Of a stretch of 64,000 nt of DNA, positions 1 through 64,000 are shown piece after piece. Source of the stretch: Patescibacteria group bacterium (lineage in GTDB: Bacteria > Patescibacteriota > Doudnabacteria > UBA920 > VMFF01). Within the stretch, counting starts at the first letter, position 1; the number at the start of each line of letters is the position of its first letter. The position numbers were made by a program, and so were the translations under genes. The notes under the pieces are model-generated. The model ran no database searches and had not been told where the DNA came from. It was given only the letters and a program-made list of their open reading frames with translations. The stretch covers positions 10,658-74,657 of the forward strand of contig JBBTQQ010000008.1 of assembly GCA_038065615.1 (NCBI GenBank), in the 5' to 3' direction.

Positions 1-60
1 CATCCGTGGTTGTTTGGTGTAAGCAAAAGGAAAAAAGAATTAACCGCTGAAGGAAAGTAA
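1..60 (+). CDS. 3' end of upstream gene (partial; possibly secD)
   Basis: Frame 1 is open from position 1 to TAA at 58-60, immediately before secF. The product is inferred only from the conserved secD-secF order. Confidence 0.3.
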   Translation, partial: HPWLFGVSKRKKELTAEGK

Positions 61-63
61 ATC

Positions 64-957
64 ATGTTGAACATCATAAAACACTACAAATTTTGGTTTT
101 CAGTTTCTGCAGTGCTTTTCATAGCAGCAATAATTTCTCTTTCAATGTATGGCCTAAGACCAGGATTAGATTTCACAGGTGGTTCATTAGCACAGATTTC
201 TTTCAAGACCCAACCAAACATTCAAGCAATTAAAGACGAGGTTTCTAAGGTTGTTGAGAACGCAGCTGTTCAAACAGCAGGGGATACTGATGTTATTATT
301 AAAACCAAGGCTTTAGAAAAAGATCAGCTAGACAAGATATACGCAGGATTAAGAGCAACACAAGGCGAGTTTACTGAAAAATCATACAATTTAATTGGTC
401 CAATTGTTAGTAAAGAATTAGTCTGGAAAGCAATTTGGCAATTAGTTTTAGTTTCTCTTGGTATCGTTTTCTATATCGCATACGCATTTAGAAAGATTAC
501 AAAACCAATTACTTCGTGGAAATTCGGTTGGGCTGCAATCATTGCGTTACTTCATGACCTTGTAATTGTTCTTGGATTGTTTTCAATCTTAGGGCACTTT
601 GCACATGTTGAGGTAGATACAATGTTTGTTACAGCATTACTAACTGTTCTTGGTTTCTCAGTACATGACACAATCGTTGTTTTCGACAGAATTAGAGAAA
701 ATTTAAGAATTGAAGCAGGTAAACCAATTGATGAGATTGTTAATCACAGCATAAACCAAACAATCGTTCGTTCGTTAAACACTTCTTTGACAGTTTTGTT
801 TGTATTACTTTCTCTCTTGTTATTCGGTGGTGCGACAATCAAGTATTTTGTTCTAGCACTTTTCGTAGGAGTCATAGCTGGAACATACTCCTCAATATTT
901 ATTGCCAGCCCTCTCCTAGTTATCTGGGAGAAGTGGCAACATAGAAAAGCGTCCTAA
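64..957 (+). CDS. secF: Protein translocase subunit SecF
   Basis: 297 aa multi-TM protein with a GLDFTGG motif and SecF-like architecture. Confidence 0.8.
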   Translation: MLNIIKHYKFWFSVSAVLFIAAIISLSMYGLRPGLDFTGGSLAQISFKTQPNIQAIKDEVSKVVENAAVQTAGDTDVIIKTKALEKDQLDKIYAGLRATQGEFTEKSYNLIGPIVSKELVWKAIWQLVLVSLGIVFYIAYAFRKITKPITSWKFGWAAIIALLHDLVIVLGLFSILGHFAHVEVDTMFVTALLTVLGFSVHDTIVVFDRIRENLRIEAGKPIDEIVNHSINQTIVRSLNTSLTVLFVLLSLLLFGGATIKYFVLALFVGVIAGTYSSIFIASPLLVIWEKWQHRKAS

Positions 958-975
958 TAGGGCGCTTTTTAATAT

Positions 976-1869
976 ATGAAAATAGATCTACAAATACATA
1001 CAACTTTTTCTGATGGAAAAAACTCTCCAGAAGAAATAATAAAGATGGCGGTTGAAAATGACGTCAAAGTCATTTCAGTTACAGACCATGACTCAATAAA
1101 AGGGGTTAGTGGGATTATTGCACTCGGTAAAATAAACGGAGTTACAGTTATACCAGGAGTTGAGATAGCCACAGGTTACAAAAGTAAAGCTCTCCATATT
1201 TTAGGCTACAATGTAAATCCTCAAAACAAAGATTTACAAGAACTTTTTGATAGATCACGAAAAGAAAAAGTTGAGCACTACATCAAAGAACTTGAGGTCG
1301 TAAATCAAAACTTAAAAGTGGCGGGTAAAGACGAGCTTTCAGTTGAAATATACTCTGACGGAAAACACAGATACTCATACCCAGGTTTAATGGCTTTTTT
1401 AGTGGAACAAAAAGCAGTTCCTGATATTAACGGCACTGAACAGTTTATGAAAGGCGTCAAGCATGTTGCACCTTCTGTAACACCTAAACAAGCTTTTAAA
1501 TTCATTCATGATGCTGGAGGTTTAGCATATTTTTCACACCCATTATCTGCGGGTGGCATTTCTTTAAAAACTTTTTTAAATACACCAGAAGAATGGGAGG
1601 CTGTCATCGCTGAGTTTGAGGCAGACGGTTTGGATGGTTTAGAGATATATCAGGGGTCTCATATAAAAGAAGATCGAGATTTCTTGCTAGATATGGCTTC
1701 TAAATACGATTTGAAGATTAGCGCTGGTAGTGATTGGCATGGTCCTGCTTCTATGCTTTCTACTTCGTTGCTTAAAACAACACCAAATTACCCTGAAAAG
1801 ATAGGGGATTTAGAGATTCCTGAGGATAAAGTGGTTCTAATACTTCAGGGCCTTGGAATTACTGCGTGA
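976..1869 (+). CDS. PHP-domain metal-dependent phosphoesterase
   Basis: N-terminal IDLQIHTTFSDG...VTDHD histidine motifs typical of the PHP (polymerase/histidinol phosphatase) fold. Confidence 0.75.
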   Translation: MKIDLQIHTTFSDGKNSPEEIIKMAVENDVKVISVTDHDSIKGVSGIIALGKINGVTVIPGVEIATGYKSKALHILGYNVNPQNKDLQELFDRSRKEKVEHYIKELEVVNQNLKVAGKDELSVEIYSDGKHRYSYPGLMAFLVEQKAVPDINGTEQFMKGVKHVAPSVTPKQAFKFIHDAGGLAYFSHPLSAGGISLKTFLNTPEEWEAVIAEFEADGLDGLEIYQGSHIKEDRDFLLDMASKYDLKISAGSDWHGPASMLSTSLLKTTPNYPEKIGDLEIPEDKVVLILQGLGITA

Positions 1870-1936
1870 GACTGTATTCTTGACACAATGTAAAGTTTAT
1901 GATATATTCTAGGCGTATAGAAAAATACGTCTTTTT

Positions 1937-3070
1937 ATGTCAGATTCAATAGAACAAGAGAAAAAAGCAATATCTGGGATTTTGGATAAAATCATAGACA
2001 GCAAGCAAACTGTCTCTTTACAGAATTTTGAGCCCGCTTTAGTAGCTGGTAAGATATTAAGCTTGTTAAAAGAAAGAGATCGCCAGATCCTTGCAAAGCG
2101 TTTTGGTTTGCTTGGCTTTCCAGCAAAAACCCTTGAGGCAATAGGTAAGGAACACAATTTAACCAGAGAACGAGTTAGACAGATTGAAAAGGATTCAATC
2201 AAGTTTTTGCGTTCTAAACTAGATCAAGAACAGCTTGCAGAATCTGTCAAAGTTTTAGCGCATATTATTCACGATTCTGGAAGAATCATTAAAGAACTTG
2301 AGTTAATCAAGCTTTTGAGTTTTGAGTCTACTGAAGCAGAAAAGCGCTCTGTTTTGTTTTTGTTACATATTGCAGAAGAATTGTTAGAAGTTAAGGAATC
2401 TGAGTTGTATCATGCAGCTTGGGCTTCAGTTACATACAATCACGAGTTCTTTGAAAATATAATCAAGACTGCACGTGAAATACTAACAGCAGAAGGTAAA
2501 CCAATAACTGAATTAAACCTGATTGAAAAACTACAGCAAAGCGAATTCTACAAGAATAACCAGAAAGATTTAAACGAAAAGATTCTAAAGACATACATTG
2601 AGATTAGCAAAGAGATTGCTAGAAATCCTTTTGGTGAATATGGTTTGAAAGATTGGCGTGAGATTAAACCAAAAGACGTTGGTGACAAAGCATACATTGT
2701 TTTAAAGCATCATGCAAAACCATCCCACTATTCTGAAATTACAGAAATGATCAACAAGCATGGTTTTGACAAGAGAACCGCAAACAAAGAAAGCGTACAC
2801 AATGAACTAATCAAAGACGGACGTTTTGTTTTAGTTGGTCGTGGTATTTATGCCTTGACTGAATGGGGCTACAAGAAAGGCGTTGTTGCTGATGTCATTA
2901 TTGAAATACTAGAAAGATCAAACCAACCACTAAGTAGAGATGAGATCATTTCAGAAGTTATGAAAAAGCGTATGGTTAAAAGAAATACTGTTTTAGTTGC
3001 TCTTTCAAACAAGAGTCTTTTCAACAAAGTTCAAAGAAATAAGTACGAGTTAGTAACTAGAGCAAAATAA
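1937..3070 (+). CDS. Putative transcription factor: sigma-70 region-4-like HTH plus two HARE-HTH-like winged-helix repeats
   Basis: LTRERVRQIEKDSIKFLR matches the sigma-70 region 4 signature. Two C-terminal repeats (HYSEITEMINKHGF... and LSRDEIISEVMKK...) resemble HARE-HTH / RpoE-delta N-terminal domains. Confidence 0.5.
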   Translation: MSDSIEQEKKAISGILDKIIDSKQTVSLQNFEPALVAGKILSLLKERDRQILAKRFGLLGFPAKTLEAIGKEHNLTRERVRQIEKDSIKFLRSKLDQEQLAESVKVLAHIIHDSGRIIKELELIKLLSFESTEAEKRSVLFLLHIAEELLEVKESELYHAAWASVTYNHEFFENIIKTAREILTAEGKPITELNLIEKLQQSEFYKNNQKDLNEKILKTYIEISKEIARNPFGEYGLKDWREIKPKDVGDKAYIVLKHHAKPSHYSEITEMINKHGFDKRTANKESVHNELIKDGRFVLVGRGIYALTEWGYKKGVVADVIIEILERSNQPLSRDEIISEVMKKRMVKRNTVLVALSNKSLFNKVQRNKYELVTRAK

Positions 3071-3102
3071 GCTTTTTGCTTTTCTAAACCAAGAAACAAA
3101 AA

Positions 3103-4422
3103 ATGGGAATTTTTTCAACGATATCAGAAGGTTTTGGTTCAACCATCTCCACAGGATGGTATTTGTTTGTACATTGGTATGGTTGGGTTTTGTTCGTCAT
3201 CGCGGGTTTTTACATAGTTAGAAAGCTTTATCAGGACAAGATCATGGATGATTATGTCTTTTCTAACAAAAGAATTTTTTTACATATAAAAATAGAGAAA
3301 GAGAATTTGCAGAGCACCCTTGCTGTTGAACAAATTTTTGCCAGTATGCACGCTATGCACCAGAACTTTACCTGGGCTGAACGATGGTTAGAGGGTTTAG
3401 TGAACCTTTGGTGGACAGCAGAAATGGTAAGTTTAGGCGGTAAAATCTCTTTCATCATTTCAGTCCCAGAAAAAGTAAGAGGTCTTGCTTTAAGTTCTTT
3501 TTACGCGTATTACCCAAACGCAGAAATTGCCGAGGTTGAGGATTACATGAAGAACCTAACTCATTTGGATGATAATTCTTCTTGGGATATATGGGGCACT
3601 GAATACAAATTTACTAGAGACTGGGCTTACCCAATCAGAACATGGAGAGAATTTGAACACCCAGCAGCAGAAGAACCAGTCATTGATCCAATGGCAGGAG
3701 TTTTGGAAGCATTAAGTAGAGCAGAACCGCATGAAATGCTTGCAATTCAAATTGTCATGCGTCCAATTGCTGACAAAGACTGGGCTCCTCACTCAGAAGA
3801 AGTAGTTCAAGCATTAAAAGAAGAGGGTGATCACCACGTTCCATTCTTAGAAAGGATTTTACCTTTCTTAGCTTGGGGTAGTAAAAAAACAGTTTTAGAA
3901 GCAATACAAAAAGGTGGTGGTCAAGGCGCACATGGAGAAGAACAAAAGCAACCAAAAGTAATGCGTATGACAGAAGGTGAACGAAATACAGTTAAAGGAA
4001 TTGAAACCAAAGCAACCAAACCTGCATTTCAAACAAAGATTCGCCACCTATACATTGCACCAAAAGACAAGTTTGACAAGAACAAGAAGAGCTTACTTGT
4101 CGGCGCTTACAGGCAATTTGGAGCGGTTAATTCAAACAATTTAAAACCAGATGTTAATGGAACTTGGACAAACTATAACTACGCGATGTTTGAAGCCTTA
4201 GAAAAACCTTTTGTTAAGTTTATGATTATGGAAAGAAAACATTTATTACTTCAAGGTTTTGTTAATAGAAGCAGATGGATTGGTATTGATCCAATGATCA
4301 TGAACATTGAAGAGCTAGCAACGTTGTACCACTTCCCATTAAATACAGCCTCAACTCCTCCCGTTGAAAGAATTGATATTAAAAAAGGTCAGCCACCAGC
4401 TAACCTTCCGGTTATGAGCTAA
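3103..4422 (+). CDS. Hypothetical membrane-anchored protein, likely partner of the downstream coupling ATPase
   Basis: N-terminal TM helix. Its stop lies 3 nt before the start of the VirD4/TraG-like gene. No recognisable catalytic motifs. Confidence 0.5.
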   Translation: MGIFSTISEGFGSTISTGWYLFVHWYGWVLFVIAGFYIVRKLYQDKIMDDYVFSNKRIFLHIKIEKENLQSTLAVEQIFASMHAMHQNFTWAERWLEGLVNLWWTAEMVSLGGKISFIISVPEKVRGLALSSFYAYYPNAEIAEVEDYMKNLTHLDDNSSWDIWGTEYKFTRDWAYPIRTWREFEHPAAEEPVIDPMAGVLEALSRAEPHEMLAIQIVMRPIADKDWAPHSEEVVQALKEEGDHHVPFLERILPFLAWGSKKTVLEAIQKGGGQGAHGEEQKQPKVMRMTEGERNTVKGIETKATKPAFQTKIRHLYIAPKDKFDKNKKSLLVGAYRQFGAVNSNNLKPDVNGTWTNYNYAMFEALEKPFVKFMIMERKHLLLQGFVNRSRWIGIDPMIMNIEELATLYHFPLNTASTPPVERIDIKKGQPPANLPVMS

Positions 4423-4425
4423 ACT

Positions 4426-6111
4426 ATGCAAAACGAAAACGAAGTCACATTATTCGCCAAAACCAATTTCCGAAACAAGCAGGTGCCTTTTGGTATCAAG
4501 AGAGAAGATCGTAGAAAGCACATGTATGTCATCGGTAAAACTGGCATGGGCAAAACAACGATGATGGAAAACATGATCATCCAAGACATTGTTAATGACA
4601 ATGGTCTTGCTTTTGTTGATCCGCACGGCGATTCAGTTGAGAAGATTTTAAACTATATACCAGCCAGAAGAATAAACGACGTGGTGTATTTTAACCCGTC
4701 AGACATGGAATTTCCAATTGCTTTTAACATTCTTGAATCAGTCGATCCAAGATACAAGCATTTAGTCGCATCAGGATTAATGGGAGTGTTTACAAAGATA
4801 TGGGCAAACCTTTGGTCTGCTCGTATGGAATATATTTTAAACAATGCTATCTTAGCTTTACTTGATTCACCAGGGAATACACTTCTTGGTATTTCAAGAA
4901 TGTTAATTGACAAAAAATATAGAAAGCGGATCGTTGATAACGTAAAGGATCCGGTTGTTAGATCTTTCTGGCAAGATGAGTTTGCTAACTGGAACGAGAA
5001 ATATAGAATGGAAGCAATTGCTCCAATCCAAAACAAAGTTGGACAGTTCCTTTCTTCAGGAATCATTAGAAATATTGTTGGTCAACCAAAATCAACCGTT
5101 GATTTAAGAGATTTAATGGATAACAAAAAGATTTTGTTAATGAACCTTTCAAAAGGACGTGTTGGTGAAGACAATTCAGCGCTTCTTGGCGCCATGATTA
5201 TTACCAAACTTCAATTAGCGGCTCTTTCTCGTGTTGATATCCCAGAAGAAGATCGTAATGACTTCTATCTATATGTAGATGAATTTCAAAACTTTGCAAC
5301 AGAATCATTTGCAACAATTCTTTCTGAAGCAAGAAAATACCGCCTTAATTTAATTATTGGTCACCAATACATTGGTCAGCTAGTTCAGGAAAACAACAAC
5401 ACAAAGGTTAGAGACGCTGTATTTGGAAACGTTGGAACAATCGTAACATTCAGAGTTGGTGCTGCTGATGCTGAATTCTTAGAAAAGGAGTTCATGCCAA
5501 TATTCACAGAAAACGATCTTGTAAATATTCCAAAACATACAGTTATATTAAAGTTAATGATAAACGGGGTTGCTTCAGATCCTTTTACTGCAGAAACACT
5601 TCCTCCTGGAACATATGAAAAAACAGATAATGGTGAAAAGATTATTCGTGTTTCTAGAGAAAGATATGCAAATCCAGTAACTGATGTTGAGGACAAGATA
5701 ACTAAATGGATGGGGCAAGAGTTCCATGAGCAGGCTGCGTTAATAGCTGGAAACCAAGTTTTGGAGGGTGAAGAACAATTGGCTCCTCAAGCACCTATAC
5801 AGCAAGAGGTTTCAGCTCAACCAGAGATGGTAGAAGCTCCAAAAGCCATGGTTATGCAACAAGCTGAGGCTATAGAAAAAAAAGAAACTCTTCCAAACCC
5901 TGAAAAGAAAAAGAAAAAGAAATCAGGTAATCCAAACAACAGGAGAGACGAGAATCCAATCTGGAATACAGTTGCTAAAATGACTGATCAAAAGATCAAA
6001 GAAACTGAAACCCCTAATGTCTTGTTAAAGACTCTAGAAACAGTTAAAGTGTCTGAGAGTCCAAAAAAAGTCCTTAAACCTGGAGAATCAGTAAAGCTTG
6101 ATGAAATCTAA
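4426..6111 (+). CDS. VirD4/TraG/TraD-family type IV coupling-protein-like ATPase with low-complexity K-rich C-terminal tail
   Basis: Walker A (IGKTGMGKTT), Walker B (YLYVDEFQNF) and the TrwB/TraD-like layout (NLIIGHQYIGQL). C-terminus KKKKKKSGNPNNRRDE. Confidence 0.65.
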   Translation: MQNENEVTLFAKTNFRNKQVPFGIKREDRRKHMYVIGKTGMGKTTMMENMIIQDIVNDNGLAFVDPHGDSVEKILNYIPARRINDVVYFNPSDMEFPIAFNILESVDPRYKHLVASGLMGVFTKIWANLWSARMEYILNNAILALLDSPGNTLLGISRMLIDKKYRKRIVDNVKDPVVRSFWQDEFANWNEKYRMEAIAPIQNKVGQFLSSGIIRNIVGQPKSTVDLRDLMDNKKILLMNLSKGRVGEDNSALLGAMIITKLQLAALSRVDIPEEDRNDFYLYVDEFQNFATESFATILSEARKYRLNLIIGHQYIGQLVQENNNTKVRDAVFGNVGTIVTFRVGAADAEFLEKEFMPIFTENDLVNIPKHTVILKLMINGVASDPFTAETLPPGTYEKTDNGEKIIRVSRERYANPVTDVEDKITKWMGQEFHEQAALIAGNQVLEGEEQLAPQAPIQQEVSAQPEMVEAPKAMVMQQAEAIEKKETLPNPEKKKKKKSGNPNNRRDENPIWNTVAKMTDQKIKETETPNVLLKTLETVKVSESPKKVLKPGESVKLDEI

Positions 6112-7174
6112 GAAGATTTTAAAACAAAAGAAAAAAGTATTAGTAGCGCTTTCAGGCGGAATTGACTCTGCGGTAAGCGCTGCTTTGTTGTTGCAACAAG
6201 GATATATTGTTGAAGCTGGGTTTATGAAAAATTGGAGTTCAACCGAAGGGCTATTACGAAATGAATGTCCTTGGCTTGATGACAGAAGAGAAGCTTTAAA
6301 GGTTGCTGCGTCTTTAAACATTCCATTGCATACTTTTGATTTTGAAAAACAATATCAAGAAAAAGTAATGCAGTATTTCTTTAAAGAATACAAAGCAGGC
6401 AGAACTCCAAACCCTGATGTCATGTGTAACAAAGAGATCAAGTTTAAGCTCCTCTATGACAAAGTAATCAACACGGGCTTTGATTACATTGCGACAGGAC
6501 ACTATGCTCAGATTAAAAACAACAAACTCATCAGATCAACAGATGAATTTAAGGATCAAACATACTTCATCTACAACCTTAAAAAAGAACAACTAAAACA
6601 TATTCTTTTCCCAATCGGAGACTTAAAGAAGACAAAAGTTCGACAACTTGCAAAAAAGATTCATCTTCCAAACGCAGACCGTAAAGAAAGTATGGGTCTT
6701 TGTTTTGTTGGAAAGATTCGTTTAGATCAGTTTCTTTCGCAGAAACTCAAACCAAAACAAGGAAACATAGTCGATACAAAAGGCAATGTTATTGGAACAC
6801 ACAAAGGCACTTCTTTCTACACATTAGGGCAAAGACAGGGGTTAGGTATAGGAGGAACAGGTGGCCCTTACTATATCGCAAAAAAAGACGTTAAAAAGAA
6901 TCTTTTGGTAGTTACCGAAGATCCACATGACAAGCTTTTAGAGTTTAAAGAGATCCATGTTTCAGAGATTAACTGGATTGATATACCAAAGAAATACCCG
7001 ATTGTTTGTAAAGGGCGTTTTAGACACCAACAAGCGCTTCAGGAGTTGAATCTTCACAAAGAAAAAACAGGGTACATTGTTAGGTTCAAAAAACCACAAT
7101 TCGCAATTGCTTCAGGACAAAGCCTTGTTTTGTATAAAGGAAAAGAGTGTTTAGGTGGGGGAGTGATTATCTAA
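6098..7174 (+). CDS. mnmA: tRNA-specific 2-thiouridylase MnmA
   Basis: PP-loop SGGIDS, conserved catalytic cysteines and full-length similarity to MnmA. Overlaps the upstream gene by 14 nt. Confidence 0.9.
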   Translation: MMKSKKILKQKKKVLVALSGGIDSAVSAALLLQQGYIVEAGFMKNWSSTEGLLRNECPWLDDRREALKVAASLNIPLHTFDFEKQYQEKVMQYFFKEYKAGRTPNPDVMCNKEIKFKLLYDKVINTGFDYIATGHYAQIKNNKLIRSTDEFKDQTYFIYNLKKEQLKHILFPIGDLKKTKVRQLAKKIHLPNADRKESMGLCFVGKIRLDQFLSQKLKPKQGNIVDTKGNVIGTHKGTSFYTLGQRQGLGIGGTGGPYYIAKKDVKKNLLVVTEDPHDKLLEFKEIHVSEINWIDIPKKYPIVCKGRFRHQQALQELNLHKEKTGYIVRFKKPQFAIASGQSLVLYKGKECLGGGVII

Positions 7175-7205
7175 CAATAACCGCGTCTAATAACTGTACA
7201 GCCCA

Positions 7206-7234
7206 TTGACTAATACCACCGAAAGTGGTATTTT
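7206..7234 (+). promoter_or_regulatory. Sigma-70-like promoter candidate (TTGACT-N17-TATTTT) flanked by inverted repeat TGACTAA/TTAGTCA
   Basis: TTGACT at 7206-7211, 17-nt spacer, TATTTT at 7229-7234. Inverted repeat arms at 7207-7213 and 7241-7247. Lies upstream of the GC-rich small ORF. Confidence 0.35.
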
Positions 7235-7284
7235 TTGATGTTAGTCAGTCATGCAGGAGGATCACCATTCCACCGAGGAAGACC

Positions 7285-7557
7285 ATGCGACAAATCGATT
7301 TGTGGGGCCTGCTTCATGAAGCTGCCATCGCTGACAGCCCTGCTGAGGCTCAAGAGTTCCGCGAGAAGTTCTTGAAAGCCATCAGCGCCCTGGATAGCTG
7401 GACCCAGTGCATCATGCTTGACCTGTACGACGAGGTGTTGCGTCGGTGTCCAGAGGAGCTTCCAAGGCAGATGATCTTCTACATGTACTGCGGCAGTAGC
7501 CGAGTTGGCACGACAGAGCATGGACTCGGCGTTCTTGAGCCCGAGGTGCTGCTCTAG
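7285..7557 (+). CDS. Hypothetical 90-aa protein encoded in a high-GC island (anomalous composition)
   Basis: ORF with GC-rich codons (CTG, GCC, CGC) in an island of about 57% GC within a roughly 35% GC context. GAGGAAG lies 3 nt before the ATG and AGGAGG lies 24 nt upstream. In-frame ATT/ATC are possible alternative starts at 7267/7261. The antisense ORF 7249-7641 looks like a by-product. Confidence 0.4.
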   Translation: MRQIDLWGLLHEAAIADSPAEAQEFREKFLKAISALDSWTQCIMLDLYDEVLRRCPEELPRQMIFYMYCGSSRVGTTEHGLGVLEPEVLL

Positions 7558-7603
7558 TTGGACAACGAGGCGTCCGTGTAGCGCTGTTCTCGCGACAACA
7601 AAA

Positions 7604-7635
7604 CAGGGGCGATCTCTTTGCTGAGACCGCCCCTG
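7604..7635 (-). terminator. GC-rich hairpin terminator (CAGGGGCG/CGCCCCTG); on minus strand followed by TTTTGTTGTC, directly 3' of hppA
   Basis: Perfect 8-bp GC stem, then a T-run on the minus strand. May also terminate the + strand small ORF. Confidence 0.6.
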
Positions 7636-7655
7636 TGTCACGTTTGGGTATATCT

Positions 7656-9644
7656 TTAGTGTTTAATGAACTTAACCATCAACAACGCGACAATGTTAAT
7701 AATTTTAATCATTGGGTTAATTGCAGGTCCTGCGGTATCTTTGTATGGATCACCAACAGTGTCTCCTGTAACTGCTGCTTGATGAGCAAAGGATTTCTTT
7801 CCACCATGATGACCTTCCTCAATGTATTTCTTTGCATTGTCCCATGCAGCACCACCGGTTGTCATGGATATACCAACAAACAAACCAGTGACTATGGAAC
7901 CAACAATCAAACCGCCAAGTGCTTTAGCACCAAGAGTTAATCCCACAACGATTGGAACAACTACTGGGATGAGGGCTGGAATAATCATTTCTTTAATCGC
8001 GGCTTTAGTTACGATATCAACAGCCTTTGTGTAGTCTGGTTTTGCTGTTCCTTCCATAATCCCTTTAATCTCTCTAAACTGTCTTCTAACTTCTTCTACA
8101 ACAGCATGTGCTGCTTTTCCAACAGCTTGCATTGCAATGGAAGCAAAGAGGTAAGGCAACAAACCTCCAATGAACAAACCAACTAAAACTTTTGGATCTG
8201 AAATATCAAAGCCAGTATTAATTCCTCTATTTGTTAATTCTTGTGAGAATGAAGCAAACAGGATGATCGCAGCAAGTCCAGCTGATGCGATTGCATAACC
8301 TTTTGTTACTGCTTTTGTTGTGTTTCCAACAGCATCTAAAGGATCAGTAATATCTCTTACTTCTTGAGGCATACCAGCCATTTCAGCAATACCACCAGCA
8401 TTGTCAGTTATTGGTCCAAACGCATCAATTGCAACAACAATTCCTGTCAGAGACAACATGCTCATGACAGCCAAAGCAACACCGTAAAGTCCTGCTTGAT
8501 TGTGTGACACCAAAATTGCAGCAACAATTGCTAACACAGGTAGCGCTGTTGATTGCATTGAAACAGCAAGACCTGTAATGATATTTGTTCCGTGTCCAGT
8601 TGTTGAAGCTTGCGCAATATCTCGCACAGGTTTAAAGCTTTTTGATGTGTAGTACTCTGTGATTAAAACAATAGCCGCGGTTACTACAAGACCCATTAAA
8701 GCAGAGGTGTAAAGCTGCCAGAAAGTAAACTGTGTTTGAGCTGCCATCATGCTTTGAGTAATAGGGTAGAAAGCAACCGCAGAAAGAAGTCCTGAAACAA
8801 TAAGGCCTTTGTAAAGCGCGCCCATAATACTTTTTTTAGAGCCAAGTCTAACAAAAAATGTTCCAATAATTGTTGTAATGATTGAAGCTGCACCTAGGAT
8901 TAAAGGATAGGTAATTGCTGCTTCGAAATCTTTGAAAGTTAAAGAACCAAGAAGCATAACTGCGATTGCTGAAACAACGTATGTTTCAAACAAATCTGCT
9001 GCCATACCCGCATCATCACCAACATTGTCACCAACATTGTCTGCAATGACTGCTGGGTTTCTTGGATCATCTTCTGGAATACCGCTTTCTAGTTTACCAA
9101 CTAAGTCAGCACCAACATCAGCACCTTTTGTAAAGATTCCACCACCGAGTCTTGCAAATACAGAAATTAAGGAAGCTCCGAAACCAAGACCAATTAAAGC
9201 GTTTAAGTCTTTGTTAAAAGCGTAGAATCCTGCGACAGAAAGAAGTCCAAGACCTACTACAAACAAACCTGTTACTGTTCCGCCTTGAAAAGCAACAGAA
9301 AGAGCATGTCCTAAACCTTTCCTTGCAGCCTCAGCTGTTCTGACATTTGCTCTAACAGCAACATTCATTCCAATGTAACCTGCTAGTGCTGAAGCAACTG
9401 CTCCAATCAAAAAACCGACGATTGTGCCGGTGCTAAAATGAAAGACCCACATTAAAATTGCTAAAACAAGCGCAACGCCTGCAACAGTCTTGTACTGTCT
9501 GTTTAAGTACGCGTTTGCCCCCTGTTGTATAGCTTGCGCTATTTCCCTCATTTTCTCATTACCTTGCTCTTTCTTCAAAACATTGAAGATGAGCGCTGTA
9601 CCGTAAATTAAAGAAAGCACAGCTGCTATGATCGGAAAGGTCAT
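7656..9644 (-). CDS. hppA: Membrane-bound proton/sodium-translocating pyrophosphatase (H+-PPase)
   Basis: 662-aa polytopic protein with the diagnostic DNVGDNVGD motif and HppA-like overall sequence. Confidence 0.9.
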
Positions 9645-9743
9645 ATCTTTGTTCTTTTTCTTAATTAAAAGGTTAATTTTACTTGCTTATTATGCCAAAA
9701 AAGCCCAGGTTTTGCAATACCTTAAGGCTTTGACTGTCAACAC

Positions 9744-9911
9744 TATTTACTTATGTCTTGATCTTTGAAAAATGATGGTAAAACCCCATATTCCAATGAG
9801 CAAGTGTATCAGGAGGATATATGCCGGTAGATCAAAGTATTCCTTGAAGGCAAACCCTAAAACACCGACTAAAATACCTCCAGTAGCACAAACTACAGCG
9901 TATAGTTTCAT
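9744..9911 (-). CDS. Small hydrophobic protein (55 aa), candidate
   Basis: ATG overlaps the stop of the upstream small ORF (TAATG coupling). Two predicted TM segments. Lies upstream of hppA on the same strand. Confidence 0.3.
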
Positions 9912-10099
9912 TATTTTTTAATTAGGTTATAGAAAGACTCAAGACGAGAATCTGTTCCACAATAGAAGATGCGTTCTGTTAGATTAACGCAATATTGCGG
10001 ATTTTTATGGATATAGTTGTACTTTGGCAGGAACCAGTATAGAAATACTGCTGCTGCAAAGAACAAACCATATAGCACAAACTTTATAATTGATAGCAT
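9911..10099 (-). CDS. Small hydrophobic protein (62 aa), candidate
   Basis: Internal Met of a longer spurious ORF. The longer form would overlap tRNA-Gln on the opposite strand, so the start must be at or below 10099. TM N-terminus, two Cys. Confidence 0.3.
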   Translation of the reverse strand: MLSIIKFVLYGLFFAAAVFLYWFLPKYNYIHKNPQYCVNLTERIFYCGTDSRLESFYNLIKK

Positions 10100-10170
10100 G
10101 ATATAAGTATATCTGATCTTGTAAAAAGTGCCAATTTCTGGTATGGTAGAGAAGATTTTTAAAGGAATAT

Positions 10171-10245
10171 TGGGGTGTAGCCAAGTGGTAAGGCATGGGA
10201 CTCTGAATCCCACATCCGTAGGTTCGATCCCTACCACCCCAGCCA
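10171..10245 (+). tRNA. tRNA-Gln (anticodon CUG)
   Basis: Cloverleaf with U1-A72, D-arm GCCAAGTGGTAAGGC, anticodon loop CUCUGAA, T-arm GTAGGTTCGATCCCTAC, discriminator G and encoded CCA. Close to E. coli tRNA-Gln. Confidence 0.85.
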
Positions 10246-10301
10246 AAATCAAATATTCTTTTAGATGGTTTTTCCATAAATTTAAATTATAAATTTTATA
10301 T

Positions 10302-10997
10302 ATGGCTGAATATAGAGACGAAGTTCCGTTTAACGATCTTGAGACTACCGGCAAACAAGGTAAGTATTTTGAGGCAAAAGAATTGGTCCAAGATCCTGAT
10401 TTGATAGTGAAGGAAGCAAGAACAAAGTGGGGTATGTTTGAAACAAAAGGAGTACATCCTTTAAATGATTTGGAGCGCATAAAGGAAGATCTCGCTATAG
10501 TCAAAGACAATTTTGCAGAATTTATTCCTGAAACAAATTTAGTTGTAGGGAAGAACCAAAAGGGAAAAGAAGTTGTATACATAGTTCAGCATAAAATACA
10601 TGGACTGGAATTAAAAGATGCTAAACCAGATGAGGAGACCATATCTCAACTAAGGATTTTTTTTGAAGCTGTTGTAGTGGCATATATTAAAAATTTGTAC
10701 TATCCTAAAAATTCTCAAGAACCTTCTTCGATTTTTCCGGACATTAAAGGATGGAATTTTATAGTAGGCAGAGATAATAAAATTGGTGGACAAGAAGGCC
10801 GTCTATATTTCGTAGATACGTACCCCGTAGAAGGTTCTACTGTCAGCTATTTTTTGGAAGAGTATATACCTAGTATTGTTAGACCAACTTTTCCTGAATG
10901 GTGTCATCCTTTGATCGACGAGTTTAGGTTAAAGGCTACTAAAAGGTTAGAAGAATATATAAAAGAGAAGGACGACCAAATTCCCAAAGTGATCTGA
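10302..10997 (+). CDS. Hypothetical protein (231 aa)
   Basis: Clean ORF, typical composition, no recognisable motifs. Confidence 0.55.
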   Translation: MAEYRDEVPFNDLETTGKQGKYFEAKELVQDPDLIVKEARTKWGMFETKGVHPLNDLERIKEDLAIVKDNFAEFIPETNLVVGKNQKGKEVVYIVQHKIHGLELKDAKPDEETISQLRIFFEAVVVAYIKNLYYPKNSQEPSSIFPDIKGWNFIVGRDNKIGGQEGRLYFVDTYPVEGSTVSYFLEEYIPSIVRPTFPEWCHPLIDEFRLKATKRLEEYIKEKDDQIPKVI

Positions 10998-11148
10998 AGT
11001 TTAGTTCCATTCCAACATCGTCTCATAATCCCAGATAAAAATACTATTAATGACCACGGGTGTCATCCATAGTTCAGCTGACATTGAACAAATGACCAAA
11101 ATAGTTGATGTCTCACATTTATCAATTAATTCAAAGGTTTTAACATAA

Positions 11149-11670
11149 ATGAAACTCCTCAAAACAATAAACCCTGAAAACGTTTCTGAAGAAGAAGTTA
11201 ATAAATACTCTATTCGCGAAGCAGCTCGCGCCTTGGTTATAGACAATCAAGGTCATATTGCAATACTTCATGTTTCAAAAGCCGGCTATTACAAAATCCC
11301 GGGTGGTGGTATTGAGGGGGAGGAGAATAAAGAAGTTGCGCTCAGAAGAGAATGCATGGAAGAAATAGGTTGTGATGTAGATATACTTGGAGAAGTTGGG
11401 ATGATTCTTGAATACAGAAAGTTTTCAAGCGAAAAACAGGTATCTTACTGCTACATCGCTAAACTAAAAGGTAAAAAAGGTAAACCAAGCTTTACTGATG
11501 AAGAATCAAACAATAGTTTTGAAGAACTTTGGTTGCCTTACAACGAAGCAATTATGCTTTTCCATGAGAACAAAACTACTGACTTTGAAGGAAGCAAATA
11601 CATTGTTGAAAGAGACAAAACCTTCTTAAAAGAAGCCAAGAATACATACCCAAACCTTTTTAATATATAA
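11149..11670 (+). CDS. NUDIX hydrolase
   Basis: Nudix box GGGIEGEENKEVALRRECMEEIG. Confidence 0.8.
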   Translation: MKLLKTINPENVSEEEVNKYSIREAARALVIDNQGHIAILHVSKAGYYKIPGGGIEGEENKEVALRRECMEEIGCDVDILGEVGMILEYRKFSSEKQVSYCYIAKLKGKKGKPSFTDEESNNSFEELWLPYNEAIMLFHENKTTDFEGSKYIVERDKTFLKEAKNTYPNLFNI

Positions 11671-11675
11671 TAACC

Positions 11676-11848
11676 CTAGGTATATAAAAGAGTCCAAAAA
11701 GCCTAATAAAAAGAGTGTTTCAGAAGCAGGAGGCAAAGGTGCTTCCTTAGGAGAAATGACCAACGCAAAAATGCCGGTTCCACCGGGATTCGTTGTTCTT
11801 TCTTCTGTTTTCAATCGTTTCCTAGAAGAAACAGATTTAGACAGGTTC
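11676..11848 (+). pseudogene. Degenerate duplicate of the 5' end of the PPDK_N ATP-grasp gene (copy of 13848-14019), start codon mutated ATG to AGG
   Basis: About 170 bp at roughly 90% identity to the start of gene 13850-14785. Antisense ORFs 11626-11814 and 13831-14052 share the identical peptide EARTTNPGGTGIFALVISPKEAPLPPASETLFLL because of this DNA repeat. Confidence 0.6.
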
Positions 11849-11869
11849 GGAGTCCGAGGAATATAATTT

Positions 11870-12274
11870 ATGAATGAAGAAAAAAATACAATCGGTTGGC
11901 TTCTTTACGATATGATAAGTAAAAGAATCCTGTTGCATCGAAGGGATCACGAAGCTAAAGAGAGTCCTGACTGTTGGGATTGCTTTGGTGGCAAAGTAGA
12001 AAATGGAGAAACTGCGTACGAAGGATTTTTAAGAGAACTTTGCGAGGAGCTAGGAATAACCGTCGATAAAAACAAGGTAACAGAGTTGGCTTTAGCCAAT
12101 GCGGGGACATTATATTTCATACCATTTTCTATGAAAGATACGTGCAAGCTTCGACTAGGAGAAGGTGCTGGGTTTGCTTGGTTATCTATTGACTACGCAC
12201 TTCGACTTGATGATATTACAGACTACGCCAAAAAGATTATAGTAATTTTCCAAGCCAGCAAGTCAAAGTTTTGA
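11870..12274 (+). CDS. NUDIX hydrolase
   Basis: Nudix box GGKVENGETAYEGFLRELCEELG. Confidence 0.75.
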   Translation: MNEEKNTIGWLLYDMISKRILLHRRDHEAKESPDCWDCFGGKVENGETAYEGFLRELCEELGITVDKNKVTELALANAGTLYFIPFSMKDTCKLRLGEGAGFAWLSIDYALRLDDITDYAKKIIVIFQASKSKF

Positions 12275-12322
12275 TATTATTGAGCCAATATTTATCAAGA
12301 ATAATACAGTAAGCCCAAAGGT

Positions 12323-13804
12323 ATGAAGAACCACTATTTTAAAACAGAGCTTGTCAAAATGGGCAAATGGGAAACGCCCCCTTTAGACTATGAGACATGG
12401 AATGGTCAAAATACAAACGTCCATTTCAAAAAATACTTTGGACTTCAAAAAGGCATACTTAATATTTATGACTTCAAGGAAGGTTACTCACATGTTTATG
12501 CCCCTAAAAGCTATTTAAAATCATTATTCGCGTATATTCGTGCTAATACTGCTAAAGATTACAAGTTTTTGGATAGAAAACTTAAAGCTTTTTATCCTTT
12601 AGTACAGAAATCAAAGCTTATAGTAAAGAAGGTAAAAACTAACGACCTTAGAGATATAACAAACGAAGAGCTGATCAAACGATACCAGACCATAAGGGAA
12701 CGTGTTCAACGCATCGCAATTTTTGATCAATTTGGTTGGCTGGGAGAAGAATATTGGACTCCTGTTATGGAGTATGTTTTAGTTAAAAAGCTTAGTTTGT
12801 TAAAAGGTAGCTCGTTGTATAATAAAATACTTTTCGCACTAACTAAGCCAGAAATGAAATCAACGACCTTGACTGAGCGACAGGCAGTTATTTTAGAGGC
12901 ACTGAAAATTAAACTAAACAAATCTACGGTCGTGAGATCTTCGCAGCAATTAGCAAAAAAATGGGGTTGGTTGCCCGTTTTTAATTTTGGAACAGCATGG
13001 GGTGCTAGTTACTATAATGAGGAGCTAAGTAATCAAGTAAAGATTAAACAAAGTGTTTTGCTTGTACAGCATAGTGTTTTAAAAAATTACACAAGAACGA
13101 GGAACCAAGAAATCACTAATATCGTGAAGCATCATGCCATCAAAAAGAAAGACCTCCAGATATTTGTTGACTTTGGACTGGCATTAGATACAAGAAACGA
13201 AGCAGAATATTTTGTAAGTTATTGTGGTTTTCATTTAATTCCTATTTACGCAGAGATAGCACGACGTTTTTCTTTGTCTATTCCTGAATTAAGGAAATTT
13301 ACTGAGCAGGAGCTTATTGATACCTTGAAAGGCATAACTACCACAAAAGCTATTCTATCTTCTCGCAAAAAGTTTTTTACTTCTGGTTATGATGAAAAAA
13401 TGGAAAAAAGAATCAATTATAGCGCTCAAGAATCTGAAAGGCTTTTCAAATTTGTTCAAACCCATGCTAAGTCTTTGCAAGGAGCAGAAGGTAGCAAGGG
13501 CGTCTGTGCAAGTCCAGGCAAAGCTATTGGCAAGGCTAGAATTGTTCCTTTCCCAAAAGACAATTACAAAGTAAAGACTGGGGATATACTCATAACACAC
13601 GCCACAACAGTTGACTATTTGCCTGCAATGAAGAAAGCTAGCGCAATAATTACAGAGGTGGGTGGGTTGACTTGTCATGCCGCTGTAGTTTCGCGAGAGT
13701 TTGGTATTCCGTGTATAGTGGCTTTACCAAATGCCATGAAAATGTTTAAAGACGGTGTATTGATTGAAGTGAATGCAGACAATGGTACAGTTAAGAAAGT
13801 TTAA
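12323..13804 (+). CDS. PEP-utilizing-enzyme mobile (phosphohistidine swivel) domain protein with unknown N-terminal domain
   Basis: C-terminal GDILITHATTVDYLPAMKKASAIITEVGGLTCHAAVVSREFGIPCIV matches the PEP-utilizers His domain. The ~350-aa N-terminus is uncharacterised. Confidence 0.75.
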   Translation: MKNHYFKTELVKMGKWETPPLDYETWNGQNTNVHFKKYFGLQKGILNIYDFKEGYSHVYAPKSYLKSLFAYIRANTAKDYKFLDRKLKAFYPLVQKSKLIVKKVKTNDLRDITNEELIKRYQTIRERVQRIAIFDQFGWLGEEYWTPVMEYVLVKKLSLLKGSSLYNKILFALTKPEMKSTTLTERQAVILEALKIKLNKSTVVRSSQQLAKKWGWLPVFNFGTAWGASYYNEELSNQVKIKQSVLLVQHSVLKNYTRTRNQEITNIVKHHAIKKKDLQIFVDFGLALDTRNEAEYFVSYCGFHLIPIYAEIARRFSLSIPELRKFTEQELIDTLKGITTTKAILSSRKKFFTSGYDEKMEKRINYSAQESERLFKFVQTHAKSLQGAEGSKGVCASPGKAIGKARIVPFPKDNYKVKTGDILITHATTVDYLPAMKKASAIITEVGGLTCHAAVVSREFGIPCIVALPNAMKMFKDGVLIEVNADNGTVKKV

Positions 13805-13849
13805 ATGTATAATTAAAAGACTTTTCCGTGTTATAGTCTTAATAACCCT

Positions 13850-14785
13850 ATGTATATAAAAGAATTCAAAAAGCTTAATAAAAAGAGTGTTTCAGAAGCA
13901 GGAGGCAAGGGTGCTTCCTTGGGAGAAATGACTAATGCAAAAATGCCGGTTCCACCCGGATTCGTTGTTCTTGCTTCTGCTTTCAATCGTTTCCTAGAAG
14001 AAACAGATTTAGATACTGAAATAGAAGCATTGTTTAAAAAGGTTAAACACAATGATATTAATTCAGTTGAAAGAGCATCGGTTGAAATTAGACAGCTAAT
14101 CTTAGAAGCTACGATGCCAAAAGATCTTCAACAAGATATTCTAAAATCTTTTAAAGCGTTAAAAGCAACATATGTTGCAGTAAGATCATCAGCAACCGCA
14201 GAAGACTCTAAAACTGCTTCCTGGGCAGGGGAGTTAGAGACATACTTAAACGTTACTGAAAAAAACGTTATTGCAATGGTTAAAAAATGCTGGTCGTCTT
14301 TGTTTACTCCAAGGGCGATTTTTTATCGCTATGAAAAGAAATTAAACAAAAAGGTAGTTTCTGTCGCGGTTGTTGTTCAAACAATGGTTCAATCAGAAGT
14401 TGCTGGTATTAGTTTTACAGTTCATCCTGTAACCAAAGATTATAACCAGATGGTCATTGAAGCAGGCTTTGGTTTAGGGGAAGCAATTGTTTCTGGATCT
14501 GTTACTCCTGATACATACGTTGTACACAAAAAAGATTTTTCAATCTTGGATATAAACATATCTGAACAATCAATGATGATTGTAAAATCAGGAAACAGGA
14601 ATTTAAACAAAAAGCTTTCTAAAAAAGACGGCGGTAAACAAAAACTTTCAGGGAAACAAATAGTTGAGCTTGCAAAGATATGTAAGAACATAGAAAAACA
14701 CTATAAACATCCACAAGACATAGAGTGGGCATATACAAACAACAAGTTCTATATAACTCAATCAAGACCGATTACAACACTTTAA
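13850..14785 (+). CDS. Pyruvate phosphate dikinase / PEP synthase N-terminal ATP-grasp (PEP/pyruvate-binding) domain protein, stand-alone
   Basis: AGGKGASLGEM...VAVRSSATAEDS...SWAGELETY and the rest match the PPDK_N/PpsA N-terminal nucleotide-binding domain. No swivel or TIM-barrel domain in the same ORF. Confidence 0.8.
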   Translation: MYIKEFKKLNKKSVSEAGGKGASLGEMTNAKMPVPPGFVVLASAFNRFLEETDLDTEIEALFKKVKHNDINSVERASVEIRQLILEATMPKDLQQDILKSFKALKATYVAVRSSATAEDSKTASWAGELETYLNVTEKNVIAMVKKCWSSLFTPRAIFYRYEKKLNKKVVSVAVVVQTMVQSEVAGISFTVHPVTKDYNQMVIEAGFGLGEAIVSGSVTPDTYVVHKKDFSILDINISEQSMMIVKSGNRNLNKKLSKKDGGKQKLSGKQIVELAKICKNIEKHYKHPQDIEWAYTNNKFYITQSRPITTL

Positions 14786-14789
14786 CAAC

Positions 14790-16100
14790 ATGCCAAAAGA
14801 GAAAAGCGCCAAACAGATTGAATTGGAGGTTTTAAAATACAAAGACTGGGAATGGTGGGCAGAGCGTCCTTTTGGTGCTTTTGTTATGTCACTCTTCAGA
14901 GAGGGGCAAAAAAGAGAATACATACGCAAATTTGGTGTTGACGCAGAGTGGCCAGTCTTACTCTTTCAAAAAGGCACTTTTTACAAAAGTGAAACAGTTT
15001 GGAATATCTTTGCAAAACAGTTAGAAAAATATTTAGCAAAAGGTGGAACGGTTTTTAGCATAACAAAATCATGTGAAAGATTTTTAGTTAATAACAAAAA
15101 ATTCGTTAGAGATTTAAACAAATCTAAACTCCCACCTCAAAAGAAACTCCAGAAGCTTTATGAACCCCTAACGTTAATTATGAGTTATATTTGGTTAACT
15201 CACGGTTTTGAACATGTTTACAAAAAACGTCTTTACAAAGAAGTTCCAAAATATATAAAAGGGGATATAGACAAATACATTGGTGATATTAGCTTTCCTA
15301 TTAAAAAGAACGCGCACCATCACTTAGAAGAAGCTTTAAGAAGCAAACAGCCTTTGGAACAAATTCGAGAACGATGGGGCTGGATTAAAGCTCGAGATGG
15401 TTTTTCTGATATATTCACAATCAAAGAATTAGCTTTAGAGCGTAAGAAACTAAAGGGAACAAAACACTCGACCTTTAAAAAAATAAGGGTTCCTAAAGCT
15501 TTACAATCACTAGCAAAGGTATCCCAAGAGCTAGTGTATTTAAGAACGTTAAGAACTGACGTGCTTTATGAATTAATGTATTTAGCTCGTCCGACACTTA
15601 ATGAGGTTGCAAAGCTATACAAAATTCCTTTCAAAAGCTTAAGAGACTACGCTGTTTGGGATTTGGTTCAAGGAAAACTTAAAAAATACCTATATACTCC
15701 TGATTTGTCAGCAATCAGTGTTGGTAAGGACTTTGTATTATTAGATCATCCGATATTGAAAGACAGATACGGGAAAATGGATTCCATAAAAGGGTTAATA
15801 GCAAACAAAGGATTTGCTGTCGGTAGAGCAAAGATAGTTAAGATTGCTCACGAGATAGGAAAGGTTAAAAAAGGGGATATACTATTTGCACCAACAACCT
15901 TCCCTTCCTTTATCATGGGAATGAAAAGAGCGGCAGCTTTTGTTACTGACGAAGGGGGTATTACATCACACGCAGCGATTACAGCTAGAGAAATGAAAAA
16001 ACCTTGCGTTATAGGGACACAAATTGGAACAAAAGTCTTCAAAGATGGTGATTTAATAGAAGTAGATGCAAATAACGGGATTGTTAGAAAGGTGAAATAA
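14790..16100 (+). CDS. PEP-utilizing-enzyme mobile (swivel) domain protein, paralog of 12323-13804
   Basis: C-terminal GDILFAPTTFPSFIMGMKRAAAFVTDEGGITSHAAITAREMKKPCVIG. The N-terminal domain has the same architecture as the upstream paralog. Confidence 0.75.
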   Translation: MPKEKSAKQIELEVLKYKDWEWWAERPFGAFVMSLFREGQKREYIRKFGVDAEWPVLLFQKGTFYKSETVWNIFAKQLEKYLAKGGTVFSITKSCERFLVNNKKFVRDLNKSKLPPQKKLQKLYEPLTLIMSYIWLTHGFEHVYKKRLYKEVPKYIKGDIDKYIGDISFPIKKNAHHHLEEALRSKQPLEQIRERWGWIKARDGFSDIFTIKELALERKKLKGTKHSTFKKIRVPKALQSLAKVSQELVYLRTLRTDVLYELMYLARPTLNEVAKLYKIPFKSLRDYAVWDLVQGKLKKYLYTPDLSAISVGKDFVLLDHPILKDRYGKMDSIKGLIANKGFAVGRAKIVKIAHEIGKVKKGDILFAPTTFPSFIMGMKRAAAFVTDEGGITSHAAITAREMKKPCVIGTQIGTKVFKDGDLIEVDANNGIVRKVK

Positions 16101-16552
16101 TGACAATAACCCTTTGTGGCAGCATTGCTTTCATTGATCAGATGTATGAACTAAAAGAAAAGCTCGAAATTCTAGGTTTTGATGTTTTAATCCCTCCTGA
16201 CAAAGTTCCTAACAAAGAAAGGGAGTTAATCAACGTAAAAGATTATTACGCTTCTAAAAAGAAAGCAATGGCAGCTAACAATCATGCTTGGGTTACAGAG
16301 GGTAATCTAGATAACAGAATCAGGGATCACTTTGATAAGGTGACCAAAGGAGATGCGATTCTTGTTGCTAACTATGATAAAAACGGGATTAAATGGTATG
16401 TTGGTCCAAATAGTTTGGTTGAAATGGGTGTTGCTTTTTACTTAAACAAAAAGATATATCTATTAAATCCAGTTCCTGATGTTGCTTACAAAGAAGAGAT
16501 TCTGGGAATGAGACCAATAGTCATTGAAAATGATTTAAGTAGGATAAAATAA
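16100..16552 (+). CDS. Nucleoside 2-deoxyribosyltransferase-like protein (tentative)
   Basis: 150 aa with a NSLVEMGVAFYL segment resembling the NDT catalytic-Glu region. TAATG overlap with the upstream gene. Confidence 0.4.
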   Translation: MTITLCGSIAFIDQMYELKEKLEILGFDVLIPPDKVPNKERELINVKDYYASKKKAMAANNHAWVTEGNLDNRIRDHFDKVTKGDAILVANYDKNGIKWYVGPNSLVEMGVAFYLNKKIYLLNPVPDVAYKEEILGMRPIVIENDLSRIK

Positions 16553-16580
16553 AACCGCAGGTAGTCTGCGGTTTTAATAT
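16553..16580. terminator. Bidirectional rho-independent terminator AACCGCAG-gtagt-CTGCGGTT flanked by T/A runs
   Basis: Lies between convergent genes. 8-bp stem and U-tracts on both strands. Confidence 0.6.
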
Positions 16581-16592
16581 CTTTAACTTTAG

Positions 16593-17183
16593 TTATTGAT
16601 TTGTTGTGCTTGGTATACTAGCAGGAGTTTTTGTGTTACATGCTGTTCTTGTTTTCTTTGCAGTATTTTCCGCTTCCTTATATGAAGTCTTAAACGATGT
16701 TTGAGCTGTTTTAACAGCTGCTTTGAAATCTGCTTGTGCTTTTTTCGTAGCTGTTTTCTTTGCTACTTTTTCTGCATCAGTTGTTACAGGCATCTGTCTT
16801 ACTGCGTGGAGTGCTGTTTCTCTTGCTGAGAAAGCGGTTTTAACAGTATTCATTCTTGCTTCTCTAGCATCTTTTTTTGCTTCTTCTTTAGTCTTTACCG
16901 CCCCTTTTATACAAGCTGTCTTAATTTCTTCAATCTTTTTCTTTGCTTCAATTTTCTCTTTCCTTTCCTGTACTTTCTTTTGTATCTCTGTTTTCTTTGC
17001 TTCTAACTTTAACTCTTGGGCTTTTTTCAAAGCTTCAAACCTTTTCTCTTGTTCAGCTTTTTTAATTTGCATCTGTTCAGTTTTTGTATTCTGAGTAGAT
17101 GTATTGTCATCTGCAAACACTGGTACTGCTGTTAAAGCAAACATCACAGCTATGGAAGAACCTAATATTGCTAACTTACTCAT
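16593..17183 (-). CDS. Secreted lysine/glutamate/alanine-rich coiled-coil protein
   Basis: Signal peptide MSKLAILGSSIAVMFALTAVPVFA, then a low-complexity KEA-rich helical region. Confidence 0.55.
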   Translation of the reverse strand: MSKLAILGSSIAVMFALTAVPVFADDNTSTQNTKTEQMQIKKAEQEKRFEALKKAQELKLEAKKTEIQKKVQERKEKIEAKKKIEEIKTACIKGAVKTKEEAKKDAREARMNTVKTAFSARETALHAVRQMPVTTDAEKVAKKTATKKAQADFKAAVKTAQTSFKTSYKEAENTAKKTRTACNTKTPASIPSTTNQ

Positions 17184-17255
17184 ATTTTTGTGTTTCTTTG
17201 TATTAGTTAATTAAACGCATCTTCATTATACCATATTTTCTGATATACTGCTAAC

Positions 17256-17864
17256 ATGTTTCGAAAAATATCAAAATATTTAATATATTTAATAGCAATA
17301 GCGGGTGCTTTGTATATTGGAGCGCTTGTGTATATATTAAGTTTTTCGATAAAGCCAAACATTCCAGAGCATGCTGATGCTATTTTAATTCTCGGAGCAA
17401 AGGTTAATCTAGACAACAGTCCATCTGATCCACTGTACGAACGAACTAATGAAGCAGTAAAGCTTTATGCACAGAATAAGGCTGACTATATCATAACAAC
17501 AGGAGGGGTTGGTTTAGGTTCAGCTCCAGAAGCAAGCATCTCAGCGTTGGTTGCGCAAGAAAAAGGAGTTCCTAAAGACAAGATACTAACAGACAAAACT
17601 TCTCACAATACTTTTCAAAACGTTGATGAAGGAAAAAAAATTGCTAATGAATACAACATTAAATCAGTGATAGTCATAAGCGACAGATACCATGTTGCTA
17701 GGGGGGTGTTAGTTGCAAGACATCTTGGGTTTAATCCAGTGTATTGGGATTATCCAGATTTAGGATATTACAAAAAAGAACTTCTCTTACAAAACTATGC
17801 GAGAGAAGCCTTAGCAATTCTTTTTTACTTACCTAAAATATATTTAACTAAAGTTTTGTATTAA
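17256..17864 (+). CDS. DUF218 (YdcF/SanA/ElyC-like) domain protein
   Basis: N-terminal TM helix, ILILGAKV...ITTGG...SEA...NTFQN...VISDRYHVAR pattern of DUF218. Confidence 0.7.
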   Translation: MFRKISKYLIYLIAIAGALYIGALVYILSFSIKPNIPEHADAILILGAKVNLDNSPSDPLYERTNEAVKLYAQNKADYIITTGGVGLGSAPEASISALVAQEKGVPKDKILTDKTSHNTFQNVDEGKKIANEYNIKSVIVISDRYHVARGVLVARHLGFNPVYWDYPDLGYYKKELLLQNYAREALAILFYLPKIYLTKVLY

Positions 17865-18765
17865 CAAACTTTGGATACCCACGAACAAAGTCTAAAATCG
17901 TTGTTGGATTTTTTCCTTCAAGTTGTAGTTCTAAGAGTTCTAAACTTCCGTTAGTGCAACCAACAAATATTTTTTCACCTTGTTTAAAAACCATTCCAGG
18001 TTCAATGTCTTTAATCTCAGATACAAGACATTTTTTAATCTTTAAAATCTTACTGTCAAAAGAAGACCAAATCCCTGGCCATTGAATAAACGCTCGGTAT
18101 TTGTTATAGATATCTTTAACATCAGTATTCCAATCAATTTTGCCGTCTTCTTTTGTTATTGTCTGACAAAAACTTGCTTCAGAGTGATTTTGCGCAATTG
18201 GTTTTAATTTGCCTTCTAAGAAACCATTGATTGTTGGAACAATCATTTCCTTTGCAAGAGAGCAAAGTTTTTGTTCAAGCTCCTTAAAAGTGTCTTCAGG
18301 CTGTATCTTAACTGATTCCATTTTTAAAATCGGTCCATGATCCATCTTTTCATCCATCAGCATTATTGTTATGCCAGTTTCAGTTTCTCCAGAAAGGATT
18401 GCTGATTGAATAGGGGAAGCACCACGAAACTTTGGTAATAACGAGCCGTGAATGTTAATTGGAGTAGCTAAATCTAAAATCCCTTTTGGGATTATATGCC
18501 CGTACGCAACAACAAGAAAAGCATCAGCTTTAGGTAGTGCTTTTAATTCATTGAAAGCATAGGGTTCTTTTAAGTTCTCTGGTTTAAATATTGGAACGTT
18601 TAGAGATCTTGCTTCTTTTGAAACAACGCTTTCAGTTATTTCTTGTTTTCTTCCAACTGGTCTATCTGGTTGTGTTACAACCGCAAGAATCTCAAAACTT
18701 TCTTTGAGTGTTTTTAAAATCTCTTTTGAGAACTCTGATGTACCAAAAAAAACTATTTTTTTCAT
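17848..18765 (-). CDS. fmt: Methionyl-tRNA formyltransferase
   Basis: N-terminal formyltransferase motifs (IVFFGT...HGSLLPKFRGASPIQ) and a C-terminal Fmt domain. Confidence 0.9.
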   Translation of the reverse strand: MKKIVFFGTSEFSKEILKTLKESFEILAVVTQPDRPVGRKQEITESVVSKEARSLNVPIFKPENLKEPYAFNELKALPKADAFLVVAYGHIIPKGILDLATPINIHGSLLPKFRGASPIQSAILSGETETGITIMLMDEKMDHGPILKMESVKIQPEDTFKELEQKLCSLAKEMIVPTINGFLEGKLKPIAQNHSEASFCQTITKEDGKIDWNTDVKDIYNKYRAFIQWPGIWSSFDSKILKIKKCLVSEIKDIEPGMVFKQGEKIFVGCTNGSLELLELQLEGKNPTTILDFVRGYPKFVNTKL

Positions 18766-19302
18766 TTAATATCGTTTAACTAATTGTCTAAATATTTCAG
18801 CGTAGTATCTACAGTTTTCTAAAGAGTCGCGTTCATTTTTTCTTTGCAGTTTAAAATATGAACCAATGGTTTCAGCGGTTGGGATTTTCTTTAAATTCTG
18901 TTTTGAAAGATACATATATGCAAGAGTCCATAGTTCAAGAACATGATAGTCATACTCATATTCAATGTTTGCTCTCCTAAAGGATTCTCTTAGGAAGTTA
19001 ACATTAATAATATTATGACTTGCTAATATTATATTGTAAGAAAACTTTTCTTTGAAAGCGTTTAAAACAACTTTAAGGTTTGGTGATTTAATTAAAACTT
19101 CTTTTGGAATACCAAGTGCTTGAACAACCCGATCATTAGTTGTTTGTGAGAATGGATTCTTTACATAACTTGAAAAAGAACCTTTCTCTAACAAGTTATC
19201 CTTATCAAGCAAAACCGCTGATATCTGTAGCGGAAAATCTTTCTCAACATTAATACCAGTTGTTTGCATATCTACTAATAGGATGTCTCTTGCAAACTTC
19301 AT
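18766..19302 (-). CDS. DEDD-type 3'-5' exonuclease (DnaQ-like)
   Basis: Exo I motif LLVDMQTTG and later conserved acidic/His residues. 178 aa. Sits between def and fmt. Confidence 0.6.
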   Translation of the reverse strand: MKFARDILLVDMQTTGINVEKDFPLQISAVLLDKDNLLEKGSFSSYVKNPFSQTTNDRVVQALGIPKEVLIKSPNLKVVLNAFKEKFSYNIILASHNIINVNFLRESFRRANIEYEYDYHVLELWTLAYMYLSKQNLKKIPTAETIGSYFKLQRKNERDSLENCRYYAEIFRQLVKRY

Positions 19303-19781
19303 TATTTTAAAAGCTCCTTGCCCTGAGTATACTTTTTAATTTTGTCGATTATCAAAACACCGTTAATGTGATCAATTTCATGTTGAATTACTTTTGCAAG
19401 CATGCCGTCTACTTTTGCACCAAATTTGTTACCATCAATATCTTGAGCTACAAATTCAATTTCTTCAGGTCTGGAAAGCATTCCAAAAACTCCTGGGATA
19501 GAAAGACATCCTTCTTCCATTTCATTTTTCTTTTTTGAAGCTTTTAAAACTTCTGGGTTAAGCAAAACAAAGGGTTTTAATCCTATGCTTTCAAGGTTGA
19601 TAACTACCATAGCAACGCTTTGATTTACTTGCGGTGCGGCTAAACCAATTCCGTCTTCGTGCTTAACTGTATCAAGCATATCTCTTATTAACTTGCGATT
19701 AGCAGGGGATAGCGGAAATTTTAATTTCTTGGTTTTGGTCCTTAGTATTTTGTGAGGATGTAGAATAATGGGTAGATTCAT
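19302..19781 (-). CDS. def: Peptide deformylase
   Basis: Motifs GIGLAAPQ, EGCLS, HEIDH. Confidence 0.9.
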   Translation of the reverse strand: MNLPIILHPHKILRTKTKKLKFPLSPANRKLIRDMLDTVKHEDGIGLAAPQVNQSVAMVVINLESIGLKPFVLLNPEVLKASKKKNEMEEGCLSIPGVFGMLSRPEEIEFVAQDIDGNKFGAKVDGMLAKVIQHEIDHINGVLIIDKIKKYTQGKELLK

Positions 19782-20047
19782 TTAATTGGATCTGAATGTT
19801 CTTTTTTAACTAAAAAAGCAAAAAGAGCTCCTGGTTTTTTTGCATTGCCTTCCAACACCTCTCCCGCAATTCTTCTCAAAACACTGTGATTATATTTTTG
19901 AGCCATTCTAAGGTAGAAACCAAAACGTTTTGGCTCACTAAGCTTTTTAGAAAGCTCATCTGCTAAAACATGGTTTGGAGAGTGAAGGTATTGAGATTTT
20001 TTGGGAGCTTCGGAAAACTTCTTCTTTAACTCCTGATTTATTTCCAT
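19778..20047 (-). CDS. Hypothetical small protein (89 aa) leading the def-fmt operon
   Basis: ORF with a 4-nt overlap with def. No motif recognised. Confidence 0.45.
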   Translation of the reverse strand: MEINQELKKKFSEAPKKSQYLHSPNHVLADELSKKLSEPKRFGFYLRMAQKYNHSVLRRIAGEVLEGNAKKPGALFAFLVKKEHSDPIK

Positions 20048-20121
20048 AAATTTTCCTTTTGAATAGTATAGCGTAAATACTGGTTAATTTCCATATAAAA
20101 TGATAAAATACGACAATAGAC

Positions 20122-21417
20122 ATGAATAAAATAAACGTTCTAGGAATACAAATAAATAACCAGAGCAAGGCAGTAATAATCAAGGAGTTAGAGCAAAGAA
20201 TTCAATCAGGCTCTAAGACCTTTATTGTAACCCCGTATTCGGAGTTCATACACCGAACATTCTTAGACTATGATTTCAAACAGCTTTTAAATAGCGCGGA
20301 TTTTGCATTACCTGATGGTGTAGCTATTCAATGGCTCTCATACTTTTTAAACATTCCATACTCCTTTAAAAATTTCTATCTTAAAATCCTAGAAACATAC
20401 TGGCAGGTCTTGTATTCTTGTCTAGTCATTATTTTCTACCCAAACAAATTAAAGAAGATTTTCCCAGAAAGAATTTCTGGAGTTGATTTTTTTTGGGACC
20501 TAGTAGAATTAGCAGAAAAGAAAAACCTTTCCATATTTCTTCTTGGTAGTTATGGTAACACGCCTGATTTAGTAGCAAACAAAATTAAAGAAAAATATCC
20601 TAGAGTTAAAATAGCAGGGTTTTCAGACAAAGGTCCTGGAAACCAGGATATAGTTTCTGAGATCAATAACTCAAAAGCTGGCATGCTCTTCGTTGCATAC
20701 GGTCCTGTTAAGCAAGAGACTTGGATTAAAACACACCTTTCAAAACTTGATATTAAGCTAGCTATTGGTTTAGGAGGTACTTTCGACTATATCTCCGGGA
20801 AAGTGCTCAGAGCGCCTCATTTTTTGCGTTCTGTGGGCTTAGAATGGCTATTCCGTCTAATTATGCAGCCAAAGCGTTTTAAAAGGATTTGGAATGGTAC
20901 TGTTCGTCTAATTATGGGTGCTTTTAGGTACAAAGTATTTATGTCTATGCTATACCGCCAAAATGTCGCCAGTGTTATACTAAACAAAGAAAATATGGTT
21001 TTTGTAGCAAAGCGAGGACGAGAAGCTGAAAAATACGGAAGCGTAATAGAAGACCATTGGCAGTTTCCACAGGGTGGTGTTGATAGTAAAGAAAATTTAG
21101 AAAAAGCAGTATTACGAGAAGTCAGAGAAGAAACAAACATTACAGATCTTTCAATACTTGGTAAGTCTGAAAAAACGCACTCATACCTTTGGAATAGCAC
21201 AATTAGAAAACTTTGGTTTAATAGGTTAAAGTTTAAGGGCCAGGAACAAACCATCTTCTATCTTAAATATCACGGTAATGGTTCTGAGATTAAACTAGAT
21301 GATGAAGAACTAACAGAATACAAATGGGTCAAACCATCAGAAATTAAAACAGTTATTCATTCAGTTCGCTCGGGGATGGTTGATATAGTTTTAGAGGATT
21401 TAAATAAATATATATGA
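20122..21417 (+). CDS. WecB/TagA/CpsF-family glycosyltransferase fused to a C-terminal NUDIX hydrolase domain
   Basis: N-terminal region resembles UDP-ManNAc transferases (FIVTPYSEF...LPDGVAIQWLS). C-terminal Nudix box GGVDSKENLEKAVLREVREETN. Confidence 0.7.
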   Translation: MNKINVLGIQINNQSKAVIIKELEQRIQSGSKTFIVTPYSEFIHRTFLDYDFKQLLNSADFALPDGVAIQWLSYFLNIPYSFKNFYLKILETYWQVLYSCLVIIFYPNKLKKIFPERISGVDFFWDLVELAEKKNLSIFLLGSYGNTPDLVANKIKEKYPRVKIAGFSDKGPGNQDIVSEINNSKAGMLFVAYGPVKQETWIKTHLSKLDIKLAIGLGGTFDYISGKVLRAPHFLRSVGLEWLFRLIMQPKRFKRIWNGTVRLIMGAFRYKVFMSMLYRQNVASVILNKENMVFVAKRGREAEKYGSVIEDHWQFPQGGVDSKENLEKAVLREVREETNITDLSILGKSEKTHSYLWNSTIRKLWFNRLKFKGQEQTIFYLKYHGNGSEIKLDDEELTEYKWVKPSEIKTVIHSVRSGMVDIVLEDLNKYI

Positions 21418-22943
21418 CAGAAAAAAAAGTAAGAACAAGATTCGCGCCAAGCCCAACAGGATATTTACACGTTGGTGGTTTAAGAACCGCGCTTTTTGCA
21501 TACCTATTTGCAAAACATAACAAAGGTGAATTTGTTTTAAGGTTAGAAGACACTGATCAAGCTCGTTTCATAGAAGGAGCAATTGAAAAACTAATCAATG
21601 TCTTAAACGACATTGGTTTAAAATACGATGAAGGTCTTTTTGTAGTAGATGGAAAAATCGTAAGCAAGGGTGATCATGGTCCATACTTACAATCTCAAAG
21701 AAAAGATTTGTACAAGGAACATGCTGAAAAGCTAGTAGCTCAAGGACACGCATATTACTGTTTCTGTGATGAAAAAAGATTAGACGAACTGCGAAAAGAA
21801 CAGGAAGCATTAAAGCAACCAACTAGATATGACAGAAAATGCAAAAATCTTTCTAAAGAAGAGGTCTCTTCAAATTTGGAAAAAAATCTTCCATACGTCA
21901 TTAGACAAGCAATTCCTGTTGATGGACAGACTGTTGTTAAGGATTTAGTTTACAAAGATATTGTTTGGGAGAATAAGTCCCTTGATGATCAGGTCTTAAT
22001 GAAATCAGATGGTTTCCCGACATACCACCTAGCTGTTGTTGTTGATGACCATTTAATGGAAATCTCTCATGTCATTCGTGGTGAAGAATGGATCCCTTCA
22101 ACTCCTAAACATGTTTTGCTTTACAAAGCATTTGGTTGGGAATCACCAGAGTTTGCTCATTTGCCTTTGCTTTTAAACAAAGATCGTTCAAAGCTTTCAA
22201 AACGACAGGGTGATGTTGCAGTTGAAGACTATCTTTCAAAAGGATATTTAAAAGCCGCTTTAATTAATTTCATAGCTTTGCTTGGTTGGAATCCAAAAAC
22301 AGACCAGGAAATATTTACAATCGAAGAGTTAATCGAACAGTTTGATTTGGCAAAGGTGAATAAGTCAGGATCAATCTTTGATATTGATAAGCTGAACTGG
22401 TTGAATAACTTGTACATTAGAAAGATTTCTGTTTCAGTATTAGCAGATCTGCTTTTACCTTACCTACAAACAGCAGAACTTTTAACTGTAGATGGCAAAA
22501 ACTTAATTTCTAAAAACGGCAAACAAGTTTCAAAAGAATTTCTAGAAGCAATTGCAAAAATAGAAAGTGAAAGATTAAATGCGCTGTCAGAGATAGGGGA
22601 GAGGGTTAGTTACTTTTTTGTACAGCCAAAATATTCTCCTGAGATATTAATCTGGAAAAAATCAGATCTGACTCAAACCAAAAACGCTCTTCAAAAAACC
22701 CTTGAGTTCATGCAAACTCTTCCTGATGATGTTTTCAGAAGCTCTGAGCTAGAACCAAAGCTAAAAGAATTCATTACTTCAAGTGGTTTTGATAACGGCT
22801 CGGTGCTTTGGCCGCTTCGTGTTGCTCTTTCAGGTTTAGAAAAGTCACCAAGTCCTTTTGAGATTATCAACGTACTCTTCTTGGGTTACGGAAAGTTTGA
22901 AATACTACAACGCTTAGAAGCAGCGCTTAAAATGCTTGAGTAG
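21414..22943 (+). CDS. gltX: Glutamate--tRNA ligase
   Basis: RFAPSPTGYLHVGG (HIGH region), KLSKRQG (KMSKS-like) and class I catalytic-core similarity. Confidence 0.9.
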   Translation: MTEKKVRTRFAPSPTGYLHVGGLRTALFAYLFAKHNKGEFVLRLEDTDQARFIEGAIEKLINVLNDIGLKYDEGLFVVDGKIVSKGDHGPYLQSQRKDLYKEHAEKLVAQGHAYYCFCDEKRLDELRKEQEALKQPTRYDRKCKNLSKEEVSSNLEKNLPYVIRQAIPVDGQTVVKDLVYKDIVWENKSLDDQVLMKSDGFPTYHLAVVVDDHLMEISHVIRGEEWIPSTPKHVLLYKAFGWESPEFAHLPLLLNKDRSKLSKRQGDVAVEDYLSKGYLKAALINFIALLGWNPKTDQEIFTIEELIEQFDLAKVNKSGSIFDIDKLNWLNNLYIRKISVSVLADLLLPYLQTAELLTVDGKNLISKNGKQVSKEFLEAIAKIESERLNALSEIGERVSYFFVQPKYSPEILIWKKSDLTQTKNALQKTLEFMQTLPDDVFRSSELEPKLKEFITSSGFDNGSVLWPLRVALSGLEKSPSPFEIINVLFLGYGKFEILQRLEAALKMLE

Positions 22944-22983
22944 CAACTCGTAAAAATGCTCTTTTTGTGGTATACTAAGAGCA

Positions 22984-24270
22984 ATGAGTTACTTACGAAA
23001 CAAAAATAAAATAACAATAGCGGTACTGATTTTAACCTTGGGACTTTACATAGTCCCTTTTTCTGCTTTTGGAGCAACTTTTTCAGAGATTGAGGTTCAA
23101 AAAAAGTCAAAACAAGCTCAGCTTGATCAGCTGAATAAGCAAATGCAAGAGTATCAAAACCAAATTGCGCAGAAAAGAAAACAATCTGCTTCGTTGTCTA
23201 ATGAAATTGCTTTGTATGACATGGAAATACGATCTACAGAAATTCATATTCAAGCAACAAGAACAAATATTGAGAATACTCAATTACAGATTCGGCAAAC
23301 TCAAATACAGATAAAAGAAAAAACAGATCAGATTGAACAAGGGAAAAAACTTCTAGCGGAATTGATTATCACCTTAAATGAATACGACAACACATCTAAT
23401 CTCCAGCTTGGTCTAGGTGCAAGTAACTTTTCAGCATTCATGGATCAGGTTCAGTATGCTCAATCACTTCAAAGCAGAATTTTTGGTTTGATTCAGCAAA
23501 TTAAAGAAATACGAGCTAAACTACAGAAAGATGAAGAAGAGCTACAAATTAACTTAAACAAGCTAAATGATTTAAACGATCAACTGTCTTTAACCCAGAA
23601 AACTTTAAGCAACCAAAAAAGTTCTAGAGTTGTCTTACTTCAACAAACAAAAGGACAAGAAAGCAAATATCAAAAGCTATTAACAACAACTCAAGAGGAG
23701 CAGGCTAAGATAAACAAAGAGATCTATGATTTAGATCAACAGATGCGTGGTAAAACAGGCTTCAACGCATTAAAAGCTGTGCACGGCATTTTGGCGTATC
23801 CGATGGACGGTGTGTTAACTCAAAAATATGGTAACACTGGTTTTACAAAACTTGGTTATGATTTTCATAACGGTATAGATTTAGCAGCACCTGCTGGAAC
23901 CTCTATCTATGCGGCTGGTGATGGCGTTGTATATTCTACAGGAACGGGTCAAACCGCATACGGTAATTGGGTGGCCATAAAGCACACAGCAGGAGGTAAG
24001 CTAACCAAGGATATTATTACCCTCTATTCCCATATGACAAAGTTTACTGTAGTTGCTGGACAGCAAGTAAAACAAGGGGATTTAATCGGGTACGAAGGTA
24101 ATACAGGAAACACAACCCGCCTGCTCTATGGACCTGAAAGGGGATACCACCTGCATTTTGGGGTATATGACGCAGAAGGTTTTGGTATCAAAAACGGCGC
24201 ATATCCAAATATTTATGGTCCTTACAGAATTCCATATGGATATACATACAATCCAATGGATTTCTTGTAA
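22984..24270 (+). CDS. Peptidase M23 (EnvC-like) with N-terminal signal/TM and coiled-coil region
   Basis: Long Q/K-rich coiled coil, then HNGIDLAAPAGTSIYAAGDG ... HLHF (HxxxD, HxH LAS motifs). Confidence 0.8.
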   Translation: MSYLRNKNKITIAVLILTLGLYIVPFSAFGATFSEIEVQKKSKQAQLDQLNKQMQEYQNQIAQKRKQSASLSNEIALYDMEIRSTEIHIQATRTNIENTQLQIRQTQIQIKEKTDQIEQGKKLLAELIITLNEYDNTSNLQLGLGASNFSAFMDQVQYAQSLQSRIFGLIQQIKEIRAKLQKDEEELQINLNKLNDLNDQLSLTQKTLSNQKSSRVVLLQQTKGQESKYQKLLTTTQEEQAKINKEIYDLDQQMRGKTGFNALKAVHGILAYPMDGVLTQKYGNTGFTKLGYDFHNGIDLAAPAGTSIYAAGDGVVYSTGTGQTAYGNWVAIKHTAGGKLTKDIITLYSHMTKFTVVAGQQVKQGDLIGYEGNTGNTTRLLYGPERGYHLHFGVYDAEGFGIKNGAYPNIYGPYRIPYGYTYNPMDFL

Positions 24271-24313
24271 TCTTTCCGAATATTTGATATTTTAATAGTG
24301 TTAAACAATCCTG

Positions 24314-25378
24314 ATGAAAGAAAAAACAAAACTAAGACTCAAGACCATAATACTAGCGCTGGCAGTTTTAAGTAGCGCCCCTTTTATTGTCCCACAGTTT
24401 GCACATGCTGATGTGAACTCATTGTTGAGAGGTCAAATCTGTGAACCAGATATGGAAGGAGTTGACTCTGGTTTTAATGTTGGCAGGTGTATAAACAACA
24501 TATACATTTTTGCTATTAGCATTGCTGGGTTTTTAGCTGTTTTAATGTTTGTTTTAGCGGGATATCAATATATCACAGGGACATCTGAATCAATCAGCGA
24601 AGCAAAGAAAATAATGGGGTCAACATTACTTGGTCTTGTTATTCTTTTTAGCACGTACATCATCTTAAACACCGTTGATCCAAACTTAACAAAAGTTCCA
24701 GCACTTGTTGCGCCACAGGTGAATTGTAATCAAGTATCAACCACAACAGGTAAAACAGAGAACATTTGCGCTGATTTACCAGACGAATTTCCGTTTCCAT
24801 TAGATGAGAATGGAAATCCAGTAGGAATAGAGGGTGGAAAAATAGTGAGTCAAGGAACAACCTATCAGTCACCTGCGAACAACAATAACTTACCGGCTGG
24901 TAGCAAAACAATTCAACCTTGCGTTAATTGTATTGATTTAACTCAAGGTTTGGCTGTTAAAGTTAAAGATAGAAATACTAGCAAGGTAAGCAAAGATCTT
25001 GCACAAAAATTAGTAAATATGAGATACTATTTTGCTAATGAAAGAGCTTTAAAGGCAAAAGCTTATCCATCTCAAAACGTTTCTAGTTTCGATTGGCAGG
25101 TAACTGAAGCATGGCCACCAACAGTAGCTCACCAGTCATCATGTCATTATGACGGCACTTGCCCTGATATTGGTGTTGTGAATAAAGAGAAATATACAAG
25201 TGGCCAAAATCTGATAGCTATAAAAATTATGTGTACTGCCGCAAAAAAGGCAGGCTTTAAAATCCTTAATGAGTACTATAACGAATACAAGGCTCAGCAG
25301 TTTGGAGGTTCTGATTGTGGAGTCCCTGTAAGTACCCCGAACGGAACCAAAGGACATCTACATCTCACAATGCCTTAA
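24314..25378 (+). CDS. Secreted/membrane protein with C-terminal LAS-type (M15-like) zinc-peptidase-like domain
   Basis: Signal peptide plus two TM helices (pilin-like hairpin). C-terminal TEAWPPTVAHQSSCHYDGTCPD (H-x6-D) and GHLHL (HxH). Confidence 0.5.
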   Translation: MKEKTKLRLKTIILALAVLSSAPFIVPQFAHADVNSLLRGQICEPDMEGVDSGFNVGRCINNIYIFAISIAGFLAVLMFVLAGYQYITGTSESISEAKKIMGSTLLGLVILFSTYIILNTVDPNLTKVPALVAPQVNCNQVSTTTGKTENICADLPDEFPFPLDENGNPVGIEGGKIVSQGTTYQSPANNNNLPAGSKTIQPCVNCIDLTQGLAVKVKDRNTSKVSKDLAQKLVNMRYYFANERALKAKAYPSQNVSSFDWQVTEAWPPTVAHQSSCHYDGTCPDIGVVNKEKYTSGQNLIAIKIMCTAAKKAGFKILNEYYNEYKAQQFGGSDCGVPVSTPNGTKGHLHLTMP

Positions 25379-25383
25379 TATAC

Positions 25384-25920
25384 ATGGTTGATATACATAA
25401 ACAAAACATTAAATATAATTTAACGTACAAACAAGCCGGTACACTAATTGCATTCCTAGTACTGGCTGTTTTTGTAATTAGGTTCCTTAATACTCAAAAA
25501 AATGAATCTAAACCTTCAAACAATAGTAAGTTTGAAATTGGACTATGCAGAACCTGCGAAGTTATAAAAGACAAAGATTTAATTATTGATTCAGACCGTG
25601 GTGAATATCTAGACTCAAGCCTTATCAAAAAATTAGAGATACTAGCAGGGGATAATAGAGACTGGAGAATCACTGAAGCATATCCACCAACCGTCCAACA
25701 TATCAGCTTCTGTCATCAAAATGGCACCTGCGCTGATATAGCGCTTCAAAGAAACTCGCTTAATGCAGCTCGTTTGTCTGAACTATGTAAGGATGCGCTA
25801 GCTACTGGTTTAACTGTTGTTAATGAATACAGTAATTTAAAGTATTATTCTCAGAATTCTTTTTGTCCTAAACCAAACATATTTGAGACAACAACAGGCG
25901 GGCACTTACACGTGTATTAA
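25384..25920 (+). CDS. Paralog of upstream gene: membrane-anchored LAS-type (M15-like) zinc-peptidase-like domain protein
   Basis: One TM helix, then TEAYPPTVQHISFCHQNGTCAD ... GGHLHVY. Start taken at MVDIHKQ just after the upstream stop. The longer ORF from 25315 overlaps the upstream gene. Confidence 0.5.
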   Translation: MVDIHKQNIKYNLTYKQAGTLIAFLVLAVFVIRFLNTQKNESKPSNNSKFEIGLCRTCEVIKDKDLIIDSDRGEYLDSSLIKKLEILAGDNRDWRITEAYPPTVQHISFCHQNGTCADIALQRNSLNAARLSELCKDALATGLTVVNEYSNLKYYSQNSFCPKPNIFETTTGGHLHVY

Positions 25921-26075
25921 ACGTTATCCTATAAATGCTTTGTCGCATAAGCTACATTGTGCGACTAGGGATATATCACTAGAGGAGTGCTCCCCCGTGG
26001 TATTGCGCGCGTTGACAATTTTACTAATTTAAAACCGCTTCATATTTCTAAATAAGAAAGTGACAGCGATTTTAA

Positions 26076-26324
26076 TTATAGCAACTCGTCGTATTGTTCT
26101 TTGGTGCAAACTTCATTTTTTACAAGCCACTCTCCAAAGTTTTTGACTATATGTTTGTTCATTTCTCTGTGACTAGACGCAATAGGGTAAGACTTTGCAT
26201 TATGTATGCAAGTAATAACGTAATTGTGATTACCTCCGTCCGCAAGTTCTACCTTATATTTTCTCACTAATTTCTTTAGAGTTCTAACAAATTGCTTGCT
26301 TTTAACATTTGCATACTCACCCAT
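26076..26324 (-). CDS. HicA-like toxin (putative mRNA interferase)
   Basis: 82 aa with GGNHNYV...SYPIASSH...HIVKNFGEWL, resembling the HicA/YcfA fold. 1-nt gap to the upstream partner gene. Confidence 0.5.
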   Translation of the reverse strand: MGEYANVKSKQFVRTLKKLVRKYKVELADGGNHNYVITCIHNAKSYPIASSHREMNKHIVKNFGEWLVKNEVCTKEQYDELL

Positions 26325-26325
26325 T

Positions 26326-26709
26326 TTATTTCACTGTTTCCAACACCTCTCTATTTTTTACTAAAGAGATAATAGCTTTCTTTACGCTATTGTCTTCTAA
26401 TAACTTTATTTGCTCTACAGGAGGGTTATATGTATGAGCTTCTTTGACAACATCAAAGTAATCTTTTGGAATTCTATTCACAGCCACAACAGCATCGTTG
26501 ACCATCTCAATGAAATCAGATGCATTTTTTCCTTGAGTCATAAATTGATTTTCTCCGGCAACAACATTACCAATAATATAACCATCATCTCTAAACCAAC
26601 TAACTTCTATGTGAGAAGGTAGACGATCATAGTAAGCTTCAAAAGCCTCTCTAGATAAAGGTTTTCTAAACCCGAAGATATTAAACATTTTTTTTACTTT
26701 CCTCATCAT
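26326..26709 (-). CDS. HicB-like antitoxin (UPF0150/RNase-H-fold N-terminal domain), tentative
   Basis: 127 aa. The YIIGNVVAGENQFMTQGKNASDFIEMVNDAV segment resembles the HicB N-domain pattern. Tightly coupled to the HicA-like gene. Confidence 0.45.
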   Translation of the reverse strand: MMRKVKKMFNIFGFRKPLSREAFEAYYDRLPSHIEVSWFRDDGYIIGNVVAGENQFMTQGKNASDFIEMVNDAVVAVNRIPKDYFDVVKEAHTYNPPVEQIKLLEDNSVKKAIISLVKNREVLETVK

Positions 26710-26905
26710 TATAGATTGCTTTAGGGTTAGGTATTATAAACTAATATACCTTGTATGTACAATAGACGATATTAGAGTCATTTTATTTCAAAGCTACACA
26801 CCTTTGGTGCTGTTTTTATTATACCACATTAACCCCACTTTCACTTCACTGTTCATTTATCAAGGATATACGCTACTCCTCAATTGGCTTCGGGGTCGCC
26901 TTTGA

Positions 26906-29461
26906 TTATTGTATATACACCTTTATACTCTCAACATCTTTGTTTCTCCACGCCACATTAGCTCGTATTTGTTCTAAGGACTGCTGTATAGCTCTTTCTG
27001 CTGCAGGAGCCAAGTTCTTCTTAAAGAACTCTGATATATCATCCGCGTCTTTTGTGGTTGTAAAGAACTCAAGAGCGCTCGCTATTCTTGAAAGTGAGTG
27101 TCCCCCATCTCCAAACTTGTTTAGCAAGTATTTCCAATTTTGCTTAACAAATTTCCATGCTAGATGTTTACTGTTTCTCGCTGAAAACGCAACTGCAAGG
27201 AATAGTGTTGTGTCTTGATTACGGACTTCTTTAGAAAGGAAAAACTTTAAAACATCCGCAACAATAGCTGGTTCTTTGAAAAGTGGTAATACTCTAGCAA
27301 CACGATGCTTTTCTTCGTGTAATTTCGCATGTTTGTAAATCTTTCTAAGTTGCTTGTATTCATCAAGCGCACCATTTCCAGCAACTGCTGCATAAACAAT
27401 TGATTTAATATCAGGATCAATGTGTTTTCCTTTAAGTAATGACTTAAACAAAACTTTGCATTTTGCAATTACCTGTTCATCTTTGTATTTAACCGCATTC
27501 GCAAGTATTAAAGACCTTAGTAAACTATCAGAATGCGATTCTTTTGATTTTTTGCTCCAATCAACTTTCTTAACCATTGGTGAAAAGATGTTTCTGCAAT
27601 ATGTTTTAAAGTCTTTTCTAAATGGTTCGTTTTCCAAAATCCTTGAAACATGAGAAAGTCCTGATGATATCTCAACCCAAACATTGTAGTTATCCTCGTT
27701 CTTGTAAGCTTCCAGAAGGTCTAAAACTTCAGTTGTTGGTATATATCCACCCTGAGCAAGCGCAAAAGCATTACTAATTAACCCTAAACGGTCCTTAGGA
27801 TCAAGTTTCCTCTTCAAAATTGCCTCTTTAAGGTCGTCTAAGAAAGCGTGCTGATACTTAACGCGATAAAAACCGGTTTCATTAAGGTTTAATTTAATCC
27901 ACTCCCCTTTTTTGAGAGGTTTAATTACTGAAGACGATTTTTCAATTAAAATATTCTCCGCTCTATTTCTGCTTCTAAAAACTGTAGCAGGAATTTTCCA
28001 AAGTGTTTTTTTCTTGTTTGCTTTTCTAGAAATGGGGCTTGAGAAAAAGCGTTCTTGAGACAAGGAGATGTTTCCTTTGGTATCCTTTGTTTCAACAGAA
28101 ATTACCGGATATCCTGCTTGCCTGGTCCAAGTGCGCATCATTGGGGCAATTTTCTTTTCAGAAACTTTTTCAAAAGCACGCCATAGATCTTCAGTTATGG
28201 CATTCCCATAAGCGTGTTTTTTTAGATAGTGTCTTAAGCCATCTCTAAAGTCTTTTTCTCCCAAGTAGTTTGCAAGCATACGGATAATACTTGAGCCTTT
28301 TGAATAGCTGACAGTATCAAATATTTCATCAATTTCCTTGGGATGATGTACTTCTACTTCAATTGGATGGGTATTTTTAAGTGCATCAAGACTTAAAGCA
28401 AGTCCTAAGTCTCCAAAAACGAATTGATCCCACATTTTCCAGGAAGGAAATATATGATCAAGCGCAAGATACTCTATGTAAGAAGCAAAACCTTCATTCA
28501 ACCAAAGATCAGTCCACCAATCCATTGTTACTAAGTTTCCAAACCATTGATGCGCTAATTCATGAGATATTGTTAAAGCAACACGTTGTTTTGTAGAAAG
28601 CTCTGATTGATCCGGATCAATCAAAAGCGATGTTTCTCTGTAAGTAATGGCACCCCAATTTTCCATAGCTCCTGCAGAAAAGTCTGGAATAGCGATCATA
28701 TCTAGAACAGGTAGAGGGTATTTAATATCAAAATACCGCTCATAGAAATCAAGAGCTTTTATAGCAACGCTTAAAGCAAACTCAGCTTGTTTCTTCTTGC
28801 CAGGAGTTACAAAGACCCTAACTAAAACTTTGTTTTTAGTTTTACCTTCGATGAATTCAAAATTACCGACTATGAAAGCAAGTAAATACGTTGACATCTT
28901 AGGGGTTGGAGCAAACTCAACAACTTCCCATCCTTGATGTTCTTGTATGGCTATTGGTAATGTATTTGATATTGCGTGCAAACCTTTTTCTACCATCAAA
29001 GTAACATCAAAAACAGCTTTTGCTGATGGCTCATCAAAACAAGGGAAAGCATTTCGCGCAAAAGTTGATTCAAATTGCGTTGTTGCAATGTGCTTTGTCT
29101 TACCTTCGTGTTCGTAACTGCTTCTGTAAAAACCATTCAAACGATCTTCTAACAAACCTTTAAATTTAATTCCAAGCTCTCCCCTGCCCTTTGGTAATTT
29201 TGTTCTGAACAAAAAAATTGCAGTCTCAGAAACAATGTCATATTTAATTCTTGCTTTATGCTTTTTCTTCAAATCAAAATATTCTACTGATTCAATAACC
29301 AAACCCTTAGAGTGAAGCACTATCTCACTGGTTGCTTTCAAAAGCTTTAAAGAGATTGTTTCTTCAGCGTCATACTTAAAACTTTTCAAATCTGGCTTAA
29401 TGAAAATCTTGTAATGTTCAGGTAGAACGCTTTTTGATAATCTTACTTTCTTGTTTTTCAT
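26906..29461 (-). CDS. pepN: Aminopeptidase N (M1 family)
   Basis: GAMENWG exopeptidase motif and HELAHQWFGNLVTMDWWTDLWLNEGFASY zinc-binding motif. Start chosen at MKNKKV (AAGGT 4 nt upstream) rather than the longer ORF start at 29497, which falls inside a hairpin. Confidence 0.9.
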   Translation of the reverse strand: MKNKKVRLSKSVLPEHYKIFIKPDLKSFKYDAEETISLKLLKATSEIVLHSKGLVIESVEYFDLKKKHKARIKYDIVSETAIFLFRTKLPKGRGELGIKFKGLLEDRLNGFYRSSYEHEGKTKHIATTQFESTFARNAFPCFDEPSAKAVFDVTLMVEKGLHAISNTLPIAIQEHQGWEVVEFAPTPKMSTYLLAFIVGNFEFIEGKTKNKVLVRVFVTPGKKKQAEFALSVAIKALDFYERYFDIKYPLPVLDMIAIPDFSAGAMENWGAITYRETSLLIDPDQSELSTKQRVALTISHELAHQWFGNLVTMDWWTDLWLNEGFASYIEYLALDHIFPSWKMWDQFVFGDLGLALSLDALKNTHPIEVEVHHPKEIDEIFDTVSYSKGSSIIRMLANYLGEKDFRDGLRHYLKKHAYGNAITEDLWRAFEKVSEKKIAPMMRTWTRQAGYPVISVETKDTKGNISLSQERFFSSPISRKANKKKTLWKIPATVFRSRNRAENILIEKSSSVIKPLKKGEWIKLNLNETGFYRVKYQHAFLDDLKEAILKRKLDPKDRLGLISNAFALAQGGYIPTTEVLDLLEAYKNEDNYNVWVEISSGLSHVSRILENEPFRKDFKTYCRNIFSPMVKKVDWSKKSKESHSDSLLRSLILANAVKYKDEQVIAKCKVLFKSLLKGKHIDPDIKSIVYAAVAGNGALDEYKQLRKIYKHAKLHEEKHRVARVLPLFKEPAIVADVLKFFLSKEVRNQDTTLFLAVAFSARNSKHLAWKFVKQNWKYLLNKFGDGGHSLSRIASALEFFTTTKDADDISEFFKKNLAPAAERAIQQSLEQIRANVAWRNKDVESIKVYIQ

Positions 29462-29487
29462 ATACCTTAGTTTAACAAAAACAACAA

Positions 29488-29515
29488 AGACCTGCACCTT
29501 GGGGGGCGCAGGTCT
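29488..29515 (-). terminator. Hairpin AGACCTGC...GCAGGTCT between the ABC ATPase stop and the pepN RBS (possible partial terminator or stability element)
   Basis: 8-bp stem with a 12-nt loop, followed on the minus strand by TTTGTTGTTTTTGTT. Only about 25 nt separate it from the pepN ATG. Confidence 0.4.
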
Positions 29516-29529
29516 TATCTTTTGAAAGT

Positions 29530-30222
29530 CTAATTATCAACTATTGCTTGAATATGTTCTACGTATTTTCTAAAAATAGGGTCCTCTTTCTGTCTTGGTC
29601 TCTTAAGATCAATAGTTATTTCTCTCCTAATCTTACCTTTGTCCATTATTACTACTCGGTCAGCTAAAAAGACTGCTTCTTCAATTGAATAGGAAACCAT
29701 TAAGACCGTCAGTTTGTTTGTTCTCCAAAGCCCTAAAAGCAGTGAATACAGCTCTTCAGCTATCTTTATGTCTAAAGCCGAAAAAGGCTCGTCTAAGAGC
29801 AGTATTTTGCGTTTTACAGCCATTGCCCGAGCTAAACCAACTCTTTGTTTTTGCCCACCAGAAAGCTCCTTTGGATACCTCTTTTCTAAACTCTTTATCC
29901 CAAGCTCAGAAAGGAGTTGTTCTATCTGTTTTTTTGGTGTATCTAATCCTTGAACCATAAAAGGAAAAGAAACATTTTGTTTTACTGTAAGCCAAGGAAG
30001 AAGGGCGCTACTCTGAAAAACCATTGCACTTTGATCGTCTGCATGTACAACACCTTTGCTTGGTTCAATTAATCCCGCCACTATTTTCAGTAAAGCAGTT
30101 TTTCCACTCCCCGATTCTCCAACAATACAAACAAATTCACCCGAGTCTATACTCAAATCCACATCTCTTAGGATTTCTTGTTTGTCATAATTTTTATAAA
30201 TGTTTTCAAGGATTATCTTCAT
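29530..30222 (-). CDS. ABC transporter ATP-binding protein (NitT/TauT-like)
   Basis: Walker A GESGSGKT, signature LSGGQKQRV, Walker B LLLDEPFSALD. Confidence 0.85.
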   Translation of the reverse strand: MKIILENIYKNYDKQEILRDVDLSIDSGEFVCIVGESGSGKTALLKIVAGLIEPSKGVVHADDQSAMVFQSSALLPWLTVKQNVSFPFMVQGLDTPKKQIEQLLSELGIKSLEKRYPKELSGGQKQRVGLARAMAVKRKILLLDEPFSALDIKIAEELYSLLLGLWRTNKLTVLMVSYSIEEAVFLADRVVIMDKGKIRREITIDLKRPRQKEDPIFRKYVEHIQAIVDN

Positions 30223-31016
30223 TCGAATTTAAACCTTTCGCCAAACTCAGTTAATCTATGCCAAACTAAACGATCTACAATTAGAATCAAAGCAACTAAG
30301 ACAAGGAGAGATGCGATGAACAAACCAATGTTGTATCCTGCTGAAACAGATAAAAGATTTCCTAACCCTGGCAAACTAATCTGAATGTTTCCGTAATTTA
30401 TGTATTCAGAGATTATTATCACATTCCAACCTTCTCCGAAAGAAAGAATCGAACCTGTTACAAGCTGCGGAAAAATTGCTGGAAGTATAACTTTAAAAAA
30501 CATTTGAATTCCTTTTGCATTGTAAACCCTTGCAGCATCAAAGATTTCCTCTGGGATTAAATGTAGTCCTCCTAAAGCACCAAACAAGATTGACCAGAAC
30601 ATGGCTATTACTAAAACAAGTTGTGCTGCTAACTCTGCTAAATGTAGTTGCGCAAAAACAACAATAATTAGAGGAAAGAAAGCAAGAACAGGAACGCTTT
30701 GCAATATATCAAAAATTGGAACTAAGAAGTTTTCAACTTTTTTGTGTCTAGTAACAACAAAAACTACTAGAAGCGCTAAAAACAAGGAAACAAAATATGC
30801 GGCGCAAAGCCTTAAGAAAGTATACCCGGAATACAGCAGTAATTGAGTTATTGACACATCTTTAAATATCAAAAAAATCTTTGATAAATCTATTGTTTTA
30901 AATCCGCTTTCTAGATATATGGCTAGAGTGGCAATAATCAAAAAGCTGAGTATATAAAAGAATACTCGGCTTCCAAAAGAGTGTTTTCTTAGATGATATT
31001 TTGTATGTCTGAACAT
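30219..31016 (-). CDS. ABC transporter permease (SsuC/TauC-like)
   Basis: 6-TM permease with an EAA-like loop. Overlaps the ATPase gene by 4 nt. Confidence 0.8.
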   Translation of the reverse strand: MFRHTKYHLRKHSFGSRVFFYILSFLIIATLAIYLESGFKTIDLSKIFLIFKDVSITQLLLYSGYTFLRLCAAYFVSLFLALLVVFVVTRHKKVENFLVPIFDILQSVPVLAFFPLIIVVFAQLHLAELAAQLVLVIAMFWSILFGALGGLHLIPEEIFDAARVYNAKGIQMFFKVILPAIFPQLVTGSILSFGEGWNVIIISEYINYGNIQISLPGLGNLLSVSAGYNIGLFIASLLVLVALILIVDRLVWHRLTEFGERFKFE

Positions 31017-31037
31017 TTTTGTTTTGAGGCCTTGTTT

Positions 31038-31310
31038 TTAAGGGTACACCTGAGTACCATCTTCTTCATAAAGGTAAATCGCAAGTGTTGGACAGCTCTG
31101 TGCCGCAAGCATTAAAGTATCATCATCAACCGCGCTTACTTCAAGCATATCAACATCTGTTTTTCCAGAATCTCTAATGCCATCTTTCTTCAAGATCACT
31201 GCTTTGTTATCATCATCTAATTGAAAGACTTCTGGATACAAAGCAACACAAGAAGCCGCGCCAATACACAGTTCCCTATCAACCATCAGGTATTTAATCT
31301 TTCCCGCCAT
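31038..31310 (-). CDS. Ferredoxin-like single-cluster 4Fe-4S protein
   Basis: 90 aa with the CIGAASCVALYPEVF ... AAQSCPTLAI pattern of PF13370-type ferredoxins. Confidence 0.6.
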   Translation of the reverse strand: MAGKIKYLMVDRELCIGAASCVALYPEVFQLDDDNKAVILKKDGIRDSGKTDVDMLEVSAVDDDTLMLAAQSCPTLAIYLYEEDGTQVYP

Positions 31311-31576
31311 TATTTCATCTCCACGTATTTAATGTTTTTTAAATTAGGACAAGCTTCTTGGATGTATCTATTCAATATCTTTCCGTATGTAATTGGAGCC
31401 ATAGGGCAACCCGCGCAATGTCCTTTTAAAGCAAGAACAACTTCATCCTCAGTTGCTTTAATGATCTCAACACCACCTTGATGCGCTTTAACAATCGGGT
31501 CAATCTTAGCAATCTGTTCTCTTACAGCAGCAAGTATTGTCTTGTCCATTATTGAAATACCAAGATTTAAGTTCAT
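31310..31576 (-). CDS. NifU-like Fe-S cluster assembly domain protein
   Basis: GGVEIIKA...LKGHCAGCPMA matches the NifU C-terminal domain. Confidence 0.7.
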   Translation of the reverse strand: MNLNLGISIMDKTILAAVREQIAKIDPIVKAHQGGVEIIKATEDEVVLALKGHCAGCPMAPITYGKILNRYIQEACPNLKNIKYVEMK

Positions 31577-31585
31577 AACTAGATA

Positions 31586-32818
31586 TTAATGCTTTTTGTT
31601 CAAGGATTCAACTCTACGAAGTTCTTTGATTATTGGTCCGCTTACTTTAACAAACTCATCAAGATCAGATTTCTTGGTAGATCTTCCAAGAGTAATACGT
31701 ACACTTGCCTTAGCGTCATACTTGTCCAAACCAATTGCTAAGAGAACATGTGACGGATCCAGGCTGGTTGAGGCACAAGCAGAGCCAGTTGAAACAGCAA
31801 ACCCTTGAGCATCAAGATACAAAAGCAACGCTTCTCCGTCTATACCAACAAAAGAAAAATTAATATTGTTAGGTAAGCGTAAAATATTTTTCTCTGAATC
31901 TTTTTCAACAGAAGGACCATTTAATATTGAACCTGGAATTGTTTTTTGAATCCTTGAGATCAAATAGTTTCTTAAAGTCCTTAATCTCTTGTTTTCTGAC
32001 TTTTTTAAACGTTCAGCAATCTCTAATGCTTTTGCAAAACCAATAATCCCGGAAGTATTTTCTGTTCCTGAACGCAAACCTCTTTCCTGTCCCCCGCCAT
32101 AGATCAAAGGTTTTAATTTAACCCCGTTTCTTACATACAACAAACCAACTTGTTTTGGTCCATAAATCTTGCTTGCATTTAAAGTCATTAAATCAACACC
32201 AAGCTTGTTAACATTCAAATCCAAAGCACCAACTGCTTGGCACGCATCAGTGTGCGAAAGAATCTTTTGTTTCCTATTCAAATTTGCTTTTCTAATTACC
32301 TTAGCTAACTCGTTTATTGGTTGAACTGTTCCAATCTCGTTATTTGCATAAATCACACTTACTAAAACAGTGTTCTTTTTAATTGCTTTAGCAAGCTCTT
32401 TTGAATTAACAAAACCTTGATTATTAACTTTGAGTATTGTTAATTCAACGCCCTCACTTTTTAAAGCTTTTGCGCTTTCTAAAACAGCATGATGTTCAAT
32501 AGCAGAAACTATGATGTGTGGTTTTTTGAATCCAGAAGAAATTGCTTGTCTTACAACCCCAAACAAAGCAAGGTTAACGGATTCAGTTCCCCCACCTGTG
32601 AATATTATCTCACTCTCTCTTGCTCCAATTATGTCTGCTATTGTTTTCCTTGCTGTATCAATATCAAATTTAGCTTCCATTCCAAGCTCATAAATACTAG
32701 AAGCATTCCCAAACTTTTCTGATAAATATGGTTGCATAGCACGAACAACCTCCTGATCTAGAGGTGTTGTTGCGGCATGGTCTAGATATATTAATTTTCT
32801 CTTTTTATTCCCTAACAT
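31586..32818 (-). CDS. iscS: Cysteine desulfurase (IscS/NifS family)
   Basis: Class V aminotransferase fold with a PLP-lysine region (LNASKIYGPK) and the SGSACAS active-site cysteine loop. Confidence 0.9.
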   Translation of the reverse strand: MLGNKKRKLIYLDHAATTPLDQEVVRAMQPYLSEKFGNASSIYELGMEAKFDIDTARKTIADIIGARESEIIFTGGGTESVNLALFGVVRQAISSGFKKPHIIVSAIEHHAVLESAKALKSEGVELTILKVNNQGFVNSKELAKAIKKNTVLVSVIYANNEIGTVQPINELAKVIRKANLNRKQKILSHTDACQAVGALDLNVNKLGVDLMTLNASKIYGPKQVGLLYVRNGVKLKPLIYGGGQERGLRSGTENTSGIIGFAKALEIAERLKKSENKRLRTLRNYLISRIQKTIPGSILNGPSVEKDSEKNILRLPNNINFSFVGIDGEALLLYLDAQGFAVSTGSACASTSLDPSHVLLAIGLDKYDAKASVRITLGRSTKKSDLDEFVKVSGPIIKELRRVESLNKKH

Positions 32819-32869
32819 ACAGCAAATTATCTCATATTTGACCTATTTCTTCAATGTTCTAAAATTAAG

Positions 32870-33130
32870 TTGTTGACTAGCTCAGTCCCGCCGGAGGGTG
32901 GGCTGATCAACCAGGGCAAAGCTTGCCCAGGTATCTCGCATGAACTCTTATGCAAACTGGGTAGGGAGCCAATCCATCCATCCTGCTTGCCTACACAGGA
33001 GATATCTTAAGAGCGGAGTGTGCCCAGAGAAATTGCGAGGAGTGAAAAGGATGGGGATGGGGCCAGAAGGCCTCTCGGGGGTTGTGTACGCCTTTGTTGG
33101 CCTCTACACAACCCTCTTCCCAATTGCTTG
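32870..33130. ncRNA. GC-rich, highly self-complementary intergenic element (candidate structured RNA or leader); class unidentified
   Basis: About 55% GC in a 35% GC context. Stems seen: CCAGGGCAA-agc-TTGCCCAGG (32911-32931), GGCC-agaa-GGCC (33061-33072), GGGTTGTGTA...TACACAACCC (33078-33114). Checked by eye for RNase P, tmRNA, SRP and 5S motifs and found no match. Confidence 0.35.
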
Positions 33131-33163
33131 AATGCTTTGATTACTGTAATATCTTAAGTACAT

Positions 33164-34441
33164 ATGCAATACGCATTCATCTTAGGGAGGGTGTATACAT
33201 TATCTATTGCTGAACTTCTAGTTGTCCTTCAAGACGAGCTTGTTGATCATGATGTGCCCTTTAAAATCATAGCCGCTTCCATTGAAGCGTTAATCATTGA
33301 AACTGAAAAACAAATAGATCATGAAAAACTCCAGCGTCGTTTAGGTGGAGTCATTAAAATTATAAAAATAGTTGATTCCGTTAAAAAGCGTCCTCAAGAT
33401 TCCATAAACTTTGCGCTTCAAAATTACTTTAAACCAAGCAAATTAAAAAAAGACTTCCTTAAAGAATACTCTGGAAAAAAACAATTCGGAGTAAGCGTGT
33501 ACTTGCTTGATCCAACAATCAAAGGTTTTGGGGAACCAAAACGCCTTGGTATGTTCATCAAGAAAGGATTACAAGAGGAAGGCGCTTCAATTAGAGTTTG
33601 CTTGCCTGATTACAATTCCCTTTCTCTTGCCTCTGTTGTTGTTACAAAAAACCTCTTACTACAAAAAGGCGCTGAGATTGTTGTAATAGCTGGAATTGAT
33701 CGAGTCTATGTTGGTAAAACTTTGATTGTTCAAGACTTTGAAGACTATGGTAGACGCGACTATCAACGACCAATACGAGATGACAAACAAGGGATGATTC
33801 CACCAAAGGTTGCTCAGATAATGATCAACTTCGCGCGTTTGCCAAAAAACGCAATTGTTTTAGATCCTTTTTGTGGTATTGGAACAATCATTCAAGAAGC
33901 AATTCTTCTGGGTTACAAAGGATATGGATCTGATATTGCTAAGTTTGCAATATCTGGGAGTGAGAAAAACCTTGAATGGTTTAGAAACAGGTACAAAATT
34001 CCTCCTGGTAAATACAAACTTGAGGTCGCAGATGTAGCTGATGTAGCCACTACTTTCAAAGGAGAAAAGATCGCAGGAATTGTAACTGAGGGATATTTGG
34101 GACCAATGTATGGCTCTTTCCCTAAAGACTCAGATATTCAAAAGAACTTCGAAGACCTTAAAAAACTATGGATATCTGCTTTCAAAGCTTTAAAGAACCT
34201 CCTTCCTAAAGGGTCCAGGGTTGTCATCTGTCTTCCTTGCTACAGAAAAGACGCTGACTCATATATCCCCTTTCCAAGCGTTGACTTCATCACTGATTTA
34301 GGCTACAATATTGAAGATCTATTTCCTCCTACTGCTAAAAAATTGATGCCGTTCTTAAAGCTTACAGAACGAAACTCAATGATCTATGATCGTAAAGATC
34401 AGGTTGTAGCAAGAGAAATTATCACGTTCATTAATAATTAA
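33164..34441 (+). CDS. SAM-dependent RNA (guanine-N2) methyltransferase, Trm11/UPF0020-like
   Basis: LDPFCGIGTIIQEAILLGYKGYGSDI motif I region and the overall architecture of Trm11/RlmL-type N2-G methyltransferases. The ATG appears to sit directly at the promoter -10 (possibly leaderless). Confidence 0.6.
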   Translation: MQYAFILGRVYTLSIAELLVVLQDELVDHDVPFKIIAASIEALIIETEKQIDHEKLQRRLGGVIKIIKIVDSVKKRPQDSINFALQNYFKPSKLKKDFLKEYSGKKQFGVSVYLLDPTIKGFGEPKRLGMFIKKGLQEEGASIRVCLPDYNSLSLASVVVTKNLLLQKGAEIVVIAGIDRVYVGKTLIVQDFEDYGRRDYQRPIRDDKQGMIPPKVAQIMINFARLPKNAIVLDPFCGIGTIIQEAILLGYKGYGSDIAKFAISGSEKNLEWFRNRYKIPPGKYKLEVADVADVATTFKGEKIAGIVTEGYLGPMYGSFPKDSDIQKNFEDLKKLWISAFKALKNLLPKGSRVVICLPCYRKDADSYIPFPSVDFITDLGYNIEDLFPPTAKKLMPFLKLTERNSMIYDRKDQVVAREIITFINN

Positions 34442-34451
34442 CAGCTAACAA

Positions 34452-34736
34452 ATGGCACATAAGAAAGCCGGAGGTAGTACCTCGTTAGGCCGCGATAGCG
34501 TTTCCAAACGTCTTGGAGTAAAAATATTCGGTGCACAGAAAGTCTCTGTCGGCAATGTAATTGTCCGACAACACGGTAGCAAATTCAGAGCAGGAAAAAA
34601 TGTGCGAATGGGTGGCGATTGCACTTTGTATGCAACAGCCAACGGATTCGTAAAGTTCTCCAACAAGAAGGTTAAAAGGTTCAATGGAGCGCTAGCGAAG
34701 ACACGTATCGTAAACGTTGTTCTAAACAAAGCTTAA
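34452..34736 (+). CDS. rpmA: 50S ribosomal protein L27
   Basis: [17 protein letters not shown]-terminus and L27 family similarity. Confidence 0.9.
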
Positions 34737-34761
34737 CAATTACTTCTGTAAGATATATTAA

Positions 34762-34783
34762 AACCCCTCGCTTGAGGGGTTTT
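34762..34783. terminator. Bidirectional terminator AAAACCCCTC-gctt-GAGGGGTTTT
   Basis: Perfect 10-bp palindrome with flanking A/T runs. Lies between convergent rpmA and pyrG. Confidence 0.75.
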
Positions 34784-34790
34784 AATTATG

Positions 34791-36464
34791 TTATTTTTTC
34801 AGCTTAGCTACTGCTTTCATGAATCCTTCAAACAAAGGATGCGGTCTTAGTGGTCTTGATTTGAATTCTGGATGGAACTGGCTTCCCATAAAAAACGGGT
34901 GTCCTGGGAGTTCAATTATTTCTGCCAGCTTTCCATCAGGAGATGTTCCTGAGAAAACCAAACCTGCTTTTTCTAACACACCTCTGTACTTGTTGTTAAC
35001 CTCGTATCTATGTCTGTGTCTTTCAGAAATTCTTCTTTGCTTGTACAAGGATTCTGCTTGGCTTCCTTTTCTTAAAACACAATCCCAAGCGCCAAGTCTC
35101 ATAGAAGCACCATAGTCTCTAACAAGAAGTTTCTTTTCTTGATCAGGCATAATATGAATTACAGGATGTTTTGTCTCATCATCAACCTCTGTTGTATTTG
35201 CATTTTTTAGCCTAGCAACGTTCCTTGCGTATTCAATTGTTGCCATCTGCATTCCATAACACAAACCTAAGTACGGAATTTTGTTTTTTCTAGCATACTC
35301 AATAGCTTGAATCATTCCTTCAGTACCTCTTTTTCCAAATCCACCTGGTACAACTATTCCATCAAAACCAGCAAGTATCTTTTTAGCACCTTCATTTTCT
35401 ACTTTCAATGCGTCAATCCATGTTAATTTTGGATTAGCTTTGTTTGACCACGCGGCGTGTTTCAAGGACTCAATTACTGAAACATACGAATCAGCAAGCT
35501 CAAACTTTCCTGTGCCAAAGTATTTTCCTACAATGGCAATGTTTAAATCTCTCTTTACACTCTTAATCTTCTTAACAAAGTTTCGCCATTCTTTCATGTC
35601 TCTTTTTCTTGGTCTCATTTTCAACTTCTCAAGAATTATATCCCCTGCGTTTTGTTCTTCTAAGATTACAGGAACTTCATAGATTGACTTAACATCAGGG
35701 TTTGAAAGCACCGCTTTTTTGTCTACATTACAAAACAAAGCGATTCTTTCTTTTCTCTTGTCATCAATAACGGTTTCAGCGCGACCAACAATAATGTCAG
35801 GTTCAATACCCATTGAATTAAGCATTCTAACTGATTGCTGGACAGGCTTAGATTTCATTTCACCAAGGTATGAAGGAACTGGTAAGTATGCAACGTGAAT
35901 ATGCAAGATATCAGCAGGATGTCTTAATTTCATTATACGAGTTGCTTCAAAGAAAATGGCATTCTGGTATTCACCAACTGTTCCACCTAACTCAATTAAA
36001 ACAATATCAGCATTTTTAGCAGCCATCATAAATCTTCTGATGATTTCATCAGTAACATGCGGAATTGCTTCAACGTCTTCACCTTCATATTCAAAAGCGC
36101 GTTCTTTTCTTAAAACCTCGCCATAGATCTGACCAGTAGTAATGTAGTTTATTTTGTTCAGCGGTTTATCAATGAAACGTTCATAATGACCAAGATCTTG
36201 GTCTGTTTCCATACCATCGTCAGTAACAAAGACTTCACCGTGCTCTTGTGGTCTGATTGTTCCTGCATCTTGGTTTAAATACATATCAACTTTAACTGGA
36301 GATATGTTTAAACCTCTAGATTGCAAGATTGCACCGATTGATGCAGAGGTAATCCCTTTTCCAATCCCTGAAATGACACCTCCTGATATGAAGATGAATT
36401 TAGGATGCTTCTTTAGCTTCTTGACCTTTGCTCTAGTTGTTTTGCTTTTTGCTGTCATTTTCAT
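34791..36464 (-). CDS. pyrG: CTP synthase
   Basis: ISGGVISGIGKG synthase motif and a C-terminal class I glutamine amidotransferase (LCYGMQ). Confidence 0.95.
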   Translation of the reverse strand: MKMTAKSKTTRAKVKKLKKHPKFIFISGGVISGIGKGITSASIGAILQSRGLNISPVKVDMYLNQDAGTIRPQEHGEVFVTDDGMETDQDLGHYERFIDKPLNKINYITTGQIYGEVLRKERAFEYEGEDVEAIPHVTDEIIRRFMMAAKNADIVLIELGGTVGEYQNAIFFEATRIMKLRHPADILHIHVAYLPVPSYLGEMKSKPVQQSVRMLNSMGIEPDIIVGRAETVIDDKRKERIALFCNVDKKAVLSNPDVKSIYEVPVILEEQNAGDIILEKLKMRPRKRDMKEWRNFVKKIKSVKRDLNIAIVGKYFGTGKFELADSYVSVIESLKHAAWSNKANPKLTWIDALKVENEGAKKILAGFDGIVVPGGFGKRGTEGMIQAIEYARKNKIPYLGLCYGMQMATIEYARNVARLKNANTTEVDDETKHPVIHIMPDQEKKLLVRDYGASMRLGAWDCVLRKGSQAESLYKQRRISERHRHRYEVNNKYRGVLEKAGLVFSGTSPDGKLAEIIELPGHPFFMGSQFHPEFKSRPLRPHPLFEGFMKAVAKLKK

Positions 36465-36900
36465 TGATTAGCTTAATTTTAGATTTTGCTGTAATGCCAT
36501 TGGTTAACTTAATTTCAAACTCATACTCCCCTAGCTCTTTAATCTTTGGTAAAGTGATCTGGTTTTTTTCAAGTTCAACTTTCATCTTCTCCTTTATTCT
36601 TCCCAACACATCTTTCTCATGAACTGAACCGAATATGTGTCCTTTGTCTCCAACTTTAACTGCTAGTGTGAAAGTTCTGTTTGCAAAATCATCTTTCAGT
36701 TTTTGTGCTTGCTCTGTTTCTTTTCTCTTCTTAGCATCTGCTTGAGCTTTTTCATTCTGTATCTTGCTTATGATCTGAATTGTCGCAGGGACTGCATACC
36801 CTTTAGAGATTAAGAAGTTGCGGGCATAACCGTCATTAAACTCTTTGACTTCTCCTTTTTTTCCTGTTCCTGACAGTTCTTTGATGAATACAACTTGCAT
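36433..36900 (-). CDS. rplI: 50S ribosomal protein L9
   Basis: MQVVFIKELSGTGKKGEVKEFNDGYARNFL N-domain and L9 C-domain. Overlaps the pyrG start. Confidence 0.85.
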   Translation of the reverse strand: MQVVFIKELSGTGKKGEVKEFNDGYARNFLISKGYAVPATIQIISKIQNEKAQADAKKRKETEQAQKLKDDFANRTFTLAVKVGDKGHIFGSVHEKDVLGRIKEKMKVELEKNQITLPKIKELGEYEFEIKLTNGITAKSKIKLINENDSKKQNN

Positions 36901-36925
36901 GCGGGGAATGTATAAAAAATAAAGG

Positions 36926-36942
36926 CCTCTCCGTGGGAGAGG
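36926..36942 (-). terminator. Terminator hairpin CCTCTCC-gtg-GGAGAGG with U-tracts on both strands (3' of ftsX)
   Basis: 7-bp GC-rich stem. The minus strand is followed by CCTTTATTTTTTATAC. Confidence 0.6.
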
Positions 36943-36990
36943 TTTTGGCTCTTTTCTAGTATAGGGTATCTTTTAAAAAAGCTCAAGTCC

Positions 36991-37902
36991 TTAAATTCTC
37001 AAGTACCTTCGTATAGCTATGGTGCTTGATATGATGCCTAGTATTAAAGCTGTAACAAGCTGAATTGCGAATATGATCCAAAGGTTAAAGCCCCATGTAT
37101 CATTCGTTAGGTTTGTTCCTAGATATGTGTTTAGGCGTGGCAAAAGATAGTTAAAAATAGGGATTGTAAAGAGAATGGTTATGATGCTTGCAGCAAGAGC
37201 ATACATAATGCTTTCAATTATGAAAGGCCAGCGGATATACCAGTTAGTAGCGCCAACTAATTTCATAATCTCAACTTCTTCTCTTCTGTTGAAGATTGTT
37301 AAGCGAATTGTGTTGAAGATAACTAGGATGGCGATAAAGCAAAAAACAGCTGCCATACTTATACCAAGACGTTTAACCGCAGAAAGGATTCTTGAGAGAC
37401 GTTCAATTACGCTTCTATTGTCTTGAAAATTAACTTTGTCTATGAAAGCAGAATACTCAACTTTTGAAAGTTCCTCGGCAATCTTGGGATAGTCATTTAA
37501 GTTCTTTGCTTTAACTTGTAATGTTGGTGGTAAAGGATTGTCAGTTAACTGTCCTAATGAATCTTGGATCAATTGATTGTCTGAATGTTTTTCTTTGAAC
37601 GAAGCAAGGGCATCAGCTGCAGAAACATATTTAACAGCTGCAATTTCAGGAAGCTTTTGTAGCTCTCCCTGTATATCTAATATCTGTCGCTCTGAAACCT
37701 GTGTTTTAAAGTAAACACTAATATCAACTCTTTCTTGAATGTTTTGAATTGCTACTCTTGTAATATTAAAAGAAACTAAGGTAAGAGTTAATATTGCAAG
37801 AGTAACAACCATTATTAAGGTAGCTGTTGCAGAAAGCCAGAAGTTTCTGTAAAAGTTAGTCATACCTGTTCTAATAACTCGGAAGAGTGTTATTGATTCC
37901 AT
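36991..37902 (-). CDS. ftsX: Cell division permease FtsX
   Basis: FtsX-like 4-TM topology with a large periplasmic loop. Start set at MESITLF, 4 nt after the ftsE stop. The longer ORF from 37971 overlaps ftsE by 65 nt. Confidence 0.8.
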   Translation of the reverse strand: MESITLFRVIRTGMTNFYRNFWLSATATLIMVVTLAILTLTLVSFNITRVAIQNIQERVDISVYFKTQVSERQILDIQGELQKLPEIAAVKYVSAADALASFKEKHSDNQLIQDSLGQLTDNPLPPTLQVKAKNLNDYPKIAEELSKVEYSAFIDKVNFQDNRSVIERLSRILSAVKRLGISMAAVFCFIAILVIFNTIRLTIFNRREEVEIMKLVGATNWYIRWPFIIESIMYALAASIITILFTIPIFNYLLPRLNTYLGTNLTNDTWGFNLWIIFAIQLVTALILGIISSTIAIRRYLRI

Positions 37903-37906
37903 ATGT

Positions 37907-38602
37907 TTAAAGTTTGTAGTGTCCTTTTGCTTGTTCCATGGAGATTCTACCTTTGTCCATTGTAATGACACGCTTTTGAATTTTATTAACTAGATCTCTT
38001 GCGTGAGTTGCTAGTAAAACAGTTGTTCCGAGTTGGTTTATCTTTTGTAAGAGGTCTAATATTTCAAAGCTGTTTCCTTCGTCTAAGTTTCCTGTTGGTT
38101 CATCAGCAATCAAAAGAACTGGTTTATGTGCTAAAGCGCGAGCAATGGCAACTCTTTGTTTTTCTCCACCAGACATTTCGTCAGGAAAATTATGTGTTTT
38201 GTCCCTTAATCCAACAATGTCTAAAATCCTTGCGACATCGTGCACAATCTTTTCTCTTGGATATCCAGCAACTTCCATTGCAAAAGCAACGTTTTCAAAT
38301 GCAGTTTTTTTAGGTAATAACTTCATATCCTGAAAAACAATACCAATCTTCCTTCTTAGATACGGTATATCCTCTTCTTCTAGAGAAGCAATATCAATAT
38401 CATCAATGTAAAGTTTTCCTTCATCAACTTTTTCTTCACCAAAGATAAGCTTCAGGAGGGTTGATTTACCTGCTCCTGATACGCCGACTATTGAGACAAA
38501 CTCTCCGTTTTTTATCTCTAAGTTAATGTTTTCTACTGCTTTTTTGTCTTTGTAAGTTTTTGTTACCTTTTCGAAACGAATCATGTTTAAATTATACCAC
38601 AA
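37907..38602 (-). CDS. ftsE: Cell division ATP-binding protein FtsE
   Basis: Walker A GVSGAGKST, signature MSGGEKQRVAIARAL. The start may be the internal MIRFEKV. Confidence 0.9.
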   Translation of the reverse strand: MWYNLNMIRFEKVTKTYKDKKAVENINLEIKNGEFVSIVGVSGAGKSTLLKLIFGEEKVDEGKLYIDDIDIASLEEEDIPYLRRKIGIVFQDMKLLPKKTAFENVAFAMEVAGYPREKIVHDVARILDIVGLRDKTHNFPDEMSGGEKQRVAIARALAHKPVLLIADEPTGNLDEGNSFEILDLLQKINQLGTTVLLATHARDLVNKIQKRVITMDKGRISMEQAKGHYKL

Positions 38603-38609
38603 TATTTAA

Positions 38610-39708
38610 TTAGACAGTAGTTTCTAAATATTTTTCAATGAAATCATCTAAATCCCCGTTTAAAACAGCGCTTGGATCTGTTGATTCATACCCAGTCCTG
38701 TGATCTTTAACTAGTTTGTAAGGATGCAAGACATAGCTTCTAATTTGATTACCCCATTCAGCGCTTTTAAACTCACCACGCATTTCTTTTTTTTGTTTCA
38801 TCCTTCTTTCTTCTTCTAAAATATTTAAACGAGATTGCAAAATCTCCATTGCTTTTTCTCTGTTTTGAGATTGAGAACGTTCATTTTGAATTGAAACTTT
38901 AACTCCTGAAGGAATGTGCGTAATTCTAACAGCAGAGTATGTAGTGTTAACGCTTTGACCACCGTGTCCTGATGCAGTGGTGGTCTCAATTTTCAAATCC
39001 TTTGGATCTATAGTTATACTCTCTTGCTGTTCTAACAACGGTAAGACTTCCACTAAAGCAAAAGATGTTTCTCTGGTGTGTGCTGGGTTAAACTCAGAAA
39101 GTCTAACAACACGATGCACTCCAGCTTCGCATCTTAAAAAACCATAAGCATTATGTCCGGATATTTCTAAAAGCACGCTTTTAATTCCAGCTTCTGATCC
39201 TTTTGATAATTCTAGTGTTTCAACTTTAAAACCATGCTTTTCACAAAAACGCATGAACATTCTTAATAATATTTCCGCCCAGTCTTGTGCATCGGATCCA
39301 CCTGCACCAGCATGAATGGCTAGTATAGCTCCATGATCATCATATTTCTTTGAAAAGAAAGCCTGAATCCTTGCTTTTAAAAACGTTTCTCTTGCTTGCT
39401 CTAGTTGTTTTTCTATATCTTCTTTATCCGTAGGTCCTACTGTCCCGCTTTTGAAAAGCTCAGATGAAATTACAAAAAGATCTTCAACGTCTTTTTGAAG
39501 CTTGTTCCAGAAATCAAACTCTGTTTTCAATGCATTGTATTGTTCTGATTTGGTTTTTGCTGTTTGTTGATCAGCCCAAAAACCACCAACCTGCATTTCT
39601 TCTTCTAACTTTTGAATTTTTTGTTTCTTTGCATCAAGGTCAAAGACGCTCCTTCAGGTTCTGTATTTCAGAAAGTAAACCTTGAATGCTTTTTAATAGT
39701 TCGTGCAT
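38610..39708 (-). CDS. prfB: Peptide chain release factor 2 with programmed +1 ribosomal frameshift
   Basis: Frame 0: MHELLKSIQGLLSEIQNLKERL, ending in CUU UGA C (39645-39639) preceded by AAGGAG. The +1 frame continues DLDAKKQKIQKLEEEMQVGGFW... through the GGQ motif (SGHGGQSVN). Confidence 0.85.
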
Positions 39709-40119
39709 TTATAAATTGTTTAATACTTCTTTAACGTAATGGTCTAGTCCAGCAAGAGCTTTTATCTCTTCCAGAGAAAGCCATTTAAACGAATCATGCT
39801 CTATATCTAGTACTGGTTCACCTTCAATACTAGCAGTATATGTGAGCCTGACAACATGCTTATCATTCTTTAAAATATCTTGTGCGGCTATTAATCTTGG
39901 CGTGTCTGTTAAAACTAGCTTTGTTTCTTCAAGGATCTCACGCTTTAAGTTATCAAGTAAAGAAGTTCCAGGATCTATTCTTCCACCAACAATATCCCAT
40001 GGGTTATTCACCTCAGGATATGCTTCCATATTTCTGTGCAGCATTAAATACTTCCCTTCTTTATTCTGAAGCAATGCTTTAACTCCGACTTGCAATGGTT
40101 TTGTGTTTGTTTCTTCCAT
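39709..40119 (-). CDS. NUDIX hydrolase
   Basis: Nudix box GGRIDPGTSLLDNLKREILEETKL. Confidence 0.75.
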   Translation of the reverse strand: MEETNTKPLQVGVKALLQNKEGKYLMLHRNMEAYPEVNNPWDIVGGRIDPGTSLLDNLKREILEETKLVLTDTPRLIAAQDILKNDKHVVRLTYTASIEGEPVLDIEHDSFKWLSLEEIKALAGLDHYVKEVLNNL

Positions 40120-40712
40120 TATTTCCCTGCGTCAGGAATCCTGTTCCATTTATTTGTTTCCATGTGCCAAGAATCTACATCAACTTCATTTAAAGAATCC
40201 CAAAGTTTTTTTGCAGATTCAGTGTAGAGCTTTTCGTTTCTAACCAAAGCTCTATTCCCCATCCATTTGGAAGGAAGCTTAGAACCCTTTTGTTCTAGTT
40301 CTCGCATTTCTAAATCAACATCCAAGTTATCAGCATCTTTAACTATCTTTGCTTCAATGCATTGTCTTTCTTCGTATTCTTTTAGTGTGTCTGTGTTTAA
40401 ATCTTCAAAGCTTGTTCCTGCAAACAAATCATTGGCAGCTGAATGTTCATCTGCTTGAACATATACTTTCTGAACATAGCTGTGATCTGAAACTCTTGTT
40501 TCTGCCATGTCATGCACTAAAGCCATCTTGATAATCTTCTCTTCATTCTTAACACCTTCCATGCGTGCTATTAACATAGCAAGCCAAACAACGCGAACTG
40601 TGTGCTCCAAATCATTAGCCACGTCCATTCCAAAATGTTGTCTCCAACCTCTTTGGATGTTTCTTAATGAACCAAGCTCGTACAAAAATTCTATGTCTCT
40701 TTTTTTTGTCAT
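40119..40712 (-). CDS. HD-domain phosphohydrolase (YfbR-like 5'-deoxynucleotidase family)
   Basis: H...RV..LA...A....G.....K...ALVHDMAE...SDH pattern of the HD superfamily. Confidence 0.65.
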   Translation of the reverse strand: MTKKRDIEFLYELGSLRNIQRGWRQHFGMDVANDLEHTVRVVWLAMLIARMEGVKNEEKIIKMALVHDMAETRVSDHSYVQKVYVQADEHSAANDLFAGTSFEDLNTDTLKEYEERQCIEAKIVKDADNLDVDLEMRELEQKGSKLPSKWMGNRALVRNEKLYTESAKKLWDSLNEVDVDSWHMETNKWNRIPDAGK

Positions 40713-40713
40713 G

Positions 40714-41430
40714 TTATTTCTTGTTTAAAACCAATCTTCTAACTAAATTCCAAATCTTGTTATGAATCTGCTCTTCTGGAAGCATCCTACCATCTTCAAC
40801 ACATTCAACATATTTTGTGTTTGGAAACAGTTCCGCTATTTGTAAAAAAACCATTTCCGCTTTTTGTAAATGTTCTAGATCATTTTCCAGATGATCTCTT
40901 TTTTTACCTTTAACATATTCTCTCTGTTTCTCGCTTTTCTTGTCCACCATTTTCTGAGCAATCTTTGCTGGAACATGCAAGATTAAGTTTAGATCAGGCT
41001 TTGGTAATTGAAACAAAGTGTATTCAAGATTATCTAACCATTTAAAAAACCTTATTCTTTCAGCGTTGCTTTCTATTCTGCTTCCTTGATGCCCCGCATT
41101 TGCAGTAACATATCTGTTTGATATGACTATTTTACCATCATCAAGTTGTTCTCTGATCCAAAAACTAGCGTCATATCGATCTACAGCAAAAAGTAATGAA
41201 GTAATATATGGATTTGATTTACCATATTTCTCATTCAAATATTCTTCCAATGGTCCTGCTGATTTTTTACCATACTGAGGAAAGTCAGCAATGGCAACAT
41301 CAAAACCTTCTTTTTTAAGTGTTTCAGCAAGAAGTTTTGCTTGAGTTGCTTTTCCAGAGCCATCAATGCCATCAATGACTATGAACTTACCCTTTTCTTT
41401 TTTAATCTTGGATTTAAGCCCGAATTTCAT
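40714..41430 (-). CDS. tmk: Thymidylate kinase
   Basis: P-loop IVIDGIDGSGKAT, DRY motif (VDRYDASF) and LID-region similarity. Confidence 0.85.
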   Translation of the reverse strand: MKFGLKSKIKKEKGKFIVIDGIDGSGKATQAKLLAETLKKEGFDVAIADFPQYGKKSAGPLEEYLNEKYGKSNPYITSLLFAVDRYDASFWIREQLDDGKIVISNRYVTANAGHQGSRIESNAERIRFFKWLDNLEYTLFQLPKPDLNLILHVPAKIAQKMVDKKSEKQREYVKGKKRDHLENDLEHLQKAEMVFLQIAELFPNTKYVECVEDGRMLPEEQIHNKIWNLVRRLVLNKK

Positions 41431-41968
41431 GTTCTTTTAATATCTTATCAATTTCACTAAACAACTGTTCTTTAGAACCATTGTTCAGCAGTTTATATTC
41501 GCATTTTTTGCCTAATTCTGCAATATGCACCTCTGTTTCCTTGGTCTTTTCAATTTTAACAAACTCTTCAAAGCTCATAGTGCTATCTCCTGAATACTGA
41601 TTATCTTCTAACTGCCATTTGTATCTTTTCTCTATTGGAGCGTCAATGTATATTAGGATACTACCTGGATATTTTCTAATGTTTTCAAATTCGTTTTGAA
41701 AACGAATTCCTGTGATGACTTCTAGTTCCGCGCTGTCATCTTGTATCTTTTTGTTAATTGCATTAATCAAAACATCTTCGCCAAAAACCTTTCTTAATTC
41801 CACCATCTTAATTACATTCTCTCTGCTGTTTTCAACACCAAGCAAATTTAAAAACTGAACAAAAATTTCAGAATGAGCATGTCGTTTTGCTCCATATTTC
41901 TTTTCAATATATTCAGCAGCTGTATCTTTGCCTGATCTTTTTGGACCAACTAGGCCTATAATCTTCAT
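41414..41968 (-). CDS. Deoxynucleoside monophosphate kinase-like P-loop kinase (T4 Dnk/gp1-like)
   Basis: GLVGPKRSGKDT closely matches the T4 dNMP kinase GVKRSGKDT P-loop. About 180 aa. Confidence 0.5.
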   Translation of the reverse strand: MKIIGLVGPKRSGKDTAAEYIEKKYGAKRHAHSEIFVQFLNLLGVENSRENVIKMVELRKVFGEDVLINAINKKIQDDSAELEVITGIRFQNEFENIRKYPGSILIYIDAPIEKRYKWQLEDNQYSGDSTMSFEEFVKIEKTKETEVHIAELGKKCEYKLLNNGSKEQLFSEIDKILKEHEIRA

Positions 41969-42516
41969 ATCTTTTCTAAGACCTCAGTTAATTGTTTTTT
42001 AAAAGTTTCAAGATCACCTGTGTTCTCAATTTTAAAATCAGCGAAATTCATTAACTTGTTTAGTTCTTTTTCTGCTGGATGATTCTCTGCTTCTTTGAAA
42101 GCTTCAAAGGATGAAGCCTCTTCGCCTTTTTTTTCTGTTCTTTCCAACACCCTTTCATACCTCAACTCCTCAGGGGCTGAAATGTATATGAGTTTAAAAT
42201 CAGGAAGCTTTTTAAAGGCTTCTAGTTCTTCAACAGCTCGTATACCACCAAAAACTAATATATCTGAACTCGATCCTTTAGAAGCCTTAACAAGAGCTTT
42301 TGCTAAAACATCACCTCCATATGCTCTCCTTAAAAACTCACCAAGGTTTTGATAGTTTGTTCTTATCAAAGGAAGATTAAGCAAGTTAAGAAGCTTTTCT
42401 AAAAGCGCTGAGAATTCAAAAAACTCTGCTTTAAAGCTTCCTACAAAAAACTCTGCTGCTGTTGATTTACCAGCTAATATTTGACCTGATATTCCGATGT
42501 ATTTCTTGTTAGCCAT
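41965..42516 (-). CDS. Paralogous dNMP-kinase-like P-loop kinase
   Basis: GISGQILAGKST P-loop. Shares LIYISAPEELRYERV / ILIYIDAPIEKRYKW blocks with the neighbouring gene. Confidence 0.45.
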   Translation of the reverse strand: MANKKYIGISGQILAGKSTAAEFFVGSFKAEFFEFSALLEKLLNLLNLPLIRTNYQNLGEFLRRAYGGDVLAKALVKASKGSSSDILVFGGIRAVEELEAFKKLPDFKLIYISAPEELRYERVLERTEKKGEEASSFEAFKEAENHPAEKELNKLMNFADFKIENTGDLETFKKQLTEVLEKI

Positions 42517-42595
42517 GACATTAAAAGTATATCAAAATATCCATATTAAGGCATATGATATAATTAAGGAAATTAGAGGTTTTGAAAGGACCAAA

Positions 42596-43276
42596 ATGGA
42601 CAAAAACACATACGAGATTGAGCTAAAGAGCTTGCTAGGAAACGCCTCCAACGCGGAAAAACTGGTTTCAAAGATGCAAGGCCTGGACCCTAAAATGGTT
42701 TCAAAAGGCTCTCACAAGCAACTTAACCACTACTTCAAGGATGGCAATCTACAAAGTTTGTATGAAAAACTTGGTGACAAGGTCCAACCCGAAAAAAAAG
42801 ACCTCTTCAGAGAAGTTGTGGAAAAAGCAAAGACATACTCAGTTAGAACTCGTTTGGCCGATGAAAAAGTCATTCTGGTTATAAAAGCGTCGGTTGATGA
42901 AACAACAAGTTCAAATGGAACAGCTCGCTTAGAGTTTGAATCGCTGATGAATATGACATTAGAGGAACTAGATAACGAAATACTAGCGTCTGGTTTTAAC
43001 TACCAAGCAAAGTGGTCAAGAGAAAGAACTGACTATACGTACAAAGACACATCAGTAAGCATCGACAAAAACGCTGGATATGGATATTTAGCTGAATTTG
43101 AAAAAATAGAGACAGAATTGGAAAATGTAGAGCCAACAAAAACATTTCTTAGAGATATGCTCAAAGAACTAGACATCCAAGAGCTACCGCAAGATCGTCT
43201 AGAAAGAATGTTTGCTTTCTACAACGACAACTGGCAGGACTATTACGGAACAGAGAAAACTTTTAATATTGAATAA
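42596..43276 (+). CDS. CYTH-domain protein (triphosphate tunnel metalloenzyme family), tentative
   Basis: N-terminal YEIELKSLL (ExExK) and later acidic blocks (RLEFE, YLAEFEKIE). Start taken at MDKNTYE with AAGGA upstream. The ORF-track start at 42497 overlaps the divergent gene. Confidence 0.45.
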   Translation: MDKNTYEIELKSLLGNASNAEKLVSKMQGLDPKMVSKGSHKQLNHYFKDGNLQSLYEKLGDKVQPEKKDLFREVVEKAKTYSVRTRLADEKVILVIKASVDETTSSNGTARLEFESLMNMTLEELDNEILASGFNYQAKWSRERTDYTYKDTSVSIDKNAGYGYLAEFEKIETELENVEPTKTFLRDMLKELDIQELPQDRLERMFAFYNDNWQDYYGTEKTFNIE

Positions 43277-43317
43277 CAATTATCGCTGCGGCTAAACCAA
43301 AGCGGAAAGGCAATGTT

Positions 43318-44298
43318 ATGGATATCCAACATCCAGAACAACAATACTTAGAGCTTTTAAGAGACATTCTAGCGAATGGCTCAGAAAAGAAAGACCACAA
43401 TACAGGCATGGGTCTTAAGAGCGTTTTTGGAAGACAAATTCGCTTTGACCTCTCAAAAGGGTTTCCCCTCCTAACAACAAAACGCGTTTATTGGAAAGGC
43501 GTTTTACACGAACTGCTTTGGTTTCTTTCCGGAAGCTCCAACATTAAGTATTTAGTTGATAATGAAGTTCATATTTGGGATGACTATCCATACAAGTCTT
43601 ACAAAAAAATCGCTGATAAAGGAGAAGTCCCCTCTTTAACTCAACAAGAATTCATTCAAAAAATCAAAGAAGATTCTTCGTTTGCAGAAAAATGGGGAGA
43701 CCTTCCAAAGATTTACGGTGAACTCTGGAGAAGATGGCCAGCTAAAAACGGCAGAACAGTAGATCAGATCTCTTGGATCATCGGGGAATTAAAAGCATAC
43801 CCTCACAGAAAACATCATGTTTTCTCAGTTTGGAACCCTGAATACCTCTACTCCATGGCACTCCCAGGAGAAGCATTAAGCTTTCCTCTTTGCCATATTC
43901 TGGTTCACTTCAATGTTAATGACAACAAACTTTCATGTCAGTTGTATCAAAGAAGCGCTGACATGTTCTTGGGTGTCCCGTTTAACATCGGAAGCTATGC
44001 TTTGTTGACGCAAATAATCGCGCATGTTTGCGGTTATGAGGTTGGTGAATTTGTTCACACATTTGGTGATGCACATATCTATGCAAACCACTTTGAACAA
44101 GTGAATGAACAACTAACCAGAGAACCAAAACAATTCCCTACTCTAACCATTGATCCAAGCATCAGAGATATTGATAGCATAAAGCCAGAACATTTTAAGC
44201 TTGGGGGTTATGATCCTCACCCAACTCTAAAAGCTGATTTAACAGTTGCGGGCGGTTTCAACGAAGATGATAGAATTGATTTTACTAAGAAAAACTAA
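43318..44298 (+). CDS. thyA: Thymidylate synthase (ThyA, long form with about 45-aa insertion)
   Basis: Collinear with E. coli ThyA (QYLELLRDIL...FPLLTTKRV...HELLWFL...LCH...QLYQRSADMFLGVPFNI). Confidence 0.9.
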   Translation: MDIQHPEQQYLELLRDILANGSEKKDHNTGMGLKSVFGRQIRFDLSKGFPLLTTKRVYWKGVLHELLWFLSGSSNIKYLVDNEVHIWDDYPYKSYKKIADKGEVPSLTQQEFIQKIKEDSSFAEKWGDLPKIYGELWRRWPAKNGRTVDQISWIIGELKAYPHRKHHVFSVWNPEYLYSMALPGEALSFPLCHILVHFNVNDNKLSCQLYQRSADMFLGVPFNIGSYALLTQIIAHVCGYEVGEFVHTFGDAHIYANHFEQVNEQLTREPKQFPTLTIDPSIRDIDSIKPEHFKLGGYDPHPTLKADLTVAGGFNEDDRIDFTKKN

Positions 44299-44781
44299 AT
44301 GATCAGCTTAATCGCAGCCATTTCAGAAAACAGAGTCATAGGAAAAGACAATGACCTCATATGGAAAATCTCTAAGGACCAAAAACGCTTTAGAGAAATA
44401 ACTAAAGGGCATCCTGTGATCATGGGAAGAAATACGTATAAATCAATTGGTAAAGCATTACCAAATCGTTTTAACATTGTCATTAGCAGAAACCAAGAAT
44501 ACACCCTACCAGATGCAGCAATAGCACACACCTTAGAAGATGCCTTAAGGATTGCCAAAGACTCTGGTGTTGGCTCAGAAGAGATATTCATCATTGGCGG
44601 CGCGCAAGTTTACACAGAAGGGCTATCCTTTGCTGACAAACTGTATTTAACAATAGTGCACAAGCAAGCAGAGGGTGACACCTTTTTCCCTGCCTATGAG
44701 CATCTTTTCAAAACTGTCTTACACGAAGAAACAGACGAAGAAAACGAAATCAAGTTCACATTCAAAGATTTAGTGAAGTAA
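44299..44781 (+). CDS. folA: Dihydrofolate reductase
   Basis: MISLIAAISENRVIGKDNDLIWKI and the VIMGRNTYKSIG DHFR motifs. TAAATG junction with thyA. Confidence 0.9.
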   Translation: MISLIAAISENRVIGKDNDLIWKISKDQKRFREITKGHPVIMGRNTYKSIGKALPNRFNIVISRNQEYTLPDAAIAHTLEDALRIAKDSGVGSEEIFIIGGAQVYTEGLSFADKLYLTIVHKQAEGDTFFPAYEHLFKTVLHEETDEENEIKFTFKDLVK

Positions 44782-44785
44782 AATC

Positions 44786-44814
44786 AAAACGGCTAGCTAG
44801 GGCTAGCCGTTTTG
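44786..44814. terminator. Bidirectional terminator AAAACGGCTAGC-tagg-GCTAGCCGTTTT
   Basis: Perfect 12-bp palindrome between convergent genes. Confidence 0.75.
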
Positions 44815-44840
44815 ATTGATAATGTAAGCTTAGTTAAACC

Positions 44841-45800
44841 CTACAATTCAGCGGTTGTCTTAAGTCTCCCAACAAAACTATCATACATTTGAGTATGATA
44901 ACCGTAAAATTTAAGCTCATTTGCTGCTTGCTTATCTCCTTCCAACTCTCGTTCTTCTAGCTCTTTAAGTTTCGCGAGCATTATTTGAGCAGCTTCTTTT
45001 CTAATCGTATTCGGTAGATTAGAGTTATCAACTAATCGCTTTAAAACGATTACGTCAAAATCAGATCTTGTTTTTAATATTTGCCAAGCCTCTTCGGCAA
45101 TTGCAGTTTTTGTATTTGCAGTAATAACTTGTTCTAATGTGCCACTGCCTATGCTTTCACTGTACTTTTGCTTAATTATTTCCCAAAGTTTTGTAACATT
45201 TTCGGGAGAAACATTTTTCATTCCATAGGCAAGAGCATCGGGATTAGCCTGGATTTGCTCTAAAGATATAAAGATTTGTTCTTCTATCTTATCTTTAAGA
45301 TGCGCTATTCTTTCTTTTTGGGAATCAGATAGTTTAGAAGTATCAACCTTCCTGATATACCCAAGTGTTGCAAAAAGGTCATACCATGGTTCATGAACCA
45401 TGTCTTGATCAAGATCATCTGGGTTTGATAAAAACGCAGACCCAAAATTTAATCCAAAACCTTCTCCTATACCATGACGAATCTGTGATGCTGTTCGGTT
45501 GCCCCATAAAACAGTTAAATCAGGATCAAATTGCTTATACTTTTGTGTAATTTCTACGTTAGGGTTGTAACTGTGCTGATCTGAAATAGATAATTGTGTT
45601 TGTTCTACTCCTTCTTTATCCCCATACAATTTTATATCTACCCCACTTAAACTATTAGGTTTTGGTGTGAAATCTATAAACTGCCCATAGAGCATTCGAA
45701 ACTTTTCAAATGCTTTTTTGTTCTCTGGTTTCTCTATTTGAGTTTCTGGACCATCAACCATCCCCATTTCAATCGGCGCTCTATTTTCTTCACCGGACAT
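44841..45800 (-). CDS. Hypothetical protein (319 aa)
   Basis: Clean ORF upstream of dcd. No motif recognised. Confidence 0.55.
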   Translation of the reverse strand: MSGEENRAPIEMGMVDGPETQIEKPENKKAFEKFRMLYGQFIDFTPKPNSLSGVDIKLYGDKEGVEQTQLSISDQHSYNPNVEITQKYKQFDPDLTVLWGNRTASQIRHGIGEGFGLNFGSAFLSNPDDLDQDMVHEPWYDLFATLGYIRKVDTSKLSDSQKERIAHLKDKIEEQIFISLEQIQANPDALAYGMKNVSPENVTKLWEIIKQKYSESIGSGTLEQVITANTKTAIAEEAWQILKTRSDFDVIVLKRLVDNSNLPNTIRKEAAQIMLAKLKELEERELEGDKQAANELKFYGYHTQMYDSFVGRLKTTAEL

Positions 45801-45891
45801 ATGTTTGAATATTAATAAAAAATTGCTGACAGTAATATAGTATCATGAATAAATTAAAACTACTAAACAGAACTAGTAGTTTTAATCCCTG

Positions 45892-46518
45892 TTATACTCG
45901 TTTTTTCTTTAGGACTTTCTTTACTTTAACAGGTTTCTTGACAACCACTCGTATCTCATCATGAAGCTTAGACGCAAGCGGACTTTTTTGTCCCGCGTAC
46001 TTGTTATTCTTCTTGTTTACATACGGAACATCAACTTTGCTTGTAAGCTCTTCAAACGTAAAAGCACAGATTCTCATTCCTGGGTACAATGCAATTGGCA
46101 TTGTTCCAAGGTTACCAAGTTCCATTGTTGGCTTTCCGTTCCATCCAGCGTCAAAAATTGAGGCTGTACCGTGAACAATGATACCAAGGCGACCAAGAGA
46201 GCTTCTGCCCTCAATACGACCTAATAGGTCATGAGGGAGCTCTAGGTTCTCAACTGTTGTTACTAAAGCAAAATCTCCAGGCTGCATTATGAATGCTTCT
46301 CCTTTCTTAACAACAATCTCTTCCATTATTTCCTTAATGTCTACAGGACCTTTTAGATCAATGTATGGAAAGCTTGTTTTCTTGAAGACTCTGAACCTGT
46401 TTCCTAAGTGTAAATCAATTGAACATGAGCCGAGCTGAACTTCAAAGTCTGGTGCTGGCGTTATCTTTATTCTTCCAGAGTTAATCGCTTTTTTAATATC
46501 TCTGTCAGAGAGAATCAT
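45892..46518 (-). CDS. dcd: dCTP deaminase with lysine-rich C-terminal tail
   Basis: Collinear with E. coli Dcd (LSDRDI...GRSSLGRLGI...PGMRI). C-terminus VVVKKPVKVKKVLKKKRV. Confidence 0.85.
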   Translation of the reverse strand: MILSDRDIKKAINSGRIKITPAPDFEVQLGSCSIDLHLGNRFRVFKKTSFPYIDLKGPVDIKEIMEEIVVKKGEAFIMQPGDFALVTTVENLELPHDLLGRIEGRSSLGRLGIIVHGTASIFDAGWNGKPTMELGNLGTMPIALYPGMRICAFTFEELTSKVDVPYVNKKNNKYAGQKSPLASKLHDEIRVVVKKPVKVKKVLKKKRV

Positions 46519-46522
46519 ATGT

Positions 46523-47206
46523 TTATATCTTTACTTTAATACCAGGTCCCATTGATGCGTTAACAACAATGTTTGTAATGAATACTTTCTTAACAGTGCT
46601 TGGCTTAGAAGCATTCAACGCGTCAATGAAAGTTTTTAAGTTAGTAACTAACTTCTCTGAATCAAAATCAGTCTTTCCAATTATCTGGTGAACATTTCCT
46701 GAATCATCATTTTTGAAGTCAATCTTTCCCGCATTGATTTCTTTAATGATCCCTGCGATGTTTTCTGTAACTGTTCCTGTCTTTGGATTAGGCATTAAAC
46801 CACGTTGACCCAAGATCTTTGCAATAGGGGCCATTAATTTCATCATAGCGGGCTCTGCAACTGCCATATCAAAGTCTGTTTTTTCTGTTTCCTTGATTTT
46901 CTTGATTAAATCAGCACCACCAACCAAGATTGCGCCTGCTTCTTTTGCTTCTTTTTCTTTAATCTCAGTTACAAAAGCAACAACGCGTTTTGTCTTACCA
47001 GTACCAAAAGGAAGAGAAATTGAACCTCTTACACCTTGGTCTGTTTTCTTAGGATCAATACCCAATCTTACGTGTACTTCAACAGTGCCTTTAAACTTTG
47101 TGTTTGCTGTTTGCTTTACTAGTTCGATAGCTTCAGTAGCAGAATACACTTTTGTGCGGTCTACCTTTAATATATTCGCCTTTTGGCGTTTAGAAATATT
47201 TGCCAT
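46523..47206 (-). CDS. rplA: 50S ribosomal protein L1
   Basis: Full-length L1 similarity. Confidence 0.95.
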   Translation of the reverse strand: MANISKRQKANILKVDRTKVYSATEAIELVKQTANTKFKGTVEVHVRLGIDPKKTDQGVRGSISLPFGTGKTKRVVAFVTEIKEKEAKEAGAILVGGADLIKKIKETEKTDFDMAVAEPAMMKLMAPIAKILGQRGLMPNPKTGTVTENIAGIIKEINAGKIDFKNDDSGNVHQIIGKTDFDSEKLVTNLKTFIDALNASKPSTVKKVFITNIVVNASMGPGIKVKI

Positions 47207-47271
47207 ACTCGTCCTTTCGACTTAGTGGTTTACGCGAAATGTTTCGCTCCCACGAATTAATTAATATATGT

Positions 47272-47622
47272 TTAAGCTTCTTTTCTAGCTAGTTTCCAGT
47301 GATAATAGAAGACTGGCACGCCAACTATGATCATTGCAAGAGATTGAGCTATGTCTCTCTTTCTCTGTTGTTGCTGATTCTTCTTTTCAGCTTCCTGTTG
47401 CTTTGCCTGATAGTTAGAATCACACTCGGTTGGTTTTACCGCAGCGCCTCTTTCAGCAGGTATTGCTTCACAATTTACAGACATCATTGGGTATGCATAG
47501 TATTCTTCAGCATTTAAAAGAATCTTCAAACCCATGTTCAGCAAGGTTATTGCCCCAACCATTATTATGATTAAGGAAACCAAAGACACAACGTAGAGAT
47601 ATGCTTTCTTTATCCAAGTCAT
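47272..47622 (-). CDS. Small membrane protein (116 aa, 2 TM) inserted between rplK and rplA
   Basis: Hydrophobic N- and C-terminal helices, Q/K-rich middle. A tidy ORF in an otherwise conserved operon. Confidence 0.5.
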   Translation of the reverse strand: MTWIKKAYLYVVSLVSLIIIMVGAITLLNMGLKILLNAEEYYAYPMMSVNCEAIPAERGAAVKPTECDSNYQAKQQEAEKKNQQQQRKRDIAQSLAMIIVGVPVFYYHWKLARKEA

Positions 47623-47652
47623 ATATTTTTGTTTAATTGTTTAATTAAAACT

Positions 47653-48078
47653 TTAATCTACAACTTCAACACCCATAGAACGGGCTGTGCCTGCAACAAT
47701 CTTTTCTGCTGCCTCTAAATCATTTGCATTTAGATCAGGCATTTTCTTTTCCGCTATTTCACGAATCTTAGCTCTTGTGATCTTACCAACCTTGTTTTTC
47801 AAAGGATTCGCAGAACCTTTCTCTAATCCTATTGCTTTCCTAATTAAAACAGAAGCAGGAGGAGTTTTTAAAATGAAAGTAAAAGAACGATCTTCATAAA
47901 TGGTAACTTCAGCTGGAATGATTAAATCTCCCATTGGAGCTGTTTTCTCATTAAACTGCTTGGTAAACTCACCGATATTAATACCGTGGGGACCAAGCGC
48001 AGTACCAACTGGTGGTGCTGGGGTTGCTTTTCCAGCTACAAGTTGGAGTTTTACCATTGTCTTTATCTTCTTTGCCAT
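47653..48078 (-). CDS. rplK: 50S ribosomal protein L11
   Basis: [25 protein letters not shown]... The start is taken at the canonical MAKK. The ORF extends a further 18 codons upstream to 48132. Confidence 0.9.
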
Positions 48079-48167
48079 TCTTCTTTGTGGTAACAGTTTT
48101 TTAAGCTGCGAGACGGTTATTTCGCCAACCACCCTTTCTTTGCCAGTAAACTGGCTTAATTAGTATA

Positions 48168-48713
48168 TTATATCTTCTTTACCTGAAGGAAATCCAGTTC
48201 AACAGGAGTTTCTCTACCAAAAATTGAAACCAAGACTTTGACCTTGCCTTTAGCTTCATCTACTTCAGCAACCTTGCCTTCGTAGTCCTTGAATGGACCA
48301 TCCATCATTCTAACTAAATCACCAACAACAAAATCAACCTTAAACTTTGGTTCTTCAACACCCATGCGTTTCTGTAAGGACTTAATCTCATCATCTGAGA
48401 TTGGTGTTGGAATTGTTCCGCTTCCCACGAATCCTGTTACGTTAGGTGTATTTCTAACAACATACCAAGAATCATCTGTAACAATCATTTCAACAAGAAC
48501 ATAACCTGGGAAAATCTTTTCCTCAACAGTTGTTCTTCTTCCATCTTTAATCTTGATCTTCTTTTCTTTTGGAACTATTACGTCAAAGATCTTGTCTTCC
48601 ATTCCCATTGATTCAATACGTTGTTTCAAATTGAAAGCAACGCTATCTTCATAACCGGAATATGTATGTAAAACGTACCAATGTTTTTCGCCTGTAACTT
48701 GTTGTCGTGACAT
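48168..48713 (-). CDS. nusG: Transcription termination/antitermination factor NusG
   Basis: NGN domain (HWYVLHTYSGYE) and KOW motif (GDLVRMMDGPFKDYEGKV). Confidence 0.9.
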   Translation of the reverse strand: MSRQQVTGEKHWYVLHTYSGYEDSVAFNLKQRIESMGMEDKIFDVIVPKEKKIKIKDGRRTTVEEKIFPGYVLVEMIVTDDSWYVVRNTPNVTGFVGSGTIPTPISDDEIKSLQKRMGVEEPKFKVDFVVGDLVRMMDGPFKDYEGKVAEVDEAKGKVKVLVSIFGRETPVELDFLQVKKI

Positions 48714-48717
48714 ATCT

Positions 48718-49263
48718 CTAAAACAAAACTATTAATGCTAGAACTATTATTAAAATTTCAATGAAACCACTCAAACCCATATACCCATTTAACACGACCC
48801 AAAACCAATATTTCCAGAAGCTTTCACTTTGTCTGTATTTAAACTCATACTTTCTCTTGTAGAAAGGTTTGGAAAAAGGAAAAAATCTCTTAGTTGCTGG
48901 CCAAAGCCACATAATCCCCCGCTCAGAATCAAGAATTAGGTGAGACCATGCGCTTAACCAAACAACTAAACCAAAAACTTTTCCAAAATCAGTGCTTGCA
49001 GCAAAGAAGATTATCAATCCAGTAACCAACCAAAAAATTGGCGTGTGGGTAAACAACTTTCTATGATTTACTGCCTCGCTATCTATCCTTAACCTCTTTG
49101 TCTTTGCAAAAGCAAAGAAAAAATCTAGATCAGGAAGAAAACCAATAATTGCGCCGATCAGTGAAAGTTCATTTACCTGGGTTGCAGTTAAATTGTAATG
49201 TAAGGAGCTGGTCAGGATTTTTGCAGTTAAATACCCTGCTGCAATGTGCCCTGGAGGTAACAT
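48718..49263 (-). CDS. DUF457-like membrane-bound metal-dependent hydrolase, inserted between secE and nusG
   Basis: Polytopic membrane protein with IGFLPDLD and conserved His positions typical of YdjM/DUF457. Confidence 0.5.
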   Translation of the reverse strand: MLPPGHIAAGYLTAKILTSSLHYNLTATQVNELSLIGAIIGFLPDLDFFFAFAKTKRLRIDSEAVNHRKLFTHTPIFWLVTGLIIFFAASTDFGKVFGLVVWLSAWSHLILDSERGIMWLWPATKRFFPFSKPFYKRKYEFKYRQSESFWKYWFWVVLNGYMGLSGFIEILIIVLALIVLF

Positions 49264-49268
49264 ACAGA

Positions 49269-49454
49269 CTATCTTTCAATGAGCTTTTCCAAGCCCTTTA
49301 TCAAACCATAGTCAGCTGCAGCCAAAACCACTGAGACTAAAACTGAGAATAGAATGACAACGCCTGTATATCTAAGGGTTTGCTGTTTGGTTGGCCAAAC
49401 AACTTTGCTTAGCTCGCTTTTAACCTCTGAGAAAAATTGTATTACTTTTATCAT
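49269..49454 (-). CDS. secE: Preprotein translocase subunit SecE
   Basis: 61 aa, single TM, ELSKVVWPTKQQTL motif. Conserved secE-nusG context. Confidence 0.75.
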   Translation of the reverse strand: MIKVIQFFSEVKSELSKVVWPTKQQTLRYTGVVILFSVLVSVVLAAADYGLIKGLEKLIER

Positions 49455-49471
49455 ATTTTTTGAGCTTTTTT

Positions 49472-49491
49472 AAAAGGCCTTCGGGCCTTTT
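49472..49491 (-). terminator. Terminator AAAAGGCC-ttcg-GGCCTTTT downstream of gyrB
   Basis: 8-bp stem with a tetraloop and flanking T/A runs. A TATAAT-like box sits nearby on the minus strand, upstream of secE. Confidence 0.6.
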
Positions 49492-49545
49492 GATATTTCG
49501 ATTATATCATAAAGGCCTTGAATTATGCAAATCAAGGCCAGAACA

Positions 49546-51600
<2,055 letters not shown>

Positions 51601-51603
51601 TTA

Positions 51604-53991
51604 CTACCGTATTTCAGCTCCTAATTTAGTCTTTAACTCTACCTTTATTTTATCATAAATCGGCATAATTTCCGAGTCCTTTAAAGTCCTGTCTTTTGCC
51701 TGAAAAACAAGGTGAAAAGCAAGGTTTTTAACCCCCTTTAAACCCAGCTCTTTATGGAACCTAGGTAATGATCCTTTGGCATACAAATATTCAGCCTCAA
51801 AAACCTCAACTGACTTTAACAAATCACTACCATTTTTCCACACCAAGCTTTCAATCTCTAACCACTTAACACCATCTTTAACAACTAAAGAAATATCTAA
51901 CACCTTGGAAGGTAACTTGCTGTAAGGAACCATTTTCTTTTGAGTCTTAGAAGCAAGCAAAGGGCGCAAATCCAAAGTTACATAGACTAAATCACCCGTA
52001 GCATCAAAGTTATTCATCGCCAATCTATTCACCAACCCAAAGTTACCAAGTTCTTTACCTAACAAACTAATTAAAGAGTGTTCTGTATTTTCTTGTTTGT
52101 ATTCAACTTTGTGATTTGTATATTCAGAAACCAATGCTTCCAAAACACCTTTTGCTTCAGAAAGCAATCCCTGAGCAGTTTTTTCTTTGTTAAAGATTAC
52201 AAAGGTAACTAAATCTCTTTCGTCCCCAAAAGCATAGTATGCTTTACCAATTTCAAAGAGCTTGAAAGCATCAAAGTTTTTGCTATTCAACGAAACATTC
52301 TTTAACAAATGAATTAAAAGATTTCGTTTTAGGTAGCCTTGATCTCCGCTTAGTGGATTTTTAATCTTTAAATGGTCTGTAACCTTAGACTTACCAAAGC
52401 CTGAGATGTCTTTTTCTGAAATGAAAGAATAGTTCTGGACTTCAATAAAACCAAGATCAGACATTTTTTCTTTGAAATCATTAAAAGATTTATCAGCATC
52501 AACCTGACTTGTTAATTTCTGAACACTTAGTGGTTTCTTTGAAAGTTCATTTAAACCAACTGTCTTTAATATTTCATCAGCTATATCCGCATAGTTAACC
52601 ATGTCCTGTCTGTACCAAGGAATTTCTTTGTCTAAGTTTAATCTTGTTAAAACCTTTTGTATTTCTCCATCAGTAAATTCAGAGCCCAACAAGCCGTTAA
52701 TTTGTTCGATTTCAAACTTAATCTTTCTATTCTCTCTTTCAACGTCCCCCACTTCAGCATATGACAAAATTTCTGCTTGAGCATGTTCTTTTAACAAATC
52801 AATTGCTCTAGCAACTGCAATTTTAGCTTGATATGGATGTAATCCCTTTTCCCAGAATCCAGAGCTGTCACTTCTCAAACCAAGCTTCTTAGAAGTCTTT
52901 CGAATCTGACTTGGCTCAAAGTTTGCAGCTTCTAGTATAATCTCGGTTGTATTTTCATTAACCTCTGAATCAAAACCTCCCATAACCCCCGCTATTGCCA
53001 ATGCTTTTTCCTTGTCAGCAATTACTAACATTGAATCATCTAAAGCGTGCTCTCTATGGTCAATGGTTGTTAAAACTTCACCATTTTTTGCATTTCTAAC
53101 AAGAATACCACCTGAAACCCTGTTTGCATCAAAAGCATGCATTGGCTCACCCATTTCATACATAACATAGTTTGTAATATCAACCACATTGTTTATGGAC
53201 CTTAATCCCAAACCTTGAAGTCTTTTCTTTAATGCAATGGGGGAAGCCCCAACTTTAACTTTTAACTTTGCTCCAATATATACAGGGCAAGCTTTTTTCT
53301 CTTTGATGCTTACATCTAATTTTGGAACACCTTTGTGATCAAAAGACAATTCTTGAATCTCTTTAATCCAATTCTTTGTCTTTATGCCCAATATCCCTGA
53401 AATTTCTCTAGCAATCCCTAAATGAGAATACAAATCAGGTCTGTTTGCTGGTAAAGAAACATCAAACACAGCACCAGCTTCTTTTGCTTGTGCTTTCAAA
53501 TGCTTAGCTAAATCCTCTCCCAACCTTATTCCTTTTTCTAGTATTAAAATCTCTGGTTTTTCTTCAGGCTTTTCACTTAAACCAAGCTCAAAAGAAGAAC
53601 AAATCATTCCCTGTGATTCAACACCGCGAATTACTGCTTTTTCAAGAGTAAAGGACTCATGTTCTCCTGAATGAATGTTTTGAGGAATAACTGCGCCAGG
53701 AAGAGCAAGAGCAATTAAATCCCCCACCTCAAAGTTATTTGCTCCACAAACAATAGGTTCAATGACTTTGTTTCCAACATCTAGCTTAACAACTCTTAAA
53801 CGATCTGCATTTGGATGCTTTTCATAATGTAATACCTTAGCAACAATTACATTTGAAAAAGCGTAATTCTGTTCTCCTCCCAAAACCTTTTCAACTTCAA
53901 AACAATGCTCACAGATTTGCTGAGCCAGTTGCTGTGGATTCTGCTTTTGTATTTCTAGGAAATCTTCTAGCCAGTTTAAGGAAATCTTCAT
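51604..53991 (-). CDS. pheT: Phenylalanine--tRNA ligase beta subunit
   Basis: 795 aa with tRNA-binding, B3/B4, B5 and class II-like C-terminal domains. Confidence 0.9.
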   Translation of the reverse strand: MKISLNWLEDFLEIQKQNPQQLAQQICEHCFEVEKVLGGEQNYAFSNVIVAKVLHYEKHPNADRLRVVKLDVGNKVIEPIVCGANNFEVGDLIALALPGAVIPQNIHSGEHESFTLEKAVIRGVESQGMICSSFELGLSEKPEEKPEILILEKGIRLGEDLAKHLKAQAKEAGAVFDVSLPANRPDLYSHLGIAREISGILGIKTKNWIKEIQELSFDHKGVPKLDVSIKEKKACPVYIGAKLKVKVGASPIALKKRLQGLGLRSINNVVDITNYVMYEMGEPMHAFDANRVSGGILVRNAKNGEVLTTIDHREHALDDSMLVIADKEKALAIAGVMGGFDSEVNENTTEIILEAANFEPSQIRKTSKKLGLRSDSSGFWEKGLHPYQAKIAVARAIDLLKEHAQAEILSYAEVGDVERENRKIKFEIEQINGLLGSEFTDGEIQKVLTRLNLDKEIPWYRQDMVNYADIADEILKTVGLNELSKKPLSVQKLTSQVDADKSFNDFKEKMSDLGFIEVQNYSFISEKDISGFGKSKVTDHLKIKNPLSGDQGYLKRNLLIHLLKNVSLNSKNFDAFKLFEIGKAYYAFGDERDLVTFVIFNKEKTAQGLLSEAKGVLEALVSEYTNHKVEYKQENTEHSLISLLGKELGNFGLVNRLAMNNFDATGDLVYVTLDLRPLLASKTQKKMVPYSKLPSKVLDISLVVKDGVKWLEIESLVWKNGSDLLKSVEVFEAEYLYAKGSLPRFHKELGLKGVKNLAFHLVFQAKDRTLKDSEIMPIYDKIKVELKTKLGAEIR

Positions 53992-54000
53992 AATTATTCT

Positions 54001-55515
54001 TTAGTAATATTCACACGAAGTTGCAGTACAAACATAACCCTTTTTACCAGTTGGTGGATTTTCTAAAGTTGTCTGGAGAGCAAAATCAGTTGAATCAGTT
54101 GAGATTGAATACTCGTAGTCTTTTTTTGTTAATGGATCTGTTGGGATTACAGTGATGTAATCAGGAGCTATTGCTTTTTTCCAGTTTGCTTGAGATGGGA
54201 ACAGATGCACATCAGGAGAAGAAGGGCTTGTATTTTCATTAGCATATAACTCTAAAGCACCTGCGATTGAATCTAGGTCTGCTTTTCTTTGAGTGTCTCT
54301 TTGAATAATCATTTCAGCGTTGCTAGCAACCTGTGCCTCTTTTTCACTTATAGTAATTAATTGATTCTGTGTTTCTGAAAAATATGTAAGCTTAAAATCA
54401 ACCCCTTTATTAACAGAGGCGTATCCATAGACATATGGAGCTACATTTGTTGGATCTGTTGTGTTTATAGCTTTGCCAGTTAACAAAGGTTTGATGCTTT
54501 TTAACATGTCTCCAAAAACATTTGTATCAGGATACTTTGAATTTGCCTGCTTGTATTTTAATAGCGCGAAAGAAAGTTGTTTAATGGTGTCTGATCTCTG
54601 GGTATCACGATCAAGCGCTCCTGGTTTAAGACTGGGATTTTGGCTTGAAGAGCCAGGGGTCTGAGCGTAGTTTGTATAAAAGTCGACAACTGTTTGACCA
54701 ACTGTTGCGATTGTTGGACTATGCAAACCATAAGTTACAATATTTTTTGCGATTGTTGTTAACTCTAAATCATTAAACGCTCTTTTTTGTTTTGCATTCC
54801 AATGGGCTCTAACTTCAGCAGCATCTAGATATTTTGGATCACCTGATGTATTACCGTTTACTGGATCTAACGCAAACAAATGCACTTCATCACCATCAGC
54901 TATTCCATCAGCATCGCTGTCCCCGTTATTTGGGTCTGTTTGAAAAGTATACTCATCAAGGTTAATTAAACCATCATGATCAGGGTCTGCAACATCTCCG
55001 CAATTGTCTAGGTTAGCACAAACTGAGGCACCAAAATATTTCAATCTCCAACCATCAGGAATTTGAGTTGAAACAACTTCTTTTGGTGTTTGAACAACTG
55101 GTGTCTGAACTTGTGTGGTATTTGTTGTGTCCTTTGATTTAAAAACAAGGAACAAAACAAGCGCGATGATTAACAACAAAGCAGCGCCTGATGCGTACAT
55201 CAAAGGTTTAGTCATATGAAAACTTCTCTTCTCTGGAATATCAGAAAGCAATGTTGGATTTGGTGCTTGTGCTGACATTGGTTTTATCTCAGAAGAAAAA
55301 GGCACTGGTCCTGGTACTGGCGATTTTGGAGGTTCAGGCATAACAGTCTTTGGTGCTGGCATTGGTTGCATTGAAGCTGGAACTTCTTTTGCCAATGGAG
55401 TTGGTACAGACATTGGCTGAGAGCCAGGTCTTGGCATTGTTCTGTAAATCAAATCATCCAGGTTTTGTCCTGGTTGTGGAGTTTGTGGTGTTGTTGGTTG
55501 TTGTATTGGATCCAT
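54001..55515 (-). CDS. Proline-rich membrane-anchored protein with TSP3-like calcium-binding repeats, inserted between pheS and pheT
   Basis: P-rich N-terminus, one TM helix, DPDHDGLINLDEY / DPNNGDSDADGIADGDE repeats and repeated TDP...Y.Y C-terminal modules. Confidence 0.6.
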   Translation of the reverse strand: MDPIQQPTTPQTPQPGQNLDDLIYRTMPRPGSQPMSVPTPLAKEVPASMQPMPAPKTVMPEPPKSPVPGPVPFSSEIKPMSAQAPNPTLLSDIPEKRSFHMTKPLMYASGAALLLIIALVLFLVFKSKDTTNTTQVQTPVVQTPKEVVSTQIPDGWRLKYFGASVCANLDNCGDVADPDHDGLINLDEYTFQTDPNNGDSDADGIADGDEVHLFALDPVNGNTSGDPKYLDAAEVRAHWNAKQKRAFNDLELTTIAKNIVTYGLHSPTIATVGQTVVDFYTNYAQTPGSSSQNPSLKPGALDRDTQRSDTIKQLSFALLKYKQANSKYPDTNVFGDMLKSIKPLLTGKAINTTDPTNVAPYVYGYASVNKGVDFKLTYFSETQNQLITISEKEAQVASNAEMIIQRDTQRKADLDSIAGALELYANENTSPSSPDVHLFPSQANWKKAIAPDYITVIPTDPLTKKDYEYSISTDSTDFALQTTLENPPTGKKGYVCTATSCEYY

Positions 55516-55531
55516 ATTTTTGTTTTTTAAT

Positions 55532-56563
55532 TTAAAATTGTTTTAAAAATCTCAAGTCATTTTCAGCAAACAAACGAATATCTGAAATACCATATTTCAT
55601 CATTGCAAGACGACTTAATCCAAAACCAAAAGCAAAGCCTTGGTACTCGCCTTGCTTGTATCCTGCATATTCAAAGACTTTCTGGTGAATCATTCCACAA
55701 CCAAGTATTTCAACCCAACCAGTTTGTTTGCAAACAGAACAACCTTTTCCTTTACAGATTAAACAAGATATTGCCATCTCAGCTCCTGGCTCAACGAAAG
55801 GAAAATATGAAGGGAGAAGCTTGGTATTAACATCTTGTCCAAAAATTTCTTTCATAACATAATCAAGAGTCCATGCCATATTTGCATATGTAATGTCTTT
55901 TCCAACAACAAAACCTTCCATGTACTGATATGTGTGCTCATGTGATGCATCAAGCGCCTCGTTTCTAAAGACTCTGCCTGGTAAAACAACAGCATATGGT
56001 GGTTTATGTTCTTTCATGTAACGAACCTGCATGTTTGAGATATGGGTTCTTAACAAGACGTGTTTTCCTGGCTGATTTTTAGGTAAGGCTAGATCGAGAT
56101 AGAAGGTATCTTGCATGTCTCTTGCAGGATGAAACTCAGGAATATTTAAAGCTTCAAAGTTGTAGAAATCAGAGTCAATTTCCGGTCCTAACTCTATATC
56201 AAAACCAAGACCCCAGAAAACCTTCTCAATTTCTTTTTGAATTAAAGTAATTGGATGTAAGTTCCCGCTTAAAACCTTTTCTCCTTGAACTGAAAAATCA
56301 ACAGAAGTGTTTTGAGAAACACCAAACTCTGTTTCTTTTTCAAGAACAGATGCTTCTGCAAACTTTTTAAGTTCATTTAAAGGTGCTCCAAACTCTTTTT
56401 TCTTTTCTAGATCCCAATTCTTTAAATCATCAAAAAGCTTGGTAATCATCCCTTCTTTTCTACCAAGGTATTTAATCTTAACTTTCAAAAGAGATTCAGC
56501 ATCTGAAACAGTGCTTAAATCTTTTGATATTTCTTTTTTTATGTTTTCAAATTGCTGTAACAT
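55532..56563 (-). CDS. pheS: Phenylalanine--tRNA ligase alpha subunit
   Basis: Class II motifs (FPFVEPGAEM, GCGMIHQKV). Contains a Cys-rich CLICKGKGCSVCKQTGW insert. Confidence 0.9.
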   Translation of the reverse strand: MLQQFENIKKEISKDLSTVSDAESLLKVKIKYLGRKEGMITKLFDDLKNWDLEKKKEFGAPLNELKKFAEASVLEKETEFGVSQNTSVDFSVQGEKVLSGNLHPITLIQKEIEKVFWGLGFDIELGPEIDSDFYNFEALNIPEFHPARDMQDTFYLDLALPKNQPGKHVLLRTHISNMQVRYMKEHKPPYAVVLPGRVFRNEALDASHEHTYQYMEGFVVGKDITYANMAWTLDYVMKEIFGQDVNTKLLPSYFPFVEPGAEMAISCLICKGKGCSVCKQTGWVEILGCGMIHQKVFEYAGYKQGEYQGFAFGFGLSRLAMMKYGISDIRLFAENDLRFLKQF

Positions 56564-56569
56564 TTGTTT

Positions 56570-56941
56570 CTAATTAGAAAGGAAGAATCCTTCAATAAAG
56601 ACGAGGGTGATGATTAAAACTAAGCCTAGCCACCAAAACAATAACTGATGAGAAGAAAGAACAAGGAATACGATAATCAAAAGGGTTAACAGGAAAGCTT
56701 GCCTTAAAGAAACATTCATTATCTCCGTATACAAGCGTTCTGGCTTTCTTCCTCTGTATGAATACAAAGCAAATGTGAAAAAACTTATTAAGAAAGCTGA
56801 AAAAGAAACATAGAACAGGAAAAGCAGTGCCTTGTTAATAGTATTAGGATCTGTAAGAAATACTATGCACAAAGTGCCAATTAAAAAAATGGCGCTTAAA
56901 ATTAACAAGGATTGCGATTGTTTTTTTGTATTTTCGAACAT
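56570..56941 (-). CDS. Hypothetical membrane protein (123 aa, 3-4 TM)
   Basis: Hydrophobic ORF between the helicase gene and pheS. Confidence 0.5.
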   Translation of the reverse strand: MFENTKKQSQSLLILSAIFLIGTLCIVFLTDPNTINKALLFLFYVSFSAFLISFFTFALYSYRGRKPERLYTEIMNVSLRQAFLLTLLIIVFLVLSSHQLLFWWLGLVLIITLVFIEGFFLSN

Positions 56942-56974
56942 TTAACCTTCCCAAATTATACCATAATTCCTCTG

Positions 56975-59908
56975 TTATTCTAAATCCGCAAAGTCACACC
57001 TGTGTTCCCTAACCTTTTCATGAAGCTGCTTGAATGAATCCATCTTTATGGCATTATGTATTTCCTCGATTGTTCCTAGGAGATATTCTTTCATGTGTTC
57101 TAGTTCTTCCTTGGAAGCAATGATGTCTTCTGAAAGCTCATTGTCCTTTAAAAACCAATAGTTTAGCTTTGAAACCTCATGTTTAAAGTATTCTTCAGCA
57201 GCCCACTGATATATGTAGAGCTGGTATCTGTTTTCTTTGTCATCTTTAAACTTTTCTCCTGTTTTGTAATCAATGATCTGAAGTTTACCATCCAGCAACA
57301 AGTCAGCGCGGTCTATTTTTCCTGTAAACGTATATTCACCAAGCTTTAAAACAAACCTCTCTTCAATGTATTTAGGAACAAACTTTAGTTTTTCAAAAGA
57401 ATCGTAAAAACTACGAAGCATTTTACGTCCTCGTTCTCTGTATTCTTCTTTGTCTTTTTTGGTTGGATACCATTCATCAATCCAGTATGACTCATACATT
57501 TTCTGCAAAGCTTCAAATGCAGGAAGTTTGCTCTTTTCTTTTTCAGCTCCAAACAAATCAAGCTGTTTTTCTTCAAGATTTGTTTTGTACTGCTTCAAAA
57601 ATCTTTCAAAGGTTGTATGAATGGTGTTACCAAATGAAAGATGTTTGCTTCCTTTGGTTGGTAAATGCAACAAATATTTGTACTTGTAACCCAAAGGGCA
57701 CTTCTTGAACTCATTTATTGCTGTGTAGTTAAATGAGGTCGGTAATTCAAAATTCAGCTTCTTTGGAAGTTTCTTTTCTTCAAACTTTGTTCGTTTTAAT
57801 ATCTCAACACTTTTTTCAGGCTTTGCAACTAAACCAATATCAATTAAAAACTGAGAGGGTTTTCTAGCTCTTTGTCCACCATAATCAGAAGCATAACTAA
57901 AGTAAAGGTTTTGTTTAGCGCGAGTCATCGCAACATAGAACAAACGACGCTCTTCCTGTAAATGTATATCCCCCTCCGGTAATATTTCCTTAACCAACTC
58001 TTTTGGAATTTCAATTGCTTCTTTTCGATCTCTGCTAGGAAAACGCTGATCAACCATGTTAACAACAAAAACGTTTTTAAATTCCAAGCCCTTTGCTGAG
58101 TGTATGGTCATGATCTTAATGCTTTCAGGGCCTTGGTTTGGATCAAAATCAAGCTTTCCTTCGTCTCCAGCCTCTTGTTCAAACTCAATGAAAGCAAGGA
58201 AATTCCTCACTGTTTTGTCAGTGTTTTCAACTTCAAATGTTTCTATTTTCTTGTAGAATTGGTTTATGAAGTCAGCTTCTCCTGGCTCTCCCTCCCCCTT
58301 TTCAATACGTTCATCTAATTTTAAGCCATAGATGCCGTTTACAAAAACCTCAGCTATACTTTTAGTTTTAGTTTCCTCTGCTTGTTTTTTTAGGAAAGCA
58401 ATTAACTGATTAATCTTTGTTATGCTGTCATTTTTCAATGTTGGTAAAAGTGCTACTTGCTCTAAGCTCTCATACAAAGAAAGAGTTTTCTTTTGGGCAT
58501 GTTGCAATATCTCAATCATATCTCGATGATCAAATCTAAACTGCTCCATGTTCATAACTCTAAACAGAGCATTCGTGTCATGAAAATTAACAAGTAATTT
58601 TAAATATGCGATTAAATCAACAATGATTGGTTTCTTGTAGAGCCCTTTGTTCGCAACAAAAGTATACGCAAGATTAAGAGATGTGAATTTTGAAATGAAT
58701 GGCTCTGCCGTGTCATTTGAACGAACTAGGATAGCAAAGTCATTCCATGTTGTTTCTTTTTGTTTTTTCAATTCTAACATCTTTTTAACAACCAGATCAA
58801 CTTCATCTGAAAGAGTTTGTCCTGACAAAACAGCAATCTCTCCTTTTTCTTTTTTTGCAGATACAAGTTTTTTATTGATCTTTAACTTTGGCTCTAGTCT
58901 TTCAGGATTATTTAGCTGGATGAAGTTGTATGCGGTATCTAATATTCCTTGAGTTGATCTGTAATTTTCTGTTAAGGTAATTTCTTGAGCTTTAGGAAAA
59001 TCTTTTTTAAAGCGCATAATATTAGAAACAGATGCGCCTCTAAACTTGTAAATACTTTGATCATCATCGCCAACAACAGTTAAGTTGTTCTTTGGTTCAG
59101 CCAGCAGCTTTATTAACTCATACTGTGCGTAGTTAGTGTCCTGAAACTCATCAACCAAAATATATTTAAATTTGCTTCTGTAAAAGTTTAAGATCTTTGG
59201 ACGAGTTCTAAAAAGCTTTAAAGCATAGTTAATTAAATCACCAAAGTCTAAAGAATCATTTGAAAGCAACAATCTTTGATATATGTGGTAGGCCTTTGCA
59301 ACCTCGTTTAAACGAACTATTTCTTCTTCTGAATCATATTCTGGATTGCTTTTGTCTAATTTAGTGTTTTTAGCAAACTCTAAATACTCTTCAGGAGAGA
59401 TTTCCTCATCCTTAAGCTTGCTGAAGTGCTTTAACAGGGCTTTGATGAACTTAGTTGGGTTTCCCAAGGTTCTGTAGTATTCAAGCTCAAATTGGTCCAA
59501 ATTTTGACGCACAAGCAACCACTGACCAACCTCTTCAAGCATTTTAAAGTCATTTGAAATACCAATATCTAAAGCATGTTGTTGTAAGACTCTTTGGCAA
59601 AATCCATGGAAGGTATGTATCCAAAGATCGTGATATCCATACGGAAGCAATATATCAACTCTTTGTTCCATTTCAGTTGCTGCTTTTTCAGTGAACGTTA
59701 AAGCGAGAATTTCTTCTGGTTTAACACCTGATTCTATAAGCTGAGCAATTCTTCTGGTTATGACTGTTGTTTTTCCTGTTCCAGCTCCTGCGATTATTAA
59801 CAAAGGACCGTCACCATAGCTAACAGCACTCTGCTGAGCAGTATTTAAATCTGAAAGGAGTTTTTCTTGTGCTTTTTTAGTTTTTACCATTCTTGTCTCC
59901 TGCAACAA
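56975..59908 (-). CDS. UvrD/PcrA-family helicase with C-terminal PD-(D/E)XK nuclease domain (AddA-like)
   Basis: Walker A AGAGTGKTT, UvrD motifs throughout, and a C-terminal RecB-like nuclease block (IIDYKTG) with terminal cysteines. Confidence 0.8.
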   Translation of the reverse strand: MLQETRMVKTKKAQEKLLSDLNTAQQSAVSYGDGPLLIIAGAGTGKTTVITRRIAQLIESGVKPEEILALTFTEKAATEMEQRVDILLPYGYHDLWIHTFHGFCQRVLQQHALDIGISNDFKMLEEVGQWLLVRQNLDQFELEYYRTLGNPTKFIKALLKHFSKLKDEEISPEEYLEFAKNTKLDKSNPEYDSEEEIVRLNEVAKAYHIYQRLLLSNDSLDFGDLINYALKLFRTRPKILNFYRSKFKYILVDEFQDTNYAQYELIKLLAEPKNNLTVVGDDDQSIYKFRGASVSNIMRFKKDFPKAQEITLTENYRSTQGILDTAYNFIQLNNPERLEPKLKINKKLVSAKKEKGEIAVLSGQTLSDEVDLVVKKMLELKKQKETTWNDFAILVRSNDTAEPFISKFTSLNLAYTFVANKGLYKKPIIVDLIAYLKLLVNFHDTNALFRVMNMEQFRFDHRDMIEILQHAQKKTLSLYESLEQVALLPTLKNDSITKINQLIAFLKKQAEETKTKSIAEVFVNGIYGLKLDERIEKGEGEPGEADFINQFYKKIETFEVENTDKTVRNFLAFIEFEQEAGDEGKLDFDPNQGPESIKIMTIHSAKGLEFKNVFVVNMVDQRFPSRDRKEAIEIPKELVKEILPEGDIHLQEERRLFYVAMTRAKQNLYFSYASDYGGQRARKPSQFLIDIGLVAKPEKSVEILKRTKFEEKKLPKKLNFELPTSFNYTAINEFKKCPLGYKYKYLLHLPTKGSKHLSFGNTIHTTFERFLKQYKTNLEEKQLDLFGAEKEKSKLPAFEALQKMYESYWIDEWYPTKKDKEEYRERGRKMLRSFYDSFEKLKFVPKYIEERFVLKLGEYTFTGKIDRADLLLDGKLQIIDYKTGEKFKDDKENRYQLYIYQWAAEEYFKHEVSKLNYWFLKDNELSEDIIASKEELEHMKEYLLGTIEEIHNAIKMDSFKQLHEKVREHRCDFADLE

Positions 59909-60341
59909 AACTTACCCATTTTTTCCAAGGATCATTGCCTGTGCTTTCCTGATATCCAATCCAGAAATCCGCTGGTTCAACAATCTTTACATTCTCAACT
60001 TTCTTTAATTCAAGCAAAGCTTTGTCTTCAGTTATTAAATAGTCAGCCTTTGCTTCAAGTGCAGATTCTAATATCTTGTTGTCTTCTGGATCTGACACAA
60101 TATGTACTCTTTTTTTGTTCTGAACTATATTAACCTGTCTCAAGAATCTATCTAGTTCTTTCTGGTACTCTGTATCGTGAATCAGCTTCTTTAAAATGAA
60201 ACTGTTTTCTCTTAATGTCTGATTGTTTGCGTAAGCCTGGATGTGTCCTAAAATCGCTTCATTGATGATTTGTTTTTGGTATGAGTACTCATCTTTAAAA
60301 GCAGTAATTAAAACATTGGTATCTAGAACAACTCGTATCAT
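59877..60341 (-). CDS. PIN-domain nuclease
   Basis: VVLDTNVL ... ADYLITED acidic residues typical of the PIN fold. Confidence 0.7.
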   Translation of the reverse strand: MIRVVLDTNVLITAFKDEYSYQKQIINEAILGHIQAYANNQTLRENSFILKKLIHDTEYQKELDRFLRQVNIVQNKKRVHIVSDPEDNKILESALEAKADYLITEDKALLELKKVENVKIVEPADFWIGYQESTGNDPWKKWVSFVAGDKNGKN

Positions 60342-60898
60342 TATTTTTTTTCTTCTGTTTTCTTGCCAGTAATATTTCTACTAAAAAACTTAAAACCACG
60401 CATTGGCATCAAGTATTTCTTCTCCAGATCAAGGTCAATGAAATTATCTGCAAGTTCTTTGATCTTGCTAGAAGTTGATTTACCAAAAGAACAAACCTCA
60501 ACTAACTGTCCTGACATCTGAAGATATTCAAGCAATGGCGCGAAGTCTCCATCTCCGCTACACAGAACAACAACATCAAGCTTGTTCATGAGCTTAATGA
60601 TATCCATGGTAATACCAACATCCCAATCTCCTTTTTGAGCTCCCCCGTAAAAAGTTTGTAAGTCTTTGCTTTGTATTTCAAAACCAGCTTTGCTTAAAGC
60701 ATCAAAAAAAGACTGTTCTTCAGGCATATCCGCTTTAACTACGTACGCGATCGCGCGAATTAATTGCCTATCACCAACAGCCTCTTTTAATATTTCTGAA
60801 AAGTTAACCCTTGAATTATATATATTTCTTGCTGAGTAGTAAAGGTTTTGTACATCTACGAAAACTCCTACTCTCTGAAAATTGTTCCTTATGGACAT
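60341..60898 (-). CDS. NYN-domain (LabA/DUF88-like) nuclease
   Basis: VGVFVDVQNLYY ... CSGDGDFAPLL signature. Confidence 0.7.
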   Translation of the reverse strand: MSIRNNFQRVGVFVDVQNLYYSARNIYNSRVNFSEILKEAVGDRQLIRAIAYVVKADMPEEQSFFDALSKAGFEIQSKDLQTFYGGAQKGDWDVGITMDIIKLMNKLDVVVLCSGDGDFAPLLEYLQMSGQLVEVCSFGKSTSSKIKELADNFIDLDLEKKYLMPMRGFKFFSRNITGKKTEEKK

Positions 60899-60909
60899 AA
60901 ATTTATGTA

Positions 60910-61974
60910 TTAATCAATTAACTTAACCGGCTCTTCCGGTTCCTCTATTTTTAAACTAGCCACTTCTTCTATTTTGTTATGTATTCTTTCATAGCCGGAA
61001 CCGACCAAATCCAGCGTTGATTTAGCATTAGTAACATGTTTTGTTAAAACACTTAAATTAACTGTGAATCTTTCTGAGTCTTGTTTTAATCCCTGAATGA
61101 CCTGAAGGATATGTTGAGCGTGCTCACTTATACGTGCTCCTTGTAACCCAATTAAGATGACTTGGAGGAAGTAATAGAAGGTGGAGGGAGAAACAATATG
61201 AACGTGTTTTAATCGAGCATATTCATATATTTCTACATCATCAGAAATCTCGTTAAAAACACCGTCTGCGGGAACATACATTAAAGCAAAATCCAATGTT
61301 CCTTCTTCAGGCAAAATGTATTTCTTTGAAATCTCTTCCACTCTCTTTTTAACATCCCGAATGAAAATCTTTCGCATTGCATCGCGTTGTTCATCTGTTT
61401 CCGAGTTAATATATGCCCTGTAGTTTTCCATGCTAAACTTGCTATCCATTGCAAGCAAACGATCATTAACTCGAACAATGCTATCAGCTGTTTCACCAGT
61501 TCTAAATCTGAACTGAATTTCATACATATTGCGAGGCAATGACTGTCTAAGCATTTCTTCCATTATCTGTTCACCTATGGTTCCTCTTTTCTTTGATGAA
61601 AGAAGAAAGTCTTGAACATATGACAGAGATTTACCAATCTGTTGCATCTGCCCTAGTTCTTTAGAAACAGTACCAATCACTTTTGCCGCGTTGTCTAATC
61701 TCTCATTAATCTCCTTATTTGTTGTATTGATGCTTTTTTGCATCTCTTGTCTTGTTTGATCAGTACCGTCTTTTATCTGTTTCATCCATTCAATCATCAA
61801 TTTCATAGACTGATCATCTTGCGGCTTTGCTTTGGAAAGGCGAGCAACAAACCAAAACAACCCGGCAAAGCCGAGGATAACGAGGGCGATTAAAACGTAT
61901 ATTAGATTTGAATTCATATATATGAAGTATATCAAAGCTAGGTAAATTAAAAAACTCCCGTAGGAGCTTGCCAA
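60910..61974 (-). CDS. rmuC: DNA recombination protein RmuC
   Basis: N-terminal TM, a long coiled-coil and a C-terminal RmuC nuclease-like domain. Confidence 0.7.
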   Translation of the reverse strand: MASSYGSFLIYLALIYFIYMNSNLIYVLIALVILGFAGLFWFVARLSKAKPQDDQSMKLMIEWMKQIKDGTDQTRQEMQKSINTTNKEINERLDNAAKVIGTVSKELGQMQQIGKSLSYVQDFLLSSKKRGTIGEQIMEEMLRQSLPRNMYEIQFRFRTGETADSIVRVNDRLLAMDSKFSMENYRAYINSETDEQRDAMRKIFIRDVKKRVEEISKKYILPEEGTLDFALMYVPADGVFNEISDDVEIYEYARLKHVHIVSPSTFYYFLQVILIGLQGARISEHAQHILQVIQGLKQDSERFTVNLSVLTKHVTNAKSTLDLVGSGYERIHNKIEEVASLKIEEPEEPVKLID

Positions 61975-62002
61975 TGCTGATATCTAACCTAATTTATATA
62001 CA

Positions 62003-62338
62003 TTATCCAATTGATAGAAGTACAATAGACACTATTGCTGCCACTATCCCAAAAACACCAATAAGACTTAATCTCTCGCTAAAAATTAAAACACCAATCA
62101 ACACTGTAGTTAACAGACTTAGGACTGACCACATTACGCCTACAATGGATAGCTGATTCTTTTGCAAAATTGCCGGTAGCCATGCAAGTGTTCCTAGTGA
62201 ATAAGCTAATATGATTAAAAGGACAAAACTTAGCTTCGGTGTTATAGCAAACTTTTTAGATAGAAATTCGCCAGCCGCAAAAAAAAGAGCGGAAAGTACT
62301 AACCAGTAGAAATAGTTAATTGATAATAGGAATTTCAT
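62003..62338 (-). CDS. Small multidrug resistance (SMR/EmrE-like) family transporter
   Basis: 111 aa, 4 TM, conserved membrane-embedded Glu in TM1 (AAGEFLSKK). Confidence 0.55.
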   Translation of the reverse strand: MKFLLSINYFYWLVLSALFFAAGEFLSKKFAITPKLSFVLLIILAYSLGTLAWLPAILQKNQLSIVGVMWSVLSLLTTVLIGVLIFSERLSLIGVFGIVAAIVSIVLLSIG

Positions 62339-62342
62339 TTAT

Positions 62343-62418
62343 CAAAAGTAATGGCGGAGCCAAGGGGACTCGAACCCCCGACCTTCCGCGTGACAGGCGG
62401 ACGCTCTAACCAACTGAG
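62343..62418 (-). tRNA. tRNA-Asp (anticodon GUC)
   Basis: GGAGCCA acceptor, GCTCAGTTGGTTAGAGC D-arm, anticodon loop CUGUCAC, TTCGAGT T-loop, encoded CCA. Similar to E. coli tRNA-Asp. Confidence 0.85.
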
Positions 62419-62438
62419 CTATGGCTCCATAACATATT

Positions 62439-62515
62439 TAGTTTTCTCTGGTAGCGGAGAGTGGAATTGCACCACTGACCTTGGGCTTATGAGTCCCACG
62501 CTCTAACTAACTGAG
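62439..62515 (-). tRNA. tRNA(CAU) (Met/Ile2-type) with atypical features
   Basis: Cloverleaf with anticodon loop CUCAUAA. Has a G1-U72 wobble, an A31/G39 mismatch and a T-loop reading TGCAATT (G at position 55). Confidence 0.55.
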
Positions 62516-62576
62516 CTACTCCGCCATGTCTTTAAAAAAATCCTCAGACAGAGGAAATGATCTGTCACGATTATTT

Positions 62577-62651
62577 TGGTTGCGGGGGTGGGACTCGAAC
62601 CCACAACCTCAAGGTTATGAGCCTTGCGAGCTGCCAATTGCTCTACCCCGC
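62577..62651 (-). tRNA. tRNA(CAU), possible initiator tRNA (A1/A72 unpaired)
   Basis: Acceptor GCGGGG/CCCCGC with position 1 = A opposite A72. D-arm GAGC-AATTGGCA-GCTC, anticodon stem-loop CAAGG-CUCAUAA-CCTTG, T-loop TTCGAGT, encoded CCA. Confidence 0.7.
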
Positions 62652-62709
62652 TATATATCTACTTGCGTAATTTAACATATTCTTAATCTTTTTTCAAGGG
62701 TTGTAAAAA

Positions 62710-62739
62710 ACAACACCTCCTAATTTTGGGAGGTGTTGT
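62710..62739 (-). terminator. Strong rho-independent terminator CAACACCTCC-taattttg-GGAGGTGTTG followed on minus strand by TTTTTT
   Basis: 10-bp perfect stem with a U6 tract, 3' of the tiny basic ORF. Confidence 0.65.
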
Positions 62740-62775
62740 CTACTCCTTGCGGAGTATCGCTTGAGAAAGAAGAAA

Positions 62776-62859
62776 CTAGATTCTCTTCTTTGCAGTTCTC
62801 TTCTTAGCTTTGCGCTTTGGAGCTGCTTTCTTCTTTGCGACTTTTCTCTTCTTTGCCAT
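62776..62859 (-). CDS. Tiny, extremely basic peptide (27 aa, MAKKRKVAKKKAAPKRKAKKRTAKKRI), candidate
   Basis: ATG preceded by GAGGAG about 10 nt upstream, a TAG stop, and a strong terminator immediately downstream. Not on the ORF track because it is under 60 aa. Confidence 0.35.
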   Translation of the reverse strand: MAKKRKVAKKKAAPKRKAKKRTAKKRI

Positions 62860-63033
62860 TTGCGGCTTTCTCCTCGAGTGCACTATATTTTGGTGCTCTC
62901 GATAATTATTTTTCTACATTCCAAGTAAACCTGGAAGGTAGTGTCGAAGGGAATAAATACGTTCCGTGCTTCTGAGTTTTATGTTTGCTTTCGTTTCAAT
63001 ATGTTTTCTAGAATAATTTTAATGCTAAAACCG

Positions 63034-64000
63034 TTATTTGTCAAGCGATTTTCTAACTTTGTCAATGGATTTGATCGCAAGCTTGCGCAAATATTTTTCC
63101 GCGTCTCTTTTGTTCTTCAAAACGCCTTGCACTTGTTTTACTTTTATCTCCCGAATTACATTTCCAACGTGTGGACCTGGCTTAATTTTCAAAATCTTTT
63201 GAATCATATCTCCAGAAATTAAATCTTGCTGCCAAGCTCGTCTTGCTTTCTTCCATTTATTAAACATTCTCTTGTAAACATTAAAATCTTTTTTGATTAC
63301 TCTCCCCTTTTCATCGGTTCTCACTGATGCTTTACTGTCTACTAAACGTAAACGTATCAAATCACCAAAATCTTCATTTTGTGCCCATTTTACAAGCACT
63401 TTAAATGATAATTGCTCTGAACGGGTTATGTCCATATGATGCTTAACAAGGTATCCGATCTTTCTTTTTTCTTCTTTTCTAAAAGGAAAATCCTTTGCTA
63501 TTGATTCAAAAATCAAAGCACCAACGTTAGCATGACCAAAGAATGAAATATGTTGTCTTCCACCAAGTATTTTCTTTTCACCAGTTGATACTTTACCAAT
63601 GTCATGGAAGAGCAAGGCATAACGCATTGTAAGATCAAAATCATCTGCGAATGTCATGCAAAACATAGTGTGCTTAAACACATTTCCTTCAGCGTGAAAG
63701 TTTTTTGACTGTTTAACACCCTTTAAGTTATCCACAGCTGGGAAGATTTCTTTTAACAAAAGAGTTTGATCTAAAAGTTCTAATCCTCTTACAAAGTTCT
63801 TGTCAGACATTATTCGATCAAGTTCTTCTTTGATTCTTTGTCCTGATGTTTTATGAATTAACTTAGAATGTTTTTTAATGACTGATAAATCTCTTTTGTT
63901 GATGTTAAACCCGAGCTTAGATGCAAAACGAACAGCACGAAGCATTCTCAAAGGATCTTCTTTGATTCTTTTCAAAGCTGAACCAACAAAATGAACCTCT
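63034..64000 (-). CDS. cca: tRNA nucleotidyltransferase (CCA-adding enzyme)/poly(A) polymerase family, HD-domain containing; N-terminus beyond window
   Basis: LRMLRAVRFASKLGF and the HD motif (LFHDIGK). The reading frame is still open at the window edge. Confidence 0.75.
   Translation of the reverse strand, partial: EVHFVGSALKRIKEDPLRMLRAVRFASKLGFNINKRDLSVIKKHSKLIHKTSGQRIKEELDRIMSDKNFVRGLELLDQTLLLKEIFPAVDNLKGVKQSKNFHAEGNVFKHTMFCMTFADDFDLTMRYALLFHDIGKVSTGEKKILGGRQHISFFGHANVGALIFESIAKDFPFRKEEKRKIGYLVKHHMDITRSEQLSFKVLVKWAQNEDFGDLIRLRLVDSKASVRTDEKGRVIKKDFNVYKRMFNKWKKARRAWQQDLISGDMIQKILKIKPGPHVGNVIREIKVKQVQGVLKNKRDAEKYLRKLAIKSIDKVRKSLDK

Follow-up and report, generated by a model that had tools for sequence, protein, structure and literature searches.

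In the amelioration model, ORFans and genomic islets with atypical composition are horizontally acquired. GC-rich islands of AT-rich genomes are usually structured RNAs. At the level of the transcript, mRNA stabilizers of the STAB-SD (cryIIIA) type consist of a Shine-Dalgarno (SD)-like sequence in the 5'-UTR whose distance from the start codon rules out initiation from it. In the Bacillus subtilis hbs mRNA, an interaction between the 5'- and 3'-UTRs together with ribosome-mediated protection couples stability to translation (PMC5737220).

A GC-rich island located between mnmA and hppA in a Candidatus Doudnabacteria (Patescibacteria) MAG resembles each of these systems in part. The island lies in a 64-kb stretch of DNA, referred to here as the window, and is probably the transcription unit of a clade-restricted, vertically inherited small-protein gene with an acidic and mostly alpha-helical product. 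Like ameliorating ORFans and islets, the 90-codon ORF of the island combines atypical GC content and codon usage with orphan status and a break in synteny. However, it has not converged on the host although it has passed vertically through more than one synonymous substitution per site, and it has neither mobility signatures nor a known donor. Like GC-rich intergenic ncRNA candidates, it forms a GC spike between two genes, but it is coding as judged from codon periodicity and dN/dS, lacks a match in Rfam, and shows no conserved structure in its body. Its leader shares with STAB-SD elements a distant SD-like AGGAGGA that is present in all eight orthologues, for which a stabilizing role is assumed. 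The similarities to hbs are that the mRNA is monocistronic, encodes a protein of ~90 aa, and has a strong SD element near the 5' end, possible UTR pairing, and a terminal hairpin, all of which are predictions on the ORF side. The two differ in that HBsu is a basic, DNA-binding, non-homologous protein whereas the ORF product is an acidic orphan. Furthermore, the predicted helix of the ORF mRNA covers the ribosome-binding site (RBS), its pairing is weak in the copy of the window, and the composition of hbs is not anomalous.

The first-pass annotation placed the island at 7185-7640 and gave its GC as about 57%. The island is a real outlier and is unique within the 64 kb, but its GC is 53.9%, as compared with 36.6% across the whole window. 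The best 450-nt window reached 54.7%, which is +6.4 SD (across 450-nt windows, the mean is 0.366 with an sd of 0.028). The runners-up, a tRNA cluster at 62.3 kb and a region at 32.8 kb, reached just 46%. Along the window, GC climbs at ~7245, is 56-58% in the 7300-7600 core, and drops at ~7640. In other words, the GC-rich segment has the same extent as the predicted transcript. The GC of the ORF is 56.4%. Its GC3 is 0.69 versus 0.295±0.037 in the host (59 host ORFs, maximum 0.398), a difference of +10.6 SD, and its composition is atypical at all three codon positions and in amino-acid content. Codon use in the ORF family is reversed relative to the host. None of its 101 Leu codons is TTA, versus 36% in host genes, and the dominant codons are CTG, CTC, CGC, GCC, GAG, CAG, and AAG. 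The GC3 of hppA, 0.26-0.29, is host-like. A replication terminus or dif site at the island was considered and rejected, as the GC skew tracks gene orientation. The ORF adjoins mnmA, and a tRNA-Gln(CUG) is located nearby.

The 90-aa ORF is present as quoted in the first-pass annotation, at 7285-7557 on the plus strand with a TAG stop at 7555-7557 (NCBI locus tag AAB351_02840). Is it a gene? Judged by its pattern of substitution, the ORF is a genuine protein-coding gene under purifying selection, because its pairwise dN/dS is 0.24-0.27, its differences show codon periodicity (28/19/39, 25/22/44, and 32/23/52 at the first/second/third positions, i.e. third > first > second), and the ORF, its start codon, and its motifs are retained across the eight orthologues. 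The product is an acidic protein (pI 4.6) of ~90 aa that is predicted to form three helices, after which the C-terminal segment is modelled with low confidence. The AF2 pLDDT was 63-67, and a C-terminal β-hairpin appeared in the second model only. Comparison of the orthologues identified as invariant the residues W39, Q41, C42, D46, Y48, D49, E50, L59, P60, Q62, and G75-T-T-E-H-G80. An antisense ORF of 130 aa was rejected as a gene. It is an in-register reverse complement that is interrupted mid-gene in two orthologues (L005 and L013). Read in this frame, substitutions would be most frequent at the first codon position, and the frame stays open solely through the rarity of TTA, CTA, and TCA.

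The GC-rich ORF occupies an identical slot in at least eight diverged genomes, in the order mnmA > ORF > < hppA. These orthologues came from NCBI MAGs and from ENA, JGI, and Logan assemblies, and both junctions were crossed by contigs of 53-102 kb. The left flank is mnmA (tRNA 2-thiouridine synthase; 6098-7174, plus strand; Pfam tRNA_Me_trans, E 3e-73), which adjoins the unit in every orthologue. The convergent gene hppA, encoding a membrane H+-translocating pyrophosphatase (7656-9644, minus strand; Pfam H_PPase, E 3.5e-268), is always adjacent as well. In all contigs that were long enough, the neighborhood was constant and consisted of sigma70, DUF8128, a TrwB-like ATPase, mnmA, the ORF, and hppA. 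The ORF tree was broadly congruent with the mnmA tree, and both gave the same two groups. The dS of the ORF was 1.2-1.6 versus 0.8-1.9 for mnmA, values that are close to saturation and hence imprecise. The promoter-like, SD-like, and hairpin elements were better conserved than the ORF proper. As far as gene order and tree shape record it, the ORF has been transmitted vertically in a single Candidatus Doudnabacteria lineage.

A search for relatives of the ORF product outside this lineage was uniformly negative. When 1.84 billion representative proteins were searched exhaustively with an HMM, only the family's own cluster was recovered. No significant match was found in Pfam (best DUF3504, E 0.09), in PHROGs (E ≥ 0.12), in NCBIfam, or in a PDB profile search (best FleN, E 0.7). 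PADLOC, which covers anti-phage defence and toxin-antitoxin systems, returned a lone match at E 0.039 in one family member, and no conserved partner ORF of the kind expected for a toxin-antitoxin pair was present beside the gene across the orthologues. Protein patterns of the ORF had no matches in IMG/VR and JGI metagenomes, tblastn of its product against plasmids and phages (INPHARED) had none, and Foldseek against BFVD gave 0 hits at E ≤ 0.001. The earlier description of the protein as phage-like is therefore unsupported in PHROGs, IMG/VR, INPHARED, and BFVD. The idea that the ORF is a remnant of ppa was also rejected (hhalign probability 0.1%). An Rfam search of the island gave no match at the gathering score and only terminator-like chance matches at E ≤ 10. 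Within the collections searched, the ORF is an orphan without known relatives and is limited to one clade. The ancestor of the clade may have acquired it from a foreign source; a donor was absent from the exhaustive HMM search.

The first-pass annotation also described the island as a self-contained expression unit, a description that is supported by the conservation of the promoter, RBS, ORF, and terminator in all eight orthologues. A promoter scan recovered the TTGACT-N17-TATTTT site and added the TG of an extended -10 to it. This predicted sigma-70-type promoter (7206-7234, plus strand) consists of the -35 TTGACT at 7206-7211, a 17-nt spacer, and the extended -10 TGgTATTTT at 7226-7234 (-10 hexamer TATTTT at 7229-7234). 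It matches 9 of 12 hexamer positions in addition to the TG. Transcription is predicted to start at ~7240-7243, and the ORF is presumably transcribed from here. ATTGAC and GTGGTATTTTTT are invariant in all eight orthologues, seven of which read TTGACA at the -35, and the stretch from the mnmA stop to the -35 is variable. The predicted promoter is nested in a terminator-like hairpin of mnmA, which the terminator scan located at 7212-7238 on the plus strand. The hairpin consists of AATACCAC-CGAAA-GTGGTATT (7212-7232) followed by the T-run TTTTGATGTT, and it overlaps the promoter at the spacer and the -10. Its stem is invariant and its loop variable among the eight orthologues. The TGACTAA/TTAGTCA inverted repeat that had been proposed to bracket the promoter is in the window, but it is only partly conserved and not as a pair; the conserved repeat is AATACCAC-N5-GTGGTATT.

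How is translation of the ORF initiated? The AGGAGG box named in the first-pass annotation is present as AGGAGGA at 7255-7261 on the plus strand, with ~15 nt between it and the predicted 5' end, and is invariant in 8/8 orthologues. However, it is not the SD of the ORF because it lies 24 nt 5' of the ATG and is therefore too distant. The distance from AGGAGGA to the ATG differs among orthologues (18-31 nt) with non-triplet indels, and the segment between them is therefore non-coding. A role of AGGAGGA as the SD of an alternative start was likewise rejected because a start codon is absent downstream and the spacer lengths are non-triplet. By analogy with STAB-SD, AGGAGGA may serve as a 5' stabilizer or as a standby ribosome site. 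The proximal SD is CGAGGAAG at 7274-7281 on the plus strand, which includes GAGGAAG at 7275-7281 and reads CCCGGAGG or CCCGAGGG in the orthologues. In the orthologues, the proximal SD is also the 5' arm of a predicted long-range helix.

The 3' arm of this 5'/3'-UTR helix, as predicted by RNAalifold, is a pyrimidine-rich element of the 3'-UTR at 7587-7592 on the plus strand (TTCTCG; YUCUCGGGG in orthologues) that is complementary to the proximal SD. The 3' element of the ORF unit has the sequence UCUCGGGG. The predicted duplex has an energy of -12 to -20 kcal/mol in six of the eight orthologues; it is -7.6 in the window copy (z +1.1) and is weak in L003 too. Across the helix, 81% of cells were paired versus ≤58% in slid controls. 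Five pairs displayed double changes, and there were 8 double-change cells vs 0/500 shuffles. The covariation term of RNAalifold was +1.99, a positive value that gives no net support.

A further structured element is a GC-rich hairpin at 7603-7636, ACAGGGGCGATCTC-TTTGCT-GAGACCGCCCCTGT, which is unique in the window and is predicted to terminate both convergent genes, the ORF and hppA, on their respective strands. On the minus strand (7636-7603), the terminator scan found 14 pairs followed by TTTGTTGT; the hairpin is therefore the hppA terminator, in agreement with the first-pass annotation. The ORF transcript would end at the same hairpin on the plus strand, where termination is only presumed because the hairpin is not followed by a good U-tract on that strand. 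The hairpin is near-invariant among the orthologues. In L003 and L010, its G·U variants favor the plus strand; those in most of the remaining orthologues favor the minus strand. Four short contigs end at this hairpin.

The predicted transcript has an MFE of -152 kcal/mol vs -80±13.6 in 400-nt windows of the host, and it has zero A/U runs of ≥5 as compared with an average of 13.9 in host windows; the low MFE and the scarcity of AU tracts largely restate the GC-richness. Within the CDS, two A/U runs were observed, fewer than the 8.0±2.4 obtained by synonymous resampling (P = 0.005). When folded, the minus strand of 7175-7655 gave a z of -4.6, a whole-island value that is due to the two terminal hairpins. 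Without these hairpins, folding of the ORF body relative to dinucleotide shuffles was inconsistent, with z ranging from +1.4 to -4.9 in four orthologues.

Why has the gene stayed GC-rich? The GC-richness of the ORF is more probably held by a fixation bias than left over from a recent transfer. The composition is read as maintained because of the GC3 in all orthologues, a dS of >1, the congruent tree, and the many changes from AT to GC that became fixed. Across the orthologues, GC3 spans 0.58-0.76, with five of the eight at 0.69-0.75, despite more than one synonymous substitution per site. Fitch counts at third positions gave 57 GC>AT and 33 AT>GC changes, whereas neutral decay to the host equilibrium predicts ~15 AT>GC of 90 (P = 4e-6 to 4e-3), bearing in mind that these polarity tests are parsimony near saturation. 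A polarity test on singletons was discarded; an identical common-to-rare bias was seen in mnmA, and the test is uninformative because its bias is symmetric. The youngest pair, L004/L014, showed 8 GC>AT vs 1 AT>GC changes and has the lowest GC3, 0.59-0.63, vs 0.75 in its sister L002. Thus, at least that sub-lineage is losing GC.

What the fixation bias acts on is a matter for a more tentative suggestion, with the odds somewhat against it, that the target is the mRNA. The ORF mRNA would start at the extended -10 promoter that lies within the terminator of mnmA, carry an SD-like stabilizer at its 5' end, and be free of AU tracts. It would further pair its 5'- and 3'-UTRs over the RBS in most orthologues and end in the strong hairpin common to hppA. 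The resulting mRNA is predicted to be unusually stable and nuclease-resistant amid an AU-rich transcriptome. If the transcript is indeed the target of a fixation bias, the locus offers a compact natural test of mRNA composition in an AU-rich cell, with nuclease resistance, rare-codon translation, and 5'/3' pairing as the candidate effects.

An alternative to a maintained composition is an ancient foreign gene that is still ameliorating. Here, the gene would have come from a very GC-rich source into the ancestor of the clade and drifted slowly to the host composition with its GC unselected, protein constraint and limited time explaining the remainder. A composition that is odd at all codon positions and in amino acids is what this alternative expects, and the fall of GC3 in L004/L014 and the imprecision of a near-saturation dS are also in its favor. 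However, neither a donor nor an outside relative was present among the 1.84 billion representative proteins. The AT>GC fixations at third positions are ~2x the number expected from host-like neutral decay, and five of the eight orthologues keep their high GC3 past one substitution per synonymous site. Furthermore, the depletion of A/U runs exceeds what codon usage explains, and the GC domain ends exactly at the predicted transcript ends. Slow amelioration is thus conceivable but rather unlikely. A maintained composition could also arise without selection, if GC-biased gene conversion acting locally, or a hotspot of recombination, kept the ~400-bp segment GC-rich. Synonymous turnover is free and yet the sequence is GC-rich, which argues for a compositional bias over site-specific constraint, and the four contigs that stop at the GC hairpin might point the same way, although sequencing drop-out at the hairpin explains them equally well. 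Gene conversion is very unlikely, however, because its confinement to a single transcription unit has no known mechanism, the AT-rich promoter and terminator 30 nt off are unaffected, and the congruence of the ORF and mnmA trees shows no frequent exchange.

It could further be argued that the product is a structured or dual-function RNA from either strand and that the ORF is secondary or incidental. The usual nature of GC-rich islands in AT-rich genomes, the minus-strand folding, and the presence of a covarying 5'/3' helix lend themselves to this argument. It deserves very little credence, as codon periodicity is clear with a dN/dS of ~0.25, Rfam is in effect empty even at E ≤ 10, the folding z-score stems from the terminal hairpins while the signal of the body is inconsistent, and the RNAalifold covariation term does not help it. 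GC-spike screens of AT-rich genomes catch small-protein genes besides ncRNAs. The origins offered in the first-pass annotation, namely acquisition by a recent horizontal transfer, a selfish module, or a chimeric assembly, fit the compositional outlier, but they can practically be dismissed. The unit is shared by eight diverged orthologues in the same slot and with similar GC, and its two junctions recur in independent NCBI, ENA, JGI, and Logan assemblies, including long contigs over both; therefore, it is neither a chimera nor a recent import. The absence of repeats and mobility genes, and of relatives among phages and plasmids at the level of sequence or fold, speaks against these origins as well. 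A search for repeats flanking the island gave chance-level short matches only, and its neighbors are housekeeping genes. Compositional outliers are routinely taken for recent transfer or contamination; this ORF is vertical and under purifying selection, with a GC3 of ~0.7 in a genome with a GC3 of ~0.3.

The history of the slot itself involves a pyrophosphatase. In sister lineages, whose mnmA is 70-74% identical, the gene order is mnmA > ppa > mem56 > < orf59, where ppa encodes a soluble pyrophosphatase. In the ORF clade, the same mnmA-proximal slot holds the ORF and the membrane H+-PPase gene hppA. This arrangement resembles the non-orthologous displacement of a soluble family-I PPase by a membrane H+-PPase in that ppa is in the slot of the sisters and hppA in that of the ORF clade, but the resemblance concerns the history of the locus and not the ORF itself. 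The locus records an in-place swap of a soluble pyrophosphatase for a membrane H+-pyrophosphatase in an episymbiont-type lineage, a change in energy conservation, and the orphan protein gene sits in the swapped segment beside hppA.

Does the ORF product act with its neighbor? It is doubtful, though conceivable, that the product is a soluble binding partner or regulator tied to the membrane H+-PPase or to PPi handling. The one observation that suggests such a tie is that the ppa slot is occupied by the ORF together with hppA in every genome sampled. This association traces to a single evolutionary event in one clade, and hitch-hiking could account for it. To our knowledge, no accessory subunit of membrane PPases has been described. 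The most far-reaching proposal joins the two ideas, such that selection on the transcript keeps the ORF GC-rich and the protein is a new accessory or regulator of the membrane H+-pyrophosphatase. The selection would amount to an "anti-amelioration" that persists in the reduced, AT-rich genome of a CPR bacterium, either for an ultra-stable mRNA or for a message of the host's rarest codons whose translation reports tRNA supply or wobble modification. This joint proposal is improbable as a whole.

The right-hand edge of the replaced segment is marked by a 54-aa membrane ORF upstream of hppA (9747-9911, minus strand), a homologue of which follows ppa in the sister lineage. BLASTP aligned it to the 56-aa ORF of L016 with 40% identity (E 7e-17). 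The adjoining 62-aa ORF is likewise conserved, with 51% identity (E 4e-25).

The island at positions 7185-7640 has a GC content of 53.9% against a window mean of 36.6%, and the highest 450-nt stretch reaches 54.7% (+6.4 SD). No other region in the 64 kb exceeds 46%, which bears out the first-pass annotation's impression that nothing else there resembles the island; its figure of ~57% comes down to 54% when measured over the island. The flanking genes are those it named: mnmA (6098-7174, plus strand) on the left and hppA, encoding a membrane H+-pyrophosphatase (7656-9644, minus strand), on the right. Between them lies a 90-codon ORF (7285-7557, plus strand), whose translation is identical to the one quoted previously. 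A 40-nt scan showed that GC climbs from ~7245 and drops at ~7640. The predicted transcript (~7241 to 7636) covers the same stretch as the GC-rich domain, and the AT-rich promoter/terminator 30 nt upstream is unaffected in composition.

The ORF product is listed at NCBI as 'hypothetical protein AAB351_02840' from a Patescibacteria MAG, with Candidatus Doudnabacteria bacterium Gr01-1014_77 as the nearest named genome. Two homologue searches identified eight distinct family members with a mutual identity of 47-74%. Every one of the eight ORF copies is GC-rich (54-60%; GC3 0.58-0.76) and encodes an acidic protein (pI 4.2-5.0). Wherever contigs extend far enough, some of them spanning 53-102 kb, the gene order is constant in NCBI MAGs and in ENA, JGI, and Logan assemblies: a sigma-70 factor, DUF8128, a TrwB/TraG-like ATPase, mnmA, the small ORF, and convergent hppA. 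Because relatives in independent assemblies carry the same sequence in one arrangement and at similar GC, the island is neither an assembly chimera nor a recent horizontal acquisition, both of which had been proposed. Further evidence against recency comes from synonymous divergence, as dS is 1.2-1.6 for the ORF and 0.8-1.9 for mnmA in the same genome pairs, and from the ORF and mnmA trees, which contain the same two groups. The suggestion of a selfish module was likewise refuted; no flanking repeats or mobility genes were found at the locus, and the protein has no viral or plasmid relatives by sequence or fold. The ATPase gene is a single ORF of 558-561 aa in other assemblies (e.g., locus L005; window 4426-6111, with a 14-nt overlap with the TTG start of mnmA), but two ORFs (353 and 203 aa) in the orthologous loci L006 and L007 (both 3166-4842). 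A frameshift, a pseudogene, and misassembly are possible explanations for the split.

The island encodes a protein. Between pairs of orthologues dN/dS is 0.24-0.27, differences rank third > first > second codon position (e.g., 28/19/39 at first/second/third), and conservation extends to the start codon, the reading frame, and three motifs (W-x-Q-C, D-x-Y-D-E, and G-T-T-E-H-G). Signals of a structured RNA are lacking: the island has no Rfam match, RNAalifold gave no net covariation support, and the folding excess (minus strand z = -4.6) vanishes once the two terminal hairpins are removed, leaving inconsistent z-scores of +1.4 to -4.9 for the ORF body. A long antisense ORF, the in-register reverse complement, was also rejected; it is broken mid-gene in two orthologues and owes its open frame solely to the avoidance of TTA, CTA, and TCA on the sense strand.

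The history of the locus is revealed by sister lineages. The mnmA homologues form two groups, a cassette-bearing clade at 84-90% identity and next relatives at 70-74%. Four sister Doudnabacteria contigs have identical upstream synteny, yet beyond mnmA they carry ppa, the gene for a soluble pyrophosphatase (6114-6632 in sister locus L015; 6111-6614 in L016), and neither the small ORF nor hppA was seen in these four. L016 continues rightward from ppa with a 56-aa membrane ORF (6622-6792, plus strand) and then a 59-aa ORF (6798-6977, minus strand). Both tiny ORFs are conserved at the right edge of the replaced segment. The first corresponds to a 54-aa ORF at window 9747-9911 (minus strand, hence in the opposite orientation to its sister-lineage counterpart; 40% identity, E 7e-17), and the second to a 62-aa ORF with the pattern WFLPKYN..HKNP.YCVNL at ~9914-10099 (minus strand; 51% identical, E 4e-25). 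The shared upstream synteny and the homologous right-hand ORFs thus indicate that ppa was replaced in place by the small GC-rich ORF plus hppA, a non-orthologous displacement of the PPi-hydrolysing enzyme in the ORF-bearing clade. The GC3 of hppA is host-like (0.26-0.29 in four orthologues); the gene may be a native one that moved here or may have arrived together with the ORF. Within a 15-residue protein motif encoded at ~8300-8330, hppA bears GNTTKA, not GNTTAA, which we take to mark the K+-independent class of membrane pyrophosphatases. Some sister contigs carry one or two unrelated genes between mnmA and ppa, such as an unannotated 163-aa ORF in one lineage and a DsbB-DsbA pair in another (JGI contigs of P0015 and P0014); the site 3' of mnmA seems to have taken up insertions repeatedly in Doudnabacteria. 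A 223-aa ORF at window 9911-10582 (minus strand) overlaps tRNA-Gln(CUG) at 10171-10245 (plus strand) and is probably spurious; its C-terminal 62 codons look like its sole credible part, a real conserved small gene.

Why is the ORF GC-rich? Its GC3 is 0.69, compared to 0.295±0.037 in 59 host ORFs (maximum 0.398), a deviation of +10.6 SD. Codon choice in the family inverts that of the host: leucine codons are mainly CTG (38), CTC (26), and CTT (22), with TTA at 0 of 101 against 36% in the host, and among arginine codons CGC dominates where the host favours AGA. It appears probable that a fixation bias kept the ORF GC-rich across most of the tree. The main rival, an unlikely one, is an ancient foreign gene that is slowly ameliorating. 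Fitch reconstruction counted 57 GC>AT and 33 AT>GC third-position changes; under neutral decay to a host-like equilibrium (0.30-0.40), no more than 15-21 of the 90 should be AT>GC (P = 4e-6 to 4e-3). If parsimony biases the ORF counts at all, AT>GC is the class that should be underestimated; mnmA showed the reverse, an inflation of common-to-rare changes. The youngest pair, L004/L014, shows 8 GC>AT versus 1 AT>GC and the lowest GC3 (0.59-0.63, versus 0.75 in its sister). That lineage, at least, is losing GC, which counts against full stationarity and speaks for slow amelioration.

Consensus scans located both the promoter and the GC hairpin claimed earlier and support the reading of a self-contained expression unit. 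A TG extended -10 accompanies the promoter (TTGACT-17-TATTTT, plus strand), which overlaps a terminator-like hairpin for mnmA with a T-run (7212-7232, plus strand). The GC hairpin (7603-7636) is followed on the minus strand by TTTGTTGT and so terminates hppA. The reported AGGAGG box is present at 7255-7261, but 24 nt separate it from the ATG; GAGGAAG at 7275-7281 serves as the Shine-Dalgarno sequence (SD); the 7-bp repeat TGACTAA/TTAGTCA exists here as a pair that relatives do not keep. Three non-coding elements outrank the ORF in conservation: the promoter-in-terminator module, AGGAGGA, and the 3' hairpin with its flanks. AGGAGGA is invariant, ~15 nt from the predicted 5' end and too distant from the ATG for initiation. 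RNAalifold also predicted long-range pairing of the proximal SD (CCCGGAGG or CCCGAGGG) with YUCUCGGGG just 3' of the stop codon. This helix pairs in 81% of cells versus ≤58% in slid controls, shows compensatory changes at 5 pairs, and has G·U pairs that fit the plus strand. The duplex energy is -12 to -20 kcal/mol in six orthologues and weak in the window copy and L003. A 20-30 nt 3'-UTR insertion at window 7558-7585, with a small hairpin GGAC-AACGAGGC-GTCC, is absent from the other seven orthologues and may be behind the weak duplex in the window copy.

The bias might act on the transcript, which would be built for stability and translation-coupled protection. The predicted transcript has an MFE of -152 kcal/mol versus -80±13.6 for host 400-nt windows, a UpA observed/expected ratio of 0.42 versus 0.70, and no A/U runs of 5 or more, of which host windows average 13.9 (minimum 7). 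The eight coding sequences contain 2 such runs against 8.0±2.4 when the same proteins are resampled from the family's own codon usage (P = 0.005, with orthologues that are not independent). STAB-SD elements exemplify such protection, and features of the predicted transcript resemble them. A transcript-level bias toward a stable, translation-protected mRNA is a tentative idea that leans to the doubtful side, as much of it restates GC-richness. The predicted pairing of 5' with 3' UTR also recalls another mRNA of this protected kind, that of B. subtilis hbs with its 5'/3'-UTR interaction (PMC5737220).

The protein is an orphan: no relatives beyond its own cluster turned up when 1.84 billion representative proteins were scanned exhaustively with HMMER, and searches of Pfam, PHROGs, NCBIfam, and PADLOC and a PDB profile search returned nothing significant. 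Two AlphaFold models (pLDDT 63 and 67) share three N-terminal helices (residues roughly 3-14, 19-34, and 38-54) but not the C-terminal third, where one predicts a helix and disorder and the other folds a β-hairpin around the invariant GTTEHG turn. The gene can be described as an orphan, lineage-specific small-protein gene of non-ameliorating composition, and the pairing of a persistent compositional anomaly with a pyrophosphatase swap is unusual. One guess from genomic context, with a low chance of being right, assigns the protein to H+-PPase or PPi physiology as a soluble partner or regulator. It is prompted by the locus, where the ORF and hppA fill the slot vacated by ppa, are convergent on one common hairpin terminator, and adjoin in every contig reaching far enough to show both. 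However, the ppa-slot association is a single evolutionary event, so the ORF may have hitch-hiked. A more speculative alternative, drawn from the neighbouring mnmA and tRNA-Gln(CUG) and the dominant GAG, CAG, and AAG codons, is a rare-codon message sensing tRNA supply or wobble modification.

The conservation of the shared hairpin sequence is far above that usual for terminators. In variants of the hairpin (window 7603-7636; L003 9382-9413; L010; L005 6294-6326), G·U pairs preserve the stem on the plus strand for L003 and L010; for the window and most others they do so on the minus strand, and in L005 the hairpin is a perfect 13-bp palindrome. These variants fit use from both directions. Four independently assembled short contigs, L001 (1023), L002 (1122), L003 (9426), and L013 (1155), end within or ≤15 nt past the hairpin, whereas longer assemblies read through it, reflecting either a coverage or sequencing drop there or strain-level heterogeneity just beyond.

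What the first reader, a model, noticed from the sequence alone, without database searches (positions are those of the whole stretch)
12323..16552. Split PEP-synthase / rifampin-phosphotransferase-like module: two paralogous His-swivel proteins flanking one stand-alone ATP-grasp
In PpsA/PPDK and rifampin phosphotransferase, the ATP-grasp (PPDK_N), phosphohistidine swivel and substrate domains sit in one polypeptide. Here they are split into three consecutive genes. X1-swivel (493 aa) and X2-swivel (436 aa) each have a ~350-aa uncharacterised N-terminal domain with similar architecture and a canonical PEP-utilizer His domain (GG[LI]T[CS]HAA). They flank a single PPDK_N-only gene. There is no TIM-barrel PEP/pyruvate domain, so the phosphoryl acceptor is probably not pyruvate. 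The layout suggests one ATP-grasp loading two alternative swivel/substrate-binding partners. The X2 gene is translationally coupled (TAATG) to a nucleoside-2-deoxyribosyltransferase-like gene, and two NUDIX genes sit just upstream. Together this hints at nucleotide/nucleoside or small-molecule (antibiotic-like) phosphorylation. The system appears uncharacterised.
Basis: partly seen in the sequence, partly recalled or inferred. Interest (0 to 1): 0.65.

Follow-up and report, generated by a model that had tools for sequence, protein, structure and literature searches.

The report
Shared-ATP-module small-molecule kinase set
Three adjacent genes in an ultra-small (Patescibacteria) bacterium encode a split, rifampin-phosphotransferase-like kinase in which one ATP-binding protein probably charges two different substrate-binding partners, and relatives carry up to nine such partners per ATP module, an arrangement no paper I searched describes.

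Summary
X1 (12323-13804) and X2 (14790-16100) each carry a C-terminal phosphohistidine swivel domain. They flank a stand-alone ATP-grasp gene, G (13850-14785). No PEP/pyruvate TIM barrel is present.

This is not a broken ppsA. Confident AlphaFold models of both X proteins match rifampin phosphotransferase across its rifampin-binding and swivel domains. The module is therefore a two-component small-molecule dikinase. That kind is already characterised in PpsAB, CreHI and HpeHI, so the split itself is not new.

What looks new:
- The X1 and X2 families are known only from Patescibacteria/DPANN MAGs.
- In 31 loci, 125 X-swivel genes form co-directional runs of up to nine, never with more than one G per locus.
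- Natural fusions exist, from G-X-swivel up to G-(X-swivel)x3.
- In a 93%-identical strain the locus content differs. The window's X2 is a recombinant whose crossover lies at the catalytic-His codons.

The substrates are unknown. The NUDIX and deoxyribosyltransferase-like neighbours are not conserved partners. Recurrent nucleotidyltransferase, flavin-pathway and phosphatase neighbours hint weakly at phosphorylation of cofactors or other metabolites.

The parts
12323..13804 (+). X1, acceptor component 1 (493 aa). The N-terminal ~385 aa has the fold of the RPH rifampin-binding domain. The C-terminal phosphohistidine swivel spans aa 392-493, with catalytic His452 at codon 13676-13678.
   Evidence: ORF. 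Pfam PEP-utilizers 418-488. AF2 model pLDDT 93.7. Foldseek best hits are RPH-Lm 5hv2/5fbt/5fbu, E 2e-12 to 6e-12, about 470-570 aligned columns, TMq up to 0.57. 93 homologue clusters, all named ones from Patescibacteria/DPANN MAGs. T450, C451 and H452 are invariant.
13850..14785 (+). G, stand-alone ATP-grasp (PPDK_N) component, 311 aa. It is the ATP-binding module presumed to pyrophosphorylate the swivel His of X1 and X2.
   Evidence: Pfam PPDK_N E 3.8e-102. Best PDB sequence hits are PEP synthase 8a8e (238 bits), RPH ATP-grasp 5hv6 (204 bits) and 9goj (167 bits). K20, R112 and T131 align with RPH-Lm Lys22, Arg117 and Thr136, which are needed for the first phosphotransfer (PMC4844700).
14790..16100 (+). 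X2, acceptor component 2 (436 aa). The N-terminal ~330 aa has the RPH rifampin-binding-like fold. The swivel spans aa 334-435, with His394 at codon 15969-15971. From about 15978 the 3' end derives from a different X gene, so this gene is a recombinant.
   Evidence: ORF. Pfam. AF2 pLDDT 92.1. Foldseek RPH-Lm E 2e-13. 107 homologue clusters in CPR/DPANN. Fused G-X2-swivel proteins P0326, P0340 and P0431. Crossover mapped.
11668..11841 (+). Truncated pseudo-copy of the 5' end of G (aa 2-55; the start codon ATG is mutated to AGG). It is the upstream arm of a 174-nt direct repeat (94% identical) with 13840-14013. The repeat brackets the NUDIX2 + X1 block.
   Evidence: tblastn 92.6% over 54 aa. The repeat finder. 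Sequence read directly.
11870..12274 (+). NUDIX hydrolase gene 2 (134 aa), inside the repeat-bracketed block together with X1. Not a conserved partner of the system.
   Evidence: Pfam NUDIX E 2.2e-10. The segment is absent from sister strain L003.
16100..16552 (+). D, a 150-aa protein of a widespread ~147-aa family with no Pfam model, distantly nucleoside-2-deoxyribosyltransferase-like. It is overlap-coupled (TAATG) to the last X gene. It marks the downstream boundary of the X-gene run in this clade and is not a general partner.
   Evidence: The context elsewhere lacks X genes.
16550..16576 (.). Bidirectional hairpin terminator-like site that closes the X1-G-X2-D transcription unit.
   Evidence: 12-bp stem, 5 G-C pairs.

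Best explanation
The locus encodes a two-component 'water dikinase' for small molecules, of the RPH / PpsAB / HpeHI type, with one shared ATP module and two acceptor modules.

Proposed cycle:
1. G binds ATP.
2. The C-terminal swivel domain of X1 or X2 docks on G, and its histidine (His452 or His394) attacks the beta-phosphate.
3. The gamma-phosphate is released as Pi, leaving AMP and a phosphohistidine.
4. The swivel domain swings back onto its own N-terminal domain, which has the RPH rifampin-binding fold, and phosphorylates the small molecule bound there.

X1 and X2 belong to different, separately conserved families, so they should phosphorylate two different compounds. In Patescibacteria and DPANN archaea this forms a toolbox: up to nine or more different acceptor modules are served by a single G. 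Gene content turns over by recombination across the conserved swivel-coding sequence.

The physiological role is the least certain part. My leading idea is phosphorylation to trap or activate scavenged metabolites or cofactor precursors, with some products passed on to adjacent nucleotidyltransferases or phosphatases.

What is shown: domain identities, folds, conserved catalytic residues, gene runs, fusions and the recombination event. What is inferred: the phosphotransfer route, the sharing of G, and the role.
For: Domains and folds
- G is a complete PPDK_N domain. It keeps the Lys22, Arg117 and Thr136 equivalents of RPH-Lm.
- The X1 and X2 models (pLDDT 93.7 and 92.1) match RPH-Lm over the rifampin-binding and swivel domains, E about 1e-12 to 1e-13.
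- The catalytic His motif is invariant or nearly invariant.
- Invariant Arg/acid motifs lie at RPH-like spacing from the His. X1 has R291-N-E293, 161 aa before His452. RPH has R666-E667, 159 aa before H825. This equivalence is inferred from spacing only.

Precedent
- The same split is biochemically characterised in HpeHI, PpsAB and CreHI, including the His requirement and H-only phosphotransfer (PMC12167813).

Sharing of G
- 125 X-swivel genes in 31 loci are all co-directional, with at most one G per locus and up to 9 X genes per 20 kb.
- The N-domains fall into 42 clusters.
- Fusions: G-X2-swivel of 722-753 aa, G-(X-swivel)x2 of 1207-1313 aa, G-(X-swivel)x3 of 1794 aa, and (X-swivel)x2-G of 1301 aa.
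- G lies immediately upstream of X2 in W, L001, L003 and L015.

Interchangeable swivel
- The window's X2 is a natural chimera with its crossover at the His codons. The identical protein occurs on 6 contigs.

Role hints
- A small CTP_transf_like nucleotidyltransferase adjoins X genes in L001, L006, L029 and L030, and is fused to an X-swivel in L005.
- In L025 a flavokinase (Pfam-mapped), a lumazine-synthase domain and a lumazine-binding (riboflavin-synthase-type) domain lie inside the X-gene run; the last two are assigned to L025 genes by length, not by a per-gene scan.
- Of the 54 genes embedded in X-gene runs, four hit His_Phos_1 and one each hits HAD, NUDIX and NAPRTase.
- X1 and X2 orthologues are well conserved across phyla and across the two domains (mean column identity 59% and 52%). 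This argues for stable, common substrates.
Against: - There is no biochemistry for any member, and no complex prediction could be run.
- The N-domain similarity to RPH is structural only. Sequence profiles align just the swivel.
- Seventeen of the 31 loci show no G within the DNA fetched, so 'one G per genome' is not proven.
- No accessory gene is conserved across loci, so the role inference rests on a minority of loci.
- The nucleotidyltransferase-adjacent X genes are not one tight family.
- L001 and L030 come from the same assembly and are not independent evidence.
- Residue -2 from the His is Thr, as in PEP synthase and PPDK, not Met as reported for RPH and the phenol kinases. The relationship to the characterised two-component enzymes is therefore distant.
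Confidence: 0.6

Rival explanations
1. Same chemistry, different purpose. The X modules are a battery of RPH-like enzymes that inactivate xenobiotics or antibiotics. This would protect an episymbiont from compounds made by its host or neighbours.
For: RPH, an antibiotic-resistance kinase, is the closest solved structure. The tandem paralogues are highly diverse (42 clusters). Gene content differs between strains sharing about 93% nucleotide identity. A CPR resistome survey reported rph-like hits (PMC8651080).
Against: X1 and X2 form well-conserved orthologous families across many CPR phyla and DPANN archaea, which is unlike arms-race genes. Embedded genes are mostly anabolic or cofactor-related: riboflavin genes, NAPRTase and nucleotidyltransferases. 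NCBIfam RPH models score far below cut-off (62 vs 999 bits for X1). Stogios et al. note that most RPH-superfamily clades probably act on other molecules.
Confidence: 0.2
2. Only G and X2 form the working enzyme. X1 arrived recently with the repeat-bracketed block. It is either an orphan passenger or depends on a G-type partner that this genome lacks.
For: G-X2 adjacency and G-X2 fusions are common. NUDIX2 and X1 lie between 174-nt direct repeats that include a dead copy of the G start. The sister strain L003 has no X1.
Against: X1 is intact, and its catalytic motif and all family-invariant residues are present. In other genomes X1-type genes sit in the same runs with a single G (L001, L027, L029, L030). 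Swivel domains are similar enough to recombine. The duplicated G start suggests the donor locus had X1 directly upstream of a near-identical G.
Confidence: 0.08
3. The X proteins are not small-molecule kinases. They are phosphorelay or regulatory proteins, or they phosphorylate a macromolecule, as glucan water dikinase or PTS enzyme I do.
For: One relative carries an N-terminal HTH_3 DNA-binding domain (L020). A stand-alone 111-aa swivel protein exists in L029. Swivel domains act in protein phosphorelays in the PTS.
Against: The N-domains have the fold of a known small-molecule-binding domain. No carbohydrate-binding or HPr-like partners appear in the loci. The N-termini show no obvious signal peptide or transmembrane segment by eye, which no prediction tool checked. 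All characterised proteins with this architecture phosphorylate small molecules.
Confidence: 0.07
4. The three genes are fragments of a single decayed ppsA (PEP synthase) or rph gene.
For: Public records name relatives 'pyruvate, water dikinase' or 'PEP synthase'. The top NCBIfam hits of G and the swivels are PEP synthase models.
Against: The order X-swivel / grasp / X-swivel cannot be re-joined into grasp-swivel-TIM. No TIM-barrel domain is present. All hits fall far below the equivalog cut-offs (109 vs 598 bits). The same separate gene sizes are conserved in about 200 homologue clusters. Both models are compact and confident. The only pseudogene is the 174-nt G fragment at 11668-11841.
Confidence: 0.01

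Closest known systems
Two-component small-molecule dikinases HpeHI, CreHI and PpsAB (phenylphosphate synthase)
   Same: The split is the same. A separate ATP-grasp protein of about 310-390 aa works with a protein carrying an RPH rifampin-binding-like domain and a C-terminal His swivel. The genes are adjacent. The expected chemistry is ATP + substrate + H2O giving AMP + Pi + substrate-phosphate, via beta-phosphohistidine (PMC12167813).
   Different: The known systems pair one H component with one I component, act on phenolics in aromatic catabolism, and have H components of about 70 kDa that share about 45% identity. Here the acceptor proteins are 436-493 aa. No N-domain sequence similarity to PRK08296-type models is detectable. 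Thr rather than Met lies 2 residues before the His. Several to nine different acceptor genes accompany one grasp gene, and the families are known only from CPR/DPANN.
Rifampin phosphotransferase (RPH-Lm; PDB 5FBS/5FBT/5FBU/5HV1)
   Same: It is the best structural match for both X proteins over the rifampin-binding and swivel domains. G aligns end to end with the RPH ATP-grasp and keeps Lys22, Arg117 and Thr136. Fused relatives have the RPH domain order.
   Different: RPH is a single 867-aa chain specific for rifamycins. The window's proteins are split, share only 12-15% identity in the structural alignment, and score far below the NCBIfam RPH cut-offs.
PEP synthase / pyruvate phosphate dikinase
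   Same: These are the closest sequence relatives of both G (8a8e, 238 bits) and the swivel domains (79-86 bits), including the GG-x-T-[CS]-H motif with Thr at position -2.
   Different: There is no PEP/pyruvate TIM-barrel domain. The swivel is C-terminal to a helical substrate domain rather than central. The module therefore cannot make PEP.
Prodiginine ligases PigC / RedH / HapC
   Same: They belong to the same superfamily and have the same domain order (grasp, substrate domain, swivel). NCBIfam hits cover G and the swivels.
   Different: They are single-chain enzymes of a secondary-metabolite pathway that use phosphorylation to drive a condensation. No such pathway genes occur here.
PTS enzyme I feeding many sugar-specific branches (analogy only)
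   Same: One energy-coupling module feeds many substrate-specific phosphocarrier modules through a phosphohistidine swivel domain.
   Different: The phosphoryl donor there is PEP, not ATP. The acceptors are proteins (HPr, EIIA), and the system is coupled to transport.

Membership tests
Two-component small-molecule dikinases (PpsAB/CreHI/HpeHI type, RPH superfamily) | The ATP-grasp (PPDK_N) domain is on its own polypeptide. | tested here: met
   G is 311 aa and PPDK_N covers aa 16-310, E 3.8e-102. It aligns to 9goj (167 bits) and to the RPH grasp domain 5hv6 (204 bits).
Two-component small-molecule dikinases (PpsAB/CreHI/HpeHI type, RPH superfamily) | The partner protein has a rifampin-binding-domain-like fold followed by a C-terminal swivel domain. 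| tested here: met
   AF2 models have pLDDT 93.7 and 92.1. Foldseek gives RPH-Lm as best hit, E 1e-12 to 1e-13, aligned over both domains.
Two-component small-molecule dikinases (PpsAB/CreHI/HpeHI type, RPH superfamily) | A catalytic His lies in a GG-x-x-x-H motif within about 50 residues of the C-terminus. | tested here: met
   X1 His452 of 493 is invariant. X2 His394 of 436 is at least 90% conserved.
Two-component small-molecule dikinases (PpsAB/CreHI/HpeHI type, RPH superfamily) | The ATP-grasp residues needed for the first phosphotransfer are present (RPH-Lm Lys22, Arg117, Thr136). | tested here: met
   G K20, R112 and T131 align with them. Their roles are from PMC4844700.
Two-component small-molecule dikinases (PpsAB/CreHI/HpeHI type, RPH superfamily) | Sequence-level relatedness of the substrate domain to PpsA/CreH/HpeH, which share about 45% identity with one another. 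| tested here: not met
   NCBIfam PRK08296-type and RPH models match only the swivel and at most about 60 aa before it. The X1 profile against the PDB aligns the swivel only. I assumed, but did not verify, that PRK08296 represents PpsA-like proteins.
Two-component small-molecule dikinases (PpsAB/CreHI/HpeHI type, RPH superfamily) | ATP-dependent phosphorylation of a small molecule, yielding AMP and Pi. | not testable with these tools
   Needs enzyme assays.
PEP synthase (pyruvate, water dikinase) | A C-terminal PEP/pyruvate-binding TIM barrel (PEP-utilizers_C), in the domain order grasp-swivel-TIM. | tested here: not met
   No PF02896 hit on any of the three proteins. Equivalog scores are 109, 349 and 96 bits against cut-offs of 598 to 740.
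Rifampin phosphotransferase (RPH) | A single-chain three-domain enzyme that scores above the NCBIfam RIF_Ptrans_rph cut-off. | tested here: not met
   The module is split into separate genes. Scores are 283 (G), 62 (X1) and 47 (X2) bits against a cut-off of 999.
Rifampin phosphotransferase (RPH) | The Arg666-Glu667(-Lys670) phosphotransfer motif in the substrate domain. | tested here: inconclusive
   Invariant motifs R291-N-E293 (X1) and R252-T-L-R255-T-D257 (X2) lie at similar spacing from the His: 161 and 139-142 aa, against 159 aa in RPH. No residue-level structural alignment was available.
Nucleoside 2-deoxyribosyltransferase superfamily (for the 150-aa gene at 16100-16552) | A match to Pfam PF05014 above the gathering score. 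| tested here: inconclusive
   E 0.034, 14.7 bits against a cut-off of 28.8. 22 of 27 homologues give weak hits, best E 4e-4. A profile search of the PDB found nothing.

The most novel reading that the evidence does not exclude
Patescibacteria and DPANN archaea have a modular 'hub-and-spoke' ATP-driven phosphorylation system. One ATP-grasp hub energises a changeable set of dozens of substrate-specific X-swivel spokes, and these take over small-molecule kinase functions such as vitamin, cofactor or nucleoside salvage in reduced genomes. Spoke genes are gained, lost and shuffled by homologous recombination across the conserved phosphohistidine-motif coding sequence. The chimeric X2 and the duplicated G start in this window are direct examples of that process.
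Probability: 0.3. Interest if true: 0.8.

Novelty: new variant of a known kind. Interest (0 to 1): 0.6.

Why it matters
1. It would extend two-component dikinases beyond one-to-one phenol kinases of aromatic catabolism. Here a shared energy module would serve many acceptor modules, an organisation no paper in my searches describes for ATP-dependent small-molecule kinases.

2. It points to a large, lineage-restricted and wholly uncharacterised enzyme radiation in CPR/DPANN organisms. How these organisms acquire and activate metabolites is a central open question, and the substrates of these families could reveal what they take from hosts.

3. These genes are annotated in public records as 'PEP synthase' or 'pyruvate, water dikinase'. 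That can create false gluconeogenesis calls in metabolic reconstructions. Jaffe et al. already needed manual cut-offs for PEP synthase in CPR genomes.

4. The natural chimera at the His motif suggests the swivel is a portable docking module, which is useful for enzyme engineering.

Tried and rejected
- Broken ppsA: rejected. The domain order cannot be re-joined, no TIM barrel is present, and the gene sizes are conserved.
- Anti-phage defence system: no PADLOC hit for X1, G, X2, D or the 231-aa ORF.
- Nucleoside/nucleotide substrate inferred from the NUDIX and D neighbours: not supported, because those neighbours are not conserved.
- A conserved accessory subunit like PpsC: none found. All-vs-all clustering of 130 neighbouring genes gave only clusters of three or fewer loci.
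- Sequence-profile link from the X N-domains to RPH or any PDB entry: only the swivel aligns.
- D-family profile against the PDB: nothing.
- Whether the nucleotidyltransferase-adjacent X genes form one family: they do not, sharing only 22-24% identity.
- Literature searches for a description of the CPR/DPANN gene runs found none.

Full report
**1.

The window has three co-directional ORFs: X1 (12323-13804, 493 aa), G (13850-14785, 311 aa) and X2 (14790-16100, 436 aa).
- G is a complete PPDK_N ATP-grasp domain (E 3.8e-102).
- X1 and X2 each have a single Pfam hit, the PEP-utilizers mobile (swivel) domain at the C-terminus (E 5e-23 and 7.5e-25). The first 330-390 residues of each have no Pfam or NCBIfam family.
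- No PEP-utilizers_C TIM barrel is present. All PEP-synthase and RPH equivalog models score far below their cut-offs.
- A hairpin terminator-like site follows that gene.
- tblastn finds no other swivel or grasp gene in the 64-kb window, apart from a 54-codon fragment of G.

**2. What the proteins are**

X1 and X2 share 46% identity, but only in the 102-aa swivel. Their N-domains give a collinear but weak profile match (hhalign E 2.7e-4, probability 42%).

AlphaFold2 models built on 39-sequence alignments are confident (pLDDT 93.7 and 92.1). For both, Foldseek against the PDB returns rifampin phosphotransferase of Listeria as the best match, E 1e-12 to 1e-13. The alignment covers about 470-570 columns spanning the rifampin-binding and swivel domains. 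PEP synthase, PPDK, pyruvate kinase and PTS enzyme I match only the swivel.

G aligns end to end with the RPH ATP-grasp. It keeps K20, R112 and T131, which correspond to Lys22, Arg117 and Thr136. Mutagenesis showed those residues are needed for the first phosphotransfer in RPH-Lm (PMC4844700).

The catalytic His is invariant in the X1 family (H452) and nearly invariant in the X2 family (H394). Both N-domains contain invariant Arg/acid motifs at about the same distance from the His as the essential Arg666-Glu667 of RPH. This equivalence is inferred from spacing, not from an alignment.

**3. The split is already known**

Dexter et al. (J Biol Chem 2025, PMC12167813) characterised HpeHI. HpeI is a stand-alone ATP-grasp, for which they solved a crystal structure. 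HpeH combines a rifampin-binding-like domain with a swivel. They group HpeHI with PpsAB (phenol) and CreHI (4-methylphenol) as a subfamily of two-component small-molecule dikinases. Their evidence includes loss of activity in the His mutant and phosphotransfer by HpeH alone.

The mechanism I propose is taken from that precedent and from RPH:
1. G binds ATP.
2. The swivel His attacks the beta-phosphate.
3. The gamma-phosphate leaves as Pi.
4. The phospho-swivel returns to its own N-domain and phosphorylates the bound small molecule.

The 'pseudogenised ppsA' alternative is excluded.

**4. What differs from the known systems**

Homologue searches with the N-domains alone found 93 (X1) and 107 (X2) clusters. 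All have the same sizes. Those that carry names come from Patescibacteria/CPR phyla and from DPANN archaea (Woesearchaeota, Nanoarchaeia, Micrarchaeota).

An exhaustive profile search of 1.84 billion cluster representatives found only 299 relatives of the X2 N-domain at E<=1e-3, and 54 at E<=1e-30. The family is small and lineage-restricted.

In sequence, G and the swivels are closest to PEP synthase rather than to HpeI or RPH. They keep Thr two residues before the His, where RPH and the phenol kinases have Met.

**5. Gene runs and fusions**

I fetched 24 loci anchored on the X2 N-domain from GTDB species genomes and seven more through individual proteins. I called ORFs and searched them with my own HMMs.
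- Across 31 sources there are 125 X-swivel genes, all on the same strand as the anchor.
- Tandem runs reach 9 genes per 20 kb (L025), with 8 each in L004, L005 and L021.
- No source contains more than one G, and 14 contain exactly one.
- The N-domains fall into 42 BLAST clusters. X2 is the commonest, by design of the search. X1 occurs in 8 of the 31 sources.
- Pfam-verified fusions exist:
  - G-X2-swivel: 722-753 aa
  - G-(X-swivel)x2: 1207-1313 aa
  - G-(X-swivel)x3: 1794 aa
  - (X-swivel)x2-G: 1301 aa
  - (X-swivel)x2-3 without G: several proteins

These Rosetta-stone fusions, together with the one-G-to-many-X layout, are the main evidence that one ATP module serves several acceptor modules.

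**6. The locus is in flux**

L003 comes from a strain sharing about 93% nucleotide identity and has the same flanks but different content.
- Where the window has 3.6 kb (a 231-aa ORF, NUDIX1, the G fragment, NUDIX2 and X1), L003 has one trypsin-like peptidase gene.
- L003 has 4.2 kb between X2 and D that the window lacks. That segment holds two more X-swivel genes, a 293-aa gene that clusters with His_Phos_1-type genes, and all but the 3' end of a third X gene (355 aa).

A base-by-base comparison shows the window is 100% identical to L003's X2 up to about 15976, just past the GGITSH codons. From about 15978 it follows the 3' end of L003's last X gene and then D. The window's X2 is therefore a recombinant. 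Homologous recombination at the most conserved stretch, the catalytic-His motif, deleted the intervening genes. The more distant L031 keeps the 293aa-X354-D arrangement at 78-85% identity, so the long form is probably ancestral.

Separately, a 174-nt direct repeat (94% identical; 11668-11841 and 13840-14013) brackets NUDIX2 + X1. Its upstream arm is a dead copy of the G start, with ATG changed to AGG. This indicates that the block entered by recombination with a donor in which X1 preceded a near-identical G.

**7. Function**

No accessory gene is conserved across loci, and PADLOC finds nothing.

The D gene is at best a distant member of the nucleoside-deoxyribosyltransferase superfamily. It accompanies X genes only in this clade. 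The NUDIX genes lie in the strain-specific segment. The nucleoside hypothesis therefore has little support.

A Pfam census of 54 genes embedded in X-gene runs, with mapping, shows a mixed set:
- His_Phos_1 phosphatases (four hits)
- M20 peptidases
- carbamoyltransferase-like genes
- a HAD phosphatase
- a NUDIX hydrolase
- a nicotinate phosphoribosyltransferase
- a phosphotransacetylase
- in L025, a flavokinase gene (Pfam-mapped) that overlaps the preceding X gene, followed by two genes I assign by length to the census's lumazine-binding (riboflavin-synthase-type) and lumazine-synthase hits; the second abuts the next X gene

A small cytidylyltransferase-like nucleotidyltransferase adjoins X genes in L001, L006, L029 and L030, and is fused to an X-swivel in L005. 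L001 and L030 also carry a flavokinase two genes further on.

Kinase plus nucleotidyltransferase plus phosphatase is the pattern of cofactor or activated-metabolite pathways. The strong conservation of each X family across phyla also fits stable metabolite substrates better than an arms race. I therefore favour phosphorylation to trap or activate scavenged metabolites, in line with the trapping idea Dexter et al. raise for HpeHI. My confidence in this role is only about one in three. An RPH-like detoxification battery remains a serious rival.

**8. Novelty and literature**

Searches of the paper library for these gene runs in CPR/DPANN organisms found nothing. One resistome survey merely counts rph-like hits. 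Jaffe et al. mention needing manual cut-offs for PEP synthase in CPR genomes.

The module is a new variant of a known kind. The chemistry and the split are known. The following appear undescribed: multiple acceptor modules per ATP module, the CPR/DPANN-restricted radiation, the multi-module fusions, and gene turnover by recombination at the His motif.

**9. Limits**

- There is no biochemistry and no complex model.
- Structure-library searches were limited to Foldseek against the PDB.
- Genome-wide counts of G and X genes could not be made from loci of 20 kb or less.
- ORF calls in the loci are my own simple calls.
- Several MAG labels are probably binning or naming errors ('Gammaproteobacteria', 'Methanosarcinales', 'Saccharibacteria'), and I did not check them.

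Noticed in passing
window 11668-11841 and 13840-14013: A 174-nt direct repeat (94% identical). The upstream copy is a truncated, start-less (ATG changed to AGG) copy of the 5' end of the ATP-grasp gene, lying between the two NUDIX genes. The repeat brackets a block of about 2 kb holding NUDIX2 and X1, like the scar of a recombinational insertion.
   Followed up: yes
window 15976-16100 (3' end of X2): X2 is a natural chimera. Up to the GGITSH codons it is identical to the sister strain's X2. After them it matches the 3' end of a different X gene. This implies a 4.2-kb deletion by recombination at the catalytic-His motif.
   Followed up: yes
window 10248-13849 compared with L003 8138-9060: A strain-specific 3.6-kb segment (231-aa ORF, NUDIX1, G fragment, NUDIX2, X1) replaces a single trypsin-like peptidase gene in a strain sharing about 93% nucleotide identity.
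   Followed up: partly
window 10302-10997 (+): A 231-aa ORF with no hit in Pfam, NCBIfam, PADLOC or PDB sequences. By eye it has a D-x-x-x-x-N ... D pattern (FPDIKGWNF ... FVDTYP) reminiscent of small-molecule kinase catalytic loops. This is unverified.
   Followed up: partly
window 16100-16552 (+): This gene belongs to a widespread ~147-aa family (489 homologues) that has no Pfam model and gives only sub-threshold nucleoside 2-deoxyribosyltransferase similarity. One homologue (L032) sits in an island with a true Nuc_deoxyrib_tr gene plus APH, HAD and His_Phos genes.
   Followed up: partly
window 11838-11867 (+): The best sigma-70-like promoter match in the region (11 of 12 positions: TAGACA, 18 nt, TATAAT) lies exactly at the junction between the G fragment and NUDIX2. 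The inserted block may therefore carry its own promoter.
   Followed up: no
L025 6735-8592 (Moranbacteria GW2011_GWC2_40_12): A flavokinase gene fused to a PD-(D/E)XK domain (Pfam-mapped) lies inside a run of 9 X-swivel genes and overlaps the X gene before it. The next two genes are, by length only, the census's lumazine-binding (riboflavin-synthase-type) and lumazine-synthase hits; the second abuts the following X gene.
   Followed up: partly
L005 6557-8485; also L001, L006, L029, L030: A cytidylyltransferase/FAD_syn-like nucleotidyltransferase is fused to the N-terminus of an X-swivel protein (643 aa). Small stand-alone versions adjoin X genes in four other loci.
   Followed up: partly
L020 5374-7119; L029 11594-11929: An X-swivel protein with an N-terminal XRE-type HTH_3 domain (582 aa), and a stand-alone 111-aa swivel-only protein. 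Both are unexplained variants of the module.
   Followed up: no
public annotations of P0017, P0022, P0089, P0112, P0166 and others: X-swivel proteins are named 'phosphoenolpyruvate synthase / pyruvate phosphate dikinase' or 'pyruvate, water dikinase' in source databases although they lack the pyruvate-binding domain. This is a likely source of false PEP-synthase calls in CPR/DPANN metabolic reconstructions.
   Followed up: partly
L014 3848-7786; P0446; P0398: Giant multi-module polypeptides: G-(X-swivel)x2 of 1313 aa, G-(X-swivel)x3 of 1794 aa, and (X-swivel)x2-G of 1301 aa. L014 contains runs of N, so assembly quality there was not checked.
   Followed up: partly

Follow-up and report, generated by a model that had tools for sequence, protein, structure and literature searches.

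The locus described here lies within a 64-kb window, by which we mean the whole stretch of DNA that was analysed, from the genome of a Candidatus Doudnabacteria (Patescibacteria/CPR). A 345-nt spacer separates two divergent transcription units: the minus strand carries a cysteine desulfurase operon, the plus strand a Trm11-like methyltransferase gene paired with rpmA. The methyltransferase ORF of the window shares 96% identity with a protein from 'Candidatus Doudnabacteria bacterium Gr01-1014_77', homologues of this protein carry the JGI label 'tRNA G10 N-methylase Trm11', and the IscS of the window has identical copies on contigs of up to 325 kb. The genes, their putative promoters and the RNA element that forms the subject of this work are arranged as follows.

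31586-32818, minus strand: cysteine desulfurase gene iscS (Aminotran_5), followed by NifU and ferredoxin genes in one operon
32826-32854, minus strand: putative iscS promoter (TTGAAG, 17-nt spacer, TG-GATAAT), from the consensus scan and conserved in the spacer alignment
32838-32865, plus strand: putative RNA-gene promoter (-35 TTGACC at 32838-32843, 16-nt spacer, -10 TAAAAT at 32860-32865), scoring 10/12 in the consensus scan
32872-33125, plus strand: the whole predicted RNA, about 250 nt, GC 0.53, with predicted ends and covariance models R1 and R2
33124-33152, plus strand: putative methyltransferase promoter (-35 TTGCTT at 33124-33129, 17-nt spacer, extended -10 TG-TAATAT at 33145-33152)
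33164-34441, plus strand: UPF0020/N6_N4_Mtase-type methyltransferase gene (425 aa), with rpmA 10 nt downstream

A first-pass annotation of this DNA, made from its sequence, had singled out the spacer as much richer in G and C than its surroundings, and the measured values agree, with a GC content of 0.55 and 0.54 across 32875-33099 (150-nt windows) against 0.30-0.42 in the flanks. The GC-rich island itself spans 32872-33125 (0.55, against about 0.37 around it). At a threshold of at least 0.52 in 120-nt windows there are three such stretches in the 64-kb window, namely the RNA spacer, the tRNA cluster and 7241-7661. The last of these resembles an acquired small gene.

We screened the window for RNAs with Rfam 15 (4227 models) and ARAGORN. 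At gathering scores Rfam returned four tRNAs from the whole 64-kb window and nothing else, while ARAGORN placed 4 tRNAs elsewhere in the window and found no tRNA or tmRNA in the region of the element. A scan of both strands, which the first-pass annotation had proposed as a check, gave no match to any family at gathering scores across 32700-33300, and with E values up to 10 the same interval returned noise, at 11-14 bits against thresholds of 45-55. The most diverged orthologue (L010) gave nothing meaningful with E values up to 10, nor did 20 related loci searched at gathering scores give a family match for the element, and literature searches for structured RNAs of CPR bacteria or Doudnabacteria turned up nothing of relevance, with no paper on the non-coding RNAs of CPR bacteria in the library searched. 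The suggestion that this might be an undescribed family is thereby borne out on either strand, and these searches show that the predicted RNA belongs to no family described so far.

Folding of the plus strand gives -106.5 kcal/mol (z = -2.84), a value that none of 200 dinucleotide shuffles equalled, and the minus strand reaches z = -1.74, with 10 of 200 shuffles equally good. Across 9 distinct orthologous sequences, 97.0% of the 693 cells of the final 77-pair structure are paired and 18 of the 77 pairs have changed on both sides (43 such cells), counts that overstate the number of independent events because the counts were made on alignments fitted to the covariance model, which lean toward the structure, and because all 9 copies are orthologues of one locus in one narrow clade, where the covariation, though real, stems from few independent events. 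In 500 column shuffles, neither the pairing nor the count of compensatory pairs nor the covariation score ever reached its observed value, and control structures slid by 1-3 columns gave 40-47% pairing and 0-5 compensatory pairs. Folding together with covariation in orthologous spacers had been the second proposed check, and with a fold above chance and compensatory pairs in this number the claim of a structured RNA is upheld by strong covariation across the 9 variants. The conserved structure also carries a strand signal, since G-U pairs occupy 66 cells and A-C combinations 2, and 96.3% of structure cells are paired when read as the plus strand against 84.4% when read as the minus strand. This excess of G-U over A-C identifies the plus strand of the spacer as the predicted RNA strand. 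A coding reading was rejected, as no frame is conserved: among the variants, the stop-free stretches of both strands shift in frame and position and none is kept. The SD-like AGGAG and AUG of the window copy are likewise not conserved, because the AUG sits in a covarying strand of the pseudoknot.

The structure itself changed as sequences were added. RNAalifold already found 11 compensatory pairs with 5 sequences, and with 7 sequences a long-range helix, P2, took over from the central local hairpins. The first RNAalifold structure, which contained those local hairpins, was set aside, having 12 compensatory pairs and 94.8% pairing (7 sequences) against 18 and 97.0% (9 sequences) for the structure with P2 and the pseudoknot; the latter, a long-range pairing with four compensatory pairs, was added to the final structure. 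Alignment A7 and covariance model R2 form the seed for the family, and R1 and R2 match the window at 32866-33140 with 299 and 290 bits, respectively. The predicted elements of the RNA are listed below.

32872-32911, plus strand: P1, a 15-bp hairpin with a GCCGGA loop; 99.3% of cells paired, 11 of 15 pairs invariant, one compensatory (C-G to U-A)
32912-32937, plus strand: 5' strand of P2 (CAGGGC, GCUU, AGGUAUCUC), a long interrupted helix of three segments; partner 32999-33027
32938-32953, plus strand: P3, a short hairpin within the three-way junction; compensatory at columns 77/86 and 76/87, with an invariant G-U at 78/85
32956-32998, plus strand: P4/P5, a hairpin with a variable stem and a conserved apical loop that bears the 5' strand of the pseudoknot; four compensatory pairs
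32977-32984, plus strand: 5' strand of the pseudoknot (UCCAUCCU), in the P5 loop; partner 33048-33055
32999-33027, plus strand: 3' strand of P2 (GAGAUAUCU, GAGC, GCCCAG); partner 32912-32937
33028-33047, plus strand: variable, purine-rich linker, with a conserved run of four A at its 3' end
33048-33055, plus strand: 3' strand of the pseudoknot (AGGAUGGG); partner 32977-32984
33060-33073, plus strand: P6, a hairpin with a GGCC-AGAA-GGC core that is invariant in 9/9 variants
33077-33116, plus strand: P7, the 15-bp terminal hairpin, followed by UCUUCCCAAUU; 98% of cells paired, three compensatory pairs

Conservation within the RNA is highest in P1. Compensatory changes in P2 fall at alignment columns 60/148 (U-G in 5, G-C in 4), 70/139 (U-A in 5, C-G in 4) and 49/163, and the window sequence, when folded by itself to minimum free energy, likewise adopts the distal pairing of P2. 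The P4/P5 region forms a hairpin in each variant with a different stem sequence each time, and 4 of the 8 pairs of the pseudoknot that starts from its loop are compensatory (CCAUCCU/AGGAUGG, CCGUCCU/AGGACGG, CCGCUCU/AGAGCGG). The linker differs between copies in both sequence and length, and only A227-A230 (spacer alignment) are invariant within it.

The first-pass annotation had named three stems, all of which are present in the sequence, but two are supported by the comparison and one is not. The GGCC-AGAA-GGCC hairpin (33061-33072) has an invariant core and a covarying flanking pair, the closing pair of P6 at columns 200/213 (A-U in 4, G-C in 3, G-U in 2), and 3 pairs of the 10-bp helix GGGTTGTGTA/TACACAACCC within 33079-33114 are compensatory. 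Support is lacking for the local hairpin CCAGGGCAA/TTGCCCAGG at 32911-32932: 0 of its 7 pairs covary, one pair is broken in the copy at locus L002, and it is outcompeted by the covarying long-range helix P2, its own strands pairing with distal segments. Indeed, A52 of L002 keeps the distal P2 pair (as A-U) while breaking the local hairpin. The CAGGGC segment can be paired either locally, with the GCCCAG at 32925-32930, or distally, with the GCCCAG at 33022-33027. As the local CAGGGC hairpin is thermodynamically possible in every copy, its GCCC being invariant and its pairing with GCCC(AGG) perfect, it is conceivable that it would represent a transient or alternative state of a two-state, switch-like RNA.

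Both ends of the predicted RNA lie close to putative promoters. The hexamers of the RNA-gene promoter are invariant in all copies shown, its 16-nt spacer varies, and P1 starts 7 nt past the -10 TAAAAT, which would put the start of the RNA at about 32872. On the opposite strand the predicted -10 of iscS ends 7 nt ahead of the iscS ATG (32818), and with so short a distance the iscS mRNA would be leaderless. The hexamers of the predicted methyltransferase promoter are also conserved (TTGCYY; TGTAAWAT) around an intervening spacer that varies in the 7 copies shown, and a transcript starting there would have a leader of 4-5 nt ahead of the ATG at 33164, upstream of which no Shine-Dalgarno sequence is present. 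From this arrangement we infer that the methyltransferase is transcribed from a promoter of its own into an almost leaderless mRNA. The distance from the end of P7 to this ATG is 47 nt, and P7 would form a terminator-like 3' end; the UCUUCCCAAUU that follows it is pyrimidine-rich, with a weak U tract and without a run of U/T, and P7 was not flagged in the terminator scan because there is no run of T. That the spacer might encode an independent small RNA had been one of several suggestions made beforehand, and it gains from the invariant promoter of the element and from the second conserved promoter before the methyltransferase. The conserved extended -10 between P7 and the ATG, together with the RNA's own promoter, argues for a separate RNA gene rather than a leader or riboswitch.

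The distribution of the element was followed with the methyltransferase as anchor, through 80 Doudnabacteria loci from GTDB genomes, with exact-protein look-ups and one metagenome DNA-pattern scan in addition. This yielded the 9 variants (window, L001, L002, L003, L143, L010/L180, L135/L145/L146, L110/L147 and L178/L179), in all copies of which the gene order is constant, with iscS on the minus strand and the RNA element, the methyltransferase and rpmA on the plus strand. The element was found only alongside methyltransferases with 86% or more identity to that of the window, IscS there being at least 72% identical, and the nearest relatives without it have methyltransferases of 75-77% and IscS proteins of 59-68% identity. 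In these relatives the position of the RNA is occupied by a small minus-strand gene whose product, 100-148 aa long, has a membrane helix at its N terminus and a conserved domain at its C terminus; its precomputed Pfam label is PF27542 'ArfC'. DNA homology between the RNA-bearing and the small-gene spacers was not detectable, and the possibility that the element is a decayed copy of this membrane-protein gene was rejected for lack of DNA or protein similarity. Among the other Doudnabacteria fetched, the distance between the methyltransferase start and the divergent small gene is typically 0-120 nt and the RNA element is missing; it is absent from about 75 other Doudnabacteria loci with methyltransferase-rpmA orthologues.

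Searches with the covariance models agree with this narrow range. R1 and R2 found no homologue outside the clade in about 620-650 kb of Doudnabacteria loci and no second copy elsewhere in the 64-kb window, R1 with filters off found none in the GC-rich gaps of L082 and L004, and the close relatives contain nothing homologous at the locus or in the 3-10 kb fetched on either side. The metagenome scan with the pattern AGGGTGGNCTGNTCAACCNGGNC gave 44 matches. Two of them, L110 and L135, proved to be true copies with the same gene context; the remaining 42 have flanks that look like GC-rich coding sequence and do not match the model. Three pattern scans of viral contigs gave no true match, and neither did blastn against phage and plasmid records. 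The data searched show the predicted RNA to be confined to one genus-level clade of Doudnabacteria, which are tiny groundwater bacteria.

Within this clade the RNA is more similar to the window copy than are the four-fold degenerate sites of the methyltransferase (0.95 against 0.84, 0.73 against 0.58, 0.74 against 0.53 and 0.65 against 0.47), which shows that the predicted RNA is under purifying selection. L002 is the exception, with 0.72 for the RNA against 0.71 for the four-fold sites. Its RNA resembles that of L003 and its methyltransferase that of the window, and this mismatch in affinity suggests recombination near the RNA gene.

We propose a model for the spacer that most reasonably fits these observations, and consider it reasonably probable that it holds a genuine RNA of an undescribed family, encoded on the plus strand and transcribed independently. 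The RNA would be transcribed from its own sigma-70-type promoter, set back to back with the promoter of iscS, and would end at the long GC-rich hairpin P7, just upstream of the methyltransferase's own promoter. Its fold, as the comparison of copies shows, consists of the nearly invariant 5' hairpin P1, P2 closing a three-way junction with P3 and P4/P5, a pseudoknot from the P5 loop to a strand 70 nt downstream, and the hairpins P6 and P7. Since the helices, loops and pseudoknot are conserved and the linker is free to vary, action through three-dimensional shape appears most likely, and the RNA may serve a stable protein partner or as a scaffold, a small ligand being less likely. A shape-dependent, protein-binding RNA is put forward as the mechanism tentatively, with rather less confidence than the existence of the RNA gene itself. 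Antisense pairing is probably not its mode of action, and it is probably not a leader. Antisense action against iscS or the methyltransferase was considered and found unsupported: in 6 variants the duplex energies with the 5' ends of both genes were no better than those of shuffled targets, lying in their range or below it in stability, the predicted interaction sites show no conservation and the linker is variable. Finally, the gene would have arisen or arrived in one genus-level clade, in place of the small membrane-protein gene of the sister lineages.

The alternative that deserves most discussion, although we judge it unlikely, is a cis-acting leader, a riboswitch or attenuator of the methyltransferase-rpmA operon that senses a ligand or a protein (L27 or the methyltransferase) and in which P7 acts as a conditional terminator. 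Like such leaders, the element lies upstream of a gene on the same strand, a short distance ahead of its ATG, and an aptamer-like, pseudoknotted fold is followed by a long hairpin, past which read-through is plausible given the lack of a strong U tract. One segment of the RNA also has two mutually exclusive pairings, CAGGGC with its local or distal GCCCAG partner resembling a two-state element, and the internal-loop GCCC is invariant though unpaired in the supported fold. However, leaders of this kind are not separated from their gene by a conserved predicted promoter as seen here, where the extended -10 after P7 would leave a leader of few nucleotides and no ribosome-binding site to mask or sequester, and P7, though a strong hairpin, is followed by no more than a weak U tract. 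The local hairpin is without covariation and broken in L002, whereas the distal pairing covaries. Furthermore, the orthologous operon at about 75 loci of other Doudnabacteria lineages does without the element, no riboswitch model of Rfam matches, and the motif has one orthologous locus only, with no recurrent association with a class of genes. The extended -10 and the orthologues without such a leader thus disfavour the riboswitch or leader of the methyltransferase that the first-pass annotation had also entertained. Its other suggestion, a leader of the Fe-S operon, would require a minus-strand RNA acting as 5' leader or regulator of iscS, nifU and the ferredoxin gene, a reading to which we give almost no credence. 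The element does lie directly upstream of iscS and its minus strand folds reasonably well (z = -1.74), but on that strand the 66 G-U cells become A-C mismatches and pairing falls from 96.3% to 84.4%, the predicted iscS promoter sits between the element and the ATG, and the only upstream minus-strand promoters in the scan are inside the methyltransferase gene. With the RNA on the opposite strand and iscS provided with its own predicted promoter, this suggestion is disfavoured as well.

A highly diverged housekeeping RNA (6S, RNase P RNA, SRP RNA or tmRNA) missed by the Rfam models would account for the GC-rich island, as such RNAs stand out in AT-rich genomes in the way that the tRNAs of the window do, and for the strong predicted promoter and stable fold; moreover, none of the four was found elsewhere in the 64-kb window. 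With 6S, SRP and RNase P RNAs the element also shares a conserved shape and the lack of a single-stranded seed. We nevertheless consider this quite improbable. No family matched with E values up to 10 in two diverged copies, ARAGORN found no tmRNA, and the RNase P P4 and SRP domain IV motifs are absent from the sequence. Paired 5' and 3' ends are typical of 6S RNA, of the P1 helix of RNase P and of the acceptor stem of tmRNA, whereas the ends of this RNA are unpaired and it does not form a rod with a central bubble; unlike 6S RNA, it starts with a self-contained hairpin, continues with a three-way junction and a pseudoknot and ends in two hairpins, and RF00013 does not match. An essential RNA is expected to be recognisable across a phylum, but this one is restricted to one lineage, in contrast to the universal housekeeping RNAs, and its close relatives are without a homologue at the locus or within 3-10 kb on each side. 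More improbable still is that the element is a functionless relic of foreign DNA of higher GC content, for example a decayed gene or a mobile-element scar, that replaced the small membrane-protein gene. Such a relic would fit the presence of the element in one clade only, exactly at the position of the relatives' small gene, the signs of recombination around the element in L002, and the existence of a second GC-rich island in this genome (7241-7661) that resembles an acquired small gene. Decaying DNA would not, however, be expected to yield 18 compensatory pairs and an excess of G-U over A-C, nor identity above that of neutral four-fold sites, nor an invariant promoter; in addition no frame is conserved, phage, plasmid and viral contigs show no similarity to the element, and no DNA homology links it to the small-gene region. 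The covariation has already largely refuted this reading.

The independently transcribed RNA that we favour is best compared with the orphan structured RNAs that have been found as GC-rich islands (the GC-IGR approach), such as the raiA motif and, among larger RNAs, OLE. Like them, it forms an island of high GC content within an AT-rich genome, with a covarying, pseudoknotted fold of several helices and its own predicted promoter, and its gene context gives no clue to function. It differs from them in a far narrower distribution, one genus-level clade with 9 distinct sequences and no match in Rfam 15, and it is smaller than OLE, GOLLD or ROOL. In size, in its pseudoknotted multi-hairpin scaffold and in its patchy, lineage-specific distribution it also recalls the omega RNA/HEARO of IscB, the IS110 bridge RNA and the retron msr-msd, but unlike these RNAs of mobile elements it has no adjacent gene for IscB, TnpB, an IS110 recombinase or a reverse transcriptase, its neighbours being iscS and a methyltransferase gene of conserved, housekeeping type, HEARO and similar Rfam families do not match, and it is present as a single copy in the 64-kb window. 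We regard it as a well-founded candidate for a new family of RNAs, to be filed with the orphan structured small RNAs. RNAs of such size and complexity have often proved to be ribozymes, riboswitches or subunits of ribonucleoproteins. It is a long shot that the element is the first of a CPR-specific class of complex-folded RNAs that are active in their own right, for example as a ribozyme or an RNP subunit with the Trm11-like methyltransferase or in Fe-S metabolism, or that it is one of several unrelated structured RNAs in a variable hotspot by iscS.

The genomes of CPR bacteria are tiny and have little room for non-essential DNA, and a pseudoknotted RNA of about 250 nt that is under selection and has a predicted promoter in such a genome is likely to be useful to its host. 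It adds an orphan RNA that is unsurprising in kind, changes nothing that is known and settles no open question. Its value is limited for now by the very narrow distribution, by the uncultured organism and by a context that does not hint at function, and it will be of interest mainly to those who catalogue structured RNAs and to researchers of CPR biology.

In other Doudnabacteria lineages we observed that strongly folding, unannotated stretches of 350-680 nt also lie next to iscS, with z = -7.1 in L082, a GC content of 0.57 in L004 and z = -8.9 in L013.

Outside the window clade, the group of Doudnabacteria loci that carry the RNA gene, the interval between the cysteine desulfurase gene iscS and the Trm11-like methyltransferase gene contains a small conserved gene. 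Its product of 100-148 aa has a membrane helix at the N-terminus and the C-terminal motif C.[IV]KG..S..K.YH.PG..Y....CF..E.EA..AGF.KS, and is assigned to PF27542 'ArfC' by precomputed Pfam label. The gene is found in most of the comparison loci L004-L080, and at positions including the following:

L150 2698-3000, minus strand, small gene
L148 353-682, small gene
L081 about 9700-9970, small gene
L005 2656-2976, small gene

No copy of this PF27542-labelled gene is present within the 64-kb window, and it is lost or moved in the window clade. In several other Doudnabacteria lineages, strongly folding non-coding stretches lie between iscS and the small gene:

L082 9330-9710, folded stretch, z = -7.1 on the plus strand
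L004 2049-2653, folded stretch, z = -4.6, GC 0.57 (whole locus 0.44)
L013 1862-2539, folded stretch with long inverted repeats, z = -8.9

These three stretches differ from one another and are mutually unrelated; none matches the window's RNA or any Rfam family, and that of L082 bears a canonical terminator on the minus strand, adjoining iscS. This interval next to iscS is a possible hotspot of structured elements.

Within the window clade, the methyltransferase of L002 is window-like (96% identity), while its RNA (in the region L002 2655-3000) shares only 72% identity with that of the window and 84% with that of L003, a sequence comparison that suggests recombination in L002, the breakpoint lying close to the RNA gene. 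The window's RNA also overlaps a short open frame:

window 33036-33131, region with an SD-like AGGAG and a hydrophobic frame of 26 codons with an AUG start, MGMGPEGLSGVVYAFVGLYTTLFPIA

The AUG of the window copy follows this AGGAG at a distance of 8 nt. The frame is probably fortuitous as a coding sequence, because its AUG is not conserved, being ACG in L003, and sits within a covarying pseudoknot strand.

The flanking genes both lack a Shine-Dalgarno sequence. A -10 hexamer ends 7 nt 5′ of the iscS ATG (window 32818-32831) and another ends 11 nt 5′ of the methyltransferase ATG (window 33145-33166), and from these spacings both mRNAs appear leaderless or nearly so, which may be a general feature of expression in the window's lineage.

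Elsewhere, the window contains a second GC-rich island:

7241-7661, island with GC up to 0.59 vs a genome mean of 0.37
7285-7557, plus strand, 90-aa ORF, beginning MRQIDLWGLLHEAAIADSPAEAQEFREKF
about 7594-7637, hairpin 3′ of the ORF, ACAGGGGCGATCTCTTTGCTGAGACCGCCCCTGT

The ORF has no Pfam match and the island no Rfam match. The island resembles a small gene that was acquired.
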